64,000 nucleotides of DNA, from the NCBI GenBank assembly GCA_963827165.1, contig CAWGZR010000005.1:800001-864000 (forward strand). The letters run 5' to 3'. Under the pieces are notes generated by a model. It saw nothing but the letters and a program-made list of their open reading frames with translations. It did no database searches and was not told the origin of the DNA. Of the stretch, positions 1 to 64,000 are shown piece after piece. A program made the translations under genes and the position numbers. Position 1 is the first letter of the stretch. Every line of letters starts with the position of its first letter. This stretch comes from Candidatus Bathyarchaeota archaeon (GTDB lineage Archaea; Thermoproteota; Bathyarchaeia; Bathyarchaeales; Bathycorpusculaceae).

Positions 1-32
1 CAGAACCGGTAACCGAAGAAAAAACCGACTAA
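1..32 (+). CDS. 3' end of a gene truncated by the window edge (...EPVTEEKTD*)
   Basis: Open frame ending in TAA at 30-32, followed by T-tracts. Confidence 0.4.
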   Translation, partial: EPVTEEKTD

Positions 33-41
33 ACTCCTTCA

Positions 42-70
42 ATTTTAGTTTTTTGTAAATTATTTTTTTG
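42..70 (+). terminator. Oligo-T tracts, probable archaeal intrinsic terminator
   Basis: ttttagttttttgtaaattatttttttg directly after the stop codon. Confidence 0.45.
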
Positions 71-377
71 CTTCAGCTTTCCTGACCAAAATACTGTCAG
101 GTTTAACAACTTTGTTTGCTAACTCTAACTGCGTTTTCGCAGGCGGTTTGGTTCAAACTTGCTGTTTAAAATGTGTTGTCAACTGGCTACTTATGGGGGT
201 CAATGCATATCGGATAGACTATAAACTTCGCCGATACAAGCTCGTAATAGAAGAATTCTGTGGTTATCCCAAAACAGTTTATAGTGCCAAATTAAACGAC
301 TCGCCGAATTCCAGCGGTGATGCTGAAGGGTGCTCCAGAACTATTTGGTCAAACAAAAGAAAATGGGTTGGGTAGCT

Positions 378-1448
378 CTATAGGCCGAAGCTGTTGATCA
401 CGCTCCTAGAGTTCGCGTCGATGACCAGTACGATTTTGTTTCCTTTATGGTCGAATTTTGCGAACCAAACGGGAACGTGAAGCAGCTCAACATCGCCAAC
501 GTCTGAATCGGTGTGTATAGATTGAATCATGTGGTATTTCTCGTGTGCCTTTTGTGATTGGAGTTGGTCAACTAATGTTTTAGCTTGGGATTTGGCTACG
601 TCTTCGCTGATGTCACCATTTAAGATTTTAACGTCTTTTGGCAGCTTGGAAATATCAAACAATTGCCTGCCTTCGAGGTTGAATTGATATTCGCGCGGCT
701 GATAATCCGTCAGTGCTTTTAACGCAATAACTGGGAAGTTATAATTCATGTCTAACTGCTCGGTTTTTCTAGCTCCGCCGCCGTAACCCATTCCCATCCC
801 CCAGGCCATGATTCTTATCCGTTTGAGTCCAAGGACTCCGGAAAATGGGTTTCCCATTGATTCTCCTGGAAAAGCGCGTCTTCCTCCCATTCCTCCACCT
901 CGTCTTCCGCCTCCTCCTCCGAAACCTCCCCCCATGCCACCGAATATTACGCCCATTAAAGCGGCGGTTGTGGCCGTTTGTGCCAATTGTTGGGTTTCAT
1001 CTGATGCGACGATGCTGGTTCTGGCTGAGACGCTTACAATCCAGTAAGGCACGAAAGTGAGGCTCATTTCTTCTTGTTTAGCGTCTTCGTGAAGGTGCCT
1101 GTGAAGGAGACCTTTATCCATCATTGGAACAATTATGGAGTTTACTTGATCAACAGTCGCAACTTTCAAAGCGAGCATCGTTTGCTTCTGTATGTTAGTC
1201 CATCCTTGGCTTCCCAAAGTGACTCCAGTGCCACAGTACTCGCATGTGATAACCATCTCTCCAAACTTAGGCGCAATGGGCGCACCGCAACTGGGGCATT
1301 TCAAGGATTGTACCCCTGAAGGCGCAAGGACAGGGCCAGTTGACGTCGAAGATGATGGTTTAGCAGCATTTAATCCCGTGCTTGTTCCACATTTAACGCA
1401 GAAAGCAGCGTCGTCTGGAAGTTGAGCACCACAGTTATGGCAGTACAA
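378..1448 (-). CDS. Double zinc-ribbon domain protein with Gly-rich insert
   Basis: CxxC pairs CHNCG/CVKCG and CPSCG/CEYCG; central GGMGGGFGGGGGRRGGG stretch; TTG start. Confidence 0.8.
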   Translation of the reverse strand: MYCHNCGAQLPDDAAFCVKCGTSTGLNAAKPSSSTSTGPVLAPSGVQSLKCPSCGAPIAPKFGEMVITCEYCGTGVTLGSQGWTNIQKQTMLALKVATVDQVNSIIVPMMDKGLLHRHLHEDAKQEEMSLTFVPYWIVSVSARTSIVASDETQQLAQTATTAALMGVIFGGMGGGFGGGGGRRGGGMGGRRAFPGESMGNPFSGVLGLKRIRIMAWGMGMGYGGGARKTEQLDMNYNFPVIALKALTDYQPREYQFNLEGRQLFDISKLPKDVKILNGDISEDVAKSQAKTLVDQLQSQKAHEKYHMIQSIHTDSDVGDVELLHVPVWFAKFDHKGNKIVLVIDANSRSVINSFGL

Positions 1449-1615
1449 TTTTTTTTTCCACCGACTCTCTAAATAAATCTCCTTTCTCTTAAATTTACCT
1501 CAAATTAGTTCCGTTTAGAGCTTCTTATTCCGTATTTTTTGCGAAAGAGCATGTTTGGCTTTCTGAAAGCTATTTTGGGAAAAAACTAAATACCTGACCA
1601 TAATACTCATGTTTC

Positions 1616-2311
1616 ATGGCTATCAAACAGAAGGGTGTAAACAAAAAGGTAATTTTCGCTGTGTTGCTGTTGGCTCTAATTGCAATTGGAGCCACTGCAG
1701 CCGCAGTTTACTCTTATCAAAAGCATCCTGCTTCCTTATCACTTGTAGGAGTTCAAGTTGGTGACAGGTTCACTTACAGCATAACCGGCAGTTGCTCAGA
1801 CACAGTACCAAATACGGATTATCCAGGCTTCTACCAACTCAATGAAACACAATACTACAATGTTACTATAACAAGTATCCAAGGTGATTCGGTTTCGTTT
1901 CAAACGGATTGGGTATTCGTAAACGGAACGGACATCACGGGGCAGCAAACAATCGACCTGTCCAACGGAGTCATGACCGATGAAAGCGGGTTTTCTTTTC
2001 TTTACCCTTCCAACCTTAAAGTAAGTGACCCGATTTACCCTCAAATGAGCACCAAGGTTCAAGTTAATGCAACCAATACCGAAACATATCCTAGCGGCAC
2101 CAGAGAAATCCTATACTACTGGGCAAGCACTACTCAGGCCTACAGACAAGACCCGACACAAAACACACAGCGTTACTTATATGATCAAATTTACTTTGAC
2201 AGGCAAACAGGAATGCTTACTGCTTTTAGCGAAATACAAGAATACAACAATCCACAGATAGAATTAGAAGTTATTTACTCGCTTACAAGCTCAACAGTTT
2301 GGAACGTTTAA
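1616..2311 (+). CDS. Hypothetical membrane-anchored/secreted protein
   Basis: Basic N-terminus plus hydrophobic helix; T/S/N/Y-rich body with several NxT sequons. Confidence 0.8.
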   Translation: MAIKQKGVNKKVIFAVLLLALIAIGATAAAVYSYQKHPASLSLVGVQVGDRFTYSITGSCSDTVPNTDYPGFYQLNETQYYNVTITSIQGDSVSFQTDWVFVNGTDITGQQTIDLSNGVMTDESGFSFLYPSNLKVSDPIYPQMSTKVQVNATNTETYPSGTREILYYWASTTQAYRQDPTQNTQRYLYDQIYFDRQTGMLTAFSEIQEYNNPQIELEVIYSLTSSTVWNV

Positions 2312-2712
2312 GCCGCTTTTCAAACTTGTTTTCTCTGATTTACCTTTATAGCAGATAGCTTTCTGCCTACTCGAATCATTTTTTTTCTTCCTTGCCCACG
2401 CAAAAAGGATCTTGTTGTCTCCTTTCCATGTTCGTTGTGATTCCTCATTTTGGAACGAAGAGAGTTTTTAGCTTCTGGGCCGAAATTCTTCAAACTTCGT
2501 TAAACTCAAACCCTACTTTGTGTATACTCGTAAAGCCTACCACCCGGGTCAAATAGAGGATCCAAACAGGCTGAAGTTGCAGGCTACAAGAGGCTTGAGT
2601 AACGGGTCCTATTGGTTAATTTAGATTTGGTTACGAAAAGAAGTGGATTTGCAACGATCAAAAGGGCAGTTAGGCGAAAAAATGAAATAGCTCAGCGCTT
2701 AAACAAGATGCA

Positions 2713-3495
2713 GTGAGGTGGAATGTGTTGTCGTTTAAAGCGAAGATGCAGGAAGCATCCAAAAGCAAGAGTTCACGAATCGTTTTGGCACTAGATTTTC
2801 TCTATGAAGCTCCAGAGAACCGGAGCAAAATTCTGGCAAAAGCACAAAGCATCCTCAAGGTTGTTCACCCTTACATATGCGCAGTTAAGATAAATCACCA
2901 TCTTGTCCTTCCCCTTGGAACCTTTGACGGCGTACAGCAGCTTGTAGAGCAAATCCGCGGACAAGGGTTGCTGGCTATTATGGATGCGAAAGTCAACGAT
3001 ATAGGAGCCACCAATCAGGTCATAGCGCAATATTACTTTTCGGCGGGTTTTGACGCTTTGATCGCGAACCCATTCATCGGTTGGGAAGAAGGCTTAAAAC
3101 CGCTATTTGAGGTTTCCCAGCGCCTTAACCGAGGCATGATACTTCTCTGCTACATGAGCCACAAAGGCGCCTCCGAAGGCTACGGACAAACCATAATCGA
3201 CCCGGAAACAGGCGAGAAAACGCTGCAGTACCTTTCCTTTGCCAAAAAAGCGCTCAAGTACGGTGCTGATGGAGTAGTGGTCGGTGCAACTTACCCACAG
3301 AAGATAACTGAGGTAAAGCATGTTGTCGGCGAAAAAGTTGCGATTTACTCCCCAGGCGTGGGCGCACAAGGCGGCTCTGCGGAAACTGCGCTTAAGGCAG
3401 GCGCCAATTACCTTATCGTGGGAAGAGAAATTACTTTTGCAGTTGACCCGGCTAAAGCCGCAGGGGAGCTTTTGGATTCGATAAAAGGGGTTTAG
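2713..3495 (+). CDS. pyrF: Orotidine 5'-phosphate decarboxylase (true start may be slightly downstream)
   Basis: IVLALD, DAKVNDIGAT (DxKxxDIxxT), VVGAT, PGVGAQGG and IVGR motifs. Confidence 0.95.
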   Translation: MRWNVLSFKAKMQEASKSKSSRIVLALDFLYEAPENRSKILAKAQSILKVVHPYICAVKINHHLVLPLGTFDGVQQLVEQIRGQGLLAIMDAKVNDIGATNQVIAQYYFSAGFDALIANPFIGWEEGLKPLFEVSQRLNRGMILLCYMSHKGASEGYGQTIIDPETGEKTLQYLSFAKKALKYGADGVVVGATYPQKITEVKHVVGEKVAIYSPGVGAQGGSAETALKAGANYLIVGREITFAVDPAKAAGELLDSIKGV

Positions 3496-3500
3496 GCGGT

Positions 3501-3656
3501 TTATCTTCCGCGTTTGTTCTCCCAAAGCTCTTTTTTGAGCAGGTCACGGACCGCTGAACGTATGACGCTGCTTCTGCTCGGGTACATGTTCGCTCGGACA
3601 AGTTCATCTAAGCCTTCCAGATATGCCTCTGGCAACAACACAGTTACAAGTTTCAC
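3501..3656 (-). CDS. Ribbon-helix-helix (CopG/MetJ/Arc) regulator, CdrS-like, 51 aa; absent from the ORF track
   Basis: Manual translation MKLVTVLLPEAYLEGLDELVRANMYPSRSSVIRSAVRDLLKKELWENKRGR; GTG start with GGGAGG SD upstream; YPSRS..IRSAVRDLL signature. Confidence 0.88.
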   Translation of the reverse strand: MKLVTVLLPEAYLEGLDELVRANMYPSRSSVIRSAVRDLLKKELWENKRGR

Positions 3657-4019
3657 TTTGTATTTTTCCTCCCTCAAACTATAATATGCTTATAACATGC
3701 CCCGAATATAAGAGTTAACCAGCAACCCCTACCTCATCGGTAACTCTTTGATTCAATACACCCTTTTCTTTTTGCCAAATACTTTGACAAATCTTCAGCA
3801 GCCCTCTTCAGCTCCTATCCTTATTTTTAGAGACAAGAAAAGCCCTTGCATTCACAGCAATCTATTTCGCAAAACCAAATCAAACCATCCGACTGCCCTT
3901 CGGTTTCAGATTTACTAGTTTTCCATTCATTTTAAGCGGCTTCTTTTTTGTGAGCCTATTAGTTTTAGTTCTTTTTGTGAGAAACTTCTAAGAAAGACAT
4001 TTTCTGTTTTAGGCTGCTG

Positions 4020-4862
4020 CTAAAAATTCCTAAGTTGGTTTAATGTCCCAAGATAGGTTCCATCTAACAAGTAAAGTTCAGAGTTATCGACGTCAACAGC
4101 TTTCGAACGCAGGACAGGTCCAATTAACGCTTCATTGCCGATTTCTTTTCGCGGTCTGGTTTCGTTCACGGGTCTGCCCCCTAAGAAATCGTTAAAGCTG
4201 GGCATAATGAAAATCTCCTTGGCCTTGAGCTTAACGCTATATTGTTTTTGTAGTGTTTCGGCGACGGTGCCCACGATTTTCACTTTGTGCTTTTGCAGAA
4301 GAATCCTCGCTAAAGCTTCAGTGTCACAGCTCGCCCTCATCCATGCCTGCCTTGTAATCTTAAATCCTGCAGGGTCGCGGAAGACGACGACTGGGTGCAA
4401 GTGCCCCATTACCAGAGTTTTGCAGCCGAGCAACGCGGGAGAAGGCCATTTGTGTCCATGGAAAACGCCTACGTCGTTGATGGCGACGCCTGTTGCAGGT
4501 AGAAGTTTGACTTTTTCTGGCAGAAGCGGCTCAATGTTTGCATCGTGGTTTCCGCGGACGACGGATATGTCGCCGATGAAAGCTTGCAGTTTATTGAAGA
4601 AGTCGGGTACGTCATGCCATTCGCCTAGTTCGCTTGAAACCACTGTGTACTTCACGTCGCCAATGATGACCAACCGCTGAGGCTTATACTCGCTAAGGAT
4701 TGCAGTGAGCTTGTTGAGAAGTTTGGGCGTTTGGCTTGGAATGTGGATGCCTTTTTGCTGAAGTTCCATCTCCCATCCGATGTGAGGGTCAGCGATAAGT
4801 AGGGTTTTGGATTTTTTTGTTTTCACCATCGCAGCGGGACTGGGCCAAAGCAAACGCAACAT
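4020..4862 (-). CDS. Calcineurin-like metallophosphoesterase (archaeal ICC-like family)
   Basis: ADPHIG, GDVK, RGNHD, HGH and GHLHP motifs. Confidence 0.9.
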   Translation of the reverse strand: MLRLLWPSPAAMVKTKKSKTLLIADPHIGWEMELQQKGIHIPSQTPKLLNKLTAILSEYKPQRLVIIGDVKYTVVSSELGEWHDVPDFFNKLQAFIGDISVVRGNHDANIEPLLPEKVKLLPATGVAINDVGVFHGHKWPSPALLGCKTLVMGHLHPVVVFRDPAGFKITRQAWMRASCDTEALARILLQKHKVKIVGTVAETLQKQYSVKLKAKEIFIMPSFNDFLGGRPVNETRPRKEIGNEALIGPVLRSKAVDVDNSELYLLDGTYLGTLNQLRNF

Positions 4863-4863
4863 G

Positions 4864-5694
4864 CTATTTAACCAAACTCAAAATTATTTCGTGCATTTGA
4901 AGGTTATTCGAAGCTACAAAGCTCACCGTTTGCTTAGGGTCCAACACAACGTTCACTTCCTGATTAGACAGCGTTGTCACTCTTCCCCCTGCCTCCTTGA
5001 TGATTAGGAACGCGGCGGCGACATCGGTAGTTCGCAGTTTTCCACGAAGGTCAACAAAAGCGTCCGTCGAACCGTCAGCTACGTAGCAGAGCTCCAAAGC
5101 GTTGGCTCCGAAATGGCGGATATGCTTAGTTTTTTCAATAAGTCCGGTCACTTTTGGCGCGATCTGTTTGACTTTGTAAGTGTTCAAGTCTAAACCTATC
5201 AAGGCATCATCTAACGAAATGGTTTTTGACGGTTCGATCTTTTTTCCGTCCCGAAATGCTCCTTCGCCCAAGAAGGCGGTGTAAGTCACGTCATGGAAGA
5301 GGTCAGAAACCATGCCCGCGTAGACATCCGCAAGCCAAGACTTTCCTGAAATTGCGACCGAACAGGCATAGAAAGGCAACCCGTGCATGAAGTTTGTGCT
5401 ACCGTCAACTGGGTCAACCGTGACAAAACACTCCTCGGCAGACGCGCCGAAATTTTTGATTCCTGATTCCTCGCTGATAAGCGTGAAAGAAACGTCGTGC
5501 TGTTTTAGAGTCTCAACGATTGCCTTTTCAGCTGCCAAATCCATCGGTTTCATAGCATCTCCTCCGGCGCCTGAACCCAAGTTAGGCTGCATTTCCTTGA
5601 TCGTTTTGAGGCAGGGTTTGATGCTATTTTGGACATTGTTTTTGCATTCCATAAAGATTTTCTGCCAATTGTTTTGCTTTTGAGTTTTCGTCAT
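4864..5694 (-). CDS. suhB: Inositol monophosphatase / fructose-1,6-bisphosphatase (archaeal bifunctional family)
   Basis: SEE, DPVDGSTNF and DVAAAFLIIKEAGG motifs. Confidence 0.9.
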   Translation of the reverse strand: MTKTQKQNNWQKIFMECKNNVQNSIKPCLKTIKEMQPNLGSGAGGDAMKPMDLAAEKAIVETLKQHDVSFTLISEESGIKNFGASAEECFVTVDPVDGSTNFMHGLPFYACSVAISGKSWLADVYAGMVSDLFHDVTYTAFLGEGAFRDGKKIEPSKTISLDDALIGLDLNTYKVKQIAPKVTGLIEKTKHIRHFGANALELCYVADGSTDAFVDLRGKLRTTDVAAAFLIIKEAGGRVTTLSNQEVNVVLDPKQTVSFVASNNLQMHEIILSLVK

Positions 5695-5800
5695 AGGTCT
5701 TCCTGCTTGTTGTTATTAGCGGGGGGCGTGTTGATAAATGCTGACCCAAAATTTGAGCTCAGAACAATCGAAAGAAATCAGTTAAACAATAGTCTAAATC

Positions 5801-5816
5801 CGAAATGCTTATATTT
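5801..5816 (+). promoter_or_regulatory. Candidate BRE/TATA promoter of the aromatic operon
   Basis: cgaaatgc-TTATATTT about 40 nt upstream of the leader ATG at 5855. Confidence 0.55.
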
Positions 5817-5854
5817 TCTGGATAATGACTCATTCTGCAAGGTTCGAAGCTTCA

Positions 5855-5938
5855 ATGTCTAATCTCGCAAGCAAAAAAGCAAACGCTGTATCATGGTTCC
5901 AGAGCTTCGGCTACTTTTATTATCGTTATTTTCCTTAA
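5855..5938 (+). CDS. Putative aromatic-amino-acid leader peptide MSNLASKKANAVSWFQSFGYFYYRYFP (27 aa)
   Basis: 9 of the last 14 codons are W/F/Y; lies between the promoter and the first gene of the aromatic operon; another in-frame ATG at 5825. Confidence 0.8.
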   Translation: MSNLASKKANAVSWFQSFGYFYYRYFP

Positions 5939-5976
5939 GCCCAGAACTAAAAATTTTTTTTGGCATGGTTCTGGGC
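5939..5976 (+). promoter_or_regulatory. Putative attenuator hairpin enclosing a U8 tract
   Basis: gcccagaac (5939-5947) / gttctgggc (5968-5976) perfect 9-bp inverted repeat; T8 at 5954-5961; starts at the base after the leader stop codon. Confidence 0.7.
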
Positions 5977-5994
5977 AAAGCACGGGTGTAACAA

Positions 5995-7239
5995 ATGGAG
6001 ACAACTGGCTGTAAAATGATTGTCGTTAAATTCGGGGGTTCCAGCCTTGCGGATCACGAGCGGCTCTTAAAAGCAGTGGTTGCCGTCGTTAACGAAGCCA
6101 AGAAGGGCACTCGGGTCGCCGTTGTAGTGTCCGCTATGGGTAAAACCACCGATGTTCTTATGGCGACGGCGAAGAACGCTTCCAATGGGAAACTGGAGAA
6201 AAAAGACCTCGATGACATTCTCTCAATGGGTGAACGAACCAGCATCAGAATCTTTTCGACCGCGTTGAAAACAAACGGGGTCGAATCCTGCTACTTCGAC
6301 CCAATCGACAGCAACTGGCCAATAATAACTGATTCCGCCTTCCAAAACGCCAACCCAATCCTTACAGACTGCGAAAAAAACATCCGCCAATGCGTGTTAC
6401 CGGTGATGGAAAAAGGCGTGATTCCCGTAGTTGCGGGTTTTTTGGGCAAAACCAAAGACGGCAAAATAACGACTTTGGGAAGAGGAGGAAGCGACACAAC
6501 AGCGTTTGTGCTGGCCGAAGCGTTGGGAGCCGACGAAATCATTTTGGTTACCGATGCTGATGGCATAATGTCTGCTGATCCCAAAATTCTGTCGAACGTT
6601 CAGCGACTCAAAGAAGTCGATGTGAACACGTTAGTCGGACTTGCTGATTCAGGAGCCAAATTCATCCATAGCAAAGCCTTAAAATACAAACCCAAAAACA
6701 TCAATGTCCGTGTCATTAATCACGCCAGTGGAAGCCTTTCCGAGGAAGGCACCTTGGTCACGGGTGGCTTGGCCACGGAGCTTGACGCTGAACTCGCGCA
6801 TCCTTTCCCAGTCGCTGAAATAACGGTGATAGGAAACGGCATTTCAGCCAACCCTCAAATCATTCAGGAAATGATTGAGAAAACCAAGCGGCACTCGCTG
6901 CTTTTAGGTATGTCAATGAACACCAACTCCGTCATCCTCTATGTTTCTCAAGAGAAAAACCTGGATGGCCTTTTCAACGACGTCCACAATATAGTAAAAA
7001 GCAATACAGAAACCATTGCGATGGCGGTCAAGAAAGACCTTGTCTTCATCAAAACAAGTGGTGTTGGCTTGGAAGAAACGCAAGGCATCATCGGAAAAAT
7101 CAGCGAGGATTTGCGGGTTGGCGGCATAAACATTTCAGGCATCTTAACGATAACATCTAGTATTCTCCTTTTTATGGATTGGAGTGAACGGGAAAAAGCC
7201 CTCAAACTGATTAAAAACTCTTTAAGGAGCGCTAAGTAA
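5995..7239 (+). CDS. lysC: Aspartate kinase with ACT-like C-terminal domains
   Basis: VVKFGGSS, VVSAMG.TTD, GE, TTLGRGGSDTTA, TDADGIMSADP. Confidence 0.93.
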   Translation: METTGCKMIVVKFGGSSLADHERLLKAVVAVVNEAKKGTRVAVVVSAMGKTTDVLMATAKNASNGKLEKKDLDDILSMGERTSIRIFSTALKTNGVESCYFDPIDSNWPIITDSAFQNANPILTDCEKNIRQCVLPVMEKGVIPVVAGFLGKTKDGKITTLGRGGSDTTAFVLAEALGADEIILVTDADGIMSADPKILSNVQRLKEVDVNTLVGLADSGAKFIHSKALKYKPKNINVRVINHASGSLSEEGTLVTGGLATELDAELAHPFPVAEITVIGNGISANPQIIQEMIEKTKRHSLLLGMSMNTNSVILYVSQEKNLDGLFNDVHNIVKSNTETIAMAVKKDLVFIKTSGVGLEETQGIIGKISEDLRVGGINISGILTITSSILLFMDWSEREKALKLIKNSLRSAK

Positions 7240-7248
7240 GGTGGAAAT

Positions 7249-8040
7249 ATGAATCAAGGAAAAACTCGAAGACTAAAAAGAATCATGCAGCAAGACAACC
7301 GCACAGTAATCGTGCCAATGGATCACGGAGTAACAATCGGGCCTATCCAAGGCTTAGCCAATATGCAGCAAATAATCAACCAGCTCATGAAAGGGGGAGT
7401 CGACGCTCTCCTTGTTCACAAAGGCATCGCCAAGCACACTGACATCGGAAACACAGGATTAATCGTTATGCTGTCTGGCATGTCCAACCTTAGCCCTAAC
7501 GTAAACGGCAAAGTCCAAGTGTGCAGCGTGCGGGAAGCCATCCGTATAGGGGCAGACGCGGTTTCCGTGCATGTTAACGTCGGCGCCCAAGACGAGGATA
7601 AAATGCTTTTCAACCTTGGCAAAGTTGCTGACGAATGCGAAGTTTACGGAATGCCGCTGCTTGCCATGATGTATCCTCGGGGACCCAAAATACAGAATGA
7701 ACATGCACCCGACCTTGTTGCGCATGCAGCACGAATCGGCGCTGAACTTGGTGCAGACATCATAAAAGCAAACTTCACAGGAAACATAGAAACATTCAAA
7801 ACAGTCGTGGAAAGCTGCCCAGTTCCAGTTGTGATAGCAGGAGGACCAAAATGCAAGACCTCTGAAGAGGTTCTGCAAACCACTCGCGATGCAATTTCAG
7901 CAGGGGCTTCAGGGCTTTCAATCGGACGCAACGTCTTCCAACATGAAAACCCCGCTCAAATCGTTAAGGCGCTTTCAGCAATCGTTCACGCCAGCGCCAG
8001 CGTGCAGGAAGCGCTCAAAATCCTCGGTGAGAAAGCTTGA
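7249..8040 (+). CDS. aroA': 2-amino-3,7-dideoxy-D-threo-hept-6-ulosonate (ADH) synthase, DhnA-type aldolase
   Basis: VPMDHG, MMYPRG, GAELGADIIK, AGGPK, IGRNVFQ; adjacent to DHQ synthase II. Confidence 0.9.
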   Translation: MNQGKTRRLKRIMQQDNRTVIVPMDHGVTIGPIQGLANMQQIINQLMKGGVDALLVHKGIAKHTDIGNTGLIVMLSGMSNLSPNVNGKVQVCSVREAIRIGADAVSVHVNVGAQDEDKMLFNLGKVADECEVYGMPLLAMMYPRGPKIQNEHAPDLVAHAARIGAELGADIIKANFTGNIETFKTVVESCPVPVVIAGGPKCKTSEEVLQTTRDAISAGASGLSIGRNVFQHENPAQIVKALSAIVHASASVQEALKILGEKA

Positions 8041-9080
8041 AGGAACTCTGGGTTGAAATCGAGCAAGCAGCTTCACAGCAAGAAAAAGAAAACTTGCTGA
8101 GTACCGCACATGAAAGCGCGGATGTAGTTCTCGAAGGGGCAGAAGCTAGTACTCGTCAAGGCAAAATAGACATAGTATTCCTCGCTGAGCTAAACGAAAA
8201 AAAGATTTCTCAAGCCAAAACTGACGGCAGAAAAACCGCCGTTAAAATTAATATAAGAGGGAAAGAAGACGAGAACCGGGCTGCCAAAGCCGCTGAGTTA
8301 GGTGTCGACTACATAATTATTGCCACCAACGATTGGCGAGTCATACCATTGGAGAACTTAATTGCTAAGGCGCATGGGGGCAAAAGCAAACTAGTAGCAG
8401 AAGTCGCTACCGCGCAGGATGCCAAAGTTGTCCTTGAAGCCTTAGAGCTGGGAACAGACGGTGTACTGCTTAAAACCTCAAATTCAAACGAACTCGCCAA
8501 AACAGTGAAACTTGTCAAAGGGCAGATGCCTAAGGTGGAGTTAACAACCGCGAAAGTTCTCTCCATCCAACCAATCGGCACAGGCGCCAGGGTCTGCGTA
8601 GACACAGTTGATTTAATGGCTCCCGGCGAAGGAATGCTTGTCGGCTGCCAATCCGCGGGGTTCTTTCTGGTGGAAGCTGAAGTGAACGAGAATCCGTATG
8701 TGCAATCTAGACCTTTTCGCGTGAACGCGGGGCCAGCGTCACATTACACGTTAACGTCGCTGCAAAGCACCAGGTACTTGTCTGAACTGAAGGCAGGCGA
8801 CGAAGTCTTAATCGTCAACAGAGAAGGAAAAGTTAGAATAACCAATGTTGGAAGGTCAAAAATAGAGTTCCGACCGCTGATCCTCATTGAAGCGCAAGCG
8901 GACGACGCAAAAATAAAAACCATATTGCAAAACGCTGAAACCATCCGCCTAGTAACGCCCAAAGCATCCAAACCCGTCACCGAACTGAAAGTCAACGATG
9001 AAGTCCTTGTCCATTTAGCCGCGAAGGGTGGCAGACACTTCGGCGTTTCCGTGCCAGAAGAAACGGTGATTGAGAAGTGA
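8037..9080 (+). CDS. aroB': 3-dehydroquinate synthase II
   Basis: DWRVIPLENLIA, RVCVDT, RPFRVNAG, LQNAETIRL, GRHFG. Confidence 0.95.
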   Translation: MKELWVEIEQAASQQEKENLLSTAHESADVVLEGAEASTRQGKIDIVFLAELNEKKISQAKTDGRKTAVKINIRGKEDENRAAKAAELGVDYIIIATNDWRVIPLENLIAKAHGGKSKLVAEVATAQDAKVVLEALELGTDGVLLKTSNSNELAKTVKLVKGQMPKVELTTAKVLSIQPIGTGARVCVDTVDLMAPGEGMLVGCQSAGFFLVEAEVNENPYVQSRPFRVNAGPASHYTLTSLQSTRYLSELKAGDEVLIVNREGKVRITNVGRSKIEFRPLILIEAQADDAKIKTILQNAETIRLVTPKASKPVTELKVNDEVLVHLAAKGGRHFGVSVPEETVIEK

Positions 9081-9760
9081 CCATGAGAATTTGCGTTTCA
9101 ATCCTACCGAAAAACTGCTTAGAGGCATTAGATCTCATTAAATGTGCAGAAACAGCCAAAGCCGACCTCATCGAAGTTAGGTTGGACCATCTCGAAATAT
9201 CCACAAACCTAAAGGAAATTACCAAGAGCACAAAAATACCGTTAATCGCGACCCGTAAGCTGACTAGCGAGAACGGTTTTTTTTCTGGAACGGAAGCTGA
9301 AAAGGAACAAAGTCTTCTGAACGCTGCTGAAAACGGTTTCGAGTATGTTGACGTTGATCTGTCAAGCCCAAACCATCAGGAAACAGCCGAAAAAATTAAG
9401 CAATTAGGCAGAAAACTTATCCTTTCCTACCACAAATCCGACGGTACCTTAAGCTGCTCTGCACTGGAGAATATTCTGGACGAAGAAATCTCCTGCGGCG
9501 CCAACGTCTGCAAAATCGTGGTAACAGCTAAGAAAATCGAGGACAACTTGGCAATGCTTAATTTCGTTGCTTCCCATTCAAGCAAAGCTAAACTTGTCTG
9601 TTTTTGCATGGGTGAAGCGGGCAAGGTTTCAAGGCTTCTTTCCCCGATGTTCGGTGCCTTCTTCACTTTTGCTTCGCTTGAACAGGGCAGCGAAACGGCG
9701 AAAGGGCAAATGTCGATTAGCGAAATGAAAACTGCATACGACCTCTTAGGAGGACCTTGA
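9077..9760 (+). CDS. aroD: Type I 3-dehydroquinate dehydratase
   Basis: EVRLD, ILSYH, CKI, FCMGEAGKVSR, TAKGQ. Confidence 0.92.
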   Translation: MTMRICVSILPKNCLEALDLIKCAETAKADLIEVRLDHLEISTNLKEITKSTKIPLIATRKLTSENGFFSGTEAEKEQSLLNAAENGFEYVDVDLSSPNHQETAEKIKQLGRKLILSYHKSDGTLSCSALENILDEEISCGANVCKIVVTAKKIEDNLAMLNFVASHSSKAKLVCFCMGEAGKVSRLLSPMFGAFFTFASLEQGSETAKGQMSISEMKTAYDLLGGP

Positions 9761-9763
9761 GAG

Positions 9764-10630
9764 ATGCTTGTTTCAGGGAAAACCAAGATTTTCGGAGTAA
9801 TCGGAGACCCCATTGAGCACAGCCTAAGCCCAATCATCCAAAATGCAGCGTTTGCAGCCTCAAAACTTGACTGCGCTTTCTTGGCGTTTAAAGTAAAAGA
9901 CTCTGAGTTGGGAAAAGCCCTGGATGGCGTACGAGGGTTAGACATTCAAGGGCTCAATGTCACTATGCCGCATAAAACCGGTATTCTCGGCTTCTTAGAT
10001 GAAGTTGATCAGACAGCCAAGCTATTGAAGGCAGTTAACACGGTTAAGAACAAGGAAGGAAAACTCTTAGGGTTCAATACTGACGGTGCCGGCGCAACGG
10101 CAGCGCTAAGAGAAAACGGCGTTGAGCTCAAAGGCAAAAAAATAATGTTACTTGGGGCAGGTGGGGCTGCGAGGGCAATAGGTTTTGCATTGGCTGAGCA
10201 AGCGGGCGAGCTTTCAATTTTGAATCGGTCAATTCAGCCTGCCGCCGAGTTGGCTGAACTAGTTTATCACGAGTTCAATACCAAGGTTTTCGCATACACA
10301 CTTTCACCGTTGACAGTTAGAGGAACTCTTATTGATGCTGACCTGTTGATTAATGCTACTTCAGTCGGGATGGAGCCAAACGACAAAGAAAACATAGTGG
10401 ATCCCAGGTGGCTTAAGTCTGACTTGGTGGTAATGGATATAGTGTACAACCCTATTGAAACCCGACTTGCGAAAAACGCGAAGAAGGCAGGCGCAAAAGT
10501 CGTCAGCGGTATTGAAATGCTGATTTATCAGGGGGCGGCATCGTTTGAAATATGGACTGGTCAAAAGGCGCCAATTGGAGTTATGAGAGAGGCAGCGTTT
10601 AATCATTTGGAGAAGGAGCAGAAGAGTTGA
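9764..10630 (+). CDS. aroE: Shikimate dehydrogenase
   Basis: HSLSP, NVTMPHK, AVNT, NTDG, GAGGAARA, NATSVGM, DIVYNP. Confidence 0.96.
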   Translation: MLVSGKTKIFGVIGDPIEHSLSPIIQNAAFAASKLDCAFLAFKVKDSELGKALDGVRGLDIQGLNVTMPHKTGILGFLDEVDQTAKLLKAVNTVKNKEGKLLGFNTDGAGATAALRENGVELKGKKIMLLGAGGAARAIGFALAEQAGELSILNRSIQPAAELAELVYHEFNTKVFAYTLSPLTVRGTLIDADLLINATSVGMEPNDKENIVDPRWLKSDLVVMDIVYNPIETRLAKNAKKAGAKVVSGIEMLIYQGAASFEIWTGQKAPIGVMREAAFNHLEKEQKS

Positions 10631-11496
10631 TGGGGCAAGCTACGGCTATTGCGTATGGCGCTGCGACGATTGTTAACGCGATGGCGACCGGGAAAGGCGC
10701 CGCTTTTGGAGTTGATCTGTACACAAAGGCACAGGTAAAATTGATTGATGATCCTTCGATTATCAAAGCGGAGATAGCTTCTGACCCCAAAGAAAGCACC
10801 CTTCTGATGGAGAAAACTGTCGCTCGGGTTCTACAACGATTCAATGCAGAAAAGAGGTTCGGTGTAAAAGTTAAAACTTGGTCAAACATCCCCATTGCCC
10901 GAGGACTTAAAAGCAGCAGTGCAGCAGCGAACGCGGTGGCTTTGGCGACTACGGCGGCGCTTGGTGAAATGGAAGATGACTTTAGAATTATCAATTTGGG
11001 TGTGGATGCCGCTTTCGACGCGAAAGTTACGGTTACAGGAGCTTTCGATGATGCGTGCGCTTCTTATTTTGGCGGCGTAGTCCTTACTGATAACTTGGAA
11101 CGGAAAATTGTTGGGCAGTTGTCGCTTCCTGACGATTTAGTCGTGCTTTTTCACGTTCCTCCAAGGAAAGCCTATTCGGCTGACTCGAACATTGAAAGGC
11201 TTAAAAACATGACATCGCTGGTTCAGGTTGCTTACGAGGAGGCTTTAGCGGGAAAGTTTTGGGAGGCTTTGACGCTTAACGGTTTACTTTACTCCTCTGC
11301 TTGGGGGTACGACTCATCAATCGCAATTGACGCATTAGCTGCTGGAGCAGTGGCGGCTGGGCTTTGTGGTAAAGGTCCCGCAGTGACTGCTGTTATGCCT
11401 AAAGATAAGGTTGATTCGGTGAGGGCTGCATTTCAAAATTTCGGCGGCGAAGTCTTACAGGCCGGTTTCAACCGGGAAAAAGCAAAGGTGATTTAG
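10627..11496 (+). CDS. aroK: Archaeal GHMP-family shikimate kinase
   Basis: IVNAMATGKG, IPIARGLKSSSA, TGAFDDACAS. Confidence 0.95.
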   Translation: MMGQATAIAYGAATIVNAMATGKGAAFGVDLYTKAQVKLIDDPSIIKAEIASDPKESTLLMEKTVARVLQRFNAEKRFGVKVKTWSNIPIARGLKSSSAAANAVALATTAALGEMEDDFRIINLGVDAAFDAKVTVTGAFDDACASYFGGVVLTDNLERKIVGQLSLPDDLVVLFHVPPRKAYSADSNIERLKNMTSLVQVAYEEALAGKFWEALTLNGLLYSSAWGYDSSIAIDALAAGAVAAGLCGKGPAVTAVMPKDKVDSVRAAFQNFGGEVLQAGFNREKAKVI

Positions 11497-11498
11497 TA

Positions 11499-12803
11499 AT
11501 GGTGGATGTAATCGTTAAAAAATCTGAAAAGCTCAGCGGAGAAATCTGCGCTCCCCCCTCAAAATCCTACACTCAGCGGATGCTTATCGCAGCGGCTCTG
11601 TCCAACGGCACAGGTAAAGTGTCAAACCCGCTTCTTTCGGATGATACGGAAGCAACCCTGCGCGCGATAACGTCTTTGGGCTCTGAAATAACGTTTGAGG
11701 AAAACTGTTGGGCCGTCAAAGGTGCAGCTCCGATTAAAAACGCGAAATCACTTGTCGACTGCGGAGAATCTGGAGCAACATTGCGCTTCATGATACCCAT
11801 AGCTGCCTTGGCGAGTGAGCCCTCAATTCTCCTTTTCCGAGGTTCTCTTGACCGCAGACCTATTGAACCTCTAATAAAAAGCCTAGATGACTTGGGCGCC
11901 AAGGTTCATTTGAAGAAATTCGGAGATAAAGATGCGGTGGTTGTCGAGGGCGGCGGAATCCTCGGAGGCCAAACCTCTATCCGCGGAGATGTTAGTTCTC
12001 AGTTTATTTCAGGCTTAATGTTTGCTTGTCCGATGGCGAAGGTGGATACCGAAATCGTGCTCGAAACGCCCTTGGAGTCTGTTGGATACGCAAAAATGAC
12101 TTGGGATGTACTTTCGAAGCACGGGGTTAGAGTGGACGTTTACGGCAACTTCGAGCGCCTCTTAATCCCTGCCAACCAAAACTTCAAGCCTATCGACTGC
12201 AGAGTGCCCGGTGACTTCTCCTCAGCCGCATTTCTCCTTGCAGCCGCAGCCGTCACTAACTCGAAAGTTCAAGTAGACGACCTCGATTACGCGAACACTC
12301 AGGGCGACAAAGCCATTCTAGGAATCCTTAAACAGATGGGTGCAGCGGGGAAAGTGTGCGAAAACAGAGTGGAAATAGACGGCTTGGGCACCCCCCTTGA
12401 GCCCTTGAACCTTGACGCAAAAAACATTCCTGACCTTGTTCCAGTTTGCACGGCTCTCGCATGCTTTGCTAAAGGCACCTCAAAAATAACCGGCGCGAAA
12501 AGGCTCAGGTTCAAAGAGTCAGACAGGCTGCAATCCCTGCAAGCCGAATTCTCAAAGATGGGTGCGGAGATAGAAGTAGACTCGGATGGGTTAACCATTA
12601 AAGGTAACTCTGCCTTGCACGGCGCCGTAATCGACTCCCACAATGACCATCGTGTGGCGATGGCTTGCGCTGTTGCTGCTCTTTGCGCTGAAAAGCAAAC
12701 TATCATTCAAAACGCACAGTGCGTCAGAAAGTCTTATCCGCAGTTCTTCCTTCATTTGAAACAGTTAGGAGCGGAAATCGTTGGCGGGAAATTCGACAGG
12801 TAA
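11499..12803 (+). CDS. aroA: EPSP synthase (3-phosphoshikimate 1-carboxyvinyltransferase)
   Basis: PPSKSYTQR, CGESGATLRF, SSQFIS, LRFKESDR, HNDHRVAM, KSYP. Confidence 0.97.
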   Translation: MVDVIVKKSEKLSGEICAPPSKSYTQRMLIAAALSNGTGKVSNPLLSDDTEATLRAITSLGSEITFEENCWAVKGAAPIKNAKSLVDCGESGATLRFMIPIAALASEPSILLFRGSLDRRPIEPLIKSLDDLGAKVHLKKFGDKDAVVVEGGGILGGQTSIRGDVSSQFISGLMFACPMAKVDTEIVLETPLESVGYAKMTWDVLSKHGVRVDVYGNFERLLIPANQNFKPIDCRVPGDFSSAAFLLAAAAVTNSKVQVDDLDYANTQGDKAILGILKQMGAAGKVCENRVEIDGLGTPLEPLNLDAKNIPDLVPVCTALACFAKGTSKITGAKRLRFKESDRLQSLQAEFSKMGAEIEVDSDGLTIKGNSALHGAVIDSHNDHRVAMACAVAALCAEKQTIIQNAQCVRKSYPQFFLHLKQLGAEIVGGKFDR

Positions 12804-13893
12804 AGAATTTGTAGTTACCACTTTCGGCGAAAGTCACGGCAAAGTCGTAGGAGTCTTGATAGATGGTTGCCCAGCAGGCTTACCCATATCTGAGGCTGAC
12901 ATTTTGGCCGAGTTGGACAGACGCATCCCCGCTGACCCTAAAATAGTCTCCAGCAGAATTGAAAAAGACGTTCCCAAAATTCTTTCAGGCGTTTTTAACG
13001 GCTTCACGACTGGCGCTCCAATAGCCGTTACCGTTGAAAACAAAGAGGTAGAATCAGCGGATTACGAAGCAATCAAGGATTTACCCCGTCCTGGGCACGC
13101 GGATTACCCAGCGAAAGTTCGATATGGCGGGTTTAACGATTACCGCGGTGGCGGCCGCTTCAGCGGAAGAGTTACAGTTGCTTTGATAATGGCTGGAGCC
13201 ATAGCCAAAAAACTGCTAAGCCGCTTCGACATTGACGTTTTAGCATATACAAGAGCCATAGGCAAAGTTAGAAGCGACAAGAAGTTCAGCACCCAAGAAA
13301 TCGAAAGGAATCGCTACGCCGTGACAACGCGATGTCCTGACCCTAAATGTGGAGAAAGAATGGAGCAAGCCATTGTTGACGCTAGAAGAGAGAGCGAAAG
13401 CATCGGCGGAGTAATTGAATGCATCGTTCTTAACGTTCCAGCGGGGGTTGGCGAGCCAATGTTTGATTCGCTTGACGCCGACTTATCTAAAGCTTTGATT
13501 AATGTGCCCGCCGTTAAGGGTGTGGAGTTCGGGTTGGGCTTCGAGATCACCGAGTTAAAAGGCTCAGAAAGTAACGATGCATACGTAATGCAAAATGGCA
13601 AAGTCACAACTTCAACGAATAACATGGGTGGAATCTTGGGCGGCTTATCCAACGGCATGCCCATCATTATGCGCGTGGCAATTAAGCCGACGCCTTCCAT
13701 CTTCAAAACACAGAAAACCATTGATCTATCAAGCATGGAAGAAACATCTGTAAGCGTCAATGGCAGGCACGACCCATGCGTGGTTCCAAAAGCCGTCCCC
13801 GCCGTGGAAGCCGCCGTTGCTGTGACGTTAGCTGACCACATGATTCGTGTAGGTTTCATACCGAAAATCTTGGAGGCAAAGAAAAAATGTTAG
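12781..13893 (+). CDS. aroC: Chorismate synthase
   Basis: FGESHG, RPGHAD, GGGRFSGR, KPTPSI, GRHDPC. Confidence 0.97.
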   Translation: MAGNSTGKEFVVTTFGESHGKVVGVLIDGCPAGLPISEADILAELDRRIPADPKIVSSRIEKDVPKILSGVFNGFTTGAPIAVTVENKEVESADYEAIKDLPRPGHADYPAKVRYGGFNDYRGGGRFSGRVTVALIMAGAIAKKLLSRFDIDVLAYTRAIGKVRSDKKFSTQEIERNRYAVTTRCPDPKCGERMEQAIVDARRESESIGGVIECIVLNVPAGVGEPMFDSLDADLSKALINVPAVKGVEFGLGFEITELKGSESNDAYVMQNGKVTTSTNNMGGILGGLSNGMPIIMRVAIKPTPSIFKTQKTIDLSSMEETSVSVNGRHDPCVVPKAVPAVEAAVAVTLADHMIRVGFIPKILEAKKKC

Positions 13894-14150
13894 ACGAGCT
13901 TGAACTTTACAGAAAAGAAGTTGACCAAGTTGACGATTTGATTTTGAAATCGTTGACTGAAAGAGTCAAGATATGCATGGCGATAGGTTTGTTGAAGAAA
14001 AAGCGTGGACTGCCAGTTAAAGATATTTCCCGAGAAAATGATGTTTACAAAAAGGTAAAGGCGAAATCTGCCAAATTGTGCCTGGATTCCGCGAGGGTTG
14101 AGGCAGTTTACCGCGAAATAGTTAATATGTGCAGTGCAGTTCAAGAGTAA
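13887..14150 (+). CDS. Chorismate mutase (AroQ class)
   Basis: LELYRKEVDQVDDLILKSLTER, K...D.SRE; operon context. Confidence 0.9.
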   Translation: MLDELELYRKEVDQVDDLILKSLTERVKICMAIGLLKKKRGLPVKDISRENDVYKKVKAKSAKLCLDSARVEAVYREIVNMCSAVQE

Positions 14151-14180
14151 GAAATAATCTGAAAAGGAAAGTTTACGGTA

Positions 14181-15260
14181 ATGCTCTACGAAATAAACGA
14201 GAAAGCCATAAGACTTGAGAACGAAGGAAAGAAAATAATCCGCTTAAACTTAGGTGACCCGGACCTTGCAACGCCACCTGAAATAGTGGAAGCTGCGTAC
14301 GCCGCAATGAAGGCAGGCAAAACAAAGTATGCCTCAGCTTACGGCGAAGAAAAATTAAGGCAGAAACTCGCGAAGATTCATGGAGTTAAACCAGAGAACG
14401 TAGTTATTACGCCTGGTTCAAAATGGGGCGTTTTCGCCACGTTATATCTGACGATGAAAGGCGGCGGCAACATCATCGTTCCCACACCTTACTGGACCGC
14501 CTACGATTTGATGGCTAAAAGCCTCGGTGCCGAAACAAGACTGTTGAGAACCGAAATGGAAAACGGCTGGAAAGTGGATTTGGGCAAGCTTGAAGCCACG
14601 ATTGACAAAGACACAAAAATGATTATACTCAATAACCCCAATAATCCAACAAGCAAAGTCATGGATCCCAAAACCTTAGACGGTATAGTGGAAATCGCCA
14701 ACAAGAGGGGTATAACCATCCTTTCAGACGAAGTTTACGGTCCAATTAGCTTTGTAAAAACAAAAAGCATCCTTGAATATGACGGCAACAACACCCATAT
14801 TCTCTCAAACGGCTTCTCAAAAATGTTCACAATGACAGGCTGGCGAATCGGCTACATAATAGCAAACAAGCCGCTAATCGACAACATAACAAAACTGAAC
14901 CAAATTACCATAAACAACGTTCCTGTTTTCATACAGGAAGCAGCTTTGAAAGGGCTTGAAATGCAGAAGAGCCTGACCAAAACAATAGAAACCGAATATG
15001 AGGAACGCGCAAAGATGGCGTGTAAAACCTTGGCGAAAGCAGGGCTATCCTTCACCGAACCCGAAGCACCCTTCTACGTGTTTCCCAAACGCAAAGGCTT
15101 AGACTCCGAAAAATTCGCGTTAAAACTGCTTGACAAAGGCGTGGCCGTTGCACCCGGAACCTCTTTCGGAGACTACCGAGAACATTTCCGCATCTCCCTA
15201 ACCGCGCCCAGAGAAGAAATCACGATCGGATTGGATAAAATAAGCGAGGCGCTTAAATGA
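14181..15260 (+). CDS. Class I/II PLP aminotransferase, probably aromatic/aspartate
   Basis: NNPNNPT, SDEVY, FSKMFTMTGWRIG, FRIS. Confidence 0.9.
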   Translation: MLYEINEKAIRLENEGKKIIRLNLGDPDLATPPEIVEAAYAAMKAGKTKYASAYGEEKLRQKLAKIHGVKPENVVITPGSKWGVFATLYLTMKGGGNIIVPTPYWTAYDLMAKSLGAETRLLRTEMENGWKVDLGKLEATIDKDTKMIILNNPNNPTSKVMDPKTLDGIVEIANKRGITILSDEVYGPISFVKTKSILEYDGNNTHILSNGFSKMFTMTGWRIGYIIANKPLIDNITKLNQITINNVPVFIQEAALKGLEMQKSLTKTIETEYEERAKMACKTLAKAGLSFTEPEAPFYVFPKRKGLDSEKFALKLLDKGVAVAPGTSFGDYREHFRISLTAPREEITIGLDKISEALK

Positions 15261-16132
15261 AAACCGCCGTTCTCGGCGCGGGAAAAATGGGTGTTTGGTT
15301 CGCAAAATTTTGCGAAGAGAACGGCGATAGCGTAATCCTGTCAGATAGAAAATCTGAGAAGCTGACGAAACTTGGTAAAGAGTTAGGGGTCGAAACCACT
15401 ACTAACTTCGTGGAAGCGGCTAAGGTAGCTGACGAAATAATGATTTGTGTTTCAATCAGCAGCTTCGAAGAAGTTGTAAAAAAAATAGGCCCACATATTC
15501 ATGATGGGCAAGTGGTTACTGACATATGCTCAATCAAAGAGTACCCCGTCAAAGTCATGCATGAGTACATCAAGCACGGCTTGGTTTTAGGTACTCACCC
15601 CGTTTTCGGTCCGGGAAGCAAAGGCGTAAAACACAAAGCTTACGTGCTTACCCCAACGTCTCCCGAGGAGGAGAAATATGCCGACGGCTTCAAAAGGTGG
15701 CTGGAAAAAGAAGAAGCACACGTTTTTGTGATGACGCCTCAGAAACATGACCAACTCATGTCCGTCGTTCTAGGACTGCCTCATTTCCTCGGATTAGCTG
15801 CCTGCGAAACCCTTCTCGAACAAAAGGACTTCCCTGAAACCAAGAAGATGGCAGGGACAACTTACCGCATGCTATTTACTCTTGCAGAGGTAGCCGCTCT
15901 TGAAACTCCTGACCTATACGCTAACCTGCAGATGAAGCTGCCTGAGATGGGAAAAATCGAAGACCTCTACATCGCCAAGGCGCAGGAGTGGCTGGACTTG
16001 CTTAAGAAAAAGGACCCGTTGGTCATCATTAACCGAATGGAGCAGCTCAGAGCTAAGCTGCTGAAAGCTGACCCAAACTTCGTCGAATCCTACGAAATCA
16101 TGTACCGAATGCTTGAAGCGACGGAAAAGTAG
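15257..16132 (+). CDS. tyrA: Prephenate dehydrogenase
   Basis: GAGKMG, DICSIK, HPVFGP, HDQLMSVVLGLPH. Confidence 0.93.
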   Translation: MKTAVLGAGKMGVWFAKFCEENGDSVILSDRKSEKLTKLGKELGVETTTNFVEAAKVADEIMICVSISSFEEVVKKIGPHIHDGQVVTDICSIKEYPVKVMHEYIKHGLVLGTHPVFGPGSKGVKHKAYVLTPTSPEEEKYADGFKRWLEKEEAHVFVMTPQKHDQLMSVVLGLPHFLGLAACETLLEQKDFPETKKMAGTTYRMLFTLAEVAALETPDLYANLQMKLPEMGKIEDLYIAKAQEWLDLLKKKDPLVIINRMEQLRAKLLKADPNFVESYEIMYRMLEATEK

Positions 16133-16140
16133 GAAGTTAG

Positions 16141-16761
16141 ATGCACAAATCATTGGTTGTGAACTGTTCTTTAAAATCTAAAAGCGAGGCTTTAGTTGAA
16201 GCCGTTGGAAAGTTCAGCGAATATGAGGTTATCCATTTTAGCGATGTCAATGAGGGCTATCTAGTGGGCGAAGATTTTGACGCAGTTGTCCTCAGCGGTT
16301 CTGGAGCTCGAATAGTTGACCCGGCTGACAGGCGATTCTTCGAAGGCGTTGTCAAATTGATTAAAAACTGTGACTTGCCCACATTGGGCATTTGCTATGG
16401 TCACCAGTTGCTCTGCTGGGCTTTTGGCGCCAAAGTTGGGTCGCTTGCGCAGCCAGTTTTGGACCGTTTTGAGTCGGTACGGGTAGTTGAGGCCTACGGT
16501 ATATTCGGCGGTTTTAGAGAAAATCAGATAGTGCGTTTGTCAGAAAACCATTACGATTACGTCTTAAAAGAAAATCTTGACCAGGCGGGCTTCCATATTT
16601 TGGCGGATTCAGTTTCATGCGAAGTGGAAGCAGTTAAGCACAAAAGCAAACCGATTTACGGCGTTCAATTCCATCCTGAACGCATAAAAGCAAAAGACGA
16701 ATTGCATCCCGAGGGTCACAGGATCATCGAAAACTTTTACATGAAAGTGGTTAAAAAATAA
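16141..16761 (+). CDS. Stand-alone class I glutamine amidotransferase
   Basis: LSGS, GICYGHQ and QFHPE catalytic triad motifs. Confidence 0.88.
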   Translation: MHKSLVVNCSLKSKSEALVEAVGKFSEYEVIHFSDVNEGYLVGEDFDAVVLSGSGARIVDPADRRFFEGVVKLIKNCDLPTLGICYGHQLLCWAFGAKVGSLAQPVLDRFESVRVVEAYGIFGGFRENQIVRLSENHYDYVLKENLDQAGFHILADSVSCEVEAVKHKSKPIYGVQFHPERIKAKDELHPEGHRIIENFYMKVVKK

Positions 16762-16835
16762 CTACATAGATTTATCAAGTCGACTTTTAAGAAAAACTAA
16801 AGAATGCATGTTCGATGCTTTAGGGTGTGGTTTTT

Positions 16836-17271
16836 GTGGAATTTGAGAAGGCTCCAGCTGGACTTGTCGAATTCATCGCAGAAAAGGTGAAGAACGTAAA
16901 CTTCGAGTACCGCCAAATGTTCGGGTACCCCATCCTACTTCATCAACGGCAACATGTTTGTAGGACTTTTCGGTGATAAACTACTTCTGAGGCTTTCATA
17001 CGTTGACTCAGTGGAAATTTTTAAAACCCACCCGGACTCTGAGTTTTTTGAGTCAATGCCTGAAAGAGCAATGAAAGGCTATGTCGCACTTCCAAGATCA
17101 GTTTATTCAAACGACGCTGAGTTTGAGAAATTTCTCAATAAATCGATCGAATATGTTTCGTCGTTGCCTCCCAAAAAAACGAAAGCTAAGAAGAAAAGCG
17201 ACTATTCACCTATTTGTAGGGACAATCCCAAAATCTTGAAAAAAATTTATGTTGAAATAGCTCCAATTTAG
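16836..17271 (+). pseudogene. TfoX/Sxy N-terminal-domain protein with +1 frameshift in a C4 run at 16928-16931 (possibly a sequencing error)
   Basis: GTG start; RQMFGYP in one frame continues as SYFINGNMFVG...MKGYV.LP in the next. Confidence 0.75.
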
Positions 17272-18080
17272 ATTACTCGCGGGTAGGACCCTAGAATTTT
17301 CACGAATGTAGCGTATTTTTCCAAGGCTTCCAAAGCTTCTGCACAGCGTTTTTCGGTTCGATGACCTTCGAAGTCAAGGTAGAAGTTGTACTGCCATGCG
17401 GTGGTTTTTGTTGGTCTTGATTCGATTCTTGTCAAGTTGATATTTCTTGAAGCAAACTCTCCGAGGGCGTGGTAAAGGGTTCCAGGGGCGTGTTTGGCTG
17501 AGAAGATGATTGAGGTTTTGTCGTCTCCTGTCGGCGCCGCATCTTCATGTGACAACACCAGAAATCGGGTATAGTTCGATGCGTTATCAGCTATGTCTCT
17601 GGAGAGAATTTTCATGCCATAGAGACCTGCCGCTTTTTCGCTGGCGATTGCTGCAGCGTTGAAAAGGCATTTTTCTTTTATGAGCTTAACGCTTCCAGCT
17701 GTGTCATAGACAGGGATGATTTCCCATTTTTGTTTTTCAAGGTAGTTTCGGCATTGCGCCAGGGCCTGGGGATGCGAATAAACCGTTTCGATGTCCTCAA
17801 GTTTGGTTTGTGGGTTGCCGATAAGGACATGGGCAAGTTTCACCGCCACTTCTCCGCTGACTTTGAGGTCGTAGGCCAGGAACAAGTCATAGTTTTGGTT
17901 AACGCTGCCTTCGATCGAATTCTCGATTGGGATAACTCCAGCTGGAACCGCTGCATTCTTTACTGATTCGAAGACGTCACGGAAGTCCTTGCATGGAACT
18001 GGCTCCACTTTGCTGCCGAAGAACTTGTAGACCGCCATTTCGCTGTAGGCGCCGCTTTCACCTTGGAAGGCTACCTTCAC
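17268..18080 (-). CDS. pheA: Prephenate dehydratase with ACT domain
   Basis: PIENSIEGSV, SHPQALAQC, NYTRF, TRIESRP, LGSYP. Confidence 0.96.
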   Translation of the reverse strand: MKVAFQGESGAYSEMAVYKFFGSKVEPVPCKDFRDVFESVKNAAVPAGVIPIENSIEGSVNQNYDLFLAYDLKVSGEVAVKLAHVLIGNPQTKLEDIETVYSHPQALAQCRNYLEKQKWEIIPVYDTAGSVKLIKEKCLFNAAAIASEKAAGLYGMKILSRDIADNASNYTRFLVLSHEDAAPTGDDKTSIIFSAKHAPGTLYHALGEFASRNINLTRIESRPTKTTAWQYNFYLDFEGHRTEKRCAEALEALEKYATFVKILGSYPRVI

Positions 18081-19588
18081 GGTTTGTTTCCCTGCTTACG
18101 CTTAATCAGAAGCTTGTTTATACCGATTATCATCGCCTCAACACTAGCCATAACGATGTCCTCTCTAGCTGCACGTGCGGAGACAAGGTTTCCTTTTTCA
18201 TCTTCCACTTTAATAATGACTTCTGCAACCGCGTTTGAGCCACCAGTAATGGCTTCAAGACGGTATTCTCTGAGCCGAATTTTTTCTTGATTGCTGATTA
18301 GCTTCTGAATTGCTTTGAGAACCGCGTCAACTGGACCTACACCTGTCTCAGCTGCAACGTATTCTTTCCCATCCAGAACTAGCCGCACAGACGCAGTGGG
18401 AATGACTTTGATGCCTGTGACAACAGCCATGTCGCATAAGGAAACGATTTTTTCTTCCCCGATAACTTCGCCGATAACAGCTGAAGTTAACGCGAGCAGG
18501 TCAGCGTCTGTCACCATCTTACCTTTGTCGCCAAGTTCCTTAACTCGTTGAACAATCTCTTTCAGTTGCTTCTCTGTTGGGTGGATGCCGACTTCTTCCA
18601 ACTCGGCTTTGATGCCGCTTGTTCCTGCAAGTTTTCCAGCTACAAGTTTTCTTGTGCGTCCCACTAAGGCAGGGTCTATCGGTTCAAAGGTCAATGGTTT
18701 TTCAGTTACTCCGCGAGTGTGGATGCCTGATTCATGCGCAAAGGCGTTTTCGCCGACCAATGCCTTGTTAGCCTGCACAGCAATGCCTGTCAAAGTGGAA
18801 ACCATTCGGGACGTACTGTAGAGCAGTCGGCTATTTACACCCGTTCTATATTTGTAGATTATATGGAGTGCCATAACAACTTCTTCCAGCGCGGCGTTGC
18901 CTGCACGTTCGCCTAGTCCGTTGACTGCGACATGCACTTGTGCAGCGCCTGCTTCCACAGCCGCCAATGAGTTTGCGACTGCTAACCCGAAGTCGTCGTG
19001 GCAATGAATGCTGATGGGAACGCTAACTACGGATTTTATTTCTTCGACGAATTTTACGGTTGATTTGGGAATCATGATGCCGACAGTATCAGGTAGGTTT
19101 AATGTGTCCATCCCAGCTTCTTGTGCCGCTAGGCAGATTTTTTTGAGGAAAGACATTTCGGAGCGTGTGGCGTCCATGGGCGAAAACTCGCATTTAATCC
19201 CGTGCGCTTTAACATGCTCGATGGATTCGACGGCGGAAGCTAGCACTTGCTCAGGCGTCAAATTGACCGCATATCTCATCTGTACCTCGGAAGTGGGAAT
19301 GAAAACGTGAATTACGTCCACGTCGCAGTCCAGAGCCGCGTCAATATCGCCCTTTGTCGCGCGCGAAAGCGCGCAGATTTCAGAGTTCAAGCCCAGTTTG
19401 ACAATTTCTTTGACGACTTTTTTTTCGCCTTCAGAGGAACTTGGAAAACCCGCTTCTATGACGTCGACGCCCAGTTTGGCCAGTTGGCGCGCGATGTCAA
19501 CTTTGTCTTCAGGGGTTAAAGAAACCCCCGGCGTTTGTTCGCCGTCTCTTAGAGTGGTGTCTAAAATTCGAATGTATTTTCCAGTCAT
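18077..19588 (-). CDS. leuA: 2-isopropylmalate synthase / citramalate synthase family
   Basis: [33 protein letters not shown]-terminal GxGPVDA regulatory domain; leuA versus cimA not resolvable by eye. Confidence 0.85.
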
Positions 19589-19592
19589 TTTT

Positions 19593-20630
19593 TCAGCCAG
19601 TTTTCACTGTTAAGGCTGCGGCAATGGCTTCTGCCATTCCCACGGTCGTTGTGTCGCCGCCACAGTCTGGAACAGTTTGACCGTTACGTAATGCGTAAAT
19701 TACTCCATTCTCGATTGCCGCGCCTGCCTGAATGCATTTTTTGTCATTATATTTTTCTCCGAGCCACTCCAACATCATTTTTGCACTTAGAACCATCGAG
19801 ATCGGGTTTGCAGTGTGTTTTCCTTCCCTGTTTGGTGCGGAACCGTGTATGGGTTCGAAGAGTGCGAAGCCTTCGCCTATGTTTGCGCCTGGGGCCATAC
19901 CTAGTCCGCCGATGAGCTGGGCTGATTCGTCTGATAAGATGTCGCCGAACATGTTGCACGTGCAGAACACATCGAATATCTGCGGCTCCTTGATTAGGCG
20001 CATCGAAGCTGCGTCAACATACAACTCGTTAAACGCGATGTCTGGGTACTGCTTTGCTGTTTCACGGCATACGCTCGCAAATAACCCGTCAGTTATCCGC
20101 ATGACGTTTGCCTTGTGGATAGCAGTGACTTTCTTTTTGCCATTACGTAAACGCGCCATTTCAAAGGCTTTCTTGGCTATGCGCTGGCAGTTTTTGCGGG
20201 TGATCACTCTTAAACACAGAGTTGTGTCGTTGTCAAGAGTGAATTCTAAGCCTTTGTAAACGTCCTCGGTGTTTTCTCTTACCCAAAGCATGTCAATGTC
20301 TGGCCTAGCCGCTGGAACCGACGGGTAAGACTTGATTGGACGTAGGTTCGCGTATAAATCGAACATTAACCTGAGTTTAACTATAACGTCTGCCGCTGTT
20401 TCTCCAACGGGACCTTTGAGGCAAGCATGAGACGCCTTGATTATTTCAACGCTTTCTGCAGGCAGCGCCGCACCTCTTTTTGCCAACGTGCCATCGCCTG
20501 CTTCAGCCTCAACCATTTTCAGTTTTATGCCGAATGTCTTTTCAACGGCATCTAACACTTTCAGGGTCGCTTCTGTCAATTCTGGGCCGATCCCGTCTCC
20601 GGGAATCAGCGAAATCTTATACTCAGTCAT
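19593..20630 (-). CDS. leuB: 3-isopropylmalate / (homo)isocitrate dehydrogenase family
   Basis: GDGIGPE, RENTE, HKANV, NMFGDILSD, EPIHGSAP. Confidence 0.88.
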   Translation of the reverse strand: MTEYKISLIPGDGIGPELTEATLKVLDAVEKTFGIKLKMVEAEAGDGTLAKRGAALPAESVEIIKASHACLKGPVGETAADVIVKLRLMFDLYANLRPIKSYPSVPAARPDIDMLWVRENTEDVYKGLEFTLDNDTTLCLRVITRKNCQRIAKKAFEMARLRNGKKKVTAIHKANVMRITDGLFASVCRETAKQYPDIAFNELYVDAASMRLIKEPQIFDVFCTCNMFGDILSDESAQLIGGLGMAPGANIGEGFALFEPIHGSAPNREGKHTANPISMVLSAKMMLEWLGEKYNDKKCIQAGAAIENGVIYALRNGQTVPDCGGDTTTVGMAEAIAAALTVKTG

Positions 20631-21130
20631 TTCTTGTCCAGTCTCCTACGTAAATTCTCGATTAGTCCACCATCAGCCAATATTTCTAAGATAAATGGTG
20701 GCAGCTTCTCTACTTGAAACTTTTTGCTCTTCGAGACGTTTTCTACCTTGCCAGCTTCGAAATCGACTGCTAATTCGTCGCCGGTTTCAACTGCTGCTGA
20801 TATTCCTTTGCATTCTATTACTGGCAAGCCAATGTTGATGGCGTTTCTGAAAAAGATTCTGGCGAAAGATTCGGCTAGCACGCATTTTACACCTGCGTAC
20901 TTCAGGGCTAAAGGCGCTTGTTCCCTGCTGGATCCGCACCCGAAGTTTTTGCCGCCCACCAGAACGACGCCGTTTTTGGCTTTCTGGGGAAAATCGGGGT
21001 CTATGCTTTCTAAAGCGTGTTTTGCTAACTCGTAAGGATCAACCAGTGTCAGGTATTTTCCAGGCAGAATGACATCTGTGTCGATGTTGTTTCCGAATCT
21101 TATTGCTGGACCTTTGATTTTTATGTTCAT
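20627..21130 (-). CDS. leuD: 3-isopropylmalate dehydratase / homoaconitase small subunit
   Basis: IDTDVILP, NFGCGSSREQA, SFARIFFRN. Confidence 0.9.
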   Translation of the reverse strand: MNIKIKGPAIRFGNNIDTDVILPGKYLTLVDPYELAKHALESIDPDFPQKAKNGVVLVGGKNFGCGSSREQAPLALKYAGVKCVLAESFARIFFRNAINIGLPVIECKGISAAVETGDELAVDFEAGKVENVSKSKKFQVEKLPPFILEILADGGLIENLRRRLDKK

Positions 21131-22395
21131 GCTTTTACCTCCAGTTTTCTTGGGTCAGTGATTTTGCCTGTTACCGCTGAAGCAGCTACCGTGGCTGGGG
21201 AAGCCAAGTATACGCTGGCTTGAGTGCTGCCCATTCTCCCGATAAAGTTCCGATTTGAAGTGCTAACGCAAGTTTCACCCGCTGCCAGTAGTCCAATGTG
21301 TCCGCCTAAGCATGGTCCGCACGCTGAACCGCAAACTATTGCGCCTGCGTCAGTGAAGGTTTCCATTAATCCTTCGTCTAATGCTTGCTTGTAAACTTCC
21401 TGTGAAGCAGGAATCACAAGTGCCCTGACGCCGTCTTTTACGCGTCTGCCTTTCAGGACTTGCGCGGCTAAACGTAGGTCTTCTATTCTACCATTGGTGC
21501 ATGACCCAATGAAAGCCTGCTCTATTACAACGTTGCCTACTTCTGAAACAGGCTTCACGTTGTCCACCGATGATGGGCAAGCAATCTGGGGCTCCATCTT
21601 TGAAACATCAAACTCCGACGTGCTCTTGTAAACGGCGTCTTTGTCGCTTTTCAGCACTTCGAAATCTGGCAGGTTTTTGACTCTTCCCTTTAAGAATTCG
21701 CGGGTGATTTCGTCAGGTTCAATGATGCCGTTTTTGGCTCCCATTTCCACTGCCATATTGCACAGCGTCATTCTTCCCGATATGCTCATGTTTTTTATTG
21801 TTTGACCTGTGAATTCGGCGCTTTCGTAAATTGCGCCTTCAACGCTTACTTTCCCTATTATGGATAGTATTAGGTCTTTAGCTGTGACATACTTTGGGAA
21901 TTTTCCAGTAACGTTGATTTTTAATGCTTCGGGTACTTTAAGCCAGATTTTTCCAGTTGCCAAAACTGCTGCGGCTTCGGTTGATCCTATTCCCGTCGCA
22001 AAAGCTCCGAAGGCTCCGTAAGTGCATGTATGGGAGTCAGCGCCCACGATTACTGTACCAGGAACAACATGTCCCTTCTCAGGCATGACTTGATGGCAGA
22101 TTCCGCCTCTCCCAATGTCATAAATTCGCAGGTTCTGGTCTTTGGCAAATTGACGCATGGTCTTATGCAGTTCCGCTGCCTTCACAGATTCAGCCGGCAC
22201 CTGGTGGTCCAGTATAACCACTGCTTTTTGGTTATCCCAAACTTTCTTCACGCCTATTTTGTTGAATGCTTCAACAGCTAAAGGCCCAGTTAAATCATGC
22301 ACCATCACCATGTCAACGTTTGCGTCGACTATTTCTCCTGGATGCACGGTTTTTTTTCCTGAGGCTTTAGCCAAGATTTTTTCTGTTATGTTCAT
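21127..22395 (-). CDS. leuC: 3-isopropylmalate dehydratase / homoaconitase large subunit
   Basis: DSHTCT, GSCTNGR, CGPCLG, TSNRNFIGR. Confidence 0.92.
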   Translation of the reverse strand: MNITEKILAKASGKKTVHPGEIVDANVDMVMVHDLTGPLAVEAFNKIGVKKVWDNQKAVVILDHQVPAESVKAAELHKTMRQFAKDQNLRIYDIGRGGICHQVMPEKGHVVPGTVIVGADSHTCTYGAFGAFATGIGSTEAAAVLATGKIWLKVPEALKINVTGKFPKYVTAKDLILSIIGKVSVEGAIYESAEFTGQTIKNMSISGRMTLCNMAVEMGAKNGIIEPDEITREFLKGRVKNLPDFEVLKSDKDAVYKSTSEFDVSKMEPQIACPSSVDNVKPVSEVGNVVIEQAFIGSCTNGRIEDLRLAAQVLKGRRVKDGVRALVIPASQEVYKQALDEGLMETFTDAGAIVCGSACGPCLGGHIGLLAAGETCVSTSNRNFIGRMGSTQASVYLASPATVAASAVTGKITDPRKLEVKA

Positions 22396-22440
22396 TTTTA
22401 TTCTCTTCTTCTATCAATTGCTTTTTTTGATACCGATAAC

Positions 22441-22458
22441 AATGACAAGTTTGTCATT
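22441..22458. promoter_or_regulatory. Perfect palindrome, candidate operator upstream of leuC
   Basis: aatgacaa-gt-ttgtcatt, just downstream (minus sense) of a TTAATTT TATA-like box at about 22472-22478. Confidence 0.55.
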
Positions 22459-22501
22459 TTAAGAAAACTTGAAATTAAGGGTTTCCGTTCAAAGAGATGA
22501 T

Positions 22502-23014
22502 TTATTCGTCTATTCTGACGGTTTTTGCCCCTCTCGCTAATGCGGTTATGCCTGTTCTTGCAAGTTCAATGACTCCTGTTGTCTGCATAAGTTTTAGGAA
22601 CGCATCGAGTTTGTCAGGTGTCCCAGTTATTTCCACGGTTAGGCTATCAGTTGAGACGTCGATTATTCGTCCTCTGAAGACTTCCACACAGTTTATTATG
22701 TCAGAGCGATCTTTTGTGGTCGGCACGTTGACTTTTATTAAGGCGAGTTCCCGCATCACAAAGTGTCCTGGTTCTAGCTCTTCCACTTTCAGTACGTCGA
22801 TGAGTTTTGCCAATTGTTTGACGACTTGTTCAAGTGTTTTTTCGTCGCCGTTAACGGTTATTGTCATACGTGATGTATCGCTGTTTTCGCTTGGACCGAC
22901 TGTTATGCTTTCGATGTTGAAGTTTCTTCGTCTGAACAAATTGGCTACACCGTGAAGAACACCTGGCTTGTTTTCCACGAGGACAGAAATTACTTTAGTT
23001 TGATCGGTTTCCAT
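22502..23014 (-). CDS. ilvN: Acetolactate synthase small (regulatory) subunit
   Basis: VENKPGVL, RRNFNIES, KQLAKLIDV, RELALIKV, ELARTG. Confidence 0.96.
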   Translation of the reverse strand: METDQTKVISVLVENKPGVLHGVANLFRRRNFNIESITVGPSENSDTSRMTITVNGDEKTLEQVVKQLAKLIDVLKVEELEPGHFVMRELALIKVNVPTTKDRSDIINCVEVFRGRIIDVSTDSLTVEITGTPDKLDAFLKLMQTTGVIELARTGITALARGAKTVRIDE

Positions 23015-24726
23015 CAGTAGTCGCCCCTTTGTTGCGGTAAACCGCAGCCTGGAGGCACGAATGGAACAACGTCCTGTTCTGAGCCTATAGGCACATCGAT
23101 AACCGTTGTAACATTACTGGTTAGCGCTGTTTTAACTGCTTTTTGGAATTCTTCAAGAGAGTTCACTCTTAGTCCCTGTGCGCCGTAAGCTTCCGCAAGC
23201 TTAACGAAGTCAGGTGTTTTCCCCAAGTTAACTGCCATGTAACGGCGATTATAGAGCATTCTTTGCCACTGTGCAACCATACCCAGTACCGAGTTATTTA
23301 GCACTATGACTATGACCGGAATCTTTTCAGCGACAGAACATGCAAGTTCTTGTTCAGTCATTAGGAAACTGCCGTCACCAGCTATGTCTACGACGGGTCT
23401 ATCTGGGCATGCGACTTTTGCGCCTATTGCTGCTGGGAACCCAAAGCCCATAGTTCCAAGTCCGCCTGAACTGATGAAGGTTCTGGGTTTTAATGCTTGG
23501 AAGTACAGAGCTGACCACATTTGGTTTTGACCGACTTCTGTCGTAACGATGGCGTCTGCTGGCAGCAGCTTTCTTAGCTCTATCAGCAAGGCTTTGGGCA
23601 CTAGGTCTTTGGGTCTTTCTTTGAGGATTGGGCTCAGTTGCTCTTTTGCTTCTTTAATGCGTTTTGACCATAAGCTGACTTTCATCCTCGGAAGTTTCTT
23701 TGTGGTGACGGTCTGCAATAGCTTTAACGATATTTTTGCGTCTCCAACGATAGGTACGTCTACTTCAATATTCTTGCCTAGTTCTGCTGCATCTATATCT
23801 ATGTGGATTTTTTTGGCGTTAGGAGCAAAAGTATCCAAGTTAGCTGTTGCACGGTCAGAAAATCTTGTTCCCACGGCCAAGAGAACATCAGCTTCTCCAA
23901 TCAGCCTGTTTGCAGCTGGGTTTCCATGCATCCCGATGCATCCAACCGACAACGGGTGCCCCTCCGGGAAAGCCCCTTTCCCCATGAAGGTTGTCGCAAC
24001 TGGCGCGGTTAACAAATCTGACATCTGCATCAATTCGTCTGACGCGTTAGCGGAAATGACTCCGCCGCCAGCCAAAATAATTGGGTAAACCGCCTGTGCC
24101 AGTAGGTCAGCTGCTTCGCTGATTTTAGTCAAATCTGGAGTCATCGCTGGTTTGTAGCCTCGAGCTTCAATTTTTTCTGTAAGCCCCATCTCAATTTCAG
24201 CTGTGTCCGACTGCACATTCTTGGGTATGTCAATTAGGACTGGTCCCGGTCTACCTGATGATGCTATGTAGAAGGCTGCGTTAACCATTGGTTGAATTTC
24301 CATAATTGTTCTTGGCTGATAATTATGTTTGGTAATTGGCGTGGTGATGCCTATGATGTCTGCCTCTTGGAATGCGTCTTTACCAATCATATATGAAGAG
24401 TTAACTCCGGTTGAAGGAACCTGACCCGTAATTGCTATCATCGGCGAAGAATCCAGGTATGCGTTCGCTATCCCAGTGACCAGATTTGTTGCTCCGGGTC
24501 CTGATGTGGCCATACACACGCCCACTCGTCCGCTGGCTCTAGCATAGCCTTCGGCGGCGTGAGCCGCTCCCTGTTCGTGCCTAGCGAGTATGTGCCGAAT
24601 TTTCTGGTTGCCGCATAATTCATCATAGACAGGCAATATTGCTCCGCCTAAGATGCCGAATATGACGTCAACGTTTTGTTGTTCAAGAGATTCTATGAGT
24701 ACTTTTGCACCAGACATTCTAGTCAT
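23014..24726 (-). CDS. ilvB: Acetolactate synthase large subunit
   Basis: RHEQGA, TSGPGATN, FQE, SGGLGTMG, GDGS...NN, MVAQWQ. Confidence 0.97.
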   Translation of the reverse strand: MTRMSGAKVLIESLEQQNVDVIFGILGGAILPVYDELCGNQKIRHILARHEQGAAHAAEGYARASGRVGVCMATSGPGATNLVTGIANAYLDSSPMIAITGQVPSTGVNSSYMIGKDAFQEADIIGITTPITKHNYQPRTIMEIQPMVNAAFYIASSGRPGPVLIDIPKNVQSDTAEIEMGLTEKIEARGYKPAMTPDLTKISEAADLLAQAVYPIILAGGGVISANASDELMQMSDLLTAPVATTFMGKGAFPEGHPLSVGCIGMHGNPAANRLIGEADVLLAVGTRFSDRATANLDTFAPNAKKIHIDIDAAELGKNIEVDVPIVGDAKISLKLLQTVTTKKLPRMKVSLWSKRIKEAKEQLSPILKERPKDLVPKALLIELRKLLPADAIVTTEVGQNQMWSALYFQALKPRTFISSGGLGTMGFGFPAAIGAKVACPDRPVVDIAGDGSFLMTEQELACSVAEKIPVIVIVLNNSVLGMVAQWQRMLYNRRYMAVNLGKTPDFVKLAEAYGAQGLRVNSLEEFQKAVKTALTSNVTTVIDVPIGSEQDVVPFVPPGCGLPQQRGDY

Positions 24727-24824
24727 TTTTCAATGCGTCTCCTTTTTCAACGAATATACTCTCGTCTGAACAAGAAAAGGCTGCAAATTTCGACGTGAGT
24801 CTTTGAGAGGGTTTCCTGGGCGAA

Positions 24825-24881
24825 TCAAAGAATACGTACCCGACGATCCCAACTATTGAGGTGACGATCCCTCATTTTCAT
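24825..24881 (-). CDS. Candidate ilv leader ORF MKMRDRHLNSWDRRVRIL; the overlapping +1 frame reads GIVTSIVGIVGYVFF
   Basis: Short ORF downstream of a TTTTTAT box, ending Val-Arg-Ile-Leu-stop; ctttga/tcaaag inverted repeat over the stop codon. Confidence 0.4.
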   Translation of the reverse strand: MKMRDRHLNSWDRRVRIL

Positions 24882-25095
24882 TCCTCGTAAATTCCACGTA
24901 CCCTAAAAGATCAGCCAAGTAAACATAAAAAGTTTACGGTGACTTCGCTAATCTCCACTGAAGATTACACTTTCCACCGTAACCTTAACTTGATAAAAGA
25001 GACCAAAACTTTTTTGCTTCTCCCTGTAAAACTAAAAATCCCTGGTAGCCGAAAGCCATTATTACTGGGTTTGCTTTTTTGTTTGGTGAAGTTCT

Positions 25096-25281
25096 ATGTG
25101 TGAATTTAACGTTATCCTCGAGGGGAAAACCCAGTTTAGAGATGTTATTTACGCTAGAGTTGAAGGCGACAAAGTAACGGTCAAAAACATTCTCGGAGAA
25201 TCCAAAGAGTTCATTGGCTACAAAATCGTTGATGTAGACGTGCCCAACACGAGGCTGGTGCTAGCTTCTACAAAGTCATAG
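25096..25281 (+). CDS. CooT-family small nickel-binding protein
   Basis: MCE N-terminus, ILGE, 61 aa, all-beta pattern. Confidence 0.75.
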   Translation: MCEFNVILEGKTQFRDVIYARVEGDKVTVKNILGESKEFIGYKIVDVDVPNTRLVLASTKS

Positions 25282-25648
25282 GCAAATTAGCGGTTAACAA
25301 ATCTTAGTTTGTACTCGATCGCTAAATAATTAACGCGTTGAATGTTTCAGTTTACTCCAAGAAACGGTAGAAGATGGGAAAGAAGAGAAACGACGTGAAT
25401 AGGCGTGGGCAACGCAGAAAATGTGGTGCAGAAGCTTGAAGTCATCAGGGGCCTGGGACCTTCATTCTCTCAATAAAAATTTCTGTTCCTAAACCTCGTG
25501 AAAACCGACGTCAAATAGAGTCTCTGCAGTCTTTCTCTGACTTCTATTTACTATAGATGTTCTTTTTCAGAGGTTTTAGTTTCTTTCGATGAAATCAGCG
25601 TTTTATAGAGCTCTATAGCTGTTTTTTAGATTTTTTCTGCAGTATAGT

Positions 25649-25691
25649 TGCAACCGATCCAAGCCCCAAACCAAAAAATCAACCCCAAACA
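25649..25691 (+). repeat. Dispersed 43-bp intergenic repeat, copy 1
   Basis: 35/43 identical without gaps to 62778-62820. Confidence 0.7.
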
Positions 25692-25768
25692 AGTCCTAAA
25701 CTTTTTTTCGATGAACAAGAGCGAAGGATTAGTTTTTGTGATCCAATCAGCCGCAAAAACGGCTTGGC

Positions 25769-26908
25769 TCACTCGCTTGAGTTCTGGTTGTTATGAAGCT
25801 CAGAGAGCCTTAGCAGGGTTTCTTTGTAGACTTGGATGGCGTTTTGGTATTCGCTTATGTCTATGTGTTCGTCTAGGGTGTGATCGAGACGGGAGTTGCC
25901 GGGTCCATAGGTGACTATTGGGAGGTTCATAGCTTTTCCCAGGATGTTCATGTCGCCTGTTCCCGTCTTATGCAGGAGCGTCGCAGGCTTATTGAGCACT
26001 TTGCGTACCGACGAAGAGAAAACGTGCACGAGCGGAGACGCCTTGTTCGCCTCGAAAGGCTCGACGGTGTCCAGCACAGTTGCTTTTACAGATACCTTCG
26101 GGTTAGCCGCCTGGTACTTCGCAATTATCTTCTCTATCTGCTCAAAAACCTGCGCCGTGGAAAATTGGATCGGGACACGAACATCAATGTTCATTTCAGC
26201 CTCGAAGGGAACGACAGACATCGCTCTGCCGCCTGCAATCTTTACCAAGCAGGCGGTAACCGCGTTAAATGGACTCACGGAAGGATCCAGCGACGGATAA
26301 GAGGATGCGTTCTTGATTTGCTCCCAAACCTCATATGATTTTTCTAAGGCGTTATCGTAGAGCCAAGGTGTAGAAGAATGTCCCGTCTCGGTCCTGCAGA
26401 CGACCTTGAGTTGAATCTGCCCTTTGTAGCCGATTGTGATGTTTTCGACGCCGCTGGGTTCGCCAAAAATAGCGTAGTCAGCCTTGATCCCCTGAGTGAT
26501 AAGGTGCTTAACGCCCCGGCTAGTAGCCTCCTCCTCAACCACACTCGCAACCAAGATTTTGCCCTTAAACGCGGATTCTCGTGCCGCGGAAACCGCGGCC
26601 ATAATCATGGCGGCAAGAGGACCCTTCGCATCAACGGCGCCTCGTGCGTAGATTTTGCCTTCTTCGATGCGGAGCGGTAGATGCCCGGATACTGTGTCCA
26701 TGTGGCCGCAAAGCAAAATGACCGGATCGCCTTCGCCGACGACGCCGATTACGTTTCCAATTGTGTCTTTGCCAACTTCGAAACCCATCTTCTTCATTTC
26801 AACAGCTAAGAAATTAGCGGCATCCTCTTCTTTGCCCGATGGGCTATAGATACCCAGAAGATTAGTTAGGAACCGTACTGCTTCCTGCTCGCTCATTCTC
26901 TTCCTCAC
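25769..26908 (-). CDS. lysK: [LysW]-lysine/ornithine hydrolase, M20 family (start probably MSEQ at 26896)
   Basis: GHMDTV, RGAVDAKG, EEE, GEPS, GTGDMN, YGPG...H. Confidence 0.92.
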   Translation of the reverse strand: MRKRMSEQEAVRFLTNLLGIYSPSGKEEDAANFLAVEMKKMGFEVGKDTIGNVIGVVGEGDPVILLCGHMDTVSGHLPLRIEEGKIYARGAVDAKGPLAAMIMAAVSAARESAFKGKILVASVVEEEATSRGVKHLITQGIKADYAIFGEPSGVENITIGYKGQIQLKVVCRTETGHSSTPWLYDNALEKSYEVWEQIKNASSYPSLDPSVSPFNAVTACLVKIAGGRAMSVVPFEAEMNIDVRVPIQFSTAQVFEQIEKIIAKYQAANPKVSVKATVLDTVEPFEANKASPLVHVFSSSVRKVLNKPATLLHKTGTGDMNILGKAMNLPIVTYGPGNSRLDHTLDEHIDISEYQNAIQVYKETLLRLSELHNNQNSSE

Positions 26909-28076
26909 CTAAAACTTCATCCAGCACCCCTACGGCACGGTCAATCTGCTCTTTTGAAATCACCAAAGGCGGCAACAATCGAACAACGGTTCTTCCAGCA
27001 TCCAAAATCAATACACCCTTAGCCGCAGCCTTCAAAATCACATTCAAAACATCGAAGCGCAGTTCCATGCCTAGCATCAAACCTAAACCCCGAACTTCCT
27101 TTATAATTCTATGCTTAGATTGCAGCCGCTCCAGTTCACTCTTGAAGTAACTGCCCATTTCAGACGCGCGCAAAGTTAAGTTTTCTTCGACAAGGGCAGC
27201 TATTGCTGCGCATCCAGCAGCACAAACTAGTGGACTGCCGCTGAAAGTGGTAGAGTGTTCGCCGACTTTAAGGGCCGACATTACATTTTCTTTAGCCACT
27301 GTTATGCCGATGGGTAAGCCGCCCGCGAACGGCTTAGCTAAACACATAATGTCAGGCGTAACACCCCAGTTTTGGCAGCCAAAAAGCTTACCGGTGCGCC
27401 CGAAACTTGTTTGCACTTCATCAAGGATAAGCAACACGTTCTTCTCGTCGCATATCTTTCGAACCTCTTGAAGGTAGCCGTCAGGAGGAACCCGAACGCC
27501 GCCTTCACCTCGGATAGGCTCCATGAGAACCGCCGCTGTTTTTTCGCTGATAGCTTCGCGGATTTTGTCAGCGTTATCGGGGGCGACATGCTTTATTTCT
27601 GGAACCAGCGGCATGAAGGGTTCACGATATTTTTTGTCCCATGTTGCGGAAAGGGCACCCATAGTTTTGCCGTGGAAACCCCCCATTAAAGCGATAATTT
27701 CTGGTTTGCACGTATATTTGCGTGCGACTTTAATGGCGCATTCGACTGATTCTGCCCCGCTGTTCGAAAGAAACACTTTGTCTAAGCCTTTAGGCGTTAA
27801 ATGGACTAGTTTGTCAACGAATTCTGCACGTCGGTCGTTGAAGTAGGCCCCATGGCATGTGATAAGCTGTTCTACTTGAGCCTGAACTGCAGCGACAACT
27901 TTCGGGTGACAGTGGCCCAGCAGCGCGACACCATAGCTGGTTGCGCAATCCACGTACTCTTTGCCGTTAATATCCCAGACAATTGCGCCTTTGCCCTTCG
28001 TCAGGACAACTGGTTTTTTGGAGAAAACGTTTGCCATGAACCTAGTTTCGACATTAATTATTTCTTGTTCATTCAC
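26862..28076 (-). CDS. lysJ: [LysW]-aminoadipate/glutamate semialdehyde transaminase
   Basis: NSGAES, FHGKT, EPIRGEGG, DEVQT, LAK, RLLPPL. Confidence 0.93.
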   Translation of the reverse strand: MNEQEIINVETRFMANVFSKKPVVLTKGKGAIVWDINGKEYVDCATSYGVALLGHCHPKVVAAVQAQVEQLITCHGAYFNDRRAEFVDKLVHLTPKGLDKVFLSNSGAESVECAIKVARKYTCKPEIIALMGGFHGKTMGALSATWDKKYREPFMPLVPEIKHVAPDNADKIREAISEKTAAVLMEPIRGEGGVRVPPDGYLQEVRKICDEKNVLLILDEVQTSFGRTGKLFGCQNWGVTPDIMCLAKPFAGGLPIGITVAKENVMSALKVGEHSTTFSGSPLVCAAGCAAIAALVEENLTLRASEMGSYFKSELERLQSKHRIIKEVRGLGLMLGMELRFDVLNVILKAAAKGVLILDAGRTVVRLLPPLVISKEQIDRAVGVLDEVLGEEENERAGSSTVPN

Positions 28077-28878
28077 CAGTAATCACCGTACCAACCTTAT
28101 GATTCAAAGCTGAACTTATGGGCTCATTTCCCGTTCCAGCCGTGACCAAAACCTCTTTGACGCCTTGGCTTAGTGCCTCCAATGCTGCATGCACCTTAGT
28201 ACTCATACCTTGCCCGATGCCAGAGAGCACCTCTTTAACCTCTGTGGCGGCGATTTTTGGGACGTATTCACCCTTAAGCATCAAACCTTTCACGTCTGTG
28301 AGAAGAATTAAGCGGTCTGCTTTCAACGCGCCAGCAATAACTGCGGCTGTTCGGTCTCCATCTACGTTTAGTGGCTCACAGTCCTGGCTAATTGCGATTG
28401 GCGTCAAAATCGGAACATACCCCTTGCCAAGTAGCAGATTCAGCAGTTCACTGTTCACCTCAGTTATCTTTCCTGTATAGCCGCCATCGATGACTTTTTT
28501 GCGTCCCCGTTCGTCAACGGCGATAAGTTTTGTCTTCCGCTCTGCCTTCAGGGTAGCTGCATCCAACCCCGTTATGCCGACTGCGGGTACGCCTTGGCTT
28601 TGCAGGGCTAAAACTATTTGTTTGTTGATTTTGCCAGCCATAACCATGGTGTAGATCTCGATGGTTTCTTTGTCCGTGTAGCGGCTTCGGAATCCCTCGG
28701 GTGAAACGATGAATTTCTGTTCTTTTCCAAGTTTTGAGGCTACTTCGGTGACTTCTACCCCGCCGCCGTGGACAAGCACCACTTTGTTTGTTTTTGTCAC
28801 TTCTTTTAAGTCAGCGACTAAGTTTTGGGATGTACCCTCTTTGAGTATGCTTCCTCCCATCTTAATTACAAGCAGCAT
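28069..28878 (-). CDS. lysZ: [LysW]-aminoadipate/glutamate kinase (start corrected to MLLVIKMGG)
   Basis: KMGG, VHGGG, SPEGFRSRYTD, GGYTGKI, NVDGDR. Confidence 0.93.
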   Translation of the reverse strand: MLLVIKMGGSILKEGTSQNLVADLKEVTKTNKVVLVHGGGVEVTEVASKLGKEQKFIVSPEGFRSRYTDKETIEIYTMVMAGKINKQIVLALQSQGVPAVGITGLDAATLKAERKTKLIAVDERGRKKVIDGGYTGKITEVNSELLNLLLGKGYVPILTPIAISQDCEPLNVDGDRTAAVIAGALKADRLILLTDVKGLMLKGEYVPKIAATEVKEVLSGIGQGMSTKVHAALEALSQGVKEVLVTAGTGNEPISSALNHKVGTVITGE

Positions 28879-28883
28879 GGCGA

Positions 28884-29945
28884 TCACATCGGATGGAAAC
28901 CAGTGCTTTTCAGCGCTGTCGTTTCGTCGAAGCCCATGAGGATGTTCATACATTGCACCCCTTGACCTGAAGCGCCTTTGCACATGTTGTCCAGAGCGGA
29001 GAAAATTAAAAGCCGATTCGCATGTTCGTCAATTTCGAAGCCGACGTCGCAGTAGTTCGTGCCCATTGTCACTTTCGGGTCAGGCAACCGGTATGGTCCT
29101 TTCTGGTATTTCACTAAACGTATAAACGGTTCATTCCCGTACATTCCGCGGAACGCACGCCAGAGGTCTTTGTTTTCGAGTTTTTGTTTTGGAAAAGTGT
29201 GAATTGTTGCTAGGATACCGCGAACGATGTTTACGGCGTGTGGAGTGAAAGAAATTTTCACCGGTTCGCTGGATAATGCATCCAGTTCTTGTTCAATCTC
29301 TGCGATGTGGCGGTGTCCAACTACTTTGTATGGGCGAACTCCATTTGATCGCTCTGGGTGGTGTGAGGCAGGGGAAGGTTTGCTGCCGCCTCCAGAAGAA
29401 CCAACCTTGAGGTCCACGACAATTTTGTCTTTGTCAACTAGCCCTGCCTTTGCTATGGGCGCCAGCCCTAAAATGGCGGCTGTTGCTTCGCAGCCCGGAC
29501 AAGCAACGAGCTTTGCCTTCTTTATTTCTTCGCGGTGAAGCTCAGGCAAGCCATATACAGCTTCTTTGAGCATTTCTGGATGAGCGTGTTTCCAGCCATA
29601 GTAAGTTTCGTAGTCAGATGGGTTCTTGAGGCGGAAGTCAGCGCTCATATCGATTACCTTTAAGCCTCCCTCTAAAAGTTTGGGAACAAGGTTAACAGAA
29701 CCCCCGTGTGGTGTCGCCGTGAAGATTAAATCGCAGTTTTTCTGCAACTCAGCAATGTCTAGCGGCACAAACTTAAGTTGCGTTAAGCCCCGCAGATTCG
29801 GGTGAGCGTTAAACACAAATTCCCCTGCGCTTTGTCTTGAAGTGACCATAGTTACCTCTACTTGCGGGTGAAGAAGCAGTAGGCGCAGCAGTTCGCTGCC
29901 GACGTAGCCTGAACCACCGATTATTCCAATTCTCAACATTTGCAT
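28884..29945 (-). CDS. lysY: [LysW]-aminoadipate/glutamyl-phosphate reductase
   Basis: GGSGYVG, DMSADFRL, YGLPE, PGC, HHPER, DNMCKGASGQ. Confidence 0.94.
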   Translation of the reverse strand: MQMLRIGIIGGSGYVGSELLRLLLLHPQVEVTMVTSRQSAGEFVFNAHPNLRGLTQLKFVPLDIAELQKNCDLIFTATPHGGSVNLVPKLLEGGLKVIDMSADFRLKNPSDYETYYGWKHAHPEMLKEAVYGLPELHREEIKKAKLVACPGCEATAAILGLAPIAKAGLVDKDKIVVDLKVGSSGGGSKPSPASHHPERSNGVRPYKVVGHRHIAEIEQELDALSSEPVKISFTPHAVNIVRGILATIHTFPKQKLENKDLWRAFRGMYGNEPFIRLVKYQKGPYRLPDPKVTMGTNYCDVGFEIDEHANRLLIFSALDNMCKGASGQGVQCMNILMGFDETTALKSTGFHPM

Positions 29946-29965
29946 CCTTCCTCTTTACATTTTGA

Positions 29966-31150
29966 TTAACCGTCAATTAAGCTTTGAGCACCCTTCAAAA
30001 GGGGAACCGCAACGTTAAGACCCGTAGCAAGCCGAGTGTTCTCCCAGAATTCGGGACACGAATTTGATTCATGAAACACAAGGGCACCCTTATTTTTTTC
30101 TAGGCTTTCGTCGATGACGCTTTTGATGTTTTCATAACACTCGCTGTTCGCATAGAGCTGAAAAGCCTTTTCAAGCTTCGTACTCCACAATTGGAAATCA
30201 GTTAGGCGCATTTCATCCTGCTTAACCTTCTGAACGGGCAAGAACGCTTGGCCAGCCTTATCCAGCTGCCCCTTAACGTAAGCGTCATCCGCTGTTTTGT
30301 TTTCCCTGACGTTTACCATTGCATCCAAGGCAAAAATCCATGCTTCACTGCCTTTGCCAAGAGTTTTACCGCATTTCACTGCAAGTTCCTGAACAGTTCT
30401 GGGTAGTTTAGCTCCGAAAACCAGGTTGCCTAAAAAGGTGTTCGTTCTAAAATCTTTAAAGCCCGCCCGCGCCATCGCAGTCGGGTAGCAGACAGGTTGT
30501 TTACCCTTTTCTTTTGAAACGATAATCCGCAGATCGTAAAACCATTTTTCAACGAGTTCCTGCGCAACCACACCGACTGGGTTGATAATTGACGGTTTCG
30601 TTTCCTTGATATTGGCAACAAGTTCCTCAGCGTTTTTCGCCAGCATAATCATTTTGCCATGCGTTCCAGCGTCAGCCTTAATGACTATACCCTCCGCGAG
30701 AGGGATTTCCTGCTGGAAAAGTTCAGCTATGTCCTTCTCGTTGTGGATTTCTTGGCGATTCTTGAGGGTGTCGGTTGGGTCACAGGGGACATAAACTGTC
30801 TTGGGAATTGGCAAGCCTTCCTTCCATAACTTAAGCAAAGTGCGTAGTTTGCTATAGCAGACGAATTCGGCTTGGGATGTGTTTAGGGTTTTTTTGCCAA
30901 GTTGCTCCATGAAGTATGAGGCTTGGAGTCTGCGGTTTTTGCTTTGGGCACGATTAAGCACAACCGCGACGTCTTCAATTGTCGCAGTATAGTTTTTTCC
31001 TTTTGTTTTGGCTTTAAAGCCTTCTTTGGAGATAGAGAGGGCGATTTTTCTGAAGGGCAGAAAGGTCAGGTCGACGTCTAATTGATGCGCGGTTAGTTTG
31101 ATGCCGTTTTCATCATTTTCGGACCGTTCATACAAAAGGGCAATGCTCAA
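29966..31150 (-). CDS. lysX: Divergent, extended LysX/ArgX-like ATP-grasp ligase
   Basis: Lies between lysW and lysY; IPKT, KADAGTHG, YDLRII, FRTNT, ESNSCPEF motifs. Confidence 0.75.
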   Translation of the reverse strand: MSIALLYERSENDENGIKLTAHQLDVDLTFLPFRKIALSISKEGFKAKTKGKNYTATIEDVAVVLNRAQSKNRRLQASYFMEQLGKKTLNTSQAEFVCYSKLRTLLKLWKEGLPIPKTVYVPCDPTDTLKNRQEIHNEKDIAELFQQEIPLAEGIVIKADAGTHGKMIMLAKNAEELVANIKETKPSIINPVGVVAQELVEKWFYDLRIIVSKEKGKQPVCYPTAMARAGFKDFRTNTFLGNLVFGAKLPRTVQELAVKCGKTLGKGSEAWIFALDAMVNVRENKTADDAYVKGQLDKAGQAFLPVQKVKQDEMRLTDFQLWSTKLEKAFQLYANSECYENIKSVIDESLEKNKGALVFHESNSCPEFWENTRLATGLNVAVPLLKGAQSLIDG

Positions 31151-31213
31151 CGCTGTCCACCAAAAAAATACTTAAAAAACTCAACTGAATGAAAGCTTAG
31201 CAGTGAATGCTGC

Positions 31214-31387
31214 TTATTCTCCCCAGTCTTCCCCTTCAATCGTTAACTCTTGAAGGTCTACGCATCCGCCTTTGACTTGCTTAACTTCAAGTTCAAGCCC
31301 GCAACCCGGGCAGCTGAGGATTTCTCCTTTCTCCGTGTCAACTGGCACATCAAGCTCGGCGTCACAGTCAGGACATTTTGCCTTCAT
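31214..31387 (-). CDS. lysW: Amino-group carrier protein LysW (in-frame upstream ATG at 31420)
   Basis: CPDC/CPGC zinc finger and C-terminal EDWGE. Confidence 0.97.
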   Translation of the reverse strand: MKAKCPDCDAELDVPVDTEKGEILSCPGCGLELEVKQVKGGCVDLQELTIEGEDWGE

Positions 31388-31416
31388 GCATTGGACATTT
31401 GAATTTACAGGTTTAA

Positions 31417-31464
31417 TCATTTTTTATTCGTCACTTTATTTTTTATTGGAAATGACTTTTCCAT
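31417..31464 (-). CDS. Candidate Lys-rich leader ORF MEKSFPIKNKVTNKK
   Basis: 5/15 Lys, ends KK-stop; the TGA overlaps (ATGA) an ATG in frame with lysW. Confidence 0.3.
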   Translation of the reverse strand: MEKSFPIKNKVTNKK

Positions 31465-31583
31465 TAATTCACTACTAAATTTAAACATTGTGACTGATTT
31501 GTTACAACTTGGACTGTGAATGTTCCATTTGGTGCATTTGTCTGGACAAGACAAACAGGAATCAGTCAACAAACACGCTGAAT

Positions 31584-31600
31584 TCAACGAAAACCGTACC
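31584..31600 (+). promoter_or_regulatory. Candidate LysM/Lrp operator
   Basis: tcaacgaaaaccgtacc resembles the Sulfolobus LysM site as recalled (GGTTCTAAAATCGTACC); lies between lysW and lysM. Confidence 0.4.
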
Positions 31601-31668
31601 GTTCGCCACACAAATACAAGGGAAAACGTTAAATTTTCCCCAAAACAATAACCCCATGGTGAACGCGG

Positions 31669-32079
31669 TTGGATGAAAAAGACAAGGAAATAATAAAGTT
31701 ACTGAAAGATAATGCACGTGTAGGCTATGGCGAAATAGGCGCAAAAATCGCGCTATCGGAAGGTGCGGTGCGAAAAAGAATAAAAACGCTATCGGACAAC
31801 GGAACGATACTTAAATTCACAGTTAAAATCAACCTGGCGGAAGGCGCACAAGCCATAACTTTGCTTACCGCGGACACTGCTTATCCCACGCAGGAAGTTT
31901 CAAAGAAAATCCAAGCCATCCCAAACGTGGAAACAACCTATGAGGTCAGCGGCGAATACGATATTGTCGCTGTAATCGGCGGCATGAATATGGCTGAAGT
32001 TAATGAATCAATCGAAAAAATCCGTATGGTTGAAGGCATAGTTAAAACCAACACAATGATTGTCCTGCGCAGTTCATGA
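31669..32079 (+). CDS. lysM: Lrp/AsnC-family regulator LysM
   Basis: MDEKDKEII...SEGAVRKRI HTH plus YEVSGEYDI RAM domain; divergent from lysW. Confidence 0.85.
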   Translation: MDEKDKEIIKLLKDNARVGYGEIGAKIALSEGAVRKRIKTLSDNGTILKFTVKINLAEGAQAITLLTADTAYPTQEVSKKIQAIPNVETTYEVSGEYDIVAVIGGMNMAEVNESIEKIRMVEGIVKTNTMIVLRSS

Positions 32080-32218
32080 TAGAAACGTCCTTGATTTTGT
32101 GATGGCCATGGAGTTTTTCTTAGAACTGTTGCCACGTTGAACAAACAGGAAGTTAAAGATAGAATCAATAATGCTTATTAAGATTCACTATACAATTGTT
32201 TTTTGGAAGAGAGCAGAT

Positions 32219-32863
32219 ATGAATGAAAAACTGCAAGAAAGCGCTCAATACCTCAGATGCTTCAACAACCTGGAAATGGAGTCTTTCCGTGTTTACGAAG
32301 CGTTATCTAAGAAAATAAACCAGCCTGAAAGCAGCTTCCTCTTGGGGTTAGCTTATGACAGTCTCAAATGCTCAAAAATAATTCAAGGAATACTTTCCCA
32401 CGTTGATCTCTCGGAAATCGAAGGTGCGGAATGCAAAAAAGAAATAGCGGAATTAGCCAGGGAAATCTCAACGCTTACCAAAATAGTATCTACCATCAAC
32501 AATTTGAATCCCCTGATTAGCTGCGAAATACTAAGCGAACTAATCAACATGGAAGACCTCTTAAACGAAACCTACACAACTTACATTCAATCGTCCGCGA
32601 CGAAGTTTGTCGCCGATGAATTTTCGGCGCTGATCCCGCAAAGCTCAAACAATTTCAAGAGAATCTTTGATTCCTTCGTGGAGGAAAAAGAAGAGCATCG
32701 CCGAACCCTCATTGAAGTCATCTACAGTCTAGAATCCAAAGAAGCTGAAAAAATCCGACATGTGTCACCCGTCGTGAAATACCAAAACCCAGACGTATGG
32801 TACCACGAGTCAACCATCCACGCCTTTACAAGAATACCCGTAAGAGCAAAAGCGCAACCTTAA
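32219..32863 (+). CDS. Hypothetical helical protein, possibly ferritin-like
   Basis: Long ORF with E...Y and EKEEH patterns; start uncertain (32171 or 32219). Confidence 0.65.
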   Translation: MNEKLQESAQYLRCFNNLEMESFRVYEALSKKINQPESSFLLGLAYDSLKCSKIIQGILSHVDLSEIEGAECKKEIAELAREISTLTKIVSTINNLNPLISCEILSELINMEDLLNETYTTYIQSSATKFVADEFSALIPQSSNNFKRIFDSFVEEKEEHRRTLIEVIYSLESKEAEKIRHVSPVVKYQNPDVWYHESTIHAFTRIPVRAKAQP

Positions 32864-33310
32864 GCCGAGTAGCCCCAATCAGCCTCCGCCTTTTCTTTTT
32901 TATTTGGCATTTGCCTCATCGTTTTTTGAACGCTCAAATATATGGCATCAAGAGATAGATACACAAGAATAGGCGCGATGATAGTTCAGTGTGTGTAACA
33001 TCACCTAGTGACTATATGCGCTTTATTTACGCCAAATATGATTCAACATACTTTCACATAGAAATTGAATCGCGTTGTTGCATGCTGAACTGATGCCCTT
33101 TAACATATCAAACGTTGCTTTTCACCTTGAAATAATGGTGGTTCTTGAGGTTAACATGGGGCTGCTTGTGGTCTCGTAATTGGGTGAAAGTTTAGTTTTG
33201 TGATTTTTGGCTTTGGGTCGTTTTTCACTTTCACTTACGCCTCCCCTACCCTGCATTGTAGTTTCTCAGTTCGCCTTTTAACCAAGACTAAAAGATAACG
33301 TGACTCACAG

Positions 33311-33556
33311 GTGATTCAGATCAAAAAGAAAACAGTACTGCTAGCTACGCAGGAAGACCTCGAGGTCGATTTGACGCTTCACGATGTCCCAGCCTCTCTT
33401 CTCAGCGAGTTTGCAGAAAAAATTGTAGGACCCTACTACAGAGGCAACTTGAACGCTGCCGTTCAAGACCTAATAGGCAAAGCCCTGTCCGAACAAGAAT
33501 TTATCCACTCGCACATAACCCACATCAAAAGTCCCACCGACTCCGGAAGGAAGTAG
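33311..33556 (+). CDS. Hypothetical protein, 81 aa
   Basis: Protein-like ORF convergent with rpiA. Confidence 0.65.
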   Translation: MIQIKKKTVLLATQEDLEVDLTLHDVPASLLSEFAEKIVGPYYRGNLNAAVQDLIGKALSEQEFIHSHITHIKSPTDSGRK

Positions 33557-33558
33557 CC

Positions 33559-34293
33559 CTAAAAACTAAAAGCGGTTCCGCCTATCTTTTTCCGCTGAAT
33601 TTTCTCAAGACCGCTTTCTTTTCCAAGATAAACAATATCTGTTAACCCGACAAAAAAGCCTGTTTCGACTACCCCTGGAATCATTTTCACCTTGGCATCC
33701 AACTCGGCTGGCGAGGCGATTTCGCCGAAATAAACATCTAAGATAACATTGCCGTTGTCGGTTATTGTTGGACCAAGTTTGCCTTTCCCTTCGCGCAGAA
33801 CAGGTTGACCTCCAATGCACGCGATTTTTCGTTTCACAAGTGAAATCCCGAATGGCAAGACCTCTACGGGTACACCTTGCTTTTTTTCTCCGAGCAACTT
33901 CACCTTTTTTTGTTCGTCCGCTATTATAACGTTCAGTTTTGAGGCTGCTGCAACAATTTTTTCCCTTGCCAAAGCCGCTCCCATGCCCTTGATAAGATAT
34001 AATTCGGGGGTTACTTGGTCTGCGCCGTCGATTGTTACATCGACTTCGGGGTGCTCATCCAAGGTTGTAACTGGGATCCCGCATTTGACCGCAAGCAGGA
34101 AAGCTTGGTACGAAGTGGGGATACCCATGAGATGTAGGTTTTCGCTTTTCGCTCTTTCGCCTAAAGCTTCTATGGCAAAGGCGGCTGTGCTTCCACTGCC
34201 TAAACCAACAATGAAGCCATCCTCAATGTGTTTAACCGCGGCTAACGCTGCATTCCGTTTTTGCTCTTGTATTGGGTCAAGGTTAACTTTCAA
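33559..34293 (-). CDS. rpiA: Ribose-5-phosphate isomerase A
   Basis: GLGSGST, DGADQV, IKGMGAALAREK, TDNGN, PGVVETG. Confidence 0.97.
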   Translation of the reverse strand: MKVNLDPIQEQKRNAALAAVKHIEDGFIVGLGSGSTAAFAIEALGERAKSENLHLMGIPTSYQAFLLAVKCGIPVTTLDEHPEVDVTIDGADQVTPELYLIKGMGAALAREKIVAAASKLNVIIADEQKKVKLLGEKKQGVPVEVLPFGISLVKRKIACIGGQPVLREGKGKLGPTITDNGNVILDVYFGEIASPAELDAKVKMIPGVVETGFFVGLTDIVYLGKESGLEKIQRKKIGGTAFSF

Positions 34294-35038
34294 TTTCCAT
34301 CTGCCCCAGCTTGTCTAAAACCTTCTCCACTTCACTTCTAATCGAGTCAATCCGTTTCTCAGACTCGGTTTTTTGGTCGGGCTTTTCTTCAGGAGGTTTG
34401 CGTTTCCTCTTTTGCTTTTCCTCGCCCGTGGGTTCTGTTGCTTCCTCTCCTTCCTCCTCATCGCTCTTCTCCATCTGGGCAGCAGGAGTGGGGGTGGGCA
34501 TTTTAATTGGAATTTCCTTTATAGGCTTAACATCTATTCGGGTTCTTAGCTCCTCAACTTTTGAGGTTATGTCGCTGAAGCGTTCGCTGAAAAGCTTCAT
34601 CAGGTCTTCCTGCATGCTTTCCAAGTCGTGAAGCGCCACTATGGATTCGTCTTTCGAAATGGATTCCTTAATTGCCGCCATCCTTGAGGTGTAGGTAGAT
34701 TGAAGCTTCTCTCGTTCTGCTTCTGTGATTTTTCCTTCACTTTGAGCCTCGTAAAGGCGGCGGATGGCGTCACCTAGAATATCGCGTTCCAAATCAAGCA
34801 TGCGCAATTCGTCTTTAGCTGTGGACGCGGTTGATGCCTGAACGCTCTTAGAAATCTTAAAAGGTGCACTTGTCGGGATAAGTCCTAAATCACTCGTCAT
34901 TGACCGCGGCTTTTGTGGGTTTTTGCTTGGCAACCCTTTGGGCCCCGTGCGTCGCATAGCGAAAATGACCACTCCGCATGCGGCGATTATTACTACAGCA
35001 ACTGCAGTTACTGTTAACGGGTCGTCGTACCAAGCCAT
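34283..35038 (-). CDS. Membrane-anchored coiled-coil hypothetical protein
   Basis: N-terminal TM helix, heptad-rich core, charged tail; overlaps the rpiA start. Confidence 0.8.
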   Translation of the reverse strand: MAWYDDPLTVTAVAVVIIAACGVVIFAMRRTGPKGLPSKNPQKPRSMTSDLGLIPTSAPFKISKSVQASTASTAKDELRMLDLERDILGDAIRRLYEAQSEGKITEAEREKLQSTYTSRMAAIKESISKDESIVALHDLESMQEDLMKLFSERFSDITSKVEELRTRIDVKPIKEIPIKMPTPTPAAQMEKSDEEEGEEATEPTGEEKQKRKRKPPEEKPDQKTESEKRIDSIRSEVEKVLDKLGQMEIES

Positions 35039-35139
35039 GCCTAGCTGTCCTCGGTATCTTGATTATGTACCATTAATATATAAATTATACAAATTCCCGC
35101 GGATTTCCCGGCTTGTGCTCCAACAAAAAAGCCTTTTTT

Positions 35140-35970
35140 TTATTTTTGTTCGTCTAATGTTTTCAGCATACTTCCCGACTGGTAGCCTTCGAGATCAAAC
35201 GTCACGTATTTGAAACCAAGGTTCTTCAAGGCCTCATTTACGTTGTCCAAAACTTTAATGTTGCAAAAGACGTTTCGTTCTGTTTTTGCTACTTCTATTC
35301 TGGCTAAGCCGTTGTGGGCCCTCACCCTAACCTGCTTAACACCTGTTAACGCTTTAACGGCTTGCTCTGCCTTGTCGACTCGATTCAATTTGTCAGCAGT
35401 TATTCTCTCGTTAAAGGGTATCCTCGATGCTAAACATGCCAAGGCAGGCTTGTCATGAACGCTCACTCCAATTTGTTTTGCCACTTGCCGAATTTCGCTT
35501 TTGCTGAATTTATTAAGCATCCAAGGGCTGCAGACATTTTTTGCTTCTTTCACTGCTTGAAAGCCTGGTCTGTGATCGTTTAGATCGGAGAAGTTTGTGC
35601 CTTCAAAAACGGTTTTGAACCCGAGTTCATGTGCAAAGTCTGTCAAGTTTTTGAGCAATTCTTTCTTGCAGTAATAACATCGATTTTCAGGGTTCCGGCT
35701 GAAATCCTCGTTAGATAACTCGTCAGTTTCAATGATAAAAAGTTTGATACCTATTTCTTTGGCTACTCTATTGGCGTCCTCGAGCTCTTCAGACGTGTAA
35801 GTTGGAGACTTCGCAGTGACAGCCACAACTTTGTCGCCCAGAACCTTATGGCTAACCGCTGCCAATGTTGAGCTGTCTACACCTCCAGAGAAAGCCACGA
35901 CAACGCCCTCTTTTCCAGTTTGTCTTATGAAACATCTGAGTCGCTCTATTTTGTCGCTTAACTCTGTCAC
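35140..35970 (-). CDS. larE: ATP-dependent sulfur transferase for nickel-pincer nucleotide synthesis
   Basis: AFSGGVDS, RCYYCK, RPG, ACLASRIP, VRVR, GYQSGS. Confidence 0.93.
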   Translation of the reverse strand: MTELSDKIERLRCFIRQTGKEGVVVAFSGGVDSSTLAAVSHKVLGDKVVAVTAKSPTYTSEELEDANRVAKEIGIKLFIIETDELSNEDFSRNPENRCYYCKKELLKNLTDFAHELGFKTVFEGTNFSDLNDHRPGFQAVKEAKNVCSPWMLNKFSKSEIRQVAKQIGVSVHDKPALACLASRIPFNERITADKLNRVDKAEQAVKALTGVKQVRVRAHNGLARIEVAKTERNVFCNIKVLDNVNEALKNLGFKYVTFDLEGYQSGSMLKTLDEQK

Positions 35971-35975
35971 GCAGA

Positions 35976-37229
35976 TTACCTGTTTTCGATGAAGACTTCT
36001 CGCGCCTTTGAAACGGCCATTTCAGCAAGTTCGCGGAGCGGCTTTTTGGTTTTTTCGGCCAACTTTTTAAGGTCCTCATACTCGGGTTTTATTCTAATGA
36101 TACTCCCATTGGAGTCTTTTGCGATTTTAACGCTAACTATCTCCTTTGTTCCGCCGACAAGTATTTCCACAGAGAGTGATTCTCTGTTGATAATGTGCCT
36201 TTCGCAAAGATAAGCTCGGACGCCCAGTGTTCCTGTCTCTTCAATCAACACGCGGGATAGTCGATTGGCGTCTTTTTGGTCAGCAAAAACCTTTATGATT
36301 TGTCCAGGCCTGTTCTTTTTAGTCAACATTGGAATGACGCTTACATCCTTTGCTCCTTCTGAGATAAGCCTGTCAATGGTGTGACCCACGATTTCTCCCG
36401 AAACATCGTCAACGTTAGTTTCTAGCACCGCAATCTGGTCCTGAATCAAGTAGTTCTCTAAAGATTTCCCCATGACTATTCTTAGAACATTTGGGATTTC
36501 AGGGAAATCCTTTCCACCTGCGCCGTAACCGACTTTCAACGGAGCCATTTCAGGATAAAAACGGTTTACTTCATTTGCCAAATTTACAATTAACGAGGCG
36601 CCAGTAGGAGTAGCTAACTCTGACTCCACGGGTCCGCCTTTGATCGGGAAATTTTTTGATTGAAAAATAGCCAATGCCGCCGGTGAGGGGCTCGAGACTG
36701 TGCCGTGCGAGAACTGGAAGAGTCCTCCGCCAACGGACACGGGGGTTGCAACGATTTTCGCGTCGAAGAAACCGAGATCGTCCATGGCGACAGCTGAGCC
36801 GAGTATTTCGGCGGCGGTGTCAACCAATCCGACTTCATGCAGATGCGCTTCGGCTAAATGGTGCCCATGAAGATTCGCTTCAGCTTCAACTAGCGTAAGT
36901 ATAACGTTCGAGGCGAACCGCTTTGCCTTTGCGGAGAGAACTATTTTCTCAGCCGTTTTTTCAACTATCTCGACTAATTGGTGGCCATCCTTTGGTGTTT
37001 TTCCTTCGGCGGTGACGTCCACTTTGGTCGCCCGAAAGCCCTTTCGCATAACATGCTCGACGCTCACAGCAACGTTATTATAGCCGTATTCTGAGCTTTC
37101 CAAACACATTATAGCGGAAATAACTTTATCCTTGCTTGCACCGAGATCCAGTAACGCACCCAGCATCATGTCTCCCGCAACGCCAGCGACTTGACAGTCA
37201 ACTATAACTATTTTAGAAAAATCAGTCAT
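35976..37229 (-). CDS. larC: Nickel-pincer cofactor nickel insertase
   Basis: GVAGDMMLGAL, HLHEVG, TPTGA, ETNVDD, KKNRPG, ETGTLGVR, KPEYED. Confidence 0.95.
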   Translation of the reverse strand: MTDFSKIVIVDCQVAGVAGDMMLGALLDLGASKDKVISAIMCLESSEYGYNNVAVSVEHVMRKGFRATKVDVTAEGKTPKDGHQLVEIVEKTAEKIVLSAKAKRFASNVILTLVEAEANLHGHHLAEAHLHEVGLVDTAAEILGSAVAMDDLGFFDAKIVATPVSVGGGLFQFSHGTVSSPSPAALAIFQSKNFPIKGGPVESELATPTGASLIVNLANEVNRFYPEMAPLKVGYGAGGKDFPEIPNVLRIVMGKSLENYLIQDQIAVLETNVDDVSGEIVGHTIDRLISEGAKDVSVIPMLTKKNRPGQIIKVFADQKDANRLSRVLIEETGTLGVRAYLCERHIINRESLSVEILVGGTKEIVSVKIAKDSNGSIIRIKPEYEDLKKLAEKTKKPLRELAEMAVSKAREVFIENR

Positions 37230-37307
37230 TGGGTTTCAACCGCTTGCTAATATTAAAAAAGGCAAAAACGATATATTACTTGTGGTTCTAAGGCAGGTGA
37301 CTGAGTT

Positions 37308-38093
37308 ATGAGCGCATTGAAGGATATTTTGGAAAAAACTGCTAAAGGCAAGTTAACGGTTGAAGAAGCAGAGAAACTCGTCCGTTTGCAAGCTATCGCT
37401 GAACTTGAAGGAATGGCGAAAATCGATTTTAACAGAGAACAAAGAAAAGGCATTCCTGAAGTAATCTTGGCAGAAAACAAGACACCGTCGGATGTGGTTG
37501 ACATTACCCTGCGTATGATGGGTGAATGCGGGCGGGTTATAGTCAGTAGGTGCAGCCAACTGCAAATTCAAACGCTAAAAGATTCGTTACCTAACGGCGC
37601 TCTGATCGAGGTGAATGACAAAGCAAGGATAGCTGTGGTAAAAACTAAGGGGTTTTCGGTAAAGAAGACTGGCGGTAAAGTTGGGATTTTGACGGCGGGT
37701 ACTTCTGACATTCCTGTGGCTGAGGAGGCGAGGGTTATTTCTGAGCAAATGGGCTGCGAAGTTTACGCGTCATACGATTTAGGAGTAGCGGGTATCCACA
37801 GGTTGTTGACTCCGTTGAAGGATTTAATCACCAAGGATGTTGACGTAGTCATTGTTGTTGCAGGCAGGGAAGGTGCATTATGCTCTGTCGTCGCGGGTAT
37901 GGTTAATGTTCCTGTAGTTGCGGTTCCAACCTCTAACAGCTACGGGTTTGGCGAAAAAGGTGTTAGCACTCTTATGGCTATGCTGCAGTCATGCTCATTG
38001 GGGTTGTCTGTTGTTAACATTGACGCGGGAGTTGCCGCGGGTGCAGCAGCAACAATGATTGCTAATCGAGTAGCCAAATTTCGAGAGAAATAG
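37308..38093 (+). CDS. larB: NaAD carboxylase/hydrolase
   Basis: RKGIPEVI, AGTSDIPVAEEA, DLGVAGIHRL, AVPTS, VVNID. Confidence 0.95.
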   Translation: MSALKDILEKTAKGKLTVEEAEKLVRLQAIAELEGMAKIDFNREQRKGIPEVILAENKTPSDVVDITLRMMGECGRVIVSRCSQLQIQTLKDSLPNGALIEVNDKARIAVVKTKGFSVKKTGGKVGILTAGTSDIPVAEEARVISEQMGCEVYASYDLGVAGIHRLLTPLKDLITKDVDVVIVVAGREGALCSVVAGMVNVPVVAVPTSNSYGFGEKGVSTLMAMLQSCSLGLSVVNIDAGVAAGAAATMIANRVAKFREK

Positions 38094-38216
38094 TATGTGA
38101 TGATTTTTCGAGGGAAATTTCAACATTGAGTTTTCCGCTAAAGAGTATGATTTATCTTTAACAAGTTACCATTTGCTGTTTAGGTAGAGAGGGCGTATTT
38201 GTGAGTTTGAAGAGAA

Positions 38217-39458
38217 ATGGTTGCGTCAGAGAGAACTAGGCTTGCAGTCTTCGATGTTGAAGGCGTTCTGATCCCGAAAAACCGCTTCTTTTTTGAAGTT
38301 GGAAAACGGTTGGGATTTACCAGTCTGAGTAAAGCTTCTTTTCTTCGGATTACTCTACGAAGCAGGTATCCTTAGGCTTGATTCAGTGCTAAAGCACCTG
38401 TTTGGCGAAGCGAAAGGGGTTAAGATAGAAGTTCTGATGGAAATCTTCGAAAAAATCTCGTCAACAACTTACCTCAAAGGTATATTTTCGCAGCTAAAGG
38501 CGAGAAACTGCAAAATCGCTCTGATAAGCTCTGGATTGCCAACGGTTGTTGTTAAGAGATTAGCTGACGCGGTAGGTGCCCAGTACGCCTACGGCGTTGA
38601 AGTTGAAACTGCAGATGGCAAGTTAACGGGGAAAATCTGGGGAGACGCAATTCAGCCTTCCGGAAAACTGAAGATTCTTGCGCAAATATTAACCGCTGAG
38701 AACCTGAGGCTGAGGGACTGCATTGTTGTCGCCGATGATAGAAACAACCGCTGCCTTTTCTTGCCTGGAATGCTGAAGATCGGTTTTAACGCTGATTTTG
38801 TAATACGTGTTAAAGCTGACAGAGTTATAAACGGCAAACTTGCAGCAATTATTCCGATAATCGATGGGAAACCGAGAAAACGTTCATTTCCGTCAAGGAA
38901 CGATCTTGTCCGCGAAGATATCCACGCCTCAGGGGTTTTCATGCCCGTTGTCGCCAGTCTTGTCGGTGTACCCTTAGTTGGGACTTTGATTTTTCTCATT
39001 GCATTGGTCTACACTATTTCTGAGCTTTGGCGTCTAGAGGGAAAGGAGTTGACTTTTGTCTCGGCAGTGACACGTCACGCTGCATCTCAGTCTGAACTAC
39101 ACGGCTTCGCGGCGGCGCCACTTTATTTTGCCGGGGGCATCCTGTTTACTCTGGTTGCTTTTCCGCTCCAGCAAACTACGCTGCAATCGGTATGTTTTGC
39201 CTAGGCGACAGCACGGCGTCGCTTTTCGGCGGCTTAGTCTCAAATTCTTTGCCGTTTAACAAGGGAAAAACTTGGGAAGGATCATTAGCAGGATTTTTCT
39301 TCGCTTTTTTAGCCGGAATGCTCTTCTTGCCAACTCATCCGCTTGTAGCTCTTGTGGGCGCAGCTATCGCGATGACTGTTGAAGTTCTTCCTCTGCCGAT
39401 AAACGATAATTTATTGATCCCAATTATCACGGGCGCAGCATTGACATTACTCATCTAA
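38217..39458 (+). CDS. HAD-superfamily hydrolase fused to a dolichol/phytol-kinase-like membrane domain; two frameshifts (~38330, ~39165)
   Basis: VFDVEGVL, ISSG, K, ADD..N (HAD); REDIH, GDSTASLFG, KTWEGS, NDNL (cytidylyltransferase/kinase family). Confidence 0.75.
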
Positions 39459-39720
39459 GGCAGTCACTGCTTTTAGGTAATCCACTACGAAATGTTTCTT
39501 GCCTCTTTTCGCTACCGTGTGTCCTTCCTGCTCTAAGCTGCTTTTGAATTTCTGCTCCGCCTGGGTACTTTTCATTTAGGACCCTGCCTGTTTTCAGTGT
39601 TCGCCAGTATGGGGTAATATCAATTGTGCCTTGTTGTTTTTTTTCTTCGGCTGCGTGGGCTGCTATCCAAGCGAAAATCCCCGTTGTCAAAGGGCAGCCG
39701 ATTGTCGAATGCTTAGTTTG
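39451..39720 (-). pseudogene. Fragment of an MGMT/ATL-like DNA-binding protein
   Basis: CPLTTGIFAWIAA...TPYWRTLK...LNEKYPGG motif; N-terminus missing and C-terminus frameshifted. Confidence 0.6.
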
Positions 39721-39784
39721 CTTGGTCTAATCAAACTTTCTGCCAACTATGTTTTTAGTTCCAAAACTTGTGGCGCGTGGACAA

Positions 39785-40078
39785 TTATTTTTTGTTTTGG
39801 GCGTTGACCAGGTCGAGTTTCTGTTGGTGGTTTAGCTTTTTTATTTCTCTTTCACGTTTCATTGCTGCGCCTCGTGAACCAAATAGTTCCGTGTAAGCGA
39901 TTTTCTGCGGTTTGTGGGATCTGGTGTATTTTGCGCCGTTGCCGTTTTGGTGAAGTTTGGTTCTGGCATCTAAATCTTTGGTGTAACCCGTGTAGAATGT
40001 GCCGTCGCTGCAGAGCAGTATGTACACGCAAAACGACGTTGAGCTACTGCCCCCTAACCTCGCGCGGCATGTAGTCAT
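39785..40078 (-). CDS. GIY-YIG nuclease, UPF0213/YhbQ-like (start uncertain)
   Basis: VYILLCSDGTFYTGYT, R...H..G.GAKYT, AMKREREIK. Confidence 0.9.
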   Translation of the reverse strand: MTTCRARLGGSSSTSFCVYILLCSDGTFYTGYTKDLDARTKLHQNGNGAKYTRSHKPQKIAYTELFGSRGAAMKREREIKKLNHQQKLDLVNAQNKK

Positions 40079-40726
40079 AAACGATGCCTCTTTGAATGGC
40101 TCTTTTCAGGTAGGCTTCAGGATCGATTTCTTGGACTTTTGCGTGGTCAACGTCGATGATGTATATTTCGTGTATTCTCGCGTTCTTTATTTCTTCAAAA
40201 GTTACAGGAGGCTTCTGGTAGTAAGCGTCGCAGAGCTTTTTTATCTGCAGGATTTCCCAGTCTTCTCGATTTCTCGGCGGTTTCGCAAGTGCACGGGGAA
40301 AAGGCAGAATGTAGTGAGGTGGAACACCTAAGGCGAATTTTCCCGCGAAGCTGCTGTACCTAATGATTTTGCTTGCCAAACGTGCGGAAGTGTAAGTTAA
40401 CGGCGCCAGGGCGTTTTCAGGCGGGATAAACCCTGTTTCAACCTCAACAATAAGGTTTCCCAAGCCCTTTCGTGGCGTAGAGGTCGCAAGTTAAGATTTC
40501 GTTGAGGATATGTTCGATTTGGACCTCGTAGCCTTTTTCCACCAGGTACTTGGCGCATCCGAGCTCCATTACTGAATGGTTGATTTTCACGATGTTTTCT
40601 TTCCGCAGGCTTACAAGACAGTTTTTGAGGATGTTAAGCTTAGTTTTTGACTTGTTCATCAGAATCGCTTGTTAGTCTTGACAGATAAACCGTTAAATCT
40701 TCTTCGAACTCTTGCCTACTGCTCAT
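40044..40726 (-). CDS. Hypothetical protein with PD-(D/E)XK-like pattern; two frameshifts
   Basis: Joins MSSRQEFEED..., 40444-40659 and 40044-40463; HSVMEL...EH...CDLY...VEVETG. Confidence 0.6.
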
Positions 40727-40921
40727 TTACGCTTCCTTTCCAAATTGACCCGCCATGATTTACTTAAACTAATTGGTTTCAAAAAATATGAAATCAAAAT
40801 GCACGATTGTTGAATCATTTTGCAACCAATTAGGTATATATATAATTCCTGCCCATTTATACATGTCCAAGTTGAAGGGCAGGCTGAATCAGCTAAGCTT
40901 AGTTCGGTGTAAATATTAACT

Positions 40922-41167
40922 TCACCGCTTTGCGCTGTCTCGGCGAAAAGCAATCGGGACAAATTTTTCCCGTGGTTTAGTTAACAGCTGACTGAACTTC
41001 GCTAGTTGATCCGGCTTTGACTCAACTTGGTACATTTCTGCGCTTTTAGCATTAGCTTCTTCTTGCTGTGTTTTACCACAAAATATAGATCCCTTCCTCA
41101 GAGCAGAAGGATTATTCTCAGTTTCTCTCGCAGGCTGCTCTGTAGGTTCACTAAACGACTCTACCAA
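40922..41167 (-). CDS. Possible hypothetical protein fragment
   Basis: ORF only; 5' end appears frameshifted. Confidence 0.3.
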   Translation of the reverse strand: MVESFSEPTEQPARETENNPSALRKGSIFCGKTQQEEANAKSAEMYQVESKPDQLAKFSQLLTKPREKFVPIAFRRDSAKR

Positions 41168-41595
41168 ATAAATCTGTAAGTCGTTTGATGCGATTAAATT
41201 GAACTTAATGGTGCAAAATATCTCTTCTTTCTCTCATAATGAGGCTTGAATCGGGGTTGAATTTGCAAAATATTGCCAACCTGCGCCCGTATCTTACGAA
41301 AAAGTGAACGCGTGCACCAGGGTTTCGCGGGGACTTTTGAACTTGGGTGATGTCGATTTAATGGAAAAACGCAGGAACTTGACTACGTTCGTAAAAGCGG
41401 TCTGAGTTGCGAGCCCGCCGCCTTAAAACGTTTTTCAACAGCCACTCAGATATGGACCTAATTTATTCAGCTCTAACTATGGGTCAACATAGTTCAAGAT
41501 TCAGCTGTGCCTGCATTTTCAATATGAAAGGGAGTTTTTCAGATGGAAACCGATTTTTCCCTTCGCGTTCTAAACTTATGGTGCCCCCGCTTTTG

Positions 41596-43550
41596 CTATC
41601 TGGTTGATTGGTTTGCCGCGGTTTTTTTGCCTTTTTTTACGTAAAGTGCAGCTGCAAGACTTGCCGCCGTTAGGACTGAGATGACTACGTACAATGCGAA
41701 GTATGGATTGCCAGGGATACTTGTTGTTTTCTGCGTGTTTTGAGGCTGGGGATTGGCGTTTTGGTTTTGGATTGTTAGGTTTTTGATGGCGACAACTTCA
41801 TCTTCGTTGTTTGTGAGAAGCAAGACTGCTGGGCTGTTGCTATATTGCTTTGTGCTTTCGATTACGGTGCCGTTTTCGTAGCTTAAGTTAGTGGTAACTT
41901 CGTCGTTGTTTATTTTGGTGGAGACCTGGTACCAAGTGTTTTCTTTTGTGTTTTCTGTGGCATTTGTGATTGCAGCTGTTCCCTGCATGTTAGCTAAGTC
42001 TTCTTGGCTTAGCCCTTTGATATTTAGGCTGTAGTTGCCAGAGTTGTTTTGGAGGACAAGGCTGAATTGGTTGTCGATGGTTTGGTTAAAATTGTCAGGT
42101 AACATCAGAGGTGCAAAACCATTAGGAATACTTATCGGAACCGTTTCGTTGTGGGCAGGAATGTCTATGGTAGCTATTTTCCCATTGGACATCAACACTC
42201 GTTCCGTGCTGTCGGATACGCTTACATTTGTTGTTGGTACATTGGATATGGTTTGCCCCGCCGGAAGCACGATGAAGTTGTAGCTCAAAGAAGTATTCCC
42301 CCCAGAGGGACTGTAAGGAAGTCATTTGCACCCTGCATTGGAAACGTGGCGAAAGCTGCCAACCCAGGTTCGCCGAAAATGTAGTTGTAGTCGGTTGAGC
42401 TAAACTGGTAATAGGACTGGGGTCCGACGAAAACTGGCACGGTTTGACTGTCGGCTCCGGCGTAGTTTGAAGCGCCGTTCCAGCTGGACGTTATAAAGTA
42501 AGTTCCTGACGAGGTGAAGTTCCAGGTTAAGCTGTAGTTGCCTTCAAGATCCGTTCCTGCAGTGTAGAAGTTAAGTACTTCACCAGTGTAACTGGTGCTG
42601 CTCACGTAAATATTGACTGTTTGACTTGGAATCGCCGGGGTGATTGAACCTGAAATTATTATGGACCTCTCACCATTCACGTCGACTCTTGACGCTTGCT
42701 GGCTGGGGTTCACTGTTATAGTTGAAGGATCCAAATTGGTGTTTAAGCTCGCTGAAACTTCCGCTGGCGGCAGAGACTGCGCTACGGTGCTGAGCGGAAT
42801 GATGTTTGCTGTTGCAGACGCTAAAGCTTGAGATTGGTCTCCGACTTTCCAGTCGCCTTCGGGTGTGGCTTCAGCGGTCCAATAGGTTTTGTTGTCGAAT
42901 GCGAAGCTTGTCGGCGTCATGAAAGCAGTGTGATAGATTGGGGCATCTGGTAAATAGACTCCGACGTTCATATGCTGCGGGTTTATGCCCGTATAGAGAA
43001 TCAATACCACATCTAACCCCCCAGCTTCCATAATTGATGCAGCAAGAAGCGACAACCCGACGCAGTCCCCCATATTGTCCGCGAGTGTTTCGACCGGGTA
43101 ACGCGGGTCAGTAACGTTATATGGAATCTGATGGACAAATCCTAAAACTGCATCCGCAAACTGCTCTTGGGGGTGAGAGAGACCGTCAGTGACTTTAAGG
43201 ATAGAATCAGCAATAGGCGCTACTATCTGAGGAGTAACTAACTTTGCATAATCACTGTTGTCGTTTATTGAGTGAGTCAAGTTACCATAGTAGTTAACGA
43301 GCGATTGCGGTATTGAAACATAGAGTTTTTGGTTGTGTCCGCTCAGAAGTCTGGGCTCAACATTAATTATGCCGTATTGCCGGCTAACCCTGGACGGCGG
43401 CTTAATCACATAGGTCTTTTCGATGTTACCCACCGCTACCGCCTGAATCATGCAAGCCGCTAAGAGGACAATTAACAGAATAACCGCGGCCTTCCTAAAA
43501 CTAAAGAAATTCATGGGCATCCAACAAATAGTATTGGTTTTAAACCGCAA
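41596..43550 (-). CDS. Secreted transglutaminase-like protein with C-terminal TM anchor; frameshift in the G5 run near 42298-42302
   Basis: Signal peptide; IPY...YPVETL...GDC, H, E triad-like motifs; N/T/S-rich body; TM helix plus basic tail. Confidence 0.75.
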
Positions 43551-43719
43551 TATGGAACTTTCAGCATGGATTTATCCCTTTTGCCAAATTAGTCCTTAAG
43601 CGTTGCCTATGTTGGTTAGAGCAAAAAAGCGGTTGGAAGTATTTTGAGTAAAGGCAAAAAACCGTTTTTGCTGCGAGTTGATGGTCGCACAAAAAAAAGC
43701 GCCAAAATCATGCCTTCTT

Positions 43720-44160
43720 ATTTTACAAAGTCTGAACCGATGCCTGTATCCGTCGGCAGCCAAACTAGTAGAGATACTGTAGTTAAGTGTCAGTATCTCA
43801 ATTGAGATGGCGAGTTGGATTTTGTCAACCGGATAATTCTTTGCCTGCAGTGGTGTGTTGAGGTCAGCTCTAACCTTGTAAAGTTCGTATTTTACTTGGC
43901 TGGTGTGTGTGAGGAAACCAGAAGTTTGGCGCCGAGGTAGATGGGTAACACTTCATCAGGTGCCAGTCTGCGGTTGAGATGTTCGCATTAACCCGCGCGA
44001 AGTAGAAGTCAAAAGTGTAGCTACCCTCTCGATAGGCAAAGCTGTAAAGTTGATTAGCTACAATCCAATCTAAACCGTGTGATTCTCGTACTGGTTGTTG
44101 GTGCTGGGCTTAGTCAATTCGGGAGGAGTTTGGGCAACCGCATTCGTGCTAAAACATGTT
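43720..44160 (-). pseudogene. Decayed fragment resembling a prokaryotic pentameric ligand-gated ion channel extracellular domain
   Basis: Broken frames read LYSFAYREGSYTFDFY and YELYKVRADLNTPLQAKNYPVDKIQLAISIE (cf. YPFDxQxLxIxIE). Confidence 0.45.
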
Positions 44161-44239
44161 ATTCATCGCATTTCTGTCCCATCCAGCAGAGATAAGTTTT
44201 TGAGCTTTGTGCGATTTCTTCTTTTGAAGGTGCAATTTC

Positions 44240-44560
44240 TTGGTCAAGTCTAATCTTGTTTCTTCGATAAAAGATGTGGAGCTTGCGGAAGGAAAGATGA
44301 AAGCCGTTAGGCTAAAGGGTAAGCCTATTTTGCTCTTGAAGGTAGGCGGCGAAGTTTACGGGGTTTCAAACCTTTGCCCTCATGCAGCCTGCAGCTTCCA
44401 AGGGGGAATCCTTACTGAATACACATTGATGTGTCCCTGCCACGGCTGGAAATTCGATATACGAAACGGGCAATACCAAGAAATCCCCCAGGTGAAGCTT
44501 TCCTGTTATCGTTGTAAGGTCGAAAACGGAAAGATATGGGTTGAAATCGTAAACGAGTAG
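44240..44560 (+). CDS. Rieske [2Fe-2S] ferredoxin
   Basis: CPH...CPCHGWKFD. Confidence 0.92.
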   Translation: MVKSNLVSSIKDVELAEGKMKAVRLKGKPILLLKVGGEVYGVSNLCPHAACSFQGGILTEYTLMCPCHGWKFDIRNGQYQEIPQVKLSCYRCKVENGKIWVEIVNE

Positions 44561-44864
44561 TTATTTTATTTTTTCTAATTAAGGTCAAACTGCTGTTGCG
44601 GTGGCTTTAGGCTTTTTGAGTGATTTTCTACAATGGGTTTCTGCGGCAACCCTGTTTTTGAGGCTAACCCAGTAGTTTCTTAGTTGAGCAGTCATATCGC
44701 GATAAGTATCCTTGTGTCAACCAGTTTTATCTTTTGTGGCTTAATGCTAGGAGGCAGCTGAGCGAGTACAAATCGTCTTTTCCCCAAAAAAATGGGATAA
44801 CAGCTTTAAATAAGCCTGTTTGCTCGTTAAAATATAGATACTTCAGTGTGAAAGGAGGTTTTTT

Positions 44865-46216
44865 TTGAGCTTATTTGATTGGCAGCTTTTTTCTGATGCA
44901 GAATCTTTTCTTCAAACGCGGTTGGATGGGCTTTTTGGAAAGAGCAGCTTTGTTCTGGAGCAAGCAAACGAGATTCAGCGGAACACTTCGACGAACATTT
45001 TCGACTGGGTTGACCACTTGATTCTCCCAGCGCAAACGGTAAACGTTGAGGAACTTGTGAAGATGGGGTTTGAAGAATTCCCGAAAAGCTTGGATGGTGC
45101 ATCGGTTTTTCGGGTTACTGGAAGCACTCTGTTTCCCCTGATTCTGAAAAAAGGCAAAGATTCAGAAGTCGCGTTAGGGGTTGAAGACATTGAGGGTTTC
45201 GGAAAAATCGCTAGAAAGAAAAGAAGCCCTCAGGGGGAACCCAATTCCAGCTTTAGAAAGATAGTTCTTGTCAATGAAAACGATTTTATCCTTTCCGCCG
45301 TCGAAAGGCGGGGCTCAGCTGGATACACTGTTGAAGAAAAAAGTGACATTGACTCCTACCTTGATGCGTTGAATGCGTTATACTCACGTAAGAGACTATT
45401 TTCCACCGCTGAAGAGGGCATTTACGAAACTCAGAAACTGCTCAAATCCTTTGAAACAAGACTCAGCAAGCCACGATTAGCTGATGCGTTCTTTCGCGCT
45501 GAAAGACGTTACTGGGAAACCCGAAACAACGCCGCTCAAGTTCAAAAAACAAGGCAGAACAGAGTAGGCGCTGGATGGGGAAACGTTGACCATCACACCT
45601 TCAGGTCTTCACGCCAGAATTTTTCCGCTTTAATTCGGCTCTTCGAGTATCTTGGGACTTCACCTCCGAGAAAGCTTTCATGCTGGCGACCAAGCAGGTT
45701 GGGGCGCGCAAATTCTGGAGGACGAAGATGGAAGAAACGTTGTTTTCGCCGACGTTGACTTGTCGGCTGAAGAAAGAGGCGTTGATTTCGCTCACAGAGG
45801 ACTTGAAACGCGAAGCTCGCTTGGAACGGTTGGCTTGTGGGTTGGTTTGAATGGAGAAAGCATTCTTGAGGCTGGGATGCATCATTTAGCCGCACGCTTA
45901 AACTTTGAAGCTGCACGAGAAGACCTGAAATCGATGGGTATCGGGATGATGAAGCCTTTTTCCAATTTTTCCTTTCTCAAACAAGCATTCACTGAACCTG
46001 AAAAATGGCAGGTTCAAGGAGAGAAACTGAATTTGCTGTTAAAAAACCAAAGCCTGAGCAGTGAGCAGGCATCGATGTTTCTGCGGGAGGGAGTAGTCGG
46101 CGGCCATTTGGAGAACTATTCAGCGGAGTCAAGGTTTCAAGGGGTTCAACCAGAACTCTGTTAGCGCAATAATCAAATTGACGAACCCGTTAGTGCAGGA
46201 AGGAAAATACGCCTAA
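44865..46216 (+). CDS. Hypothetical VOC-fold-like metalloprotein; frameshifts near 45655 and 46118
   Basis: DWVDHL, DHHTFRSSR, AGWGAQ, GMHHL, HLEN/IQR..GFKGFNQ across three frames. Confidence 0.7.
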
Positions 46217-46222
46217 GTCAGA

Positions 46223-47196
46223 TTAGGCGTTGGGGTTTTGGCTTAGCTGTTGTAATGCTCTCAGACGTTTGGTTACGTTGGGGTGAGTCGAGAAAGCTTC
46301 TTTTAACTTGTCTGCGCCTGTTATTTTTCTCGATAGGATTTCTTGAACCATGAGCGTTGCGTCGAGGCTTTTCGCAGCTTGTTCTGAATCGCCTGGGTCG
46401 GAGATGAAGAGGCATCTGAAGGCACTTGCGCCTTGCGTTGTCCTTGACCTCTTGACTTGCTGGGTTTCTTTGAGGCGCTGACGATTTTCGCGAGACCCGT
46501 CGAGAGTTTCCATGCGCCGTTATCTACCACTTGAACGCTGTTCCTATCTGCGTAGTACTCACGTACCCTGCTGAGCCACAACGTAAAGAAAGTAAGCAGA
46601 TAACCGAATCCCATCAAGCCGATGCCGATGATTGCGCCGTTGCCGTTGCTGCCGCCACTTCTCCTGCTTCCTCCAGAAGCCACTCCTGACCACATAAGTG
46701 AGTAGCCAGGTACATGAAAACAGACGGCAACGCAGAAACAGCCATCATAACCTGGACGTCTTTGTGGCTGAGGTGTCCCAGTTCATGTCCTAAAACCGCT
46801 TCAACCTCGTCAGTGTTCAACGCTGTAAGCAATCCTGGAGTTACTGCGACACGGCTGCCTGTAAGCGGCGAACCATAAGCGAAAGCATTTGGAACAGGAA
46901 CCTGAGCTAGCATAAGCTCTGGGGTTTTTATATGGCATTTCTGACTTAGGTTGTTGACGATTTGGTGAAGTTGCGGATTCTCTGCTTGTGAAATTTTCCT
47001 AATCTTGTAGACAAACGCCTAGCAAGTATGGTGCGAATAGCCATTGCGCAATGTTTATGCCTACTACTATTATGCCAACTGCAATGATGTTGAAGACGCC
47101 GAAATACAACATAACGCCAGTTAAGACTAGCGTAGACAACCCGATGATAATCGTAAGGGTCGCTAGCATTGAAAGCCTAAGTTCAACTATACCCAT
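46223..47196 (-). CDS. htpX: HtpX-like M48 zinc metalloprotease; about three frameshifts
   Basis: PNAFAYG, HELGH, SRVREYYAD, FSTHP...KRL spread over fragments. Confidence 0.85.
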
Positions 47197-47409
47197 ATTG
47201 GTCAACTATTGGCATGCGTAACAGCCGCTTATATTTTTTGCTTATTCCAAGCGCTATTTGCCAAGGAAACTAGACATGACAAGTTTTCATTTGGCAATTT
47301 TGACAGCAGAACTCTTGATTTTCTTCGCAGAAAAAAGAGAAGCTGGGCATGTCGATAGTGTTTAATATTAAAATAGGATGCATTGAGTAATTAATGAAAT
47401 CATCAGCGG

Positions 47410-47706
47410 GTGAAGATTAGGATGAGCGAAAGTAACTTTGAAAGTTTAGAAATCGAGGTTGACCCTCATGCTCTTGAGTTTCTCAAGAAAAGCGGTGACG
47501 TCTTCGTCCTCACAGATGTTCAAAACCCCCAATACTCATACTACAGAGTGAAGGGTTACGACGCAAATCTTAAAATCAAGTTCGAAGAATTCGTGGAACT
47601 CTGCAAAGGGTACCCTGAAGGCCAAACTGACCCTAATAATCCAAACCGTCGAATTCATAGTCACAATATTCAACGTAAATTCCCCATCAAACACTTTGCC
47701 TTCTAA
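47410..47706 (+). CDS. Hypothetical protein, 98 aa
   Basis: Protein-like ORF, no recognised motif. Confidence 0.55.
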   Translation: MKIRMSESNFESLEIEVDPHALEFLKKSGDVFVLTDVQNPQYSYYRVKGYDANLKIKFEEFVELCKGYPEGQTDPNNPNRRIHSHNIQRKFPIKHFAF

Positions 47707-47965
47707 TTTGGGATTCTATGTTGCGAAATCAGGCTTTCCAACCGTCGATGAATGGTTGAAAAGCTTAAAGGTCAGATGAAATTCCCGATTGCGAAAGCGG
47801 ATACAGAAAAACATTCTACCTCTACCACATACAAACATCCTAAAATCACATCTGTTCCTTTAACATCGTTTTTGCGGGACTCAGCGCCAAATCGTTTGTT
47901 CAGAATGGAAAATCTTAAAAGCCTACGCTCATTGTGGATTGGTTTAGTTTGAGAAATTGTTGAAG

Positions 47966-49243
47966 ATGACAAAAATGAAGAGACTACTTGCTGCTTTACT
48001 TCTAGGGCTTTTATGTTTGTCGATTTTCGTAGCATTCGCGCCCAAAGCTATGGCAACAATCAGTAGATTGGTGGTCCAGTTTCCGCCACGACCCAGCGCA
48101 TACGGCTTACTCCACTTCAACGGGACCGACTAAAAACACCCTTCTATGGAGTTACGCAACAGGGAATTCTATAGACTACAGCTCTCCCGCTGTTGTTAAC
48201 GGAGTTGTTTTCGTCGGCTCAGACGATCACTATGTTTATGCCTTGAACGCTGCAAACAGCGCATATATCTGGAGCTACAAAACTGGCGGCTCAATTGATT
48301 CTTCGCCTGCAGTGGTTAACGGCGTAGTTTACATCGGCTCAAAAGACCACAAAGTCTACGCCATAAACGCCACTAGCGGCAGCAAATTATGGAGTTACAA
48401 AACAGGCGACCAAGTGGAATCTTCTCCTGCAGTCGTTAATGGCGTTGTTTACGTTGGCTCAGACGACAGCAAAGTTTACGCATTAAACGCCCAAACCGGC
48501 ACCAAAGAATGGAGCTATACTACAGGTAGCGCGGTCGTTTCCTCCCCAGCAGTTGCCGACGGCGTCGTTTACGTCGGTTCAGAAGACAACAGCGTTTACG
48601 CTTTGAGCGCTGCGTCGGGCACGAAAATCTGGAGTTACTCGACAGCCAGTTCAGTGGATTCCTCTCCCTCAGTTTTCAACGGCACAGTCTACATCGGCTC
48701 AGACGACGACAGCGTGTACGCGATTAAACGCTCAGACAGGCGCCAGAGTTATGGGTCTTCGGCACAGGCGACCAAGTGGATTCATGCCCCGCCGTAGCAA
48801 ATGGGGTAGTTTACATCGGTTCGGAAGACTATAATGTATACGCTTTGAACGCAGCAACAGGCAGCAAAATATGGAGCTACAGCACTGGTAGCCAGGTGGA
48901 GTCTTCTCCCGCGGTCGCTAACGGCATAGTCTATGTTGGCTCAGACGACGACAACGTGTACGCACTGAACGCATCAACAGGCATTACAATATGGACTTAC
49001 GGAACCACCGAACTCGTGGATTCTTCCCCCGCAGTTGCAAACGGCGTGGTTTATGTCGGGTCAGACGACAAAAGCATATACGCTTTTGGCACAATTACGG
49101 TTCCCCAACCTACCCCATATCAACCGCCAATCCCCGAGTTCCCAAGCCAAGCAGTTACCATTTCACTGGTTGCCCTCGTTGCTTGCTCTGCCTTTGCTGT
49201 GATCGCTGCAAAAAAGAAGAGTATAAACGGGAAAAGACTTTAG
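47966..49243 (+). CDS. Secreted PQQ-like/BamB beta-propeller protein with PEF-CTERM-type sorting signal; frameshifted
   Basis: Signal peptide; WSY.TG..V.SSPAV.NGVVYVGS.D..VYALNA repeats; IPEFP-TM-KKK tail. Confidence 0.88.
48147..49090 (+). repeat. Eight intragenic ~120-bp (40-aa) propeller-blade repeats
   Basis: Trp codons at about 48147, 48270, 48390, 48510, 48630, 48752, 48872 and 48992. Confidence 0.9.
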
Positions 49244-49297
49244 CAAGAACCTACGGAAAAATCAGCTTAGCATGTAAGGTCAGCGAGTCGATTTGCC

Positions 49298-50766
49298 TTA
49301 TTTATTCTCTATATAGGTTTTCTGGAGTTTCCCTGAGTAGTCAACGTAAACTGTTTTTAACTCAGTAAATTCCTTGATACCTTCTGGTCCATCTTCCCGC
49401 GTGTTTCCCGAATGTTTCACGCCGCCGAAGGGAAGGTGACATTCTGCGCCAATTGTTGGGCTGTTAACGTAGGTTAATCCTGCCTGCAGCTTGTTGATTG
49501 CGACAAAAGCGTTGCTTATGCTGTTGGTGTAGATGGAGGAGCTTAAGCCGTACTCCACGGAATTCGCAATTTCAATCGCTTCATCCAGGTTTCGTGCTGA
49601 GAAAATCGAGATTACTGGTCCGAAGATTTCTTCCTGAGCAATCCGCATGTTCACGGTGCAGTCAGTGAAGATTGTTGGTTCAAAAAAGTACCCTTTCAAA
49701 TCTTCAGGTATGCTGCCTCCGATCAGGAGCTTGGCGCCTTCTTTTTTCCCGATTTCCACGTATCTGCCTACTTTATCCTGAGCCGCTTTGTTGACCAAAG
49801 GTCCAAGATCGCTTTAGGGTCCAATCCGTTTCCAAGTCTTAGCCTGCGGACTTGTTCAACCAGCATAGCTTCAAAGGGTTCTTTGATTTTCTCGTGAACT
49901 ATCACTCTGGAGCTGGCTGTGCATCTTTGCCCTGAAGTTTCGAAGCCGCCCCATAGAACCCCGTTAACCGCCAGCTTAAGGTCCGCGTCATCCATAACGA
50001 CAATCGGGTTTTTTCCGCCCATCTCAAGATTCAACCGTTTAAGCCCGGCTTCCCTCAAGATGGTCGCGCCTGTATCTTTGTGCCCTGTAAAACTGATTAC
50101 TCGCACACGTTTATCCTTAATCAAAGCCATCCCGACCGTTTCGCCTGGTCCAGTAACCAAGTTGAGCACACCTTTCGGGATACCTGCCTTCTCCATCGCC
50201 TTTACAAGCTTGGTCGCGCAAAGCGGCGTGTCGGATGCAGGCTTGAGCACGGCGGTGTTTCCGCAAAGAAGAGAGTAAAAGACTTTTTTGGCAGGGATAG
50301 CTATCGGAAAGTTCCACGGGGAAATCAATCCTGCCACGCCGATCGGTAGCCGCACAGTCATCGCGAATTTGTTTGGTTTCTCTGATGGCGCGGTGTATCC
50401 GAAGAGCCTTTTGCCTTCGCCTGCAGCGTAGAACCCGACGTTGATTGCTTCTTGAACATCGGCGGTTGCATCAAGTAGCGTTTTACCCATTTCACGGGTC
50501 ATGATTTGAGACAGTTCATCTTTGTTTTCGCTGAGCAACTGGGCAGCCTTGAAAATGTAGTCGGCACGTTTGGGCGCTGGCGTATCTGACCAAGCTTTAA
50601 AGGCTTTTTCGGCTGCATCAACCGCCTTCATGGCGTCAAGTGCATTTCCTCTTTGAAATTCCCCAATAACCTCATTTGGGTCTGCAGGGTTCATTCTTGT
50701 GAAAGTTTCACCTGAATCTGAATTTACCCATTCGCCATCTATGAACAATTGATATTTCGAAACCAT
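49298..50766 (-). CDS. NAD(P)-dependent aldehyde dehydrogenase; frameshift near 49810
   Basis: PWNFP, LKPA, FTG, LEMGGKNP, GQRC, EEIFGP, PFGGVK. Confidence 0.92.
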
Positions 50767-50942
50767 ATTAACCACAACACGAATTGGGCCCTCAAAAAAA
50801 GAGGCGTAAGTTAAGCTCCTTTCTTGATTGTTTTGGGTCAATTCATAGAATGGTAAATGCCATTATTAACCTCTTCGAAATGCAGACTTAAGAAAAACAA
50901 TTTCTTATGCCGCGAGAATTATATTAAGCGAGGCTTAAAGCA

Positions 50943-51560
50943 GTGCAGGGTTACATTGGGATTCTGAATATGAGTCTGGGAATTTTAGGCATTGGGAGCC
51001 GAACCCATCGTCACCTGAACTTGCTGCTATAGTTGCCGCAGGGTTAATCGATAAGAACTGCCCGGATTCTGGATATCGGCTGCGGAGGTGGATTGGACGC
51101 AATTTTCTTGGCGCGCAAGGGTTCAGTGTTGCTGGAGTCGACTTAAGCAGAAGGCACTTAAAATCGGCAAGAAAAGAGCCAACAAAGCGCAGTTCAAGTT
51201 GACTGGATAGTTGGAAGTGCTTTTAATTTGCCCCTTAAGGATGATGTCGTCGATTTCGTAGTTGACCGCGGTTTATTTCATGTGATAGAAGATGACGATA
51301 GACCACGGTATAGTTCTGAATTATTCCGTGTCATGAAACCTTCTGGGTCGGTCGTGATTAGGGGCGCAAGCAGCGAGGTGCGTCAAGACCGTTTTAACCC
51401 CGTAACGGAGCAAGCTATCGATAAGGCCTTCAGGAAATCAAAGTGGCGTCGAGGGGAGGTTGTACCTTCGTCGCTTTCTTCTTGTGCGGGAACCATCGAC
51501 GCCCGCATTGTAATGCTGAGAAAGTCTAGAAAAAATTTTCGCCAGCGGGCTACTCGTTAA
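50943..51560 (+). pseudogene. Class I SAM-dependent methyltransferase with several frameshifts
   Basis: WDSEY...W, ILDIGCGGG, GVDLS, DRGLFH motifs in different frames. Confidence 0.7.
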
Positions 51561-51801
51561 GTTGTTTTTTCGATGATTTACGTTGCCCTTGTATTCTGAC
51601 GCTGTACCATTTCCAAATCTTGTCTGCCGCATCTTCAGAATATCCAGATTCAGCGAGCCTTCTTTTGAACGTTCGTTGAGTGGGCGCCCTTTGTTTTTTG
51701 TTGACTTGCTGCTGTTGCATATGCTTTCAGTTGGATGAAAAATAATAAAGGTTGCGAATCTTGAATCAAATTTGTAGACGTGTACAACAAAAATACAGTT
51801 G

Positions 51802-53304
51802 TCAAACCCTGCCCGTGTCCTTGGTCAACTCTGCAAGCCATGCGATTTTGTTCTCTTCAAACTGCCCTTCCGATACTCTCCACTCCCAGTTATGCAGCAG
51901 CCGGCTCGGATAATTCATTCTCGCCTCTGAACCAAGCCCTAAAATATCTTGAAGCGCGAGGAGGCAGAGCTTCGCCTTTGACTTCAGGGCAAGCTTAACG
52001 AATTCGATGTGGATTTCTTCTTCTGAAACCCGTTTGCCCAAGGTCTTGAAAACGCGATTTTTCTGCTCCTTAGATGCTTCGTCGCAAAACCATCCCCTTA
52101 CAGTGTTTGTGTCATGCGTTCCAGTGAAGACCGCCGAGTTGTAAATCTGGTTCTTCGGCAAGTTGGGGTTGACCTCTGAATCATCGAAAGCGAAAATCAA
52201 TACACGCATCCCCGGGATTCTTGTGCACTTCAGATTTTGGCGGACGGCTTCGGTGACCCTGCCCAGATCTTCAGCGATGAAAGGCAACTTTGGAAAGTTC
52301 TGTTTTAATGCGGAGAAGAAGCTTTTTGACGGCGTTTTTATCCACCTTCCCTTTTTAGCGGTTTTCGCCGCCGCTGGAATTTGCCAGTAAGCCGTGTAAC
52401 CGCGGAAATGATCCAGCCGAAGAATGTCGACAAGCCGCAAAGTGTGGCTTGCTCTTTTCATCCACCAACCAAAAGCAGTCTTCTTCATTTCACGCCAGTC
52501 GTACACAGGGTTTCCCCATCGCTGCCCAGTTTGGCTGAAATAATCAGGCGGCACACCCCCCACAAACCCCGGGTGCTTGTGCCCATTCAACTTGAAGAGT
52601 TCAGGGTGAACCCAAACATCGGCGCTGTCATCGCTCACATAAAAGGGTAAGTCGCCAATCAAACTAACTTTTTTGACTCTGCAACAATTCACCAGAGCGT
52701 TTAGCTGCGCAAAAAAAACAAACTGCGCAAACTTTTCTAGCTTCACAAGGTCTTGCAGCTCCAACTCTTTACGCTTCAAAGCATCGGGGTTTCGGTCACG
52801 AAGCAGCTTTGGCCAAAGATACCACGGTTTCTCGGCCTTATCCATTAGCGCTGCATAAAGAGCGTAATCGTTAAGCCAATCAGAGTTTTCTGTACAGAAC
52901 TTTTCGAAGCCTCGCCTCGAAATCTCGCCGAGGCCCCGCTTAAAGTTGCAGTACGCTTTCTTTATCATCGCTTTTTTCGCTGCGGTCACAGCCTCGAAAT
53001 CGACTCGGCCAGCAGGAAGCGTCAGTGTATCGCCGTTTTGGCCGGAAAGTAGGCATTCTTTAACCAGCAGTTCGGGGCTGATTAGCAAGGTGTTGCCTGC
53101 AAAAGCCGAGGTTGACTGATAGGGGGAGTTTCCGTTTTGGATGGTTGTCGGCGTTAACGGGAGAATATGCCAGTAACCCTGGTTAGTCTGTGAGAGCAAA
53201 TCGACAAAGCGGTAACTGGATGGACCCAAATCCCCGATTCCAAAGTCTGATGGCAACGAAGTGACGTGGACAAGAATACCGCTTGCCCTCTCCAAAATGG
53301 TCAT
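51802..53304 (-). CDS. malQ: 4-alpha-glucanotransferase (GH77)
   Basis: SPY.S.SAFAGN, GVPPDYFS.TGQ.WGNP, RLDHFRG, AEDLG, THD. Confidence 0.96.
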   Translation of the reverse strand: MTILERASGILVHVTSLPSDFGIGDLGPSSYRFVDLLSQTNQGYWHILPLTPTTIQNGNSPYQSTSAFAGNTLLISPELLVKECLLSGQNGDTLTLPAGRVDFEAVTAAKKAMIKKAYCNFKRGLGEISRRGFEKFCTENSDWLNDYALYAALMDKAEKPWYLWPKLLRDRNPDALKRKELELQDLVKLEKFAQFVFFAQLNALVNCCRVKKVSLIGDLPFYVSDDSADVWVHPELFKLNGHKHPGFVGGVPPDYFSQTGQRWGNPVYDWREMKKTAFGWWMKRASHTLRLVDILRLDHFRGYTAYWQIPAAAKTAKKGRWIKTPSKSFFSALKQNFPKLPFIAEDLGRVTEAVRQNLKCTRIPGMRVLIFAFDDSEVNPNLPKNQIYNSAVFTGTHDTNTVRGWFCDEASKEQKNRVFKTLGKRVSEEEIHIEFVKLALKSKAKLCLLALQDILGLGSEARMNYPSRLLHNWEWRVSEGQFEENKIAWLAELTKDTGRV

Positions 53305-55967
53305 AGGCTAACCTCGCTGGAAACAAGCAGCGCCACCGGGAAAACGCTGAGCAAATCGGCAACACGCAACCCCCGGTTTCGGTTCATTTCCGGCAAGAAA
53401 ATGTTTCCCGACAAAACGTCCGTCCAGCTTTTCTGCGAATCGTTGGGGAAACAAACGGTGGTATCTTCCCAAACCTCTCCCAAAGGCAAACGTTCAACCC
53501 CGCCCGTCACAGTTGCTACGAAACGCGGTGCAACAACCATAACGTATTCTTCAGCTTTTTTTCTGCAAAACGCAACCACATCATCGCCAAAGGCGCCTTT
53601 AACATTGAGTGGAACGTACTCGCCCTCCCAAAAGACTTCTCTTCGGCGCCTTCGCAGCTTAAGAGCTCGATTAATTAAGTAGAGTTTGGCTTTTGCATTG
53701 CTAAAATCGTCAAGCAGACTTCGGGCTTTTGCGGGATCAAGCCTCTCCACCTCATCAAGCATCACTCCTCTTTTAATGTAGTTTACTGGCCTTCGATTAT
53801 CGGGGTCAACCATGCTCAGATCCCAGAGCTCTGCGCCTTGATAAAAATCAGGCATGCCCGGGCAAGCCATCTTGAGCAGTGTTTGCGAAAGCGAATTGAA
53901 AAAACCGTAGAAGGCAACTCTTTTCTGAAACGCCATAAAATCACGCCAAAATGCATTTCCATCGCTGTCTTCCAGTAGTTGCGAAACAAACGACGTTAAC
54001 GCCTCCTCATATTGCAAGTTGGGTCTAAGCCAGCTGCTGTTTACTTTGGCTTCCCTCACCGCCTTCACCATATGCGACTTTAGCCTTTCGGCAAAATCTA
54101 GTCTCTCCTCAGCTTCGAATGGGAACGAGCCGATAAGCGTTTGATAAAAATAGTACTCTTCGTTTTTGCTTGGTGCAAGCTTACCGTTGACCTTTTCTTT
54201 CTTTTCGGCATTCAACCTCGACCAACACGCAATTTGACGATCGAATTCAGCGGTAATTTCGCTTAGCACATTCAGTCTTGCCCTGCAATCTTCTCCTCGC
54301 TTTGTGTCATGCGTGCTTGAAGCGTTTAAGGACAAGGGAAACTTTGTTTGACGTGAAATTTGAAGGTCGTTAAAACTCTCCGTCGAGCACCCAAACCGAG
54401 CCGGGTTGCCCCCTACCTCGTTAAGCGAAATCAGGCGGTTGAAACGGTAAAACGCGGTGTCCTCATACCCCTTAGCCATAACCGAGCCACTGTACTGCTG
54501 CAACCTCAAAATCCAGGCTAAAATATCCTCGGGCAACGGGTTTTTCTTACAAAGGTCAGCCACAGCAGTTAATTCCTCTTCGAGATCTCTGTTTCTTTGC
54601 TTGGCAACTTCAAAAGCCACCTTCAACCGGCGTCTGCTTTCGTTCGAAGTGACTTCACTACTGAAGTATGTTCGATAAACGGGCAACGCGGAAAGAAGCT
54701 CAATCACAACTCCATAAGCCGCTTTCCTTGAAATTTTCTGCCGCTTTGTTTTCTCCATGGCTTGAAGCAATATACGCGCGAGGTTTTCTGCATCGCCACG
54801 AAACAACGTTTTAATTACTGTTTTTTTGCATTTACATAGAACCTCATCCAACGTTTCTTTTTTGCACGTAAACTTTCGGTAAACCTCGTCTAATTTCGAT
54901 TCATTTTGGGTTGCAATAAAAAGCCCGTTCACCTGATTGATAAAATCGTACCCCGTGGTTCCTTGAACATCCCATGTCGCAGGCAACTCCTCGTCATCAA
55001 GCAGAATCTTCTCAACTATAACGTAGGCTTCGGGGCAAATTTTTCTTAGCCGTTGCAAATACTCTTTGGGTTCACGTAATCCATCGATGTGATCCACCCG
55101 TAGCCCATCCAAGTTGCCCTTCGAGCAATGCCGCCTTACAAGTCGATGAGTGGCTTCAAAGACGTTTTCATCCTCCATTCGTAAGCAAATCAAGTCAAGA
55201 ATGTCGAAGAAACGTCGGTAATTGATTATATTGTACGCTGTCTTCCAGTTTTCCAGTGCATAAATCTGTTGGGAGAGCAATTCTTCTATAAGTACAGGGT
55301 CTCGGTTGGTCCACTCTATTTCACGCTCAACTATGTCCTTCACCTTTTTGTCCGAGATGTAAAGGTGTTGCAAGTCTTGGTAGAGTTCCTGTTCATTCTT
55401 TGTAGACGACAATAGAGCCTGATACGTTTTGGGCAATATGTCTTTGTATGAGCCGATTTTGACCGGAAACTCCATTTCCCCATACTTAACCTTGAAACCG
55501 TCTTGCCAGGCCAGGGACAGCTTCCCTTCTCGCACGGCTTCCCCTAAGCCTTCCGAGAGGATGGGCGCGAGAACTCTTCTTCTGAGTCTCCGAGAAGGGT
55601 GATTCCAGTCAACATCTAAGAAGTCGCTGTAAGCGGAGCTGGACCCGTAACTCATAACGTCCGACATTATGGTGCTTTCAGGTGTGTAGGCTATATGGTT
55701 TGGGACTATGTCTTGTATCCAGCCAAGCCCCAGCCGATGAGCCTCCTCGAGCAGGGTTTCAAATGCTTCTTGTCCGCCAAGTTCTTCGCTAATTCTGCTA
55801 TGGTCGGTAGTATCGTATCCGTGCTTGCTTCCCCGCCTAGCCTGCATTATGGGTGAGGCGTAAACGTGTGATACGCCGAGCTTCGCCAAATACGGAAGCG
55901 TTGTCTTGAGGCTGTCGAAGTTGAATTCTTTGTTCAACTGTACCCTGTAGGTTGCCGTCGGTTTCAA
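53301..55967 (-). CDS. treY: Malto-oligosyltrehalose synthase (GH13)
   Basis: ATYRVQL, GSKHGYD, DIVPNH, NYRRFFD, RVDHIDGL, VEKIL, THDTKRGED, VDPDNRRPV. Confidence 0.96.
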   Translation of the reverse strand: MKPTATYRVQLNKEFNFDSLKTTLPYLAKLGVSHVYASPIMQARRGSKHGYDTTDHSRISEELGGQEAFETLLEEAHRLGLGWIQDIVPNHIAYTPESTIMSDVMSYGSSSAYSDFLDVDWNHPSRRLRRRVLAPILSEGLGEAVREGKLSLAWQDGFKVKYGEMEFPVKIGSYKDILPKTYQALLSSTKNEQELYQDLQHLYISDKKVKDIVEREIEWTNRDPVLIEELLSQQIYALENWKTAYNIINYRRFFDILDLICLRMEDENVFEATHRLVRRHCSKGNLDGLRVDHIDGLREPKEYLQRLRKICPEAYVIVEKILLDDEELPATWDVQGTTGYDFINQVNGLFIATQNESKLDEVYRKFTCKKETLDEVLCKCKKTVIKTLFRGDAENLARILLQAMEKTKRQKISRKAAYGVVIELLSALPVYRTYFSSEVTSNESRRRLKVAFEVAKQRNRDLEEELTAVADLCKKNPLPEDILAWILRLQQYSGSVMAKGYEDTAFYRFNRLISLNEVGGNPARFGCSTESFNDLQISRQTKFPLSLNASSTHDTKRGEDCRARLNVLSEITAEFDRQIACWSRLNAEKKEKVNGKLAPSKNEEYYFYQTLIGSFPFEAEERLDFAERLKSHMVKAVREAKVNSSWLRPNLQYEEALTSFVSQLLEDSDGNAFWRDFMAFQKRVAFYGFFNSLSQTLLKMACPGMPDFYQGAELWDLSMVDPDNRRPVNYIKRGVMLDEVERLDPAKARSLLDDFSNAKAKLYLINRALKLRRRRREVFWEGEYVPLNVKGAFGDDVVAFCRKKAEEYVMVVAPRFVATVTGGVERLPLGEVWEDTTVCFPNDSQKSWTDVLSGNIFLPEMNRNRGLRVADLLSVFPVALLVSSEVSL

Positions 55968-55970
55968 AGT

Positions 55971-58409
55971 TCAGTCAAGCCTTAATCCAATTGATTCGCA
56001 GAGTTTTTTGAAAGCTGAAACCCATTTTTGGTCGTCGGGGTTATTGGAGTCTTTTAACGGTTTGTAGCGTCCTTGAATTAGCTCGTAAGCCGTGTTCTGG
56101 GCGTTCCACAAATCAAGCTTAAACGGCAATTCCCCGAGGGTTCTGAAAAGTTTGTCGATCTTTTCTAGTGTCGTAATATCGGAATTCTGCTCCTTCAACT
56201 TTTTGAATTCCTTGGCGACCCGCTCGCTGGCTTCCAAGCCTATCAACTGCTGGTCAAGCTGTATCACAAGGCTCTTCGCTTCCGAAATCAGCTGGCTCAG
56301 CGTTTCCACCTCGGTTTCTTCGTCCACAAGTAACTGCTTAATTTTCGCGTTTAGCACAATTTCGGTTGCGCTCCTAAATGGTTTCGGCTGCGGGATCCTT
56401 GCTTCATTCATGAATCGCAGCAAAGCCGTGTTGTCGCGGTAAATTATCTCGTTTAGTTCCGTCGCCTTCTTCAACGAATCTTGTATGATGAAGTTTATGA
56501 TGCGTATCTGATCATCTTTGAACATATCTTTTAGCGAGTAATTATGTGTTGAAAACTTCTGCGAAATTAACAGCATCGTTTCGTTAATTTGTCCTTTCTT
56601 GAAGCTTTCTAACACCTCGTTCATTAATCCTTGGAAAAGCGTATCGTCCATGTTTAATCGTACGCCGCAGAAAATATTGTGGTCCCCAAGCCAAACGGCG
56701 GCGCAGGCGACCCTGACTTCATCAAGAGTTATGGCTGACTGCACACGGGAATGGCTGACCGTCAAACGGAATTTGCCAGCCTCCCGATTCTCAATTTGTG
56801 TATGAGCGATGGTGAAACACGATTCGAATTCCTCGATTTTCGCGTTCGAGTCGGTTTTTTTATCATCAAACAGCTGCAACATAGCGCCCTGCGCGGCTGT
56901 TCTTGGTAGGTCAACCACCGCCTGCTTAACAAACATCCCGTAAACTTTTGCCCCATTCTCGAATTCAGGAACGTTGCTAGGCGCCTCCTTTAGCATCTGT
57001 AGATACCTATCTTCAAAATCCAGACCGAGCGCTTCACGAGTCAACTGCATAGCCCTAGCCGCATACATCATCACCTGCACCGTCTCTATTCCAGAAATTT
57101 CATCAAAGAACCACCCACAGCTCGTGAACATAAGCATGGCTTGACGCTGAATTTCCAAAAGCTTAATCACTTGTCTCTTCTCGTTAACGCTTAGTTCCCG
57201 TTTCGCATGCTCAACCAAGAAACCGTCAATCTTATCTTTGGACCTGTCAAGAACCACCTCTACATAATCGTTCCGTGCAGCCCATGGGTCCTTAAGATAC
57301 TTCATTGCTTCAGCCTCAAAATTTGGGGCAATCTCATCCCTCAAAACATTCATTGCGTCGCGCAGGGGTTTTCTCCACGCCTGTTTCCAGCCTGGTCTTC
57401 CGGTATTGTCGCCGCAGTCGCTCCGCCATCGCTCCACACCGTGAACGCAGCTCCATGAAGTGTTTTCTTTGATTTCAACTAAGAATTCAGGTGGAAATTT
57501 TTCCAGGAATTCAGCGTAATTGGTTATTTTTGCTAGGTTTTTTGACTCCAGATTGTATATGCAATAAGCAAGGCTCATGTCGCCGTGTGGATGATGGTGA
57601 CCGTACACTTCGCCGTCACTTGCGATAATAGATATCTCCGCCTTCTTGTCGGGTTCATCCTTGAAGCTTTCCATGAGTTTGTTTGCGAACGATTCGCCGT
57701 TTGAAAGCAAATCTCCGAAAGAGGTAAGAGAAGATTTGAACTGGTCAAAGAAGAAAATACTTATAGATTTTCCAGATGGCAGTTTGCACAGGTAGGCTCT
57801 TCTCGGGTCGATTTTTCCCTCCTGTACGTCCATCCAGTCTTTGTCGTCCATTTTTTTGATGCGGAGGGCTTGGTGAGGCGCCAGTATGGTAAATTTGATG
57901 TTATTTTCCGCTAAGGTCTCAAGAGTTTCAATGTCAACACCTGTTTCAGGAAGCCACATCCCCTCGGGGTCCCTTCCGAAACGGATCTTGAAGTCTTTTA
58001 TTCCCCATTTAACCTGAGTTTCTTTGTCCCTTTTGTTCGCAAGCGGCATAATCATATGGTTGTACACTTGAGCCATGGCTGACCCGTGACCCGAACGGTT
58101 CTTCATGCTTTCTTTGTCGGCTTCAATTATGGCTTGATAGAGTGCGGGCTCATGCGATGCAATCCAGTATAAGAGAGTAGGTCCGAAGTTGTAACTGATT
58201 TTCGAATAATTGTTTACTATGCCGATTACGCGCCATTGGGAATCCATGATGCGTGCAACCGAGTTTGGGGCGTAGCATTCAGCCGTTATCCGAGTATTCC
58301 AATCATGATAAGGGTACGCGGATTCTTCAAATTCAACTTCTTCTAGCCAAGGGTTTTCCCGTGGAGGTTGATAGAAATGGCCGTGGATACAAATGAATTT
58401 TTCAGTCAC
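55971..58409 (-). CDS. GH57 glycoside hydrolase with DUF3536
   Basis: HGHFYQPPRENPW, WLPET, DGE.YGHH, WSC.HGVERW, MFTSCGWFFD. Confidence 0.93.
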   Translation of the reverse strand: MTEKFICIHGHFYQPPRENPWLEEVEFEESAYPYHDWNTRITAECYAPNSVARIMDSQWRVIGIVNNYSKISYNFGPTLLYWIASHEPALYQAIIEADKESMKNRSGHGSAMAQVYNHMIMPLANKRDKETQVKWGIKDFKIRFGRDPEGMWLPETGVDIETLETLAENNIKFTILAPHQALRIKKMDDKDWMDVQEGKIDPRRAYLCKLPSGKSISIFFFDQFKSSLTSFGDLLSNGESFANKLMESFKDEPDKKAEISIIASDGEVYGHHHPHGDMSLAYCIYNLESKNLAKITNYAEFLEKFPPEFLVEIKENTSWSCVHGVERWRSDCGDNTGRPGWKQAWRKPLRDAMNVLRDEIAPNFEAEAMKYLKDPWAARNDYVEVVLDRSKDKIDGFLVEHAKRELSVNEKRQVIKLLEIQRQAMLMFTSCGWFFDEISGIETVQVMMYAARAMQLTREALGLDFEDRYLQMLKEAPSNVPEFENGAKVYGMFVKQAVVDLPRTAAQGAMLQLFDDKKTDSNAKIEEFESCFTIAHTQIENREAGKFRLTVSHSRVQSAITLDEVRVACAAVWLGDHNIFCGVRLNMDDTLFQGLMNEVLESFKKGQINETMLLISQKFSTHNYSLKDMFKDDQIRIINFIIQDSLKKATELNEIIYRDNTALLRFMNEARIPQPKPFRSATEIVLNAKIKQLLVDEETEVETLSQLISEAKSLVIQLDQQLIGLEASERVAKEFKKLKEQNSDITTLEKIDKLFRTLGELPFKLDLWNAQNTAYELIQGRYKPLKDSNNPDDQKWVSAFKKLCESIGLRLD

Positions 58410-60243
58410 TATTTTTCGCCTTCTCAGAAATCATATAAACCGCCACACTTAGCGGACAAATTTTATGCTCATCGTTGAATCTTGCTTGGGATGGAAGAAC
58501 CGAGCCAGGTCCGTCCCATTCGATATCGGCGGAATCAAGCACCTTTACATATTCTTTTTCCGGACCTGGAAAACGGTATTTTTCCTCACAATTGCTAAAA
58601 TTGGCAATCATGACTGCACAGGAACTTGACGTTAGTTCTTGAATTGCCAAAAGCTTTGTCTCTTCAGAAATAGAAAACTTCAATTTGACGAAGATAGCGC
58701 ATTTTTCTTTGTTTTTCTTTAAGCTGATTAATTTCTTGTAGTAAGATAGGATTTTTTCGCCTTTCTTATTCCGCCTTTTTTGCCAATCTATTTTTGATGT
58801 CAAAAACGTCAACGGACTCTCGGAATCCACTGGCGTTTTTTTCCAACCATTTTTTATAGCCTCTTTTTTTCTTCCGATCTGGACTTTTTTCGTAAGTGTT
58901 TTATCGGTGTAGTCTGTGAAAAAGAGGAAGGGCGTGTCTTCTCCGTATTCTTCGCCCATAAAGAGGAGCGGCGTGTAGTTGGACATGATTATGATTGCCG
59001 AGGCAACTTTAGCTGCTTCGAGACCCGCAAGTTTAATCAGACGCTCCCCGCGGGGTCTATTCCCTATTTGGTCATGGTTTTGCGAAAACACAACTAGTTT
59101 AGCAGGGGGAATTTTAGATGCAAAGGTGTACTTGGTTTTCTGTGTTCGCAAAGGCTTGGTACAGCATTCATTGAAGCCGGTGCGCAAAGTTTCCGCCACA
59201 TTAAGCGTTGACCCGAAAGGTGCATAATACCAATTATTTTCTCCTGTAAGCAATGAATGGAGCGAATGGTGAAGGTTGTCATGCCAAGTAGCATCCAACC
59301 CGTAGCCGCCGTGTTTTCCATCCTCTAACATTTTTTCGTTAACATGGTCGTTTTCAGCGATAAGTAGCAGTCTTCTGCCAACTTTCTCTGAAAGACTCTC
59401 AACTGTTTCGGAAAGCTCTTTTAGAAAATGTTTTGGGCTCTTATCGATTATGGCGTACACAGCGTCCAATCGTAAACCATCTAAATGGTAGTTTTGAAGC
59501 CAATGAACCGAGTTTTCTATGAAGAAATTTCTAACGCCTAAATTTTGCGGGCCGCCAAAGTTTATTGCGGCGCCCCATGGAGTTTTGGCGTCGGAGAGGA
59601 AGTATGGTCCAAAATCTTTTAAAAAATTGCCTTCTGGACCCAAGTGGTTATAAACAACGTCCAGAAAAACGGCAATACCCTTGGAATGGAACTCTTCGAC
59701 GAGCCTCTTTAGCTCATCGGGGTCGCCGTAGGTGTTCTGGACGGCATAAGGGAAAACTGCATCGTATCCCCAGTTGTATGCGCCTGAAAACTGGGCGACA
59801 GGCATTAGCTCTACAGCGTTAATTCCTGTTTCAGCAATCTCGGCGGCTCTTTTTCCCGTTGCGGCGAATGTTCCCTCTTTTGTGAAGGCTCCTACATGCA
59901 ATTCGTACATGACTAGCTCTTCAAGAGGTATCCCATGCCAATCGTTGTCCTTCCAAACGAATGATTCATGGTCGATGATCGCTGAGGGTCCAAAGACACC
60001 TTCGGGCTGAAAATGCGCGGCCGGGTCGGGTCTTTCCGTTTCGCCGTTGAGACAATAAAAATATTTTGTGTTGGGCTTGATTCCCTTGATTGTTAAATGC
60101 CAATACCCATCGGGGGTCTTTTTCATACACAGAGTTTCTTTCTTATCTGGCAAAGTTGTCGACAAGTCATTTAAGTTTGGAGCCCACACTGTGAAATTGC
60201 AATTGTCTTCAGTAAAATTTGCTCCAACCTTCACTTTGTTCAC
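58402..60243 (-). CDS. treZ: Malto-oligosyltrehalose trehalohydrolase (GH13)
   Basis: VWAP, YELHVG, WGYD, DVVYNHLGPEGN, RLDAV, QNHDQIGNR, FMGEEY. Confidence 0.95.
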   Translation of the reverse strand: MNKVKVGANFTEDNCNFTVWAPNLNDLSTTLPDKKETLCMKKTPDGYWHLTIKGIKPNTKYFYCLNGETERPDPAAHFQPEGVFGPSAIIDHESFVWKDNDWHGIPLEELVMYELHVGAFTKEGTFAATGKRAAEIAETGINAVELMPVAQFSGAYNWGYDAVFPYAVQNTYGDPDELKRLVEEFHSKGIAVFLDVVYNHLGPEGNFLKDFGPYFLSDAKTPWGAAINFGGPQNLGVRNFFIENSVHWLQNYHLDGLRLDAVYAIIDKSPKHFLKELSETVESLSEKVGRRLLLIAENDHVNEKMLEDGKHGGYGLDATWHDNLHHSLHSLLTGENNWYYAPFGSTLNVAETLRTGFNECCTKPLRTQKTKYTFASKIPPAKLVVFSQNHDQIGNRPRGERLIKLAGLEAAKVASAIIIMSNYTPLLFMGEEYGEDTPFLFFTDYTDKTLTKKVQIGRKKEAIKNGWKKTPVDSESPLTFLTSKIDWQKRRNKKGEKILSYYKKLISLKKNKEKCAIFVKLKFSISEETKLLAIQELTSSSCAVMIANFSNCEEKYRFPGPEKEYVKVLDSADIEWDGPGSVLPSQARFNDEHKICPLSVAVYMISEKAKNSD

Positions 60244-60453
60244 CTATTTTTCTTATAACTTTGGATTAGTTGGCTTCTTGAGCCTCGATTAATGTTTCGG
60301 TGCCTAACAATGCTGAAAATAAAATTTACCCGTCAAAAGACCGTAATACAAACTTAAAAGCCCAAAAGCTTAACAAACATTATTATCTCCGAACAACGAT
60401 ATTAAAGTTTGTTGTGCCCAAGTCATGGCACAAAGTTTTGAGGTATTTTTTTT

Positions 60454-61686
60454 ATGTCACATATAGAGACCTTAAGGAAAATTCAACTCGACGATTACAA
60501 AGAAATCGTGGGCGCGGAAGAAATCGACTCAGTCCGAGCCTTAGCCGAAAAATTGGCAGGTAAATCGGTCACCCATGTCAATTCCACCGCTTTCGGAGGT
60601 GGAGTTGCCGAGATGCTTCAAAACCTTGTACCTATAATGAAGGATGTAGGATTAGATGTCCATTGGGAGGTCATTAAGGGCTCTATGGATTTCTTTAACG
60701 TAACCAAAAAAATACACAACGCCCTTCAGGGAATGAACCTTAACCTTACTGACGAAGAAATACGCACGTATTTGGAATACAACCGGATGAACAGTGAAAC
60801 AACAATCTTGAACACAGATTTTGTAGTCGTTCACGACAATCAACCCGCCGCTATGATCCAGTTTCTTCCCGAAAAAAAAGACCGATGGATTTGGCGCTGC
60901 CACATTGACCTCTCAACTCCCAACACCACAGTTTGGAGTTTTCTTGAACGTTTTATAAGCCGATACGACGCCGCAATTTTCACTTCTGAAAAATACGTAG
61001 TGCCCAGCGTAAACGTCCCGAAAGTCTTCATAAGACCTCCCTCAATCGACCCGTTAGCCGACAAGAACAAGGAAATCTCAGAGTCCACAATTTTGGAGAT
61101 TTTGACAAAATTCGGGCTGAAACCCGACAAACCCATCATCACGCAGGTTGGGAGATTTGACCCTTGGAAAGACCCTTTAGGCGTAATCGACGTCTACAAG
61201 CTTGTGAAGAAGGAGATTCCGGCGGTTCAACTTCTTTTGATTGCTGGGATGGCGAATGATGATCCTGAAGGCTGGACTTACTTTGAGAAGACGGCTAGGC
61301 ACGCTGGTGACGACGATGATATTCATCTTTTGACGGATTTCAAAGGCGTCAAAGATCTTGAGGTTAATGCTTTTCAAAGGGCGTCGCAGGTTATGCTTCA
61401 GATGTCCACCCGGGAAGGATTCGGCCTAAGCGTCACCGAATCGCTCTGGAAAGGCATTCCCGTTGTTGCAAGGAACGTCGGAGGAATTCCTCTTCAGGTC
61501 GTCAACGGAACAAACGGTTTCCTCATAGACGACATAGCTCAAGCGGCTGAAAAAACCGTTTACCTGCTGAATCATCGCGATGAGGCACAACAGATGGGTA
61601 AGAACGGCAGAGAATACGTGAAAAACAATTTCCTAATTGTTAACGACCTCAAGGGTTACCTAAAGATATTCACCGATCTCCTCTAA
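60454..61686 (+). CDS. treT: Trehalose glycosyltransferring synthase (GT4)
   Basis: NSTAFGGGVAE, HNALQG, WRCHID, RFDPWK, REGFGL. Confidence 0.9.
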   Translation: MSHIETLRKIQLDDYKEIVGAEEIDSVRALAEKLAGKSVTHVNSTAFGGGVAEMLQNLVPIMKDVGLDVHWEVIKGSMDFFNVTKKIHNALQGMNLNLTDEEIRTYLEYNRMNSETTILNTDFVVVHDNQPAAMIQFLPEKKDRWIWRCHIDLSTPNTTVWSFLERFISRYDAAIFTSEKYVVPSVNVPKVFIRPPSIDPLADKNKEISESTILEILTKFGLKPDKPIITQVGRFDPWKDPLGVIDVYKLVKKEIPAVQLLLIAGMANDDPEGWTYFEKTARHAGDDDDIHLLTDFKGVKDLEVNAFQRASQVMLQMSTREGFGLSVTESLWKGIPVVARNVGGIPLQVVNGTNGFLIDDIAQAAEKTVYLLNHRDEAQQMGKNGREYVKNNFLIVNDLKGYLKIFTDLL

Positions 61687-61799
61687 ACTGATTTTGGAGT
61701 CTCAAAGCGCTTGAACGATAAACCGAGCGGTTGTATCTGCATTTTCTCAATTGAAAACTTTTAAATAATGCTTTATCCTCGTAGTTAAGTGAGGTTTTT

Positions 61800-62237
61800 G
61801 TGTTGTTTTTGCCTGATTTGACTATTGCGGGTCACAATGTGAATCTTACTGGTCTCATTGTAACTTTAGTTGGATTGATTATTCTTTGGATAATTGTCTC
61901 GATACCTGTTTGGCTTGCGGGTAAAGCTGTGACAGGCAGCAAAGCGACTTTTGGGGATGCCTTGCTTGCGACGTTGGCTGGACCTGTAGTGTACTTCATC
62001 GTTTTGTTCTTGGTAGGTTTCTTCCTTAGTTCGCTGATCGGTTCTATCGCGTTTGTTTTAGGCTACATTTTGGCGCTTCTGGCTTGGGTCTGGGTTTTCA
62101 AGGCGAGTTTCCAAACCGGGTGGCTGAGGGCGATTGCTATCGCGATTTTGGCCTGGGTAATCTTTATCGTTTTGTCCATCGTGGTGGGCGCAATTTTTGG
62201 AGTCGCGTATCCTGCTCCGTTCTTCCCCAAAATTTAA
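61800..62237 (+). CDS. Hypothetical integral membrane protein (about 4 TM)
   Basis: Strongly hydrophobic ORF. Confidence 0.8.
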   Translation: MLFLPDLTIAGHNVNLTGLIVTLVGLIILWIIVSIPVWLAGKAVTGSKATFGDALLATLAGPVVYFIVLFLVGFFLSSLIGSIAFVLGYILALLAWVWVFKASFQTGWLRAIAIAILAWVIFIVLSIVVGAIFGVAYPAPFFPKI

Positions 62238-62706
62238 AAGCTGAGTAGCCGGGGCAGCTGACGCTCGAGCGCCTGTCGTAGCTCCTGCTTTAGTCGTCCA
62301 AATAGTTCCTTTCTTTATTTTGCTGGTTTTTTGATTTCAACGGCCACTCCTGAGAAAGCCTCGGGTAAACTGAGGTGGCAGAGGTGAAGAAAACTGCCAA
62401 ATTGAACGGGAAAAGCGCAGGAGGCGACTGGAAGAAACGGGAAGAAACTTGACCTTCAGACACCAGAAAGTCTAAACTGGTAAACGCCCTAAAAAAACAA
62501 AGAACTAAAAATCGCTCGGCTAGTTTGCTATAAGAGGAGCCAGGATTGGCTTAGGTTTTTTGATCTCTTTGTAAGTTATTGGTAGCAGAATAAATAGCCG
62601 ACAAACACGAGGATTGTGGCGCATATCTCGAGGAAAACTCGCGCTAATTTTTTGCCAGTTGTTCCTTACAGCCAGGTTTGCCCTTTGCCCGGTTGAGAGG
62701 TTTCTG

Positions 62707-62772
62707 TTGACTATTGTTGACTATTTTAGACTAATATTGACTATTAAAGACTATTTCTGACTATTAAAGACT
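62707..62772. repeat. Degenerate tandem array with exact 10-bp period (GACTATT core, 7 units)
   Basis: GACT at 62709, 62719, 62729, 62739, 62749, 62759 and 62769. Confidence 0.9.
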
Positions 62773-62777
62773 CAACC

Positions 62778-62820
62778 TGCAACCAATCCGAACCCTAAAC
62801 CAAAAAAGCAGCCCAGAACA
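62778..62820 (+). repeat. Dispersed 43-bp intergenic repeat, copy 2
   Basis: 35/43 identical to 25649-25691. Confidence 0.7.
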
Positions 62821-62912
62821 CAAACAAAAAATTTCTCTCACATTCCAGATTTCGGTTTCTTCGACGGCAACTATTATAGGCTGTTGATAGGTGGACAAGG
62901 TGGTGTTAATTT

Positions 62913-63122
62913 GTGAATGCGAAGGGCGGTTCTGTTTCAGCTGCTGATATGCAAAGAAAAAAGAAAATAATAGGTGCCATAGCCGTTGCGTTTGGAGTGC
63001 TGTTCCTTGTGCTTCTGTTCTTTAGGGTTCTTGGGATAATCGACTTCCTCATCCTCGATTTAATAGTGGGATTAGTAGCTAACTACCTTTTTCGAAGAAT
63101 CGACCGACAAGCCACCGCCTAA
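62913..63122 (+). CDS. Small 2-TM membrane protein
   Basis: Basic N-terminus plus two hydrophobic helices; GGTG SD-like sequence upstream. Confidence 0.7.
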   Translation: MNAKGGSVSAADMQRKKKIIGAIAVAFGVLFLVLLFFRVLGIIDFLILDLIVGLVANYLFRRIDRQATA

Positions 63123-63216
63123 AACGATGTACATCCACATACCCAACCCAATGGACGTGGCTTTAGCAAATTATTTATTCTGGAAACAGCTCAAATAATC
63201 GCACAAGTGAACCCCC

Positions 63217-63792
63217 ATGAATCCAATTCTTCTGAAAGCGAAGAAAGTTGTCGGAACGGAAGGTTACATACTGGGCGAAATGAACGATCTCCACGTTGAC
63301 TTCAACACGTGGCAAGCCACCGCCTTTTGCGTGATCCTCAGCGGCGAAGCAGCCGGAGAACTCAACCTGAAAAAACCGTTCCTCCGAAGGATAATAATGT
63401 GTTTGCCAACCGATGTGATAGAGGCGGTAGGCGACGTGGTTACGCTAAAGTCGCCAATAAGAAATCTCAAAGACCTCGCGGAAAAAGAGGTGGAATTCAA
63501 GAGTTTTAAGGTTGAAGGGAAAAGAGTTGTTAGTCCAAACGGCTTTCTTGTGGGTGAGGTCGAAGGGCTAGATGTGGATTTCAGCGATTGGCAGGTCAAA
63601 GGTCTACAAGTCGGTTTGACGGATGAAGCCGCGTTGGAACTCGGGTTCAGCCGACCTTTCATGAGCAAGGTAGTTGTGGTGATTCCAAGCAAAGCGATAG
63701 GCGCAGTTGAAAACTTCGTCACTTTAGATGAAGGAATGGAAAACCTCAAGTCGCTGGTAGAATGCATAAAATCCTGCCAACTACAAAAATAA
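63217..63792 (+). CDS. Tandem PRC-barrel domain protein
   Basis: Two copies of KxVV...G..(L/V)GE...L.VDF..WQ...IxAVx(D/N)xVTL. Confidence 0.85.
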   Translation: MNPILLKAKKVVGTEGYILGEMNDLHVDFNTWQATAFCVILSGEAAGELNLKKPFLRRIIMCLPTDVIEAVGDVVTLKSPIRNLKDLAEKEVEFKSFKVEGKRVVSPNGFLVGEVEGLDVDFSDWQVKGLQVGLTDEAALELGFSRPFMSKVVVVIPSKAIGAVENFVTLDEGMENLKSLVECIKSCQLQK

Positions 63793-63896
63793 CGGCAGAA
63801 GCTTATTCTTGCCAACGCAATAACTCCAACCGCATACAAAGCAGAAAAAAATGCTATAACAGCTAGACTCTTAGCATTAAACTTCATTTTATTCAA
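63790..63896 (-). pseudogene. N-terminal fragment of a QueT-like transporter
   Basis: MKFNAKSLAVIAFFSALYAVGVIALARISF resembles the QueT A.IAALY...LAPISF start; the frame then runs antisense to the PRC gene. Confidence 0.5.
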
Positions 63897-64000
63897 TCTG
63901 GGTTTTTTTTAGGTAGGTTATTTACGGAAATTACCGCGAGAAATGCAACTATCCTCCATGAAATATCAGAACTACTCCCCAAAAATCTTTTTTCTCCCAA

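Follow-up and report, generated by a model that had tools for sequence, protein, structure and literature searches.

A leader ORF with a Tyr/Phe-rich tail and a hairpin at its stop codon before the aromatic amino-acid operon of Bathyarchaeia: a candidate ribosome-sensed attenuator

The window, which is the whole stretch of 64,000 nucleotides that was analysed, comes from a soil Bathyarchaeia archaeon, and in it a leader ORF and a hairpin lie directly before an aromatic amino-acid operon. The features of this focal locus, with the basis of each in brackets, are as follows.

5801..5816, + strand: BRE/TATA promoter, cgaaatgcttatattt, composed of CGAAA and TTATATTT (sequence)
5844..5852, + strand: segment P, the 5'-UTR strand of helix P:Q, TCGAAGCTT, 3 nt before the leader ATG (MFE fold)
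5855..5938, + strand: leader ORF of 27 codons and TAA, with the putative regulatory Trp/Phe/Tyr codons at 5894-5932 (sequence and ORF list)
5902..5910, + strand: segment Q, codons Ser17-Phe18-Gly19, GAGCTTCGG, the partner of P (fold and alignment)
5939..5976, + strand: hairpin with 5' arm 5939-5947, loop 5948-5967 (A5, U8) and 3' arm 5968-5976 (sequence and MFE fold)
5984..5997, + strand: SD-like GGGTG (5984-5988) and kinase ATG (5995-5997) (sequence)
5995..16761, + strand: the operon taken to be controlled, 12 genes in the order AA-kinase, aroA', aroB', aroD, aroE, shikimate kinase, aroA, aroC, chorismate mutase, aminotransferase, tyrA and GATase (ORF list and Pfam matches)

Pfam matches were obtained for AA_kinase (aspartate-kinase-like), DeoC-type aldolase (aroA'), DHQS II (aroB'), aroD and aroE at the front of the operon, for GHMP shikimate kinase, EPSP synthase, chorismate synthase, CM_2 and aminotransferase in its middle, and for prephenate dehydrogenase (tyrA) followed by GATase at its end. 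According to the ORF list, the genes overlap or are separated by gaps of 3-30 nt. An operon that makes chorismate and carries chorismate mutase, an aminotransferase and tyrA had been proposed in an earlier note on this DNA, and it was confirmed by the ORF list and the Pfam matches. Upstream, the block CCGAAAYGCTTATATTTT is conserved genus-wide in the alignment at a constant distance to the leader ATG, and from the TATA spacing transcription is predicted to start at ~5839, ~16 nt 5' of that ATG.

RNA evidence was taken from two assembled contigs, in which ends and strand are not visible and for which an origin from DNA in the library is possible. Among the 20 runs listed, two were RNA runs, which covered small shares as contigs in 3 and 8 pieces, respectively; position 5979, where a contig begins, does not mark the end of an RNA, and the uncovered parts carry no meaning. 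One piece from the RNA library of a relative spans 5850-6014 and includes the leader ORF, the hairpin and the kinase start. A transcription start downstream of 5855 had been named in the earlier note as evidence against the leader, and the contig of the relative, which reaches back to 5850, speaks against such a start.

For the comparison across Bathyarchaeia, 27 orthologous loci from the genome search and 17 from the related-locus search were combined and two duplicates were removed, which gave 42 distinct loci. An aromatic-tailed ORF of 12-29 codons was present in all 27 loci of the former search and in all 17 Bathyarchaeia loci of the latter, and thus in 42/42 distinct orthologous loci, so that the short W/F/Y-rich ORFs that the earlier note had proposed to look for in related leaders are indeed there. 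This conservation in 42/42 loci decides that the observation is real, although counts over these loci overstate the independent support because the loci are related to one another. At the paralog-level kinase loci (L028-30, L048-49), both the aromatic-tailed ORF and the hairpin were absent (0/5). No cognate leaders were found at the trp (C11) and his (C5) operons of the same genome, and the organism thus makes no general use of such leaders.

The leader ORF starts with ATG at 5855, ends with TAA at 5936-5938 and encodes a product of 27 aa, MSNLASKKANAVS-WFQSFGYFYYRYFP, with no aromatic residue in the first 13 positions and one Trp, four Phe and four Tyr in the last 14. The ORF and this distribution, together with the 9-bp stem and the loop U8 described below, had been given by the earlier note correctly to the base. 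The ORF is also contained in a longer listed ORF. When every ORF of 14-60 aa in the genome was scanned (55,245 in total), a window with at least 9 aromatic residues in 14 was found in 17 of them, and the 16 others are mostly poly-Phe frames. Over the 42 loci, aromatic residues make up 337 of 586 residues (57.5%) in the tails, defined as the last 14 codons, and 22 of 519 (4.2%) in the heads, with a genome background of ~8.7%. The richness is frame-specific, since the last 14 codons hold a mean of 8.0 aromatic residues in frame and 1.9 and 1.7 in the other frames, respectively. The tails contain 172 Tyr, 156 Phe and 9 Trp in total, and Trp occurs in 9/42 tails. Trp is therefore facultative and the element is read as a Tyr/Phe sensor, in place of the sensor of all three aromatic amino acids that had been envisaged.

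U-ending Tyr and Phe codons are preferred in the leaders, contrary to genome usage. The N-terminal halves are variable and yet open in 41/41 loci, whereas shuffled sequences were open about half the time. Codon-position substitution counts gave no third-position excess, a test that is weakened by indels and by the overlying helix, and the case for translation, which we infer, therefore rests on composition and ORF conservation. The genus has a well-conserved C-terminal motif, S-F-[DGE]-Y-x-F-Y-Y; the tails of distant genera, such as FFGSFGYFGYRG, MMFYRYRFFFYR and YFEFYFSGYWYMFNY, keep the composition and lose the sequence.

At the focal locus the hairpin is a perfect 9-bp stem formed by GCCCAGAAC (5939-5947) with GTTCTGGGC (5968-5976) around a loop of 20 nt, and its folding energy is -19.0 kcal/mol. 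A hairpin was found in 42/42 loci, starting at -3 to +5 nt from the stop codon and at exactly 0 in 26 of them, with dG from -13.2 to -34.6 kcal/mol, a mean z of -5.2, z below -2 in all 42 and an inner part between the arms of 14-44 nt. The proposal of the earlier note that a hairpin sits at the stop, with its 5' arm within the footprint of the terminating ribosome, is thus supported.

The earlier note had suggested covarying stems as a check. Within the genus the signal is weak, as the sequences are nearly invariant: 93.9% of the alignment cells were paired as compared with 92.4% in shuffles, and 5 pairs were changed on both sides. Both-sided changes at two hairpin alignment pairs converted A-U to G-C once and C-G to A-U three times, and at columns 117-151 and 121-147, which have the most one-sided changes of all pairs, 10 of 10 such changes gave U-G or G-U on the + strand, which fits RNA pairing and not a DNA palindrome. 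Stronger evidence than this genus-level covariation comes from the folding of divergent loci one by one, since distant genera retain the hairpin, and in L026, L027, L045 and L047 its arm sequences are wholly different.

Another helix joins segment P of the 5'-UTR to segment Q in codons 17-19. P, itself conserved, paired with the same target in 34/42 loci, 95.8% of the alignment cells were paired, and AGC TTC GA/GG in Q is near-invariant, synonymous positions included. This helix would probably shut the leader start site once the first ribosome has passed.

Pairings that could compete with the hairpin were evaluated across the 42 loci as well. The octamer catggttc, which according to the earlier note would give the 5' arm two exclusive partners, does occur twice at the focal locus (5892-5899 and 5964-5971); its role as an alternative partner was rejected as a general feature, as it is unconserved and its pairing across the loci is no better than that of shuffles. 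Between the leader coding region and the 5' arm, pairing gave a mean z of -0.18 and fell below -2 in 2/42 loci (focal locus, -7.8 kcal/mol, z -0.7), and pairing of the 3' arm with the region through the start gave a mean z of +0.75 with 0/42 loci below -2. Neither a fourth segment nor sequestration of the SD was found in these tests. L045 alone has a clear alternative pairing (11 bp, z -5.7).

The T8 (U8 in the RNA) at 5954-5961 lies in the loop, 16 nt past the stop. Loop T-runs of at least 4 occur in 33/42 loci and of at least 5 in 24/42, and in 25 of the 33 loci with T4 or longer the run starts 16-18 nt past the stop. The U-tract of the earlier note is accordingly placed just beyond the ribosome footprint in most relatives; U8 is not fixed, and 9/42 loci have no loop T-run of at least 4, so that a U-tract step cannot be the universal core. 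In four loci of the core clade (L023, L024, L037 and L040), neither the loop nor the sequence past the hairpin holds a T-run of at least 4. The focal genus lacks the mark of an intrinsic terminator, a G+C-rich stem with a U-run immediately behind it, and its stem runs into AAAGCACGGGTG; a U-run after the stem was seen only in L025, L044, L045 and L047, and those in L025, L045 and L047 would predict a response of the opposite sign if the hairpin were a terminator of the bacterial type.

In the available passages of PMC8716108, a U-run of 4-8 is given as a known archaeal terminator signal and the KH domains of aCPSF1 are described as binding U-tracts of U4 or longer; passages of PMC11616081 state that the RNA engaged by FttA lies 20-36 nt behind the 3' end and that FttA needs ~36 nt of accessible nascent RNA, and those of PMC7261190 give 27 nt for archaeal ribosome footprints. 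An FttA/aCPSF1 ortholog is encoded in the genome (TIGR03675, 889 bits), and hence the two marks of an archaeal U-tract terminator, a run of at least 4-5 U and an encoded factor, are both present at the focal locus.

The element is probably a cis-acting ribosome-sensed leader, i.e. an attenuator in the broad sense, that reads the supply of charged tRNA-Tyr and tRNA-Phe, with tRNA-Trp added in some species. A functional micropeptide whose hydrophobic aromatic tail acts in trans, for example on the kinase or at the membrane, is very improbable: the motif S-F-[DGE]-Y-x-F-Y-Y would suit it, but the N-terminal half is unconserved, distant genera retain the tail composition and not its sequence, helix P:Q accounts for part of the motif (AGC TTC GA), and the fixed contact between stop and hairpin would have no role. 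Elements at the DNA level are equally hard to credit. In that reading a dimeric repressor would bind the inverted repeats as its operators, or the T/A-rich TTTTATTAT would serve as another TATA box, and the ORF would look coding only incidentally. The arms and the pair TTCGAAGC/GCTTCGA are almost invariant in the genus, beyond the strict need of a helix, and palindromic half-sites would likewise vary in concert if a repressor co-evolved with them; against this, the arm spacing is variable, the 10 one-sided changes at the two pairs keep G-U or U-G on the + strand only, the frame-specific aromatics persist without the TATA-like string in L026, L027 and L044, and the RNA contig spans the element.

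The same sensing of Tyr/Phe codons could also have a translational output, whereby hairpin state or ribosome occupancy near the kinase RBS would set initiation at 5995, either by attenuation of the erm/cat type or by termination-reinitiation across the hairpin base, and the coupled downstream genes would follow. Only three features are invariant in 42/42 loci, namely an aromatic ORF, a hairpin that abuts its stop and a short distance from hairpin to start (15-22 nt from the hairpin end to the kinase start in 32/42 loci), loci without any U-tract fit such an output better, and its effect could spread by coupling through genes so closely spaced. Nevertheless we consider it unlikely. RBS sequestration of the erm/cat type was not found, as the SD-like GGGTG and the kinase ATG lie past the stem, ~7-8 nt and 19 nt beyond its end, respectively, at the focal locus, with GGGTG/GGTG conserved 10-14 nt upstream of the ATG; nothing is visibly sequestered by the 3' arm; and under starvation kinase synthesis would drop with simple coupling or reinitiation, which is the wrong sign for a biosynthetic operon.

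In the probable reading, the output of the leader is predicted to act on transcription. A ribosome would translate the 27-codon leader, with 9 aromatic codons in its last 13, and with the stop in its A site it would mask the whole 5' arm and leave the loop U-tract exposed. When Tyr and Phe are plentiful, the ribosome would match the pace of RNA polymerase and occupy the 5' arm as the loop and the 3' arm emerge, so that ~40 nt of U-rich single strand may be open to termination by the U-tract-binding FttA/aCPSF1, helped perhaps by intrinsic termination at the U-tract; the latter, if at T8, precedes synthesis of the 3' arm and hence cannot be gated by the hairpin. When Tyr- or Phe-tRNA is scarce, the ribosome would slow on the aromatic run, the 5' arm would stay free, and the hairpin could fold on emergence of the 3' arm and lock the U-tract in the loop beside the complementary A-run. 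The polymerase would then reach the kinase start, where a new ribosome would couple. Only tentatively, as a possibility open to considerable doubt, do we propose a new form of archaeal attenuation, in which one hairpin at the leader stop competes with the terminating ribosome, without a terminator/antiterminator switch, and gates the access of the CPSF73-like FttA/aCPSF1 to the loop U-tract; the U-tract would be presented during the obligatory break of transcription-translation coupling that separates the leader from the first gene.

In bacteria, attenuation by leader peptides is textbook knowledge and relies on the coupling of transcription to translation. Archaea, too, are documented to show coupling and polarity, and the earlier note names a minimal archaeal precedent, the Met-Trp mini-ORF of Methanothermobacter trpY. 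The enterobacterial aromatic attenuators pheL-pheA and trpL-trpE correspond to the Rfam families Phe_leader and Trp_leader, respectively. The present element shares with pheL/trpL its place before a biosynthetic operon, a short ORF in the 5' leader with a run of end-product codons near its end, an RNA structure directly downstream together with a U-tract, and the presumed logic that ribosome speed reports aminoacyl-tRNA supply. It differs in its archaeal promoter and polymerase, in its single hairpin that begins at the stop codon, in a U-tract within the loop and not after the stem, in Tyr as the dominant regulatory codon and in the extra helix from the 5' end to codons 17-19. Since there is no terminator/antiterminator pair and the focal genus lacks a post-stem U-run, the trpL/pheL architecture ascribed to it by the earlier note does not hold. 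When 5000-7000 was searched by cmscan at E up to 10, no Rfam family was matched apart from two unrelated weak hits. In translational attenuation of erm/cat and in ribosome shunting of caulimoviruses, which represent uORF-plus-hairpin arrangements, a short ORF likewise ends at the foot of a stable hairpin with the main start past the other foot; unlike erm/cat, no logic of drug or arrest peptide is evident here.

Archaeal FttA (aCPSF1) termination is matched by the U-run of the terminator type and the factor encoded in the genome; its signals are placed at gene ends and inside operons in the available passages of PMC8716108 and PMC11616081, and gating by leader peptide and hairpin is what we infer for this locus. 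In the openly accessible literature searched, at the level of abstracts, no published case of an amino-acid-sensing archaeal leader peptide was found, and archaeal leader-peptide attenuation is absent from the available passages of PMC7858274, PMC11616081, PMC13681488, PMC7261190 and PMC8716108. If the output were FttA-dependent, FttA would have here its first natural regulatory switch, and if gating by hairpin versus ribosome were true, ribosome-controlled termination would have arisen independently on machinery of the archaeal/eukaryote type. The element offers a concrete case that is conserved and can be tested: its ORF is defined, and together with the two helices and the U-tract it could be transferred to a genetically tractable archaeon. 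It belongs to an abundant, uncultured lineage of soil and peat. For annotation, the ORF is below gene-caller size and yet marks the true 5' end of the 12-gene operon.

The hairpin motif has no second copy in the 3.13-Mb genome. A pair of the 9-mer arms 98 nt apart was set aside, as it lies inside a NifH-like gene and is unrelated. The 9-mer arm itself occurs 33 times on both strands, about the estimate for a random 9-mer in ~6.3 Mb.

The promoter, ORF, stem and loop U8 described in the earlier note were matched exactly on re-reading the window. The features, read from the sequence and all on the plus strand, were as follows.

5801-5816: BRE/TATA element (cgaaa...ttatattt)
5855-5938: leader ORF, from ATG at 5855 to TAA at 5936-5938, with the product MSNLASKKANAVSWFQSFGYFYYRYFP
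5939-5947 and 5968-5976: perfect 9-bp stem, GCCCAGAAC with GTTCTGGGC
5954-5961: U8, preceded by A5 in the 20-nt hairpin loop
5984-5988: GGGTG
5995: ATG of the amino-acid-kinase gene (414 aa)
5995-16761: operon, with (by Pfam) DeoC-type aldolase (aroA', aspartate-semialdehyde route), DHQ synthase II, dehydroquinase, shikimate dehydrogenase, GHMP shikimate kinase, EPSP synthase, chorismate synthase, chorismate mutase, aminotransferase, prephenate dehydrogenase and class-I glutamine amidotransferase genes

Neighbouring operon genes were separated by overlaps or short gaps in the ORF list. The kinase gene (5995-7239) is a dedicated amino-acid (aspartate) kinase paralog opening the operon, and at least one further kinase of the family is encoded in the genome (contig C5:125528-126685, 38% identity) behind a different gene; a supply of aspartate-semialdehyde reserved for the aroA'/aroB' route is thereby suggested. 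The last gene, for the class-I glutamine amidotransferase (16141-16761), possibly encodes a TrpG/PabA-type subunit.

The kinase was used as a query against 41 genomes, and ortholog-level loci were obtained in 23 of the 24 other genomes of the genus and in 3 genomes from other genera of the order; the 24th genome of the genus (65% complete) gave a paralog-level match only. Public genome contigs, when scanned, gave 17 more loci from Bathyarchaeia, with 49-90% identity. A short aromatic-tailed ORF was present in 44/44 loci, ending 34-81 nt upstream of the kinase start (approximate, as derived by tblastn), and was not found at the five paralog-level kinase loci (L028-L030, L048 and L049), all of which lie behind another gene. 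After L032 and L036 were dropped as repeats of L013 and L021, 42 distinct orthologous loci were left; the search of related leaders for W/F/Y-rich short ORFs, as proposed earlier, was positive in all of these. In this genome alone (3.13 Mb, G+C 44.5%), at least 9 aromatic residues in a window of 14 were seen in 17 ORFs, mainly poly-Phe frames, among 55,245 ORFs with a length of 14-60 aa, and the full hairpin motif occurred once. Two chance copies of a hairpin arm lie inside a NifH/CfbC-like P-loop ATPase gene on another contig (C4, 131,000-132,500), noticed only for that reason, which adjoins a radical-SAM NifB-like ORF.

Tyr (172), Phe (156) and Trp (9) made up 57.5% of the 586 residues in the last 14 positions of the leader ORFs from the 42 loci; before the tail, 22/519 (4.2%) were aromatic. 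Aromatic codons in the last 14 averaged 8.0 (range 5-10) in the ORF frame and 1.9 and 1.7 in the other two frames, which were interrupted by stops in 28/42 and 2/42 loci, respectively. The N-terminal halves varied freely in sequence, yet were open in 41/41 loci, while shuffles were open about half the time. The ATG-to-stop distance was 23-29 codons in 39/42 loci, the exceptions being L041 with 12 codons, L044 with a GTG start and L045 with several ATGs. Composition and not sequence was kept in the tails of distant genera (FFGSFGYFGYRG, MMFYRYRFFFYR, CFAYQFFYFYQ and YFEFYFSGYWYMFNY). These patterns speak for an ORF that is read as codons; against it, a third-position excess was not found in substitution counts by codon position, so that classical coding periodicity was not demonstrated. 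Leader Tyr and Phe codons (5894-5935 and the equivalents in L002-L047) were mostly U-ending (TAT 115 vs TAC 57; TTT 84 vs TTC 72); the long ORFs of the genome favour C-ending ones (TAT 5927 vs TAC 10087; TTT 8480 vs TTC 10838). This bias may reflect tuning of sensitivity to tRNA charging or mere A+T-rich leader DNA.

Trp had been proposed as one of three sensed amino acids; it was facultative, being in the tail of only 9/42 loci, with 5 further Trp residues in ORF heads. The leader thus reads as a putative Tyr/Phe gauge, which fits an operon with chorismate mutase, aminotransferase and tyrA and without trp genes. The trp operon is on a different contig. Prephenate dehydratase, which carries an ACT domain (17268-18080), is on the opposite strand, convergent and behind a LeuA-like gene, which places the Phe branch beyond control by the leader.

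The interval from the stop codon to the kinase start was folded for the 42 loci and compared with shuffles. A stable hairpin was present in 42/42, with its first paired base -3 to +5 nt from the stop-codon end (0 in 26 loci, -3 to +1 in 41), an inner part of 14 to 44 nt, dG of -13.2 to -34.6 kcal/mol and a mean z of -5.2, no locus being above -2. The arms were nearly invariant inside the genus. One-sided changes at two pairs, 10 in total, all replaced C by U or A by G, by which U-G/G-U pairing is kept on the plus strand. Both-sided changes were recorded at two pairs (A-U to G-C once, C-G to A-U three times). Folds also gave variants of the both-sided kind in L044 (GCCCAGG/CCTGGGC) and L037 (GGATA/TATTC), and L045, L047, L026 and L027 had wholly different arms in the same position (e.g. 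GAAGAAACC/GGTTTCTTC and GGAGAAACC/GGTTTCTCC). Judged by these patterns, the element behaves as a plus-strand RNA helix and not as a protein operator.

A second helix (P:Q) in the MFE fold joins the start of the predicted transcript, GGTTCGAAGC, which stops 3-6 nt ahead of the leader ATG, to AGCTTCGA, the codons Ser-Phe-Asp/Gly/Glu where the aromatic run begins. It was present with the same target in 34/42 loci and as a variant in L044, with 95.8% of alignment cells paired; by our reading of the alignment, the helix end is U-G in L001-type sequences vs A-U in L002-type ones. It was not found in L025, L026, L041, L042, L045 and L047, and is therefore regarded as a lineage-specific accessory. P:Q would shut the leader initiation site after the first ribosome leaves, and the decision would be left to the co-transcriptional ribosome only.

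The octamer catggttc, earlier taken to give the 5' arm a second partner, is real in the window, but as such a partner it makes just a 6-bp interrupted pairing (-7.8 kcal/mol, z -0.7, vs -19.0 for the hairpin in the focal genome). In the set of 42, the coding region paired with the 5' arm no better than chance (mean z -0.18) except in L045 and L026, and no downstream partner was found for the 3' arm (mean z +0.75). Both the SD and the start codon lie outside the stem. Because of these results, the leader has neither the four-segment switch of trpL/pheL, the architecture invoked in the earlier note, nor the SD-sequestering hairpin of erm/cat. L045, a public Bathyarchaeota contig from a distant relative, has 11 nt of its aromatic codon run (codons Arg-Phe-Phe-Ser) perfectly complementary to the 5' arm (z -5.7); as the sole locus with a clear three-segment switch, it may be an independent elaboration.

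The loop U8, real in the focal leader and echoed in most relatives, was not universal. Loop T-runs of at least 5 and at least 4 were present in 24/42 and 33/42 loci, respectively, starting 16-18 nt past the stop in 25/33 and usually preceded by an A-run able to pair with them. They were absent in 9 loci; U-runs followed the stem in L025, L044, L045 and L047, and four core-clade loci had no T-run of at least 4 in the loop or after the hairpin. The U-tract is thus frequent but dispensable.

From P-site offsets, protection by a ribosome whose A site holds the stop codon is calculated to reach about 9-11 nt past the stop, and the match with the 9-nt 5' arm, just beyond which the U-tract starts, is suggestive. 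FttA/aCPSF1 is encoded in the genome. Archaeal elongating ribosomes are described as protecting about 27 nt (PMC7261190), the KH domains of FttA/aCPSF1 as binding U-tracts (PMC8716108), and FttA as engaging RNA 20-36 nt behind the 3' end (PMC11616081). A ribosome pacing the polymerase would occupy the 5' arm during synthesis of the loop and 3' arm, so the hairpin would be blocked. Some 40 nt of U-rich RNA would then be open and single-stranded at the site of the obligatory break in coupling, which lies 57 nt ahead of the following start codon. By our arithmetic, binding of U8 by the KH domains would put the polymerase near 5989 and the cut where the 3' arm begins. A ribosome held on the nine Tyr/Phe/Trp codons would leave the arm free, the hairpin would fold and the U-tract would be enclosed, so that scarcity would give read-through, the right sign for a biosynthetic role. 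This is essentially the proposal of the earlier note minus the octamer.

Against gating through FttA and the U-tract, intrinsic termination at T8 would come before 3' arm synthesis, some loci are without a U-tract, and others have a hairpin-plus-U arrangement of opposite sign if read as bacterial terminators. Because of these weak points, a ribosome-sensed cis-regulatory leader is considered probable, this specific gating doubtful, and a translational output of the leader decidedly improbable.

Of the 20 public runs found to share words with the window, 2 were RNA libraries, both as contigs. One contig, from a relative (17 differences, 2 indels), spans 5850-6014 with the leader ORF, hairpin and kinase start and ends 5 nt before the leader ATG; a 100%-identical metatranscriptome contig covers 5979-6132 from 3 nt past the hairpin 3' end, where a processed or secondary 5' end may lie, contig ends not being RNA ends. 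These contigs fit read-through transcripts and a TSS that lies upstream of 5855, but they carry neither end nor strand information and may derive from DNA in the libraries. A TSS downstream of 5855, named earlier as a refutation, was not indicated, as the relative's contig reaches 5850. No matching family was found in Rfam, and no amino-acid-sensing leader peptide in archaea was described in the open-access abstracts and main-text passages covered. The leader would represent leader-peptide logic on archaeal machinery, with an expression platform different from those of known systems.

At the trp operon head (contig C11, about 52,380-52,420, minus strand), an in-frame TGA is followed in the TrpE frame by over 40 codons that include no ATG, GTG or TTG, and the sole ATG, in another frame, begins an ORF of 15 codons, one of them for Trp (MGNRLWRNSHTNQTS). 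An assembly indel could account for this anomaly, as could an unusual start or an overlapping uORF.
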